Virus record (IMG/VR): IMGVR_UViG_3300045988_101024
Reading direction: 5' to 3' (one strand)
DNA: 13,636 nt
Origin: a virus
Numbering within the stretch: the stretch's first letter is position 1; every line of letters starts with the position of its first letter. The position numbers and the translations under genes were made by a program. The notes under the pieces are model-generated. The model saw nothing but the letters and a program-made list of their open reading frames with translations, had not been told where the DNA came from and did no database searches. This document shows, in pieces, positions 1 to 13,636 of this stretch.

Positions 1-94
1 GTCCGTGTATGGGAAACACATACAGGGTTGATGTTTTCGAACATGTGTTCTGTGTTCGTGTATGGGAAACACATACAGGGTTGATGTTTTTGAA
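1..94. repeat. Left inverted terminal repeat, containing a tandem duplication of a 53-bp terminal unit (1-53 and 54-94)
   Basis: The reverse complement of 13543-13636 matches 1-94 except at positions 56 and 91. Unit 54-94 repeats 1-41 with t for c at the positions matching unit positions 3 and 38. Similarity decays after 94. The window begins exactly on the repeat. Confidence 0.9.
38..51. promoter_or_regulatory. GAAC-N4-GTTC motif (CGAACATGTGTTCT) resembling a Gram-positive LexA/DinR (Cheo) box, inside the left ITR unit
   Basis: Read directly: CGAAC ATGT GTTC T, compared with the Bacillus-type consensus CGAAC-N4-GTTCG. The inner left unit has a 2-nt shorter, degenerate version (gaatttgttc). 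Confidence 0.3.
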
Positions 95-112
95 TTTGTT
101 CATTATTGTATA

Positions 113-1834
113 CTAGATTTCAGTGAATGTGAACTCAGTACCATTAAACGTTCCAGCATAATTTTTATTATTTTTGTTAGCGTAGATTACATCACCTGAG
201 AAACCTGTAATCGTAATTGTTCTAATTTGTGTTGTGCTTATTTTTACTTCACAATTATTTACTTTTATGTTACTATTTTCTATTGCATTATTTAATTTGC
301 AATTTGTAAATATACCATTAACACTTTTTACAAAAGATAGAATTGAATTATATCCAATTACTTTATCACTAATCGTATTTAATGTTATGTCACAGTTTTC
401 AATAATAACAGTTGAACAATTTGTTAAATTTGTAGTTTTATTTGTGTTTAATATTTTGCATACATTTATTTTAGCCTTTCCGTTATTAAAATTACATTCA
501 CATCCATCAAATACAGCATTATCTATTGATGTAATTGAGTTGTAAATAACAACCGCGTTTTTAATGTATAGATTGTTTATAAATTTACTAACATTTCTAA
601 ATGTGACAGTTCTATCATTGCAATTATCAATATAAATATTACATAAGTATTTATATTGCATATCGGCGCAATCAATATATATTCGACCTGATAAGTCACA
701 ATTTTCAACACGAGTATCGTTACAAATGTGTATTCCGGTTGATAAACAATTTTCTATGTGATTGTATATACAATTTTCGTGAAAATCAATACCCTCATTA
801 TCACCCTCTGATATAAGCGATGAATTTTTAATTATATTATACATACAACATTCCTGTCCACCACCACTAAACGAGTGCCATTTAGACAATAAATCACATT
901 CGTTCACAATAGTTAGTGTACATGAATTAGCAGAAATAGCATACTGGTAATCAACATTTCTTCCTGTATGCACTGTACCTGTTATTCTTTCTAAAATGCT
1001 ATTATAACATCTAGTTAATTGGAAACATGATATACAATTAGTGTTAATTTTTATGTCATGAAAATATAAGTCACGGCAATAATTAGCTTTTACAAAATAA
1101 TCACCATTTATTATTGTTAAGTTAGATATATTTTTTATTTCGCAAGTTACGGGCGTAATAGAATAGGCTTCAGTGCCATAACCATCTATATCAAAAGGTA
1201 AAGACGGTATAAAATTATCGTTTTCTATTAAAAATAATCCACCTAAGTAGTAATAATCACGTGATGAATTAAATAATGTTTGTTTATTTATTATGTTTAC
1301 TAACTCACCATTATGTCCTGTTAGTTTACCGTTGCGTACTAAAGAACCGATAGAAAACGGTGTGGTGCTACCGTTAATAGAAATACCGTAATTTTTATTT
1401 ATTGTGACAATGCTATTGTTAAAATCTAATGTTATGTTTTTTGTAATATCAATATTACCAAAAATGTAATTACCTTGAGGGAAAATTAACGATGTGTTGC
1501 TAGGAACTGAATTTATTAAAGCTTGCAACTGTTCAGAACAGTCAACATTTTCTTTAACGCCGTATAATTTAACATTTATTGTATATACAAAATATTTATC
1601 TAAAAGACCTTTGTTAAACATATCGTTTAATTTATTATTAATCTCGTCCTGCACATCTAAATTTTTAAAATAATCCTGCACATAACTTTTCAGATCGTTA
1701 AAAGCATCCTGTAAATTATCAAAATTTTTCTGCATAGCTTTCCATTGTTCGACAAGCTTGTTAAATTCATTTAGAAACCAGTCTTGATTCAACTCATGAA
1801 AGTTTGTATAAGGCCCTAAATTTTCCATACTCAT
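113..1834 (-). CDS. Tail appendage/tailspike (receptor-binding) protein with a coiled N-terminal anchor and a right-handed beta-helix (pectate-lyase-like) body
   Basis: 573-aa ORF with AGGAGGT about 10 nt upstream of the ATG at 1834. The N-terminus (NFDNLQDAFNDLKSYVQDYFKNLDVQDEINNKLNDMF) is typical of Gram-positive phage fibre anchors. YGVKENVDCSEQLQALINS...IFPQGNYIF resembles the start of a Pectate_lyase_3 domain. The Asn/Cys-rich repeats (xENC, xNNC) suggest beta-helix rungs. It is the last gene of the late operon, like phi29 gp12. Confidence 0.8.
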   Translation of the reverse strand: MSMENLGPYTNFHELNQDWFLNEFNKLVEQWKAMQKNFDNLQDAFNDLKSYVQDYFKNLDVQDEINNKLNDMFNKGLLDKYFVYTINVKLYGVKENVDCSEQLQALINSVPSNTSLIFPQGNYIFGNIDITKNITLDFNNSIVTINKNYGISINGSTTPFSIGSLVRNGKLTGHNGELVNIINKQTLFNSSRDYYYLGGLFLIENDNFIPSLPFDIDGYGTEAYSITPVTCEIKNISNLTIINGDYFVKANYCRDLYFHDIKINTNCISCFQLTRCYNSILERITGTVHTGRNVDYQYAISANSCTLTIVNECDLLSKWHSFSGGGQECCMYNIIKNSSLISEGDNEGIDFHENCIYNHIENCLSTGIHICNDTRVENCDLSGRIYIDCADMQYKYLCNIYIDNCNDRTVTFRNVSKFINNLYIKNAVVIYNSITSIDNAVFDGCECNFNNGKAKINVCKILNTNKTTNLTNCSTVIIENCDITLNTISDKVIGYNSILSFVKSVNGIFTNCKLNNAIENSNIKVNNCEVKISTTQIRTITITGFSGDVIYANKNNKNYAGTFNGTEFTFTEI

Positions 1835-1849
1835 ATAAATATATACCTC

Positions 1850-2488
1850 CTAATAAATCATTAAACAAAAATTTTCTACGAAACTTTCTGCAATCAGATC
1901 ATATAAATTAAACACCACTAAATCTCTTTCGCTTTGTATCATCTGTTGAGAAGTTGTTACACCAATGTTTCCATGTGCTCTTCCGGTTCTTGTGTGTTTT
2001 CCGGTTCTTCCATCGTTTACATTTTCTTTTTCTGTGTTAGTAATACTGCCATTTTCTGTTGTGTCTCCATCCGTGATCTGTTTTGCATGATCCGCAAGAC
2101 CTGCGTTGAAAGCGGTATTCTGATCTGTAACGTTAACGCTGTTCATGATCTCGTTTGTGCTAGTGCTTTTTACAGTGTTATCTCTTGCACTAGAAGTAGT
2201 TTCATCGTCAGTATCTGTCCAATCTTCCATACGATCGTAGTTTTCGATCGGGTTGTATTCTAACACTGTCGTATCATATAACTTTTTCCAGTTAATTTGA
2301 TACTTGTTACTCCATATTGTGATACGATTTTTCATGAAATTAAAATCAGGATATAAGACTTCTAATTCCCTAGTCCGCATTAAAATTGCATCAATAGCAA
2401 TCTGTTTCTCAAGCCCTTTCGGAACATTGAACCCGTCAAACAACGTTTTGTCATAATTGTATAATCCCTCAACACTCAGTAAGCTCAA
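1850..2488 (-). CDS. Putative lower collar / head-tail adaptor protein (call based on position)
   Basis: 212-aa ORF with a TTG start at 2488, 7 nt after GGGAGGTG. The alternative ATG frame stops after a few codons. It lies directly downstream of the connector gene, as gp11 follows gp10 in phi29. I recognise no diagnostic motif. Confidence 0.55.
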   Translation of the reverse strand: MSLLSVEGLYNYDKTLFDGFNVPKGLEKQIAIDAILMRTRELEVLYPDFNFMKNRITIWSNKYQINWKKLYDTTVLEYNPIENYDRMEDWTDTDDETTSSARDNTVKSTSTNEIMNSVNVTDQNTAFNAGLADHAKQITDGDTTENGSITNTEKENVNDGRTGKHTRTGRAHGNIGVTTSQQMIQSERDLVVFNLYDLIAESFVENFCLMIY

Positions 2489-3429
2489 TCATTATCACCT
2501 CCCAATGTTTCACGTGAAACATTTTTCTTATTTGGATCGTGTCTCCAATTCACACTCACATCCACACCAAACATTTTCTTAACATCAGTGCAACTTTTCT
2601 TCCAACCATCCAACCACATTTCCATCCTTGTTGATGTTTCCACATCATTACTTTCAGCTTCAGAGGATATCATTCTTTCTTTCTTGTCTGATCTGGCAGA
2701 CGGGATACCAATTTCAGTACAAAAAAGTTCTTCCAATCTTCTCAGGGTGTCCAGAACATCACCGGCAATATAGTTTTGTCTAAGATTATTAACGAAATAA
2801 TCCCATGGTTCTTCCGTCAGATCCCCTCTTTTTATTCTTAATTTTTCGTCATAGAAAACAGCTAATTCACCGCTCATAACCTGATCCATGACTTTTTTCA
2901 GACTTTCTGCACCTGCTTTATTCCTTGCTCTGAAAACATATGCAAGTTTGCTGTTCATAACGTTCATATCTAAGGATTCCATCGTGATAGCCATTTCATT
3001 TGCATATCTTCCCACCAAATCCATAATTCCACCATAGTCAGATGTACATTTAAATAGCACACACTGTTCGCCAATTACAGGCTCAATAACACCTTTTAAG
3101 AGCGGATTACTAATAACCGCCTGAGCTGGTCTGTAAAAAACATTATACCCTTTGAGTGTACATCCCTGTGGAATAACACCAAATTTGTCGGTATTAATAA
3201 CTGCCACAGTACCCCAACAATACAAACAATAAAGAAAATAATCTTTATCCCAGTTATCAGGCACATTCCATTTCATTACAGATATAGCTTTCTGTAATAA
3301 ATACCGTTGAAAATACCAAAACAACTGTGTATTTTTACAGTGATTAGTACTCGGGTTAATACTGCTATTATACTGATTGATATAATTATACATCACAGGT
3401 GCTCCAACACCTGTATTGCATCCAAACAT
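2485..3429 (-). CDS. Head-tail connector (portal / upper collar), phi29 gp10-like
   Basis: 314 aa, close to the 309 aa of gp10, with GGAGGTG upstream of the ATG at 3429. The C-terminal segment SARSDKKERMISSEAESNDVETS resembles the conserved KKERM...SND region of phi29-type connectors as I recall it. The stop overlaps the next gene's start. Confidence 0.8.
   Translation of the reverse strand: MFGCNTGVGAPVMYNYINQYNSSINPSTNHCKNTQLFWYFQRYLLQKAISVMKWNVPDNWDKDYFLYCLYCWGTVAVINTDKFGVIPQGCTLKGYNVFYRPAQAVISNPLLKGVIEPVIGEQCVLFKCTSDYGGIMDLVGRYANEMAITMESLDMNVMNSKLAYVFRARNKAGAESLKKVMDQVMSGELAVFYDEKLRIKRGDLTEEPWDYFVNNLRQNYIAGDVLDTLRRLEELFCTEIGIPSARSDKKERMISSEAESNDVETSTRMEMWLDGWKKSCTDVKKMFGVDVSVNWRHDPNKKNVSRETLGGDND
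2506..2521. promoter_or_regulatory. Copy 1 of the perfect palindrome TGTTTCACGTGAAACA (extends to a 20-bp palindrome, 2504-2523)
   Basis: Read directly. It lies in the last codons of the connector gene (NVSRETL), 4 nt upstream of the GGAGGTG RBS and 17 nt upstream of the TTG start of the next gene. Confidence 0.85.
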
Positions 3430-3440
3430 ATATACACCTC

Positions 3441-4550
3441 CTATAAGTTATTAAAATAATCAAACCATGCTCTGGCATATACCGCACGTTCCTGATGCAA
3501 ACTAGCAGGTCTTTCATAGTTTGCCTGAAATGCAAGTGCTAAATAACCTGCATCTTGTGTGCTAGTACTCCACTGTCTCCAACTTAATGGGTATGCACTC
3601 GTGCTATACCATTGTGGCTCGATACCCCAGTTTTTAATTCCGGAGCTTTGCTGAAATTCCGCAAAAATAACGCTCAACTGTTTTTGACCATCGTACCAAT
3701 CATCATGATTTCCAAACAGCACATCAAGAACATTATATAAATCTGTTGGTGGTGTCCACTGTACAAGCCCATGTCCAGTACCTCCAATTTCGATCAACGC
3801 AGGATTGAAAGTACTTTCCTGTTGTATGTTTCCGCACAGCCCTGCTATGGCGTTTACACTCCACCCCTGTGATTTAAAATAATTATAAATCACGGTTGCG
3901 TTATTTATAGCTTTTTCATTGTTTCCACATAAGGGGGCTTCGGGATTTCCGAAATATTCACTGTTTCCTCCGATTTGCCAGTCACCACCAGAGAAAGCCC
4001 ATCTATAACAGTGTGTATAATGTATACCGCTCTGTATATCATATGTATTAATACTAACCTGATCTGGTAAAGGTTTTTTGGAAGTGTGTGCTCCCATAGT
4101 ATGACCCCCATTTTCTATATCATGTACAATTTCAGTGTGCTGATGTTCACTAGTATTAATAACAAGGATGTCACCAACATGAAAATCAAAAGATGCAAAG
4201 TCTGATATTATAATTTCTTCAAACCCGATACTTTTTAAAATTCCGCTCATGGTATAAGTTGTAAAAGGCCATGCACTCAAATTGATCTCATAGCCTGCAT
4301 GTCCTAAACCATACCATACAAAAGAGGAACAATCATAGTAGGTTATGCCATTAACTGTACGCTCGTTTCTATATTCCTGTGAATAGCCAACAGCAGGGTC
4401 ATTACATTTTTCTATCCACCAATTCATAGCTTGCAACATCAACCCACCGATCCCACCTGCACCACCAGACCCCCACGGGTTCTGACCTGCGTTAGCACTA
4501 GTCATAAGTGAAACAAATAACGAAATATTACTGGCAGGAAAACTACGCAT
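3441..4550 (-). CDS. Bifunctional tail-associated peptidoglycan hydrolase: N-terminal NlpC/P60- or CHAP-type cysteine peptidase plus C-terminal phage tail lysozyme-type domain
   Basis: The start is moved to the ATG at 4550 (MRSFPAS...), 8 nt after GGGGGTG, because the track start at 4559 is a GTG inside the RBS. YYDCSSFVWYG has the catalytic Cys context and HTEIVH the His. AIAGLCGNIQQESTFNP...GHGLVQWT matches the phage tail lysozyme signature (QQES, GLVQWT). It sits among tail genes, like phi29 gp13. Confidence 0.88.
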   Translation of the reverse strand: MRSFPASNISLFVSLMTSANAGQNPWGSGGAGGIGGLMLQAMNWWIEKCNDPAVGYSQEYRNERTVNGITYYDCSSFVWYGLGHAGYEINLSAWPFTTYTMSGILKSIGFEEIIISDFASFDFHVGDILVINTSEHQHTEIVHDIENGGHTMGAHTSKKPLPDQVSINTYDIQSGIHYTHCYRWAFSGGDWQIGGNSEYFGNPEAPLCGNNEKAINNATVIYNYFKSQGWSVNAIAGLCGNIQQESTFNPALIEIGGTGHGLVQWTPPTDLYNVLDVLFGNHDDWYDGQKQLSVIFAEFQQSSGIKNWGIEPQWYSTSAYPLSWRQWSTSTQDAGYLALAFQANYERPASLHQERAVYARAWFDYFNNL

Positions 4551-5919
4551 AATATACACCCCCCTCGAGAAACTGTTTGATCTGTTCTTTTTCGTTTCGG
4601 GTTGCTCCTGCTACATTAATAGAACCATTTTCAACTACATAGTATCCAGCACCTAACGCCTGCATTGTTCCATTGTTCATATACGGTCTGCCATTATCAT
4701 CTCTATCTTCATTCGTAATCTTATAAAAAGTTTCAACCACATACGGTATACGTGCCACTGATAATAACGTGCCATTGACACCTCTTGTATGCACATCAGG
4801 TATAGCACTTTCAACAGCATTTGCAACACCAGAAGCACTACCTAAAAAGTTACCCGTAAATAGTGATCCAATACTACTCAATAGACTACTTCCGGCATCA
4901 ATTACATTCGCCCGTAAATCACTTACCTGCACGTTAACACCGATCTGTGTATATCCCGTATACAGGGTAACACCTCCTGCGCTAACTGACATTAATCCGA
5001 CACCACTCATGCAGTCAATAGTTTCACTCACTGTCACGCTCTCAGAACTGGCAACTTTTCCACCGTCAATTTCGAAAGTTCCCCACGGATCAATCGTTAA
5101 CTGAATCCTGCGAAATGGAGAAGCATTTAGAAATGTTCCGCGCGAAACTTGTGGGTGCTGTGAAATTGGCATTGTAAAAGACCTATTGTAAAATGGTTTA
5201 TTTCCGAGCTTTAAAGCGGTTACATCACATGACCAAAACCCGAATTTTACCGAATTAACTTCTTTACTTCCAGCTCCGACATTTTCGCAAGGAAACCACA
5301 TAACAGATGTTAAATACTGAAATGGGTTGAACAAACACTTAAGTAAACTGTCTGTAATCTGTTGTCCAGAAATATTTGCCCAGTCAATATTTGAAAATAT
5401 TTTTGAACAAAAATTTGCGAAATTAGTAGGTGTAAAAGCGTAGAAATTAGTAAGCCCATCCTCACCTACAATTCCACAAACAAAATATCCCTGATTCAGT
5501 CCATATTCTGCCACCGGAAATAGTCCCTCGTTAACGACTGTTTTTTTCTTAGTAGGAGTTGCCAACGTAGGATATAAAGTATCCATAACATCCCCATTGT
5601 AACTCGTTGAGCTTCTTATAAAAAACAGGTTACTAGCTTGTATCGTATCACGATACGTAGCTAACACATCCACAACACAATGAGCAATCCACGTGTTATT
5701 CCTGTATTCCCAATCTTCCACCCAGTACGACCTTTTAAACTCTTTGATTTCACAATAGTTCCAACTCGGAGCTGATCCGGCATTTCTCAGGATAATCTGC
5801 GGATTCTCAATAGAACAAGGCTCATTCATATTACAGGAAACGGCGGTAACATCACCACCGACAACTCCTGTAGAATTAACTCTTTTACTTGCTGTCTTAA
5901 AATTGACTGTTACCGCCAT
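4543..5919 (-). CDS. Tail knob / distal tail tube protein, phi29 gp9-like
   Basis: 458-aa ORF with AGGAGG upstream. From my memory of gp9, WEYRNNTWIAHCVVDVLATY resembles ...FEIDVLQTW, a Gly/Ser-rich segment precedes IPDV..., and the C-terminal NEKEQIKQFLEGGVYY resembles NNDLQEIRTIFDNGITLW. It follows the capsid gene. Confidence 0.65.
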   Translation of the reverse strand: MAVTVNFKTASKRVNSTGVVGGDVTAVSCNMNEPCSIENPQIILRNAGSAPSWNYCEIKEFKRSYWVEDWEYRNNTWIAHCVVDVLATYRDTIQASNLFFIRSSTSYNGDVMDTLYPTLATPTKKKTVVNEGLFPVAEYGLNQGYFVCGIVGEDGLTNFYAFTPTNFANFCSKIFSNIDWANISGQQITDSLLKCLFNPFQYLTSVMWFPCENVGAGSKEVNSVKFGFWSCDVTALKLGNKPFYNRSFTMPISQHPQVSRGTFLNASPFRRIQLTIDPWGTFEIDGGKVASSESVTVSETIDCMSGVGLMSVSAGGVTLYTGYTQIGVNVQVSDLRANVIDAGSSLLSSIGSLFTGNFLGSASGVANAVESAIPDVHTRGVNGTLLSVARIPYVVETFYKITNEDRDDNGRPYMNNGTMQALGAGYYVVENGSINVAGATRNEKEQIKQFLEGGVYYA

Positions 5920-5929
5920 TTATTTCCTC

Positions 5930-7129
5930 CTATTCCAAAACAAAAACAAGGCCGTTTTCTGTAAGATCATTCCAGTATCTATCAGTGAAATGATGGTAAA
6001 CATTCCAATATCCACCTGCGCTGTTAAACGGTGTTGTACTGCTCCAATGATTAATAGTCGTAAGACCCATAGCTTCTTCGTCAAACAGCACCGCAAAAAT
6101 ATTGCTCATTGCCTGAGCTTCACCTTTTTCAACACTTCCGTCTGGTTTCATGACTGACGGTGTGACGTTAATTCCCATCGGGCTTTCCAATGACTGCCAG
6201 AAATTGACTTTTTCGTTTGTTGCGATTTTGAGGTACTGATCATGGAACGTATTACTCAGTACCGTGGTGTCAGCCGTATGCAGATCGGGACTGAACATCA
6301 TAATATTCTGCATCCGTAACGGTGTATGTCTTGCGATTTCTTTCCCCGTAATATTTGCGTGAAACCTTGTTGATCTCTCTGTGAAAAAGTCCATGTATGT
6401 CATGATCTTTGCACACGCCCATCGGTAGAAACTCGGGAAGTTATCCGCTTTACGCACATCATCCGCGGTTAACTGAGAACCGTTCTCATCATTGTACATA
6501 GTCAGAAGCTTAACAACATGCTCCCCTGTAAACCCTTCCGTTCCTTCGGTAACACCTGTCTGCCAGATGTTTTTAGCTCCAATGTAATTCGCAACACAGG
6601 CGCGTGCCATGGTTTCATGAGCCTGTTCAATCATATCCATTGTGTTCTGAGTATACATGGTCACAAACTGAGCAAACTCGTCTGGATTCCTAAACGCCTG
6701 GTCAAGCTGATCTCGGAAATAAGTCCTGTGTCTCTGGAATACCTGTCCGCCGTAGAAATTTGTCTGTAAAACTTTTCCTTTTTTGATCTTGTACATGTCA
6801 ACCGCTGTATCATCCGCAAGTGGCTGTCTCTGGTCATCTTCCCAGTCATCGTCCAACATACCCAGTTTTCTTACATGGTTTCCCCACTGCTGATTTGTTT
6901 TTCTCAAGCCTTTAAATTTGGCATTATATGGGCGAATAGAAAAGATAGTTCTATCCAATACCTGAGAAATGCTGTTCATGATCCTGTCATTTCCTGCAAG
7001 TAACGTGGTCTGAGCCTGAGCCACGAACGAGCTAGTGTCTGTGGCTTTCATGGTTTCCACGCCTGTAGCATGCTTAACGATATCATTTAATATTGTACTG
7101 ATCTGGTCAAACGTTAATGTATTCGCCAT
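5930..7129 (-). CDS. Major capsid protein
   Basis: 399-aa ORF directly after the scaffolding gene (TAATG overlap) with GGGGGTGA upstream. The N-terminus MANTLTFDQISTILNDI... and the size fit the capsid proteins of small phi29-like podoviruses. The call rests on position and size. Confidence 0.75.
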   Translation of the reverse strand: MANTLTFDQISTILNDIVKHATGVETMKATDTSSFVAQAQTTLLAGNDRIMNSISQVLDRTIFSIRPYNAKFKGLRKTNQQWGNHVRKLGMLDDDWEDDQRQPLADDTAVDMYKIKKGKVLQTNFYGGQVFQRHRTYFRDQLDQAFRNPDEFAQFVTMYTQNTMDMIEQAHETMARACVANYIGAKNIWQTGVTEGTEGFTGEHVVKLLTMYNDENGSQLTADDVRKADNFPSFYRWACAKIMTYMDFFTERSTRFHANITGKEIARHTPLRMQNIMMFSPDLHTADTTVLSNTFHDQYLKIATNEKVNFWQSLESPMGINVTPSVMKPDGSVEKGEAQAMSNIFAVLFDEEAMGLTTINHWSSTTPFNSAGGYWNVYHHFTDRYWNDLTENGLVFVLE

Positions 7130-7593
7130 TATTTTTCACCCCCTGTAAGACCCTCATAGTTTGGAGGGTTGATGATACTTGCAATAGCTTCTTCCGTAGT
7201 TACCTGCTTCGGAACAGCATTCTGCATCAGGTTGACGTTATTACTCTGCACTGCGCTTGTGAGATTTTTAAGCGCGCTGAGAACATCATTCTGATCTCCG
7301 ATCTGTCTTGCCATCTGAGCCTGTGTCTGCGGATATGCCTGTGCCTGTGCCTGTGGATATGTATGTGCCTGTGGATATGTCTGTGCCTGTGTATATCCCT
7401 GTGCACCCATCTCCTGTGGATAGATCTGTGGATAGATCTGTGGCTGTGGCTGTGGCTGTGGCTGTGGCTGTGGCTGTGGCTGTGGCTGTGGCTGTGGCTG
7501 TGTGGCACGCTGTGTTCCTGTGCCTGTCATTGCGAAAATTTCATTTTTTGTAAATCCTGCCGTAATAAGTGTGATAAGATTGTCTAACGTCAT
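7129..7593 (-). CDS. Putative scaffolding protein with an internal Pro/Gln/Tyr low-complexity linker
   Basis: 154-aa ORF with AAGGAGGG upstream and an ATGA overlap with the upstream gene. It lies immediately upstream of the capsid gene, as gp7 precedes gp8 in phi29. A helical-looking N-terminus and C-terminus flank (PQ)n, IYPQ x2 and YPQA-type repeats. Confidence 0.6.
   Translation of the reverse strand: MTLDNLITLITAGFTKNEIFAMTGTGTQRATQPQPQPQPQPQPQPQPQPQPQIYPQIYPQEMGAQGYTQAQTYPQAHTYPQAQAQAYPQTQAQMARQIGDQNDVLSALKNLTSAVQSNNVNLMQNAVPKQVTTEEAIASIINPPNYEGLTGGEK
7438..7497. repeat. Perfect hexanucleotide microsatellite (CTGTGG)x10, which is (CCACAG)x10 on the coding strand and encodes the PQ repeats
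   Basis: Counted directly: units start at 7438 and recur every 6 nt up to 7492. They are preceded by two 12-nt units ctgtggatagat (7414-7437) and followed by one imperfect unit. Degenerate ctgtgcctgtg-type repeats extend down to about 7318. Confidence 0.95.
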
Positions 7594-7835
7594 ATCTTAT
7601 AATCCCTCCTTAGATATTTTTTGTGTGAAAATCCTGTGGAAATAATTCCGTTGTGCTCGTAGGTAATTGCATACCAGTTTTCCGAATAGCATCCTAGGCA
7701 GATGCACTTTGTATTTTTTGGCATTTCCGCAATTACTGTTCCGTCTGTGTTCGGCTCTGCACGGATCATCAGAGGTTCTGTGTTCGTTGTGACTATATAC
7801 ACACCCCTGATATTTTTATCGTAATTGATCGTCAT
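7590..7835 (-). CDS. Standalone bacterial SH3 (SH3b)-like domain protein, a possible cell-wall-binding module
   Basis: 81 aa. PLMIRAEPNTDGTVIAEMPKNTKCICLGCYSENWYAITYEHNGIISTGFSHKKYL follows the SH3_3 pattern (xVRxxPxxxxxVIgxlxkGtxvxvlgxxxxWykIxyxgxtGyvxxxYL). GGGAGTG lies upstream, with ATGA overlaps on both sides. Confidence 0.65.
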   Translation of the reverse strand: MTINYDKNIRGVYIVTTNTEPLMIRAEPNTDGTVIAEMPKNTKCICLGCYSENWYAITYEHNGIISTGFSHKKYLRRDYKI

Positions 7836-8029
7836 TCTTTTTCACTCCCAGTAATATGGTCTGTAAGCTTTGTGATCGCCTGAGTGTTGTTGTTGAGTGC
7901 ATCTGTCATGTTTTTCATTTCTTCCTTGTGAGCATCGGTTTCTTTCGCCCATAGATAGAAAGTTGCGATAAGACACGCACAAGGAACACCAATGTTACTA
8001 ATGAGTGTAGATAATGAGTTAATATCCAT
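7832..8029 (-). CDS. Small single-TM membrane protein, YvrJ-like; candidate holin
   Basis: The start is moved to the ATG at 8029 (MDINSLSTLISNIGVPCACLIATFYLWAKE...), 5 nt after GGAGGTG. The hydrophobic segment followed by a charged coiled tail resembles the YvrJ family. The 103-aa track ORF extends over noncoding operator-like DNA and has no RBS. Confidence 0.55.
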   Translation of the reverse strand: MDINSLSTLISNIGVPCACLIATFYLWAKETDAHKEEMKNMTDALNNNTQAITKLTDHITGSEKE

Positions 8030-8071
8030 GTTTTCACCTCCCATGATTGAAGTAGCACAATATATAATATG

Positions 8072-8087
8072 TGTTTCACGTGAAACA
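8072..8087. promoter_or_regulatory. Copy 2 of the palindrome TGTTTCACGTGAAACA; candidate operator proximal to the late operon
   Basis: Read directly. It is intergenic, with its promoter-distal edge 42 nt upstream of the ATG at 8029. It is followed on the coding strand by catattatatatt, which holds possible -10 elements (TATTAT/TATATT). Confidence 0.8.
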
Positions 8088-8105
8088 TTAAAGAAGATGA
8101 GAACC

Positions 8106-8121
8106 TGTTTCACGTGAAACA
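8106..8121. promoter_or_regulatory. Copy 3 of the palindrome TGTTTCACGTGAAACA; candidate distal operator
   Basis: Read directly. It is 34 bp centre-to-centre from copy 2 and immediately downstream (minus strand) of the 8124-8154 hairpin and its T-run. Confidence 0.8.
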
Positions 8122-8266
8122 AAACATATACAGGCTTTGACACTCTGTATATGTATGAAAGATTAAGTGTTACAAATTCTTGAGTTGTACATACTCATGC
8201 ACATTGGATATTATATATCCCACGCTCCCAACGTGTTGTACGTGTGCCACGAACACTTGTCTTTCT
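8118..8266 (-). ncRNA. Hypothetical ~150-nt noncoding transcript, a pRNA-like packaging RNA candidate or a structured late-operon leader
   Basis: The ends are inferred from the strong promoter at 8274-8302 and the hairpin plus T-run at 8124-8154. There is no ORF with an RBS. Local hairpins include GGATAT-ata-ATATCC (8206-8220) and GTGTT-CGTG-gca-CACG-tac-AACAC. This is the only sizeable noncoding region in a genome that encodes gp10-like and gp16-like packaging proteins. Confidence 0.25.
8124..8154 (-). terminator. 10-bp inverted repeat (ACATATACAG, 11-nt loop, CTGTATATGT) followed by TTTTGTTT on the minus strand; possible weak intrinsic terminator or attenuator
   Basis: Read directly. The stem is AT-rich (3 G:C pairs) and the loop is long, so termination efficiency is uncertain. 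Confidence 0.4.
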
Positions 8267-8273
8267 ACGAAAG

Positions 8274-8302
8274 ATTATAGCAAATTAAAAAGGACAAGTC
8301 AA
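8274..8302 (-). promoter_or_regulatory. Near-consensus sigma-A promoter: -35 TTGACT, 17-nt spacer, extended -10 TGcTATAAT
   Basis: Minus strand reads aTTGACTtgtcctttttaatttgcTATAATc. The -35 is at 8297-8302, TG at 8281-8282 and the -10 at 8274-8279. It overlaps the 3' half of the early-operon terminator hairpin. Confidence 0.65.
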
Positions 8303-8311
8303 TACTTGTCC
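8281..8311 (-). terminator. Rho-independent terminator of the early/ATPase operon
   Basis: Minus strand reads GGACAAGT-attg-ACTTGTCC followed by TTTTTAATTTG. The 8-bp stem overlaps the last codons and the stop of the ATPase gene. Confidence 0.75.
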
Positions 8312-9348
8312 TTGAAATAATTTTCAAATAGTGATTTTGAGGTGATATCTTCAAACGTGATTTGGTTAGATAGGTACATATCCCATAGGTATACGTAGTC
8401 TCTGCGAAAAGCTTTTATATCCTTGTCTGACTGTGTGTAGGTGGGAGGGTTTCCTGAGTGATGCCTTGTAACGTATATCGTGTTTTTATTTTTTCGTTCG
8501 TAGATTGTAATAGAATCAATACGACATAGTGGTATTAATTCTTTGATGTTCGTTGGTTTGATGTTCGTATAATCAGCGGAATAGAATTCATTTCCGAGTG
8601 CCATGCGATTGAAATTGGAATCAGCTCCTGACATTTTGTATAGAGCTGTTTCTTTTTTCCTCTCTGAAATTGGAGAGTCATATAAGTTGAAAAGTCCAAT
8701 CCCACGTTCCTGCATAATTGACACTGACTGTTTTCTAATGTCCATTGCAGATACTTTTTCCATGAGATTATTTTCAATGAACATATTACATGAGAGATTT
8801 TCTGAGTTAGAAAATAATAGAAACTGAATTGGTGTTTCTCCATCTAACTCTCTGTTTCTGTTCATTGTCTCGTATGCGTTTTTGAACGCATATCCTGCGT
8901 TTTCAACTTTTCGCTCTCGTTTTTCAGGAATGAACTCGTCATATATTCCTATTTCTACGTCTGACGCGTCAAAACCTCGTAAATTCGCGAAAGTGTTTAG
9001 CGCGATTGCATAACCTAAAATCTCTCCTGTATATACAAGTTTTCCATTATCGTCTTTATATGTGTGATAAAATCCGGCAACATTTTTCCCAATCGTTTTT
9101 GGATAGATTGACCACCCCATGTCCTTGTTAAGTTTTTTAAAAGGCGACAGCTCAGGAATTTTGATAGTATCAACCTGTGCTTGTAAAGAACGCATGTACA
9201 CAAAAATTTTTTTATGCTCAATACAATATTTAAGACCGCCGTATGTTTTCCCCGTACCACGACCACCCCAAATATAATTGAACTTTTGTCCATATCCTAA
9301 AATAGCAGGTATCGAAAGATACCCGCTATTTTCATATAATGATAACAT
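8299..9348 (-). CDS. DNA encapsidation (packaging) ATPase, phi29 gp16-like
   Basis: 349 aa. Walker A is WGGRGTGKTYG near the N-terminus, followed by KKIFVYMRS (compare gp16 GARGIGKS...FIYVRR). Walker B-like is VEIGIYDEF. The size is close to the 332 aa of gp16. Confidence 0.88.
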   Translation of the reverse strand: MLSLYENSGYLSIPAILGYGQKFNYIWGGRGTGKTYGGLKYCIEHKKIFVYMRSLQAQVDTIKIPELSPFKKLNKDMGWSIYPKTIGKNVAGFYHTYKDDNGKLVYTGEILGYAIALNTFANLRGFDASDVEIGIYDEFIPEKRERKVENAGYAFKNAYETMNRNRELDGETPIQFLLFSNSENLSCNMFIENNLMEKVSAMDIRKQSVSIMQERGIGLFNLYDSPISERKKETALYKMSGADSNFNRMALGNEFYSADYTNIKPTNIKELIPLCRIDSITIYERKNKNTIYVTRHHSGNPPTYTQSDKDIKAFRRDYVYLWDMYLSNQITFEDITSKSLFENYFKDKY

Positions 9349-9349
9349 A

Positions 9350-9787
9350 TTATTTCTGTGGCTCTGTCATTGGAACATATGTTGAGCCATGTCCCATACG
9401 GTTAAGCGCACGATCCGGGGAAACTAGTGCGCAGATAAGATAGTCACGACCTGCTTTTGACTGCCTGTGAAGAACCTCAATAAAAAATAATTCTGGTACT
9501 TCGTCCATATCAGATAAACGGTCTGTTATATCTTCGAATGCTTCACGGAAAGTTGCTGACTGACCAGAAAATACATCACCTGTATTTGCGTCCTGCACTG
9601 AAATACAGGTGATTTCTTGTCCGTTGCTATCAGTTGTGAGATATTTCACCCACGCTCCAACACAGATAAGTTCTCTGTTCTCTACATTTTTTAACGATGT
9701 GATTGCCGGTGACTCGATAAGGTCATACTCTGAATATGTGTCAAGATTTCCTGATGATTTAATAATTCTATACTGTTTATTTTTCAT
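9350..9787 (-). CDS. Hypothetical early protein; a possible replication accessory protein such as an SSB, from position only
   Basis: 145-aa ORF with AAGGAG upstream of the ATG at 9787. It lies between the polymerase and the ATPase. I recognise no motif. Confidence 0.6.
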   Translation of the reverse strand: MKNKQYRIIKSSGNLDTYSEYDLIESPAITSLKNVENRELICVGAWVKYLTTDSNGQEITCISVQDANTGDVFSGQSATFREAFEDITDRLSDMDEVPELFFIEVLHRQSKAGRDYLICALVSPDRALNRMGHGSTYVPMTEPQK

Positions 9788-9790
9788 GAT

Positions 9791-10054
9791 TTAGTTCTCC
9801 TTTTCTTTTGATGATTTTGTAAAAGTTGCGTGCTTCAAAAACGTTTCTGCGTCCATGCCATAGATTTTTGTTTCTTCCTCATTTCGCTCCCAGTCGATAA
9901 CGATTCCTAAATTTCTTTTTTTGACCTCTTTGTTAATCTGCTCATCTGTGAAATGTCCGACTAAGACTAACTCTTTTATAATCTCACATTTATTCTCAGG
10001 GTCATAACAGATAACATTGATCTTGTTCACTGCTAACTCTCGTGTAATTTTCAT
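9791..10054 (-). CDS. Hypothetical early protein
   Basis: The start is moved to the ATG at 10054 (MKITREL...), 6 nt after GGAGGTGA, giving 87 aa with a Lys/Glu-rich C-terminus. I recognise no motif. Confidence 0.6.
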   Translation of the reverse strand: MKITRELAVNKINVICYDPENKCEIIKELVLVGHFTDEQINKEVKKRNLGIVIDWERNEEETKIYGMDAETFLKHATFTKSSKEKEN

Positions 10055-10107
10055 GTTCTCACCTCCATATATCATTTTCTATTACAATAATTATTATATA
10101 TCCAATG

Positions 10108-12189
10108 TTAATTTTTGTCAAGTGTTTCTCTAAATTCTTTTAAAGTTCTTGCATCTGCTAGAATCCTGCGGTACTCGTCTGTTATGCCTATTGTGTAAGT
10201 TGACGGACGTATAACTACGTTTTGTGTTATGTGTAGAGTGTGACCATCAACTCTGTAATCACCGTATACTGTATCATTATATACGCTTTCAGTTCCACCA
10301 GATTTTGAAAAAGTGAAACCTGTTTTAAACGCTGTAATACCTCCGTAGGTTTCAAGTTCTGACGGTGCACTTTTTTTGTTAACTCCTGCTATTGTTGCAT
10401 GTAATATTCCGTCCTCTGTGCGGTATACATATTTTTTAGCGCCTAGCGTGGAAAATTCGGTGTAAGTATCTTCATATTCATATACGCCCATATAGTGTGT
10501 GATACCGTATTTGTCCGTGGCATATGCCTTATTTAATATACTCTGATCTTTTCGTTGTTTGTTATATTCTTCAAAACGTTTCTCTATATCATCACCAGAA
10601 ATTATGACGTATTTCACGGAATCGGTATCATCGTATATATAACGATCTCCGACTATATTAATCCCCTCTTTTAATCTCAGACGCGCCCATGCTGTCACCC
10701 ATACGCCCCATTGATAAGGTAGAAATGCAGTTCGATTATATTTTTCGAGTAATGTTTCACGTGAAACACTCTCATCGACTGTGTATATATCCTCTGCCGA
10801 TTCTGTGAATATTAATGATTGTTTAACTGGTGTCTGTACCATCATTCCATATCCGGAGTTAAGCAATGCTTTTTGTAGATTGTAGAAGAGTTCCTGTTCA
10901 ACTATTCCTTTAAGCTCTGTTTTATCTGTGTAATATTTACGGAATATGTCTTTTAATGGTTCTGGCAATGAATCATATTTACTCTCATAACATTCAGTCA
11001 CTTCAAAACGTTTCCATTTATATTCATGTTTCATGATCTCATAGTCAATATCAGTGAGTGTTGTTTCAAGATACTCTGCACTTAAAATTCTACCATTGTC
11101 TAATGTTTCACGTGAAACATTTCTACATTTTGAATATGATATATAAGGAGCGCCATAGTATTTATCAATTTGTTCAATTCCTGTGATTTTGCAGCGAAAT
11201 AATAATGCTTTTCCTCTATCCAGTTTCTTTTCTATATCTTCCTCAGTAAGTGTTCCAATGTAAACAAAACGTGTCATAGGAAAAACACAATTTAAAACAA
11301 CATCGGGATATGAGGATGATCTATCACGAGAACCAATACCCATGATCTTTTTGCCATCAGCTCGTATCACAGTTCCTGAGTAGTAACGGTTGGCGTGGGT
11401 GTCTCCACCGCGAAACGCTTCTTCTAGCAGGTTGAATACATCAATATTTGGAAAAATGTCTTTATGTCTACGTGACCATCCATACATAGCTTTTTTTGTT
11501 TCACGGCGAACATAACCAGTTGACGTGAGAGGTAATGTGTATAAATTATCATTATATAAAACCATTCGCTTGTACATTGCTTCCAATAGACCAACAGTAT
11601 CGGTAGCACTATACTCCATTTCATACTCAGTTAGAGGTGTCCATGGGTAACGTTTTTTTGCATAATTGAAAATTTCACCTGATAACTTCGTATGTTCTAC
11701 TTTCATTTTTGATGTGAAAGAACTCAGCGACATATTTGTCTGGAGGTATGAACAACGAAATTCAAAACGGTTTAGCATTTCACATTTTAAAATTTTTCTC
11801 GATTTTATCGCAAAAACTTCATTCGGTGAAAAGGTATATATACCACGCAAAAACTGAAATTCATATGATAAATTGTGTACAAAAATCATGTAATACGCGA
11901 AATTATCATCATTCATAAGCTGATCTAAAAATAGCTCAAATTCTGTCCACGTTCTTCCTATTATAGTGTCAATATGTAAATCATCCAGAAACAAAATTGA
12001 AAATTGCCAAACATACATAATAGACTGTTCGATGTCATCTAACCTTGTTGTTTCAATGTCAAACGCACACATACAGTTTTTATAGCCTTTTGCTTTTTTA
12101 CTTCCTTTATTTGATCTAGTATCATGTAAACATGGGATATTCCGTATTCTATTATAATTATAACTATCAACCGTATACAGATTATCCAT
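10108..12189 (-). CDS. Protein-primed family B DNA polymerase
   Basis: 693 aa with AGGAGGT upstream. Exo I is FDIETT, Exo II HNLSYEFQF, Exo III YSATDTVGL. Motif A is DRSSSYPDV, motif B KALLNSGYGMM, motif C YIYDDTDS, and the KxY motif is GAKKYVY. The genome has ITRs. Confidence 0.97.
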   Translation of the reverse strand: MDNLYTVDSYNYNRIRNIPCLHDTRSNKGSKKAKGYKNCMCAFDIETTRLDDIEQSIMYVWQFSILFLDDLHIDTIIGRTWTEFELFLDQLMNDDNFAYYMIFVHNLSYEFQFLRGIYTFSPNEVFAIKSRKILKCEMLNRFEFRCSYLQTNMSLSSFTSKMKVEHTKLSGEIFNYAKKRYPWTPLTEYEMEYSATDTVGLLEAMYKRMVLYNDNLYTLPLTSTGYVRRETKKAMYGWSRRHKDIFPNIDVFNLLEEAFRGGDTHANRYYSGTVIRADGKKIMGIGSRDRSSSYPDVVLNCVFPMTRFVYIGTLTEEDIEKKLDRGKALLFRCKITGIEQIDKYYGAPYISYSKCRNVSRETLDNGRILSAEYLETTLTDIDYEIMKHEYKWKRFEVTECYESKYDSLPEPLKDIFRKYYTDKTELKGIVEQELFYNLQKALLNSGYGMMVQTPVKQSLIFTESAEDIYTVDESVSRETLLEKYNRTAFLPYQWGVWVTAWARLRLKEGINIVGDRYIYDDTDSVKYVIISGDDIEKRFEEYNKQRKDQSILNKAYATDKYGITHYMGVYEYEDTYTEFSTLGAKKYVYRTEDGILHATIAGVNKKSAPSELETYGGITAFKTGFTFSKSGGTESVYNDTVYGDYRVDGHTLHITQNVVIRPSTYTIGITDEYRRILADARTLKEFRETLDKN
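10753..10768. promoter_or_regulatory. Copy 4 of the palindrome TGTTTCACGTGAAACA, inside the polymerase gene
   Basis: Read directly. It is in frame as V475-S-R-E-T (DESVSRETLLEK). Confidence 0.8.
11104..11119. promoter_or_regulatory. Copy 5 of the palindrome TGTTTCACGTGAAACA (20-bp palindrome, 11102-11121), inside the polymerase gene
   Basis: Read directly. It is in frame as V358-S-R-E-T (CRNVSRETLDNG). Confidence 0.8.
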
Positions 12190-12194
12190 GTTTC

Positions 12195-12812
12195 TTACCT
12201 CCTATGTTTACGTTTACCTGCTTTCTTTCTCTGACGTTTTGCTTTTTCTTTCTTAGCAATTCCAGATTTCAATTTTTGAATATTTCGTGATCCTGTTCTC
12301 AAAAATTCTTTATACAGCTCTAATAATTTACTTGTACTAATTTTCTCACCATCAGAATAGAGTTCAACTGCAAAATCGGAATCATATATTCTGTCTGATG
12401 CAAAATCTCTGAGCTGTTCCATAAATTTACCAAAATTGAGTAAATCCGTATGCGTTTTTAAATTAGTGCCATAAATATCATTAAGATGTCGCATATGCTC
12501 TTTTTCCTGTTGTTTTAATCCTGTAATACTAGTTCGGTCTGATGCAATAATGGTTGCCAGTTCTGATAACAAGTGATAGATTTCTCTATCACTTGTTATG
12601 TCCTTTAACTGTTTATAACGTTGAATTGGTCGATCTTTTACAAGGTTAATATCTTTATAATCAGATTTCAGTAATCTTTCGTAACGCTTACGCCAAATTG
12701 ATCTCAACCGTGAATACTCTTTTCTCACATCTTTCATATCCCATGTTAATTCGAGAGAAAGAGGTGTATAATCATCTTTATTCCTCTTCAAATAAGACTT
12801 TCTTGTTGTCAA
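12195..12812 (-). CDS. Candidate terminal protein (call based on position) with a polybasic C-terminal tail
   Basis: The ORF lies immediately upstream of the polymerase, as phi29 gene 3 precedes gene 2. The likely start is the TTG at 12812, 8 nt after GGAGG; the track's GTG start lies inside the RBS. The predicted protein looks helical and charged and ends KKEKAKRQRKKAGKRKHRR. I recognise no sequence similarity. Confidence 0.4.
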   Translation of the reverse strand: MTTRKSYLKRNKDDYTPLSLELTWDMKDVRKEYSRLRSIWRKRYERLLKSDYKDINLVKDRPIQRYKQLKDITSDREIYHLLSELATIIASDRTSITGLKQQEKEHMRHLNDIYGTNLKTHTDLLNFGKFMEQLRDFASDRIYDSDFAVELYSDGEKISTSKLLELYKEFLRTGSRNIQKLKSGIAKKEKAKRQRKKAGKRKHRR

Positions 12813-13035
12813 TCGGCACACCTCCCTCTAATTTATTGTAATACACAGGACGAAAGCTTTCTTCAAATTCTACAACATAGTCCTGTACGATTGCCATTGC
12901 TACCGCTCCTGTGTATGCTTTCACAAGTAGATAATCACATTTATTTTTACACTCACTTTTCATGATGTTTGGTGTATTCAATTCTTTAATATAAACCTTA
13001 TACCATGATTTCTCCCTGTTTAATGGTCTGCTCAT
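12778..13035 (-). CDS. Hypothetical early protein
   Basis: The start is moved to the ATG at 13035 (MSRPLNREK...), 7 nt after GGAGG, giving 85 aa. It overlaps both neighbouring genes. Confidence 0.55.
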   Translation of the reverse strand: MSRPLNREKSWYKVYIKELNTPNIMKSECKNKCDYLLVKAYTGAVAMAIVQDYVVEFEESFRPVYYNKLEGGVPIDNKKVLFEEE

Positions 13036-13216
13036 TATATAACCTCCATTTCTCAACACATCTCAAGATATCGTCAAAACTTGTCATTGCTGACCACATT
13101 ATATAGGGCTTATGGTCAAAACACTTTTTAAATTCAGTGCAACATTTCGATTGACTACATAAATGACAATATTCAGTATCATTACATGTAAAACAAATAT
13201 CACAATAATTTTTCAT
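12998..13216 (-). CDS. Cys-rich small early protein, a possible zinc-ribbon or zinc-finger protein
   Basis: The start is moved to the ATG at 13216 (MKNYCDICFTCNDTEYCHLCSQSKCCTEFKKC...), 9 nt after GGAGG. There are eight Cys in the first 32 residues, including CxxCxxC and CxxC spacings. Confidence 0.55.
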   Translation of the reverse strand: MKNYCDICFTCNDTEYCHLCSQSKCCTEFKKCFDHKPYIMWSAMTSFDDILRCVEKWRLYNEQTIKQGEIMV

Positions 13217-13311
13217 TTCGTATATCCTCCTGACCATTTAGCACCGCACCAAACACCATACGGAAATATTAGTATAGCTCCGAAACAAAACCAACAAATA
13301 GCATCAAACAT
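13213..13311 (-). CDS. Possible 32-aa hydrophobic micro-protein
   Basis: MFDAICWFCFGAILIFPYGVWCGAKWSGGYTK. Its start overlaps the upstream stop (TAATG) and its stop overlaps the downstream start (ATGA). It is below the ORF-track size cutoff and has no separate RBS. Confidence 0.35.
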   Translation of the reverse strand: MFDAICWFCFGAILIFPYGVWCGAKWSGGYTK

Positions 13312-13313
13312 TA

Positions 13314-13460
13314 TTATATGCACCTACTTTCTATTTCTTCTTTAATCCACTTACGCTCCCGATAACGCCACGGTAACCACATGTCCTTGTATTCTTGCAA
13401 TAGCTCACGTGGAGTGAGCCATGCAAGATAATTTTTGTAGCTTTCTTCGTAATTATTCAT
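13314..13460 (-). CDS. First early ORF, a 48-aa hypothetical protein
   Basis: MNNYEESYKNYLAWLTPRELLQEYKDMWLPWRYRERKWIKEEIESRCI. GAGAGGTGA lies 7 nt upstream of the ATG at 13460, and the ORF is directly downstream of the early promoter. Confidence 0.5.
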   Translation of the reverse strand: MNNYEESYKNYLAWLTPRELLQEYKDMWLPWRYRERKWIKEEIESRCI

Positions 13461-13488
13461 TTATATTCACCTCTCTTTCTTTAATAAT

Positions 13489-13517
13489 ATTATATATCAT
13501 TATTTAGATTTATTCAA
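13489..13517 (-). promoter_or_regulatory. Early sigma-A promoter: -35 TTGAAT, 17-nt spacer, -10 TATAAT
   Basis: Minus strand reads tcTTTGAATaaatctaaataatgataTATAATatt. The -35 is at 13512-13517 and the -10 at 13489-13494, just inside the right ITR and facing the genes. Confidence 0.7.
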
Positions 13518-13542
13518 AGACCATATTGTTCGCAAACACATG

Positions 13543-13636
13543 TTCGAAAACATCAACCCTGTATGTGTTTCCCATACACGGACACAGAACACATGTTCGA
13601 AAACATCAACCCTGTATGTGTTTCCCATACACGGAC
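13543..13636. repeat. Right inverted terminal repeat, with terminal unit 13584-13636 and inner copy 13535-13583
   Basis: It is the reverse complement of 1-94 with two mismatches. On this end the two tandem units are identical over 49 nt. The window ends exactly on the repeat. Confidence 0.9.
13586..13599. promoter_or_regulatory. GAAC-N4-GTTC (AGAACACATGTTCG) LexA/Cheo-box-like motif in the right terminal unit
   Basis: Read directly. A degenerate second copy, CAAACACATGTTCG, lies at 13533-13546, 15 nt upstream of the -35 of the early promoter. Confidence 0.3.

Follow-up and report, generated by a model that had tools for sequence, protein, structure and literature searches.

Five predicted ParB-binding sites in the genome of a small phi29-like phage

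Why would a phage of 13.6 kb hold a single 16-bp palindrome, TGTTTCACGTGAAACA, five times without a mismatch, with three of the copies lying in coding sequence? The window analysed here is the whole of IMGVR_UViG_3300045988_101024 (13,636 nt), and since 99-nt inverted terminal repeats are found at both of its ends, it represents a complete linear, protein-primed genome of the phi29-like type (Table 1). Every gene is on the minus strand; the ORFs contain the Phage_connector, Phi29_MCP and Podovirus_Gp16 domains and include a p6-like dsDNA-binding protein and a holin, and the polymerase, of the protein-primed type, matches that of phi29. Relatives with 39–50% polymerase identity have been binned with MAGs of Clostridia, and the phage host is probably a gut bacterium belonging to the Clostridia. 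ParABS and the symmetric parS consensus are present in gut Clostridia.

Table 1. Features of the 13,636-nt window (a dot marks features without a strand)
Feature	Position	Strand	Remarks
Left inverted terminal repeat	1–99	.	pairs with 13538–13636
Connector gene	2485–3429	-	C-terminal end ...KKNVSRETLGGDND, then stop
parS copy 1	2506–2521	.	connector gene, within last 10 codons, 7 codons ahead of stop; read N-V-S-R-E-T-L
Decayed parS relic	5134–5149	.	TGTTCCGCGCGAAACT, 4 mismatches; in 458-aa structural gene
First late gene	7832–8029	-	65-aa holin-like protein; ribosome-binding site 8042–8035
parS copy 2	8072–8087	.	promoter-distal in tandem pair; 28 nt upstream of ribosome-binding site 8042–8035
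parS copy 3	8106–8121	.	promoter-proximal in tandem pair; directly after hairpin and U-run ending structured RNA
Conserved structured non-coding RNA	8124–8265	-	multi-helix domain 8265–8157, terminal hairpin 8154–8124, then U-run
Promoter-like site	8274–8302	-	TTGACT-17-TATAAT with TG extension; conserved in relatives
Terminator-like hairpin	8313–8290	-	after gp16-like ATPase gene; embeds promoter 8302–8274
DNA polymerase gene	10108–12189	-	693 aa
parS copy 4	10753–10768	.	inside DNA polymerase gene, ..DESVSRETLLEK.., read ..ESVSRETLLEK..
parS copy 5	11104–11119	.	inside DNA polymerase gene, ..CRNVSRETLDNG.., read ..RNVSRETLDNG..; lineage-specific
Cys-rich early protein	12998–13237	-	79 aa
Right inverted terminal repeat	13538–13636	.	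99 nt

Five palindromes and the chromosomal parS consensus

An earlier note on this DNA had listed five perfect copies of the 16-mer and considered them non-random. Both points hold: the genome has exactly five exact copies, and in 200 dinucleotide shuffles the matches with up to three mismatches averaged 0.17, with no shuffle reaching six. The 20-bp palindrome AATGTTTCACGTGAAACATT that it had described around copies 1 and 5 is indeed there, at 2504–2523 and 11102–11121. Equally correct is the local arrangement, with copies 2 and 3 starting 34 bp apart in the intergenic region 8030–8298, copy 1 preceding by 2 nt the ribosome-binding site (GGGAGGTGA) of the gene that follows, and copies 4 and 5 contained in the polymerase gene. 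The three coding copies (1, 4 and 5) are all read in one frame, as V-S-R-E-T-L, and TGA occurs in one of the alternative frames, again as described.

The note did not recognise the motif as any known operator consensus, but all five copies are identical to tGTTNCACGTGAAACa, the fully symmetric consensus of chromosomal parS, to which ParB/Spo0J binds. Papers on ParB give exactly this 16-mer as the parS consensus, parS sites for host ParB are known across all major bacterial phyla, and the presence of parS in phi29 has been published. From this identity in sequence, we predict with high confidence that the five palindromes are ParB-binding sites of the chromosomal type. A host dimeric DNA-binding protein and a nucleoprotein complex had been among the candidates named before, and the match to the parS consensus makes them the most likely ones.

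A domain search detected no ParA or ParB domain in any ORF of the phage genome, so a protein of the host must be used. We infer that ParB binds to the phage sites and spreads on the phage DNA. The best explanation of the whole, to which we assign a probability of roughly three in four, is that the parS sites would serve to recruit host ParB for hitch-hiking.

Constraint on the coding copies and occurrence in relatives

In alignments with polymerase homologues of 46–51% identity, VSRET is not conserved, and the segments at the VSRET sites are of the same length, meaning that nothing was inserted. Since the peptide is neither conserved nor inserted, the constraint on the coding copies lies in the DNA, which bears out the suggestion that a DNA element constrains the protein here. 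No site in the clade is better conserved than copy 4: 18 of 19 close relatives have it without a mismatch, and among the 95 cells made up by its five third-codon positions there is one change, although 69% of the third positions in the gene vary. Copy 5 is exact in only 6 of these 19, the rest having amino-acid changes, and the homologues have in its place an unrelated segment of equal length ahead of the conserved DNGRIL. The copy 1 site has 0–2 mismatches in close relatives, and the site syntenic to the decayed relic is still good in them, [AG]GTTTCACGTGGAACA; sites among the relatives have been lost and gained through point substitutions. These comparisons indicate that the palindromes are held by selection on the DNA sequence, apart from coding needs, and they would make phage parS a clean natural case in which a predicted DNA-binding site and an essential coding sequence occupy the same bases. 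Most coding copies across the family share the VSRET frame, a bias that comes from the TGA in one frame together with amino-acid tolerance.

To see the family as a whole, 81 loci (1.0 Mb) were fetched through polymerase homology alone, disregarding the motif. There are 106 exact sites, and 141 with at most one mismatch, in 53 of the 81 polymerase relatives, and 300 composition-matched palindromes used as a control gave a mean of 0.02 sites in the same survey. In about a third of the loci, 26 of 81, there is no site even when two mismatches are allowed, and many relatives carry a single site only. The positions differ between lineages and are non-homologous (locus L072, for example, has its site elsewhere in the polymerase), and this fits selection for having sites and not for a fixed position. 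The pattern shows that different lineages of the phage family acquired sites independently and more than once.

Cultured relatives (n = 21, threshold of at most one mismatch) show the same sites in 11 of 16 Firmicutes phages, namely phi29, Nf, VMY22, Harambe, phiCP7R (7 sites), HM2, CH17P1, CS229P3, CI461P3, AD70P3 and an Enterococcus phage, and in none of five phages of Salmonella, Pectobacterium, Acinetobacter, Vibrio and Curtobacterium. In this set, parS on a phage without par genes is therefore found only in Firmicutes phages, though the Acinetobacter and Vibrio hosts possess ParABS too. Nine of the 12 phages of spore formers have sites, with GA-1, CPD2 and CPD7 lacking them at this threshold. 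The Enterococcus host is non-sporulating, and for this reason spore entrapment cannot be the whole story. Tandem cassettes are present as three pairs in the C. perfringens phage phiCP7R and as one pair in the window, and the same 16-mer also occurs in unrelated phages of 30–72% GC.

Three unrelated podoviruses (L022, L062 and L074) have 3–5 parS sites packed beside their terminase genes, which suggests that the trick may extend past the phi29-like family.

The late leader and other possible roles of the sites

The tandem pair had been placed between a terminator-like hairpin and the late ribosome-binding site, which is correct, but it is not directly beside that hairpin: a strong promoter and a highly conserved structured RNA of about 150 nt intervene. 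This promoter probably drives the structured RNA and, via read-through, the late operon with the parS pair in its leader; no separate consensus promoter was found downstream of the pair. The RNA is near-invariant in 21 relatives, with compensatory changes in 7 of its 47 predicted pairs and no match in Rfam, and is a candidate packaging RNA; it delimits the parS pair upstream. Among close relatives, the two copies are spaced 31, 33, 34, 35 or 37 bp apart, and such variability means that there is no helical phasing.

As an operator pair whose primary function is a late-gene switch, the reading favoured by the earlier note, the sites are poorly explained: the spacing varies, most copies in the family are at non-homologous places, some also intragenic, and no phage regulator is needed to account for them. 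The nearest surviving form of the operator idea is that host ParB at parS, chiefly at the late-leader pair, acts as a repressor or roadblock that times the late lytic genes to the ParB or cell-cycle state. We regard such gene control as rather unlikely to be the explanation, but it could coexist with a partition role. The region has only one strong promoter, and the pair does lie downstream of it and upstream of the first late gene's ribosome-binding site; the 18 nt that follow the pair, ATATTATAT.TTGTGCTA, are almost invariant in 21 relatives. Intergenic sites are often just upstream of ribosome-binding sites or promoters, within 35 nt of the ribosome-binding site in other phages, and the scaffold gene of Enterococcus phage vB_EfaP_2/Chl-5 is preceded by a TTCACG-17-TATAAT promoter (with TG extension) whose -35 element overlaps an exact parS, all of which also fits a regulatory role. 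ParB-dependent repression beside parS is documented in Pseudomonas aeruginosa (PMC5521831). However, the variable spacing speaks against it, three of the five window sites are intragenic with promoters distant, family-wide positions are not conserved, and the short intergenic regions of these genomes put any non-coding site near a ribosome-binding site. ParB on the leader of the late operon may still affect regulation as a side-effect.

Offensive titration seems quite improbable. Here hundreds of phage copies with five sites each would soak up host ParB and so disturb chromosome segregation, the loading of SMC or the Soj/Spo0J checkpoint, with a block on the escape into sporulation as one possible gain; partition of the phage would not be the aim. 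The very high site density (5 per 13.6 kb in the window, 7 per 18.4 kb in phiCP7R), the lack of par genes in the phage and the sites in a phage of non-sporulating Enterococcus would all agree with this, but the proposal is purely inferential, with no precedent found in the literature searched, and the single site of many relatives would be a poor sponge. The role published for phi29 is entrapment and not sabotage.

It is also hardly probable that the element acts at the RNA level, either as mRNA hairpins or, for the pair, as a 16-bp duplex between the structured RNA and the late mRNA, where it would work as terminator, attenuator, processing site or stabiliser. Every copy is transcribed, and the predicted folding energies are -5.9 kcal/mol for a single site, -22.3 kcal/mol (z = -7.7) for the 16-bp stem of the window pair, and -25 to -27 kcal/mol for the phiCP7R pairs, which are followed by U-rich tracts. 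Two copies of a palindrome that lie close together will necessarily pair, however, so that the stem is a by-product, and its loop length differs among relatives. An RNA role also leaves unexplained the exact identity with the parS consensus, the single intragenic copies and the same 16-mer in unrelated phages of widely different GC content.

An operator for a dimeric regulator encoded by the phage, such as the Cys-rich 79-aa protein, is highly improbable. Several small early ORFs without assigned function could supply such a protein, but no protein family is found both in the window and in the many unrelated contigs with the motif, so there is no candidate co-occurring binder; moreover, the motif equals the site of a host protein known in all major bacterial phyla, and phi29, whose regulators are well studied, uses such sites for Spo0J. 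A miniature mobile palindromic element in the style of the Rickettsia palindromic elements, inserting in frame into genes, might be read from the shared VSRET frame of most coding copies and the 20 bp common to copies 1 and 5, but this idea of a tiny spreading element is effectively refuted because the coding copies are not insertions, with same-length homologous segments at either polymerase site, no target duplications, no shared flanks, and sites that decay and originate through point substitutions.

Proposed persistence and comparison with known systems

If host ParB is recruited for hitch-hiking, as we prefer, it would bind the five phage sites after injection, close into CTP-dependent clamps and then spread, and spreading from five sites on 13.6 kb could span the entire phage genome. 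Bridging between ParB molecules would tether the phage DNA to the ParB complex on the host's origin of replication, and the phage genome would travel with the host origins, into the forespore if the cell sporulates, or into daughter cells if infection is slow or arrested. As a result, a 'lytic' phage would persist, as described for phi29. Whether such a ride on host segregation, by spore entrapment or in a carrier state, is the actual purpose of the sites is in our judgement evenly balanced.

More tentatively, and with the odds somewhat against it, copying the host's chromosomal centromere may have evolved repeatedly and be no peculiarity of phi29, but a general trait of small 'strictly lytic' podoviruses of Firmicutes with protein-primed replication, a group that includes abundant uncultured human-gut phages. 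Point mutations would create the sites anew, at gene junctions and within essential genes, there in the one frame that tolerates them, and the tandem cassettes may let host ParB gate the expression of late or lysis genes. A hidden persistence mode of this kind, in spores or a carrier state, could explain stable carriage of such phages and their transmission with spore-forming gut commensals. The sites predict a canonical ParB in the host and passive carriage of a nominally lytic gut phage with the host chromosome, possibly into spores, and they bear on gut-phage persistence, spread between people and sequence-based host prediction. The 'unknown operator' thus becomes a predicted host-virus link. 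The strategy of phi29 has been known since 2005, from a single model phage; our survey suggests that many uncultured relatives share it, which we did not find stated in the literature searched.

The p4/Spo0A operators of phi29 are likewise short repeated protein-binding sites of the early/late intergenic region, but they have other sequences and a fixed promoter geometry, whereas the window shows variable spacing and mostly intragenic copies. P1 (parABS) and N15 (sopABC) are likewise phage genomes that use a ParB-type centromere for inheritance; in both, ParA and ParB come from the element itself and the centromere has an unrelated sequence, whereas the window copies the host chromosomal site. 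A self-encoded partition cassette of the P1 or N15 type was rejected, as there is no parA or parB next to the centromere and no such domain in any ORF.

The chromosomal ParABS centromere, with tGTTNCACGTGAAACa as parS, was reportedly described by Lin and Grossman in 1998 (see also Livny et al. 2007). Chromosomal centromeres have the identical 16 bp in multiple, clustered sites, often in coding sequence, as in the window. The window sites, in contrast, are on a 13.6-kb virus and not near oriC, their density is roughly 100-fold higher, and the replicon supplies neither ParA nor ParB.

The closest parallel is phi29 itself, which has five parS sites used by Spo0J to move the genome into the prespore (Meijer et al. 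2005, as related in PMC2731898). In the phi29 genome we find four copies of TGTTTCACGTGGAACA and one weaker site. The phi29 sites are the B. subtilis variant TGTTCCACGTGAAACA, whereas those of the window are all the fully symmetric consensus, and the tandem pair in the late leader, the two polymerase-gene sites and the placement of all genes on one strand belong to the window. Spo0A boxes at the main promoters and genome ends, with arrest of the lytic cycle, are a phi29 strategy that the window lacks: TGTCGAA occurs once (1.94 expected), inside a tail gene, and TGNCGAA five times (6.0 expected), in no case close to promoters or to the genome ends. Nf is entrapped too, with just one consensus Spo0A box. 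Otherwise the two phages are much alike, both being small protein-primed podoviruses with the same core genes, five parS sites each and no par genes. Their sites lie within genes and at gene ends, one of them downstream of the gp16 packaging ATPase gene, and at the 3' end of the connector gene parS is even read in the same frame, as NVSRGT in phi29 and NVSRET in the window, with Nf having a parS at this place too.

Identity of the repeated palindrome

Upon rescanning, the 16-bp palindrome TGTTTCACGTGAAACA was found in five exact copies in the window, and the positions, 20-bp extension, reading frame and placement described in the earlier note proved accurate. When up to three mismatches are allowed, six sites are observed, against a mean of 0.17 in 200 dinucleotide shuffles, none of which (0/200) reached six. 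Copies 1 and 5 share the longer 20-bp palindrome AATGTTTCACGTGAAACATT, and copy 1 is followed, after 2 nt, by the GGGAGGTGA ribosome-binding site of the following gene.

Scanning viral contigs for exact matches gave more than 120 of them, often with several copies each, at GC contents from 30 to 72%. They fall mainly into two unrelated groups, namely the protein-primed family of the window and a podovirus group with a terminase and an SU10-type portal. Neither BLASTP of the window ORFs nor all-against-all ORF clustering of 121 contigs revealed a protein family common to all motif-bearing contigs, which argues against a phage-encoded binder common to them and favours a host factor; the unchanged 16-mer across such different genomes points to a universal one, and this led to parS. 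Judged by its sequence, TGTTTCACGTGAAACA is indeed the consensus parS of the chromosomal ParB (Spo0J) protein, and the ParB literature uses the same 16-mer verbatim, with Hyphomonas, Burkholderia chromosome I and gut bacteria as examples. What had been taken for an unrecognised operator is thus a well-known site. No ParA/ParB domain was detected in any window ORF, and an Rfam scan of the window gave nothing relevant.

Coordinates of features in the window (the minus strand carries all genes; pair region numbered along the coding strand) and of parS sites in other loci
Sequence	Position	Feature
Window	1-99 / 13538-13636	inverted terminal repeats, 99 nt, each of two tandem ~50-nt copies (1-49, 54-99)
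Window	2506	parS copy 1; 314-aa gene, seven codons ahead of the stop, read ..KKNVSRETLGGDND-stop
Window	5134-5149	decayed sixth site, four mismatches
Window	7129-7593 (minus)	154-aa protein with long (PQ)n / YPQ repeat, scaffold/head-protein position
Window	10093-10121 (minus)	perfect 12-of-12 sigma-70 consensus TTGACA-17-TATAAT over the last polymerase codons, upstream of the p6-like gene
Window	10753	parS copy 4; within 693-aa polymerase gene, read ..SVSRETLL..
Window	11104	parS copy 5; within 693-aa polymerase gene, read ..NVSRETLD..
Window, pair region 1		stop of gp16-like gene
Window, pair region 2	8313-8290	terminator-like hairpin; contains -35 of the strong promoter
Window, pair region 2	8302-8274	promoter, TTGACT-17-TATAAT with TG
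Window, pair region 3	8124-8265 (minus)	~150-nt non-coding stretch, ending in hairpin and U-run
Window, pair region 4	8072, 8106	parS copies 2 and 3 (parS, 18-nt spacer, parS); intergenic 8030-8298; start-to-start 34 bp
Window, pair region 5		conserved ATATTATAT.TTGTGCTA stretch
Window, pair region 6		ribosome-binding site, then holin-like first late gene
L001 (MT839763.1), closest GenBank contig	4-19	connector-end parS; contig starts 3 nt earlier
phiCP7R (L213)	5096/5122, 8130/8155, 10233, 12108/12133	parS
L220 (Enterococcus phage vB_EfaP_2/Chl-5)	4784-4815	exact parS supplying the -35 hexamer TTCACG of a 10-of-12 promoter; extended -10 TGGTATAAT; ~25 nt ahead of scaffold gene
L022, podovirus group	2657-3444	parS cluster
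L062, podovirus group	10535-11462	parS cluster
L074, podovirus group	240-961	parS cluster
L089, viral contig (72% GC)	276, 374, 895	exact parS, span <=1.5 kb
L034, viral contig (68% GC)	3235, 3758	exact parS, span <=1.5 kb

Clusters of parS were also seen beyond the family. The contigs L022, L062 and L074, which come from an unrelated podovirus group with an Sf6-like small terminase, a large terminase, an SU10-like portal and ~51-54% GC, each carry 3-5 exact parS within 0.7-0.9 kb of mostly non-coding DNA, lying between the two terminase genes in L022 and L062. In these partial contigs the arrangement looks centromere-like.

Constraint on the coding copies and distribution in the family

Conservation of the VSRET residues for the sake of the protein is ruled out by the homologue alignment together with the third-codon near-invariance of copy 4. 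When 11 polymerases are aligned, the homologues at 46-51% identity show, at both sites, segments of equal length with unrelated residues (for example CRQIMNPYT-DNGRIL and DDKPITELLEK), which makes VSRET neither a conserved motif nor an insertion; the earlier suggestion of an inserted or mobile element fails on this absence of any length gain. Copy 4 is exact in 18 of 19 close relatives, with a single change in 95 cells at its five third-codon positions, as against 69% of the gene's third positions being variable. Copy 5 is exact in only 6 of the 19, and the amino-acid changes in the rest mark it as lineage-specific. The distant homologue L072 has its polymerase parS elsewhere, again in the VSRET reading. 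The scaffold-like protein of L012, an unrelated group-B phage, also has NVSRET beside a PQ repeat.

We have surveyed 81 loci (1.0 Mb in total) collected by polymerase homology alone, which contain 106 exact sites, or 141 when one mismatch is allowed, spread over 53 loci; 26 of the 81 have no site even at two mismatches or fewer. Polymerase relatives in IMG/VR number at least 596. By comparison, 300 control palindromes with a permuted half-site averaged 0.02 sites and never exceeded 1. Although relatedness inflates the counts, 47 of the 106 exact sites are intergenic while only ~10% of the sequence is non-coding, and true coding copies, subject to the same inflation, are almost always in the VSRET frame. 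The positions vary from lineage to lineage; a sixth syntenic site, [AG]GTTTCACGTGGAACA, is present in relatives and decayed in the window. The connector-end parS lies at the very start of L001 (82.8% identity), and short-read assembly may fail here because of the repeated palindrome.

Among cultured relatives, sites with no more than one mismatch were counted in phi29 (4), Nf (2), VMY22 (1), Harambe (1), C. perfringens phage phiCP7R (7, among them three tandem pairs spaced by 25-26 bp), Clostridium phage HM2 (1), Hungatella phage CH17P1 (1), C. symbiosum phage CS229P3 (1), Clostridium_AQ phage CI461P3 (1), Amedibacillus phage AD70P3 (1) and Enterococcus phage vB_EfaP_2/Chl-5 (2). At this threshold there were none in GA-1, CPD2, CPD7, Staphylococcus P68 and Streptococcus Cp-1, nor in Curtobacterium Pize, Salmonella astrithr, Pectobacterium DU_PP_III, Acinetobacter Phanie and Vibrio K58 g2. 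Thus 11 of 16 phages of Firmicutes carry sites versus 0 of 5 from other hosts. Phages of spore-formers commonly show the trait, but it also occurs with other hosts; a strict link is only partly borne out by the cultured relatives. As for the window itself, its closest database relatives are human-faecal phage contigs without annotation, and polymerase relatives at 39-50% identity were binned with Clostridia, Clostridiales and Faecousia MAGs, a weak indication of its host.

Context of the tandem pair

A regulatory or RNA side-function of the pair is possible. The pair is placed between a promoter with its structured stretch and the first late gene, and its two copies can base-pair in RNA (-22.3 kcal/mol) because each is palindromic; the pairs of phiCP7R do likewise, with U-rich tracts after them, and the Enterococcus phage has an exact parS that overlaps the -35 of a good promoter before the scaffold gene. 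Such a function, however, can account neither for the identity with parS nor for the intragenic single copies. The spacing of the pair in relatives (31-37 bp) is variable, indicating that the pair is not phased, and a consensus scan found no separate late promoter downstream of it.

In phiCP7R, six of the seven sites form three near-identical tandem cassettes (AAAT-parS-GTTAA..AAAT-parS-ATTA, spacing 25-26 bp), each located in a short stretch between genes, shortly before a ribosome-binding site, and each able to form a ~20-bp RNA hairpin followed by a U-rich tract; this phage also carries a SpoVG-like gene. In L220, host ParB might gate the late promoter.

The non-coding stretch ahead of the pair hardly varies among 21 relatives, being better conserved than the genes on either side, and is predicted to fold into a long closing helix, three internal hairpins and a terminal hairpin with U-run, with compensatory changes in 7 of 47 pairs. 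It has no Rfam match; its location directly after the gp16-like packaging ATPase gene makes it a candidate packaging RNA (pRNA). The sigma-70 consensus at the polymerase end may act as an internal promoter that serves the p6-like protein, a 145-aa protein and the ATPase block.

Probable host parS use in comparison with phi29 and Nf

After nucleating at parS, ParB dimers form closed, CTP-dependent clamps and slide onto adjoining DNA; ParB also bridges into a condensate, interacts with ParA/Soj and loads SMC. The five sites on the 13.6-kb genome would attract host ParB, linking the phage DNA to the ParB complex near the origin, and the phage DNA would be inherited together with the host origins. 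If the host sporulates, this DNA would be trapped in the forespore, as described for phi29.

As a complete linear genome, the window encodes a connector, a major capsid protein (both phi29-type), a gp16-type packaging ATPase, a tail lysin, an SH3 protein, a p6-like dsDNA-binding protein and a holin-like 65-aa protein, and phi29 polymerase is the only solved relative of its polymerase. Its terminal repeats are much longer and more structured than the 6-bp repeats of phi29.

In phi29, five parS sites are documented and Spo0J is reported to participate in genome segregation into the prespore (PMC2731898). We located the B. subtilis variant TGTTTCACGTGGAACA at 10445, 15903, 17243 and 18760 of phi29, and a 3-mismatch site at 3528. 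Parallel surveys of parS in phages generally or in Picovirinae were not found in the literature searched, whose coverage was incomplete, so novelty is not proven; our survey indicates that host-parS use is a frequent feature of uncultured gut relatives and of some Clostridium and Enterococcus phages, an indication apparently unreported.

The window differs from the full phi29-type strategy in that Spo0A boxes are not enriched in it, with none near a promoter or a genome end; Nf, likewise entrapped, has one consensus Spo0A box only. The phi29 10445 site lies at the 3′ end of connector gene 10 (read ..ENVSRGTSDGETNE-stop), in the same frame and place as window copy 1 even though the two connectors are only 22% identical, and Nf has a parS at the same junction. 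In phi29 the gp16 ATPase gene is immediately followed by the 17243 site, and the window pair likewise lies downstream of the gp16-like gene. Taken together, this kind of parS use is already known from phi29, and the window is a further case of it, the function of the sites in this phage being inferred.

Follow-up and report, generated by a model that had tools for sequence, protein, structure and literature searches.

A structured RNA in the only sizeable noncoding gap of a phi29-like phage genome has a predicted fold that matches the shape of the phi29 packaging RNA

The noncoding island and its DNA signals

In this work, we have analysed the window, that is, the whole stretch of 13,636 nucleotides, which is the complete, linear genome (13.6 kb) of a phi29-like gut phage with inverted terminal repeats of ~90 bp. 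Its proteins include the Pfam domains Phi29_MCP, gp10-type connector and Podovirus_Gp16 ATPase (PF05352, PF05894, PF25622), and the connector and the ATPase each show 22% identity to their phi29 counterparts, gp10 and gp16, in agreement with the gp10-like and gp16-like genes reported in the initial annotation of this DNA. By having a phi29-type connector, a gp16-type ATPase and a linear terminal-repeat genome, the phage meets the phage-type criterion for a phi29-type packaging RNA (pRNA), which was worded as a gp16-type packaging ATPase without nuclease or small terminase. The gap of 269 nt at positions 8030-8298 had been singled out as the sole substantial noncoding space in the genome, and this is correct: the next-largest intergenic gap measures 32 nt. 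The elements that had been placed around it (a promoter, a 10-bp hairpin with a U-run, two palindromes and a ribosome binding site, RBS) were all recovered in place.

The ATPase gene, whose stop codon occupies 8299-8301, is closed by a terminator-like hairpin plus U-run on the minus strand (8290-8313; TTTTTAATTTG; 10 pairs, loop of 4, dG -13.2). This hairpin is present only in the window's subclade, and is missing from the clades L049-56 and L059-79. A sigma-A-type promoter on the minus strand, TTGACT-17-TGcTATAAT (8274-8302), with an extended -10 and a score of 11/12, has its -35 within the loop and the 3' arm of the ATPase-end hairpin (10 bp, then a T-run), so that the earlier description of a near-consensus promoter nested in the early terminator holds. 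A promoter of the form TTGAC[AT]-17-TAnnnT, mostly with TGn, is found at the same place in 22/22 representatives, covering all clades. The spacer is 18 in the phage AD70P2, and 17 elsewhere.

At the other side of the island, two perfect copies of the 16-bp palindrome TGTTTCACGTGAAACA lie at 8106-8121 (the distal one, which overlaps the U-run described below) and at 8072-8087 (the proximal one); they are two of the five perfect copies in the genome. Two nucleotides after the proximal palindrome, the minus strand reads TATTAT (8064-8069), a -10-like hexamer without a -35 that was read from the sequence and was not called by the promoter scan. The block TATTATAT(G/A)TTGTGCTA is kept in clade A and partly in clade C, and in L291-293 and L211 the palindrome is followed by TATAAT. 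We infer from this that the TATTAT marks a second, regulated late promoter. The palindromes are instances of a motif that recurs across the genome, and they resemble an operator of this -35-less promoter more than a part of an attenuator; their presence stands as first described, but the attenuator role proposed for them needs amending. Folding of the palindromes into RNA hairpins was considered and rejected, as the stem would have merely 5 bp. Presumably they are not cre, Rex, Fnr/Crp or LexA boxes either, as their half-sites are oriented differently. The late-operon RBS follows downstream of the palindromes, as annotated, at 8035-8042 of the minus strand (GGGAGGTG; with the ATG at 8027-8029 it spans 8027-8042 and reads GGGAGGUG), and serves the first late gene (7832-8029, minus strand), which codes for a 65-aa holin-like membrane protein (phrog_4898 holin, E 3e-4).

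A structured RNA supported by covariation

Our results confirm that a genuine structured RNA is specified by the island, on the strand that carries the genes. The z-score of the single-sequence fold was -5.4 for the whole leader and -3.7 for its first 154 nt; the decisive evidence is comparative, and comes from covariation in ~100 related loci; the ATPase-linked loci number ~1600 in all. In the window's family 94.3% of the cells pair, versus 23-45% when the partners are slid, compensatory changes on both sides are seen in 30/45 pairs, and no shuffle out of 500 reached these values. A plain MAFFT alignment of 19 distant members gave 82.8% pairing (versus 28-38%), and a model-aligned set of 26 distinct members gave 92.5% (versus 26-38%). 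The U-G pairs are strand-specific, and therefore fix the strand of the RNA. Covariation across homologous intergenic regions, one of the checks suggested with the initial annotation, is thus clearly present.

Transcription probably starts at 8266-8268, and the closing helix P1 begins 1-3 nt past this expected start. Domain I of the RNA, of ~109 nt (8157-8265; this and all following parts are on the minus strand), consists of P1 and a three-way junction. In P1, GAAAGA-C-AAGUGU (8253-8265) pairs with ACACUU-AA-UCUUUC (8157-8170), with 99.8% paired and 8/11 pairs changed on both sides. The first arm is formed by P2, the J2/3 bulge, the P3 hairpin and a clade-specific hairpin, P4, and the second arm by the P5 hairpin. 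P2 joins GCACA (8243-8247) to UGUGC (8199-8203), is 100% paired with two compensatory pairs, and appears as GGUCA/UGACC in L211 and as CCACA/UGUGG in L207. On its 5' side lies the 7-nt J2/3 bulge, CGUACAA (8236-8242), followed by P3, CACGU-UGGGA-GCGUG (8221-8235), with an invariant loop (YGGGA in the window's family, CGGAA in most other clades, with CAGAA as a third loop type) and a stem with one compensatory change, CAUG/CAUG in L028. The P4 hairpin (8206-8220) is variable in sequence, with 5/5 pairs changed on both sides, and is specific to the window's family; it is missing from L207, L211 and the reduced clades. P5, GAGU-AUGUACA-ACUC (8182-8196), carries its loop at 8186-8192. This topology is supported by covariation in P1, P2, J2/3, P3 and P5; the junction nucleotides vary among the members, and the size of the family RNA ranges from 62 to 110 nt.

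The J2/3 bulge and the P5 loop are themselves complementary: GUACA (8237-8241) can pair with UGUAC (8187-8191), and the pair co-evolves in every clade. More than 10 bulge/loop states were found across the clades, namely GUACA/UGUAC, GUGC/GCAC, GGGUAA/UUACCC, AGACAA/UUGUCU, GGAC/GUCC, AACCAA/UUGGUU, GGUCAA/UUGACC, CGAACA/UGUUCG, GUAAC/GUUAC, UUGCA/UGCAA, AUGCA/UGCAU, UACACAA/UUGUGUA, AAAAGGAA/UUCCUUUU and GCUAUA/UGUAGC. The contiguous Watson-Crick run between bulge and loop averages 5.05 bp for cognate and 2.77 for non-cognate combinations, with 0/100,000 permutations reaching the cognate value, and the pairing is kept in 84% of an alignment whose model had left it out. The complementary loops that the initial annotation had recommended looking for are thus present, as a bulge and a hairpin loop that covary. 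Covariation cannot tell, nevertheless, whether they pair between molecules or within one, and an intramolecular bulge-loop pseudoknot, which would have to fit linkers of 0-2 nt, looks sterically possible.

A scan of IMG/VR with the 15-mer CACGTYGGGAGCGTG returned family members as well as chance matches in large contigs. A model of the RNA, R1, matches the window at 8117-8273 and 42/80 of the loci among those listed from the 15-mer scan. In its first search R1 gave no match in L201-L206, whose members were later recognised by eye and with a second, independent model, R2. R2 was built without the window's clade, and finds the window RNA at 8180-8249 (E=0.0012). There is one copy of the RNA per genome, and the family extends to phages with an ATPase identity as low as 29-34% and includes the cultured Amedibacillus phage AD70P2. 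A search with all 4227 families of Rfam 15 gave no match at E<=10 in the window region or in 11 related loci; the family to which this structured RNA belongs is absent from that collection.

Two other folds were set aside. The RNAfold single-sequence structure, with local hairpins (CGUG/CACG and GUGCAU/AUGUAC) replacing the long-range P2, was rejected because covariation favours P2 and P5, and a pseudoknot of GUGC/GUAC with GAGU/ACUC was dropped on the same grounds. These comparisons also bear on the possibility that no functional RNA exists, and that only DNA signals (the promoter, the operators and the ATPase terminator) are conserved here. The region does hold such signals, among them the conserved promoter and the palindromes. 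However, compensatory changes affect each of the helices as well as the bulge-loop pair, in lineages with ATPases only 29-50% identical, strand-specific G-U pairs are present, and a model that had not seen the window's clade finds the window RNA. As judged from the sequences, an explanation by DNA signals only is already contradicted by the covariation, and we consider it scarcely credible.

The head of the late operon and the possible roles of the RNA

Domain I is followed in the window by a 3' hairpin, P6 (8124-8154, minus strand; dG -13.0), which has a 10-bp covarying stem (8124-8133/8145-8154) with 9/9 pairs compensatory, and a conserved loop of 11 nt, AGUGUCAAAGC (8134-8144), that is kept in clades A, B and C and in L211, L214, L207 and L296. 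The sequence downstream of the hairpin is TTTTGTTT, with the U-run UUUUGUUU(C) at 8116-8124. A simple terminator scan made no call for the hairpin because its loop has 11 nt. The U-run is found in all of clade A, is absent from clade C and L296, and is poor in clade B, L207, L211 and L214. The 10-bp hairpin with a T-run is thus present as first noted, but it is not a general terminator: P6 is a domain conserved together with its loop, and is terminator-like only in the window's clade. P6 itself is missing from most clades. In L201, L274 and L210 a U-run comes directly 3' of P1, while in most clades merely 20-50 nt, without terminator, separate P1 from the RBS, and therefore a discrete RNA would need processing. 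In terms of a separate small transcript, then, the near-consensus promoter is there in all clades, but few clades besides that of the window have a hairpin plus U-run after the RNA, and most run straight into the late genes.

An unrelated role in trans may be envisaged, in which a phage small RNA would act as a decoy or regulator of a host protein or RNA through its P3 and P6 loops. Its own strong promoter, the terminator-like end in the window's clade and two loops conserved in sequence on variable stems are compatible with this. However, no complementary (antisense) target of the P6 loop was found elsewhere in the phage genome, P6 is not general, and this role would account neither for the covarying bulge-loop pair nor for the fact that the RNA strictly precedes the late operon; we consider this role improbable. 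A contact between GUGUC in the P6 loop and GGCAC in P2 was likewise considered, and rejected as it showed no covariation across clades when inspected by eye.

The RNA adjoins the ATPase gene in the window, as the initial annotation had emphasised, but this is not the conserved linkage. In MT835998, where the early module is inverted, the RNA lies 8 kb from the ATPase gene and still precedes the holin-like first late gene. In every clade, this rearranged genome included, the late transcript opens with the RNA, and what is conserved is the linkage to the 5' end of the late operon.

This position fits a purely cis-acting leader, in which the three-way junction and an intramolecular bulge-loop pseudoknot would control the transcript of the late (lysis and structural) operon to which they belong. 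Control could be exerted by making the polymerase termination-resistant (like put and EAR), by attenuation at P6 or at P1 plus a U-run, by binding of an early phage protein to the conserved P3 loop, or by protection of the mRNA 5' end. In favour of a leader, the RNA always comes first in the late transcript, most clades have no terminator before the RBS, and several have a hairpin or P1 followed by a U-run; a strong constitutive promoter before holin and lysin genes calls, we infer, for control after initiation; and the portal lacks the RKR motif and the closing helix is short, both of which depart from phi29. The 3' strand of P1 can also pair with the real RBS in L275 and L295, but sequestration of the RBS was rejected as a mechanism for being inconsistent, since it is the minimum-free-energy fold in 2/12 leaders only. 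Against a leader, the specific pRNA arrangement is reproduced, which is not expected of an arbitrary leader; the junction nucleotides are not conserved, unlike those of ligand-binding riboswitches; the U-run is not conserved; no Rfam cis-regulatory family, riboswitches included, was matched; and no alternative antiterminator pairing was seen in a non-exhaustive search. Moreover, in the window's clade a U-run and the second promoter region stand between the RNA and the late genes, and therefore some of the late mRNA would be made without it. We take the cis-acting leader to be a serious possibility, to which we give clearly less than even weight.

The reading that we put forward is that the RNA is a pRNA-like packaging (prohead) RNA of this phi29-like phage; the packaging function is inferred from our comparative analysis, and we are evenly divided as to whether it will prove correct. 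In phi29, motor assembly and packaging depend on the pRNA (PMC13595911), which has been hypothesised to stand in for a connector-binding ability lost by gp16 and which, per current knowledge, no phages possess other than phi29 and its relatives on Bacillus (PMC11476376). According to its description, no other natural RNA has been identified that forms multimers via intermolecular contacts between identical molecules; its natural kissing pairs have 2-5 bp, and ~75 nt of it are enough for connector binding and self-association (PMC4201828). The connector RKR motif is essential for pRNA binding in phi29 (PMC12084888). We found no report of a pRNA outside Bacillus phages in the literature consulted, but an anonymous earlier listing cannot be excluded; a catalogue of structured-RNA candidates from IMG/VR contains six motifs upstream of Podovirus_gp16 genes, without a pRNA claim in the part of it that was available.

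For a packaging role we count the pRNA-like fold, the covarying bulge-loop pair, the phi29-type motor genes, the conserved promoter and the lack of any other gap above 32 nt that could hold an ncRNA. Against it we count that the RNA always heads the late operon, even when the ATPase gene is elsewhere, that most clades have no terminator after it, the short closing helix, the portal without phi29's RKR motif, the absence of a score-level link (with the Rfam pRNA model or with our own two models), and the silence of the covariation on inter- versus intramolecular pairing. The choice offered by the initial annotation, a pRNA-like ncRNA or a structured leader, has thus been substantiated as far as a structured, covarying RNA with complementary loops is concerned, but since these remain the two leading explanations, the decision between them stays a hypothesis.

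If the RNA is a packaging RNA, we propose that, as in phi29, the bulge and the loop of neighbouring RNA molecules would pair to form a ring on the prohead portal vertex, that the conserved P3 loop would contact the prohead, and that P1, perhaps with P6, would dock the gp16-like ATPase. In the window's clade, partial termination at P6 may yield a discrete RNA of ~150 nt, and the late genes would be expressed by read-through transcripts and from the second promoter, guarded by the two palindromes. In the numerous relatives that have no terminator, the late mRNA would begin with the RNA, which would then need to be cleaved from it; the supply of the RNA may thereby be tied to the synthesis of the head proteins.

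A broader hypothesis, which we hold tentatively and slightly less firmly than an even chance would warrant, is that pRNAs, far from being peculiar to Bacillus phages, belong ancestrally to the phi29-type motor, and that a widespread Guelinviridae-like group of the human gut, AD70P2 included, has a miniaturised pRNA of 62-110 nt that comes first in the late mRNA, is released by termination or processing in a supply coupled to head-protein synthesis, and binds a portal without an RKR arm. A packaging role, if true, would define a second, very divergent and much smaller class of pRNA in abundant gut phages, settle if phi29-type motors had an RNA adaptor ancestrally, reveal the essential pRNA parts (one conserved loop, a kissing pair and a three-way junction), explain the docking of an RNA ring on a portal without the RKR arm, and offer new self-assembling scaffolds for RNA nanotechnology. 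If the RNA is instead a cis-acting leader, phage late genes would have a pseudoknotted control element that is both new and widespread, and that converges strikingly on the pRNA fold. Since a cultured member, AD70P2, exists, the packaging question is directly testable.

Comparison with the phi29 pRNA and with other phage leaders

Some long operons are known to begin, or nearly so, with a structured RNA that acts on its own polymerase, as put in phage HK022 and EAR in the Bacillales, the latter being pseudoknotted. Our RNA, by preceding a late operon of 8 kb, is in line with this as to position; the fold is different, there is no Rfam match, and no convincing internal terminators that would need overriding were identified in the late operon. 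In the λ pR'-tR' late leader ('6S RNA'), a strong constitutive late promoter gives a short terminated transcript immediately before the late genes, and read-through is needed for late gene expression. The strong promoter and, in the window's clade, the terminator-like hairpin ahead of the late genes are reminiscent of it, but the λ leader has no conserved three-way-junction fold with covarying loops, and here the terminator is clade-specific whereas the fold is universal.

The comparison with the pRNA of phi29 and other Bacillus phages of the Salasmaviridae (RF00044, Phage_pRNA) gives no score-level link, on the evidence of three models. Neither the window nor any of 11 related loci matched the RF00044 model at E<=10 (the positive control, phi29, scored 145 bits), R1 reached only 8.8 bits against the phi29 left end, and R2 found nothing at the pRNA locus when run against the whole phi29 genome. 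There are also differences in build. P1 has 6-13 bp in all members, while the A helix of phi29, the region reported to bind gp16, has ~25 bp, and thus the criterion of a long A helix is not met. The counterparts of the C and D helices are shorter, with 4-5 bp, and the window's family has the extra hairpin P4. The gene of the family RNA stands first in the late operon, with which it usually shares a transcript, whereas that of phi29 gives a separate early transcript at the genome end. The N-terminus of phi29 gp10, MARKRSNTYR, carries the basic RKR motif; that of the window portal, MFGCNTGVGAPVMYNYINQYNS, has no basic residue, and those of the relatives mostly have no basic motif, L202 having KRRK. 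The RF00044 match, the ~25-bp A helix and the basic connector arm are the pRNA criteria that are not met; those that are met are the phage type, the three-way-junction structure and the covarying complementarity between the CE bulge and the D loop. A phi29-type pRNA would further be expected to be needed for packaging, and to be carried by proheads but not by virions.

As far as can be judged from sequence-based predictions, the fold in the sole noncoding gap matches the shape of the phi29 pRNA, known so far only from Bacillus phages. In the RF00044 consensus the elements follow one another as they do here (A helix, C helix, a 9-nt bulge on the 5' side, E hairpin and D hairpin), with P2 as the equivalent of the C helix, J2/3 of the right-hand CE loop, P3 of the E hairpin, and P5 of the D hairpin with the left-hand loop. 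The topology matches that of pRNA domain I down to the kissing loops, the bulge and the P5 loop being in the places of the right- and left-hand loops. Without use of any alignment, 19/23 family cores and the phi29 pRNA alike have a minimum-free-energy structure of the shape [[][]]. Similarly to the phi29 pRNA, the bulge is complementary to the loop of the second arm, with covariation and with AACC/GGUU in one clade as in phi29, the hairpin loop of the first arm is conserved, the 5' end of the transcript opens the closing helix, and conservation is in structure and not in sequence. The size of 62-110 nt compares with 117 nt for the phi29 pRNA and 75 nt for its minimal domain, and in the window's clade P6, placed after a short linker, resembles domain II in its position. 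Both RNAs belong to phages of one type, with a gp10-type connector, a gp16-type ATPase, a phi29-type capsid protein and a linear terminal-repeat genome.

The genome and its noncoding gap

Inverted repeats of ~90 bp, identical over their first 55 nt, are found at both ends of the window (1-90 and 13547-13636), which is therefore a complete linear genome of 13.6 kb, protein-primed in type. Part of the repeat unit recurs internally: on the right arm, the terminal 20-mer occurs a second time ~53 nt inward. All long ORFs are on the minus strand, and Pfam recognises among them a Podovirus_Gp16 encapsidation ATPase (8299-9348), a Phi29_MCP capsid protein (5930-7129) and a gp10-type connector (2485-3429). 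The 693-aa ORF at 10108-12189 is a DNA polymerase, whose counterparts in relatives carry DNA_pol_B_2 and whose counterpart in AD70P2 is annotated as such. A PHROGs search further identifies a dsDNA-binding protein and, as the first late gene, a holin-like one. Over full length, the connector and the ATPase are each 22% identical to their phi29 counterparts, gp10 and gp16. Related sequences come from human faecal samples, and the closest cultured relatives are the Amedibacillus phages AD70P2 and AD70P3 (Guelinviridae). The 154-aa protein in the scaffold position upstream of the capsid gene (7129-7593, minus strand) has a long run of PQ dipeptides and, after it, YPQ-type repeats; at the DNA level this stretch is a tandem repeat of low complexity. 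A perfect consensus promoter, TTGACA-17-TATAAT (10093-10121, minus strand), lies across the end of the polymerase gene and precedes the genes for the dsDNA-binding protein, a 145-aa protein whose counterparts in relatives match Phi29_Phage_SSB, and the ATPase.

The initial annotation had singled out the 269-nt gap at 8030-8298 as the only substantial noncoding region, and indeed all other intergenic spaces are of 32 nt or less. The signals that it read there are present: a promoter, TTGACT-17-TGcTATAAT, at 8302-8274, within the 10-bp hairpin plus T-run of the ATPase gene end; a 10-bp hairpin at 8124-8154 followed by UUUUGUUU; two perfect 16-bp palindromes (8072-8087 and 8106-8121); and the late-operon RBS (8035-8042), with the ATG at 8027-8029. 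The leader alone folds better than its shuffled versions (z = -5.4).

A conserved RNA with a covarying bulge-loop pair

Eighty IMG/VR loci with ATPases 81-99% identical were fetched; 79 extend beyond the ATPase stop and 78 of these, in three clades (A, the window's own, B and C), are distinct over the compared stretch. The promoter is conserved in all three clades, unlike the hairpin at the ATPase gene end. For 40 distinct sequences, RNAalifold gave a minus-strand consensus in which P1 (8253-8265 with 8157-8170) closes the domain, the long-range helix P2 (8243-8247 with 8199-8203) encloses hairpins P3 (8221-8235) and P4 (8206-8220), hairpin P5 (8182-8196) follows the P2 arm, and the 3' hairpin P6 (8124-8154) is the last element. 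Covariation across homologous intergenic regions, proposed earlier as a check, supports this fold: 94.3% of the alignment cells are paired, against 23-45% with partners slid, 30 of the 45 pairs change on both sides, and none of 500 shuffles reaches the observed values. Conserved U-G pairs fix the RNA strand as the gene strand, and with our covariance model R1 each family genome yields exactly one copy. Conservation at the DNA level only is barely credible to us, and much less likely than either a packaging RNA or a cis-acting leader.

Complementary loops, which had also been suggested, are present: the 7-nt bulge between P2 and P3, CGUACAA (8236-8242), complements the P5 loop AUGUACA (8186-8192). 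The two change in step, being GUACA/UGUAC in the window's clade, GUAC/GUAC or GUGC/GCAC in clade B, and GGGUAA/UUACCC in clade C. Lineage-specific pairs of the wider family are AACCAA/UUGGUU, GGUCAA/UUGACC, CGAACA/UGUUCG, GUAAC/GUUAC, UUGCA/UGCAA, AUGCA/UGCAU, UACACAA/UUGUGUA, AAAAGGAA/UUCCUUUU, GUCG/CGAC and GCUAUA/UGUAGC. Contiguous Watson-Crick runs average 5.05 bp in cognate pairs versus 2.77 in non-cognate combinations, and 0 of 100,000 permutations reach the observed sum.

This wider family was sampled at falling identity from 1589 ATPase homologues (E<=1e-10). Every sampled locus has TTGACA-17-(TGn)TAnnnT followed by the same RNA, the -35 usually within the last ATPase codons; in this phage group, strong sigma-A-type promoters seem as a rule to lie within gene ends. 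In most lineages the RNA is a reduced form of 62-95 nt: P1, P2, the bulge and P5 are there, P3 is a single hairpin whose CGGAA loop is conserved, P4 is absent and P6 usually so. Helix sequences differ per lineage (P1, for example, being GGGGGAGUG/CACUCCCCC, AGGAGGAA/UUCCUCCU, UAGGCGGUUA/UAACCGCCUA or AUAGGUCAACG/CGUUGACCUAU), and when 19 distant central domains are aligned with plain MAFFT, pairing is 82.8% versus 28-38% with partners slid. A second model, R2, built from these domains without window-clade sequences or bulge-loop pairs, recovers the window RNA at 8180-8249 (E = 0.0012) as its sole window match below E = 5; when it aligns 26 distinct members automatically, 92.5% of pairs are kept, including 84% of the bulge-loop pairs. 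Alignment-free minimum-free-energy folds have the same abstract shape in 19 of 23 cores, and fold z-scores of members are mostly -2 to -4. In the cultured phage AD70P2 a member was recognised by eye between the packaging gene and the next gene, where R2 is not significant. What these results establish is a strong promoter and an RNA, both conserved; the RNA has a three-way junction, a bulge and a loop that covary as a pair, and an invariant P3 loop, and no family in Rfam 15 matches it.

The head of the late operon

In all lineages the RNA comes first in the transcript from the promoter ahead of the late genes (holin-like gene, lysis genes, scaffold, capsid, tail, portal). Its locus abuts the ATPase gene in the window, as first described, but this is not a conserved linkage. 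In phage MT835998.1 (L201) the early and late modules are divergent, the early one, with the ATPase gene in it, being inverted as in phi29; the RNA (1015-1165) there lies 8 kb from the ATPase gene (9375-10439) and still heads the late operon. The conserved linkage is thus to the late operon and not to the ATPase.

This invariable position favours the main rival explanation, a purely cis-acting late-operon leader with an intramolecular pseudoknot, as do the missing terminators: in most clades P1 and the RBS are 20-50 nt apart with no terminator between. The inconsistency of U-runs and RBS pairing speaks against such a leader. A U-run follows P1 directly in MT835998.1 (a 12-bp P1, then UUUUU), L274 and L210, and in two loci (L275 and L295) the whole-leader minimum-free-energy fold pairs the P1 3' strand with the real RBS, a pairing absent from the folds of the other 10 of the 12 leaders tested. 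In the leaders of the reduced-clade RNAs of L275 (2246-2360), L295, L274 and L210, P1 has a 5' strand that resembles a Shine-Dalgarno sequence (GGAGG, GGGGGAG) and an anti-SD-like 3' strand.

In the window's clade a hairpin plus U-run does follow the RNA, as the terminator-like reading of 8124-8154 had it. This hairpin, P6, occurs in the window's family and in L207, L211, L214 and L296, with a covarying stem and a conserved 11-nt loop, rGUGUCAmAGC; outside the window's clade it has no canonical U-run after it. P6 is therefore not merely a terminator; on comparative grounds it appears to be a functional domain that doubles as one in that clade.

The 14-bp palindrome GTTTCACGTGAAAC, often extended to AATGTTTCACGTGAAACATT, has five perfect copies in the genome (2507-2520, 8073-8086, 8107-8120, 10754-10767 and 11105-11118), two of them being the gap palindromes, versus 5e-5 expected by chance. 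The other three are genic, lie in frame and read (N)VSRET(L): the portal C-terminus has one and the polymerase gene two. The palindrome recurs in several related lineages, including the AD70P2 polymerase gene, and L290 and L291 differ by exactly this block. It is probably a protein-binding site, its binder unidentified. A -10-like box without a -35 follows the intergenic copies within 2-6 nt, and we infer that these copies are the operator of a second, regulated late promoter. An early 79-aa protein (12998-13237, minus strand) is cysteine-rich (CDICFTCNDTEYCHLCSQSKCC); it is possibly a zinc-binding regulator and a candidate binder.

Comparison with the phi29 packaging RNA

We propose that these phages use the RNA as their packaging RNA, a function that is inferred and to which we give roughly even chances. 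Intermolecular bulge-loop pairing would form an RNA ring on the portal vertex, the ring would dock the gp16-like ATPase, and the RNA would come free through termination, at P6 or in some clades at P1, or through processing of the late mRNA. A small RNA acting in trans on another target is improbable, much less likely than either this or a cis-acting leader.

The Rfam model of phi29 pRNA (RF00044), which scores phi29 pRNA at 145 bits, has no match in the window or in the relatives examined, and R1 and R2 searches fail to find phi29 pRNA. The gut-phage RNA differs from it in genomic position and in its helices, P1 being only 6-13 bp and P2 and P5 4-5 bp. In phi29, an RKR arm of the portal N-terminus binds pRNA (PMC12084888); the window portal lacks it. 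The short closing helix and the non-basic arm favour the cis-acting leader, whereas the specific pRNA-like architecture and the variable junctions count against it, and we rate it somewhat below an even chance. In place of the RKR arm, the portal N-terminal arm carries a conserved aromatic motif, AP.Y.YIN...H.KN (3364-3429 in the window, also in L201 and L203), relevant to docking of any RNA or of the ATPase; L202 is the sole portal with KRRK.

A 2024 review considers pRNA unique to phi29 and related Bacillus phages (PMC11476376), and for Clostridium Picovirinae-like phages it is mentioned by analogy only (PMC3362512). A catalogue of IMG/VR structured-RNA candidates (PMC10690425) may list the motif anonymously. 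What we describe is a divergent, miniaturised, late-operon-linked pRNA-like RNA family, its packaging function not being shown.

The likeness that supports a packaging RNA lies in the order of elements. The RF00044 consensus has a junction-closing A helix, the C helix, a 9-nt 5'-side bulge (AUUAAACCC), the E hairpin and the C' strand, then UUU and the D hairpin with loop UGGUU, matching P1, P2, bulge, P3, P2' and P5 element for element. Neighbouring phi29 pRNAs are linked by kissing of the bulge AACC with the D loop GGUU; one gut clade has AACCAA/UUGGUU. The minimum-free-energy shape of phi29 pRNA is also the family shape. About 75 nt of phi29 pRNA are enough for connector binding and self-association, and kissing pairs in nature are of 2-5 bp (PMC4201828). 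In the window's clade, the 3' hairpin with its short preceding linker recalls domain II of phi29 pRNA (PMC5066667).
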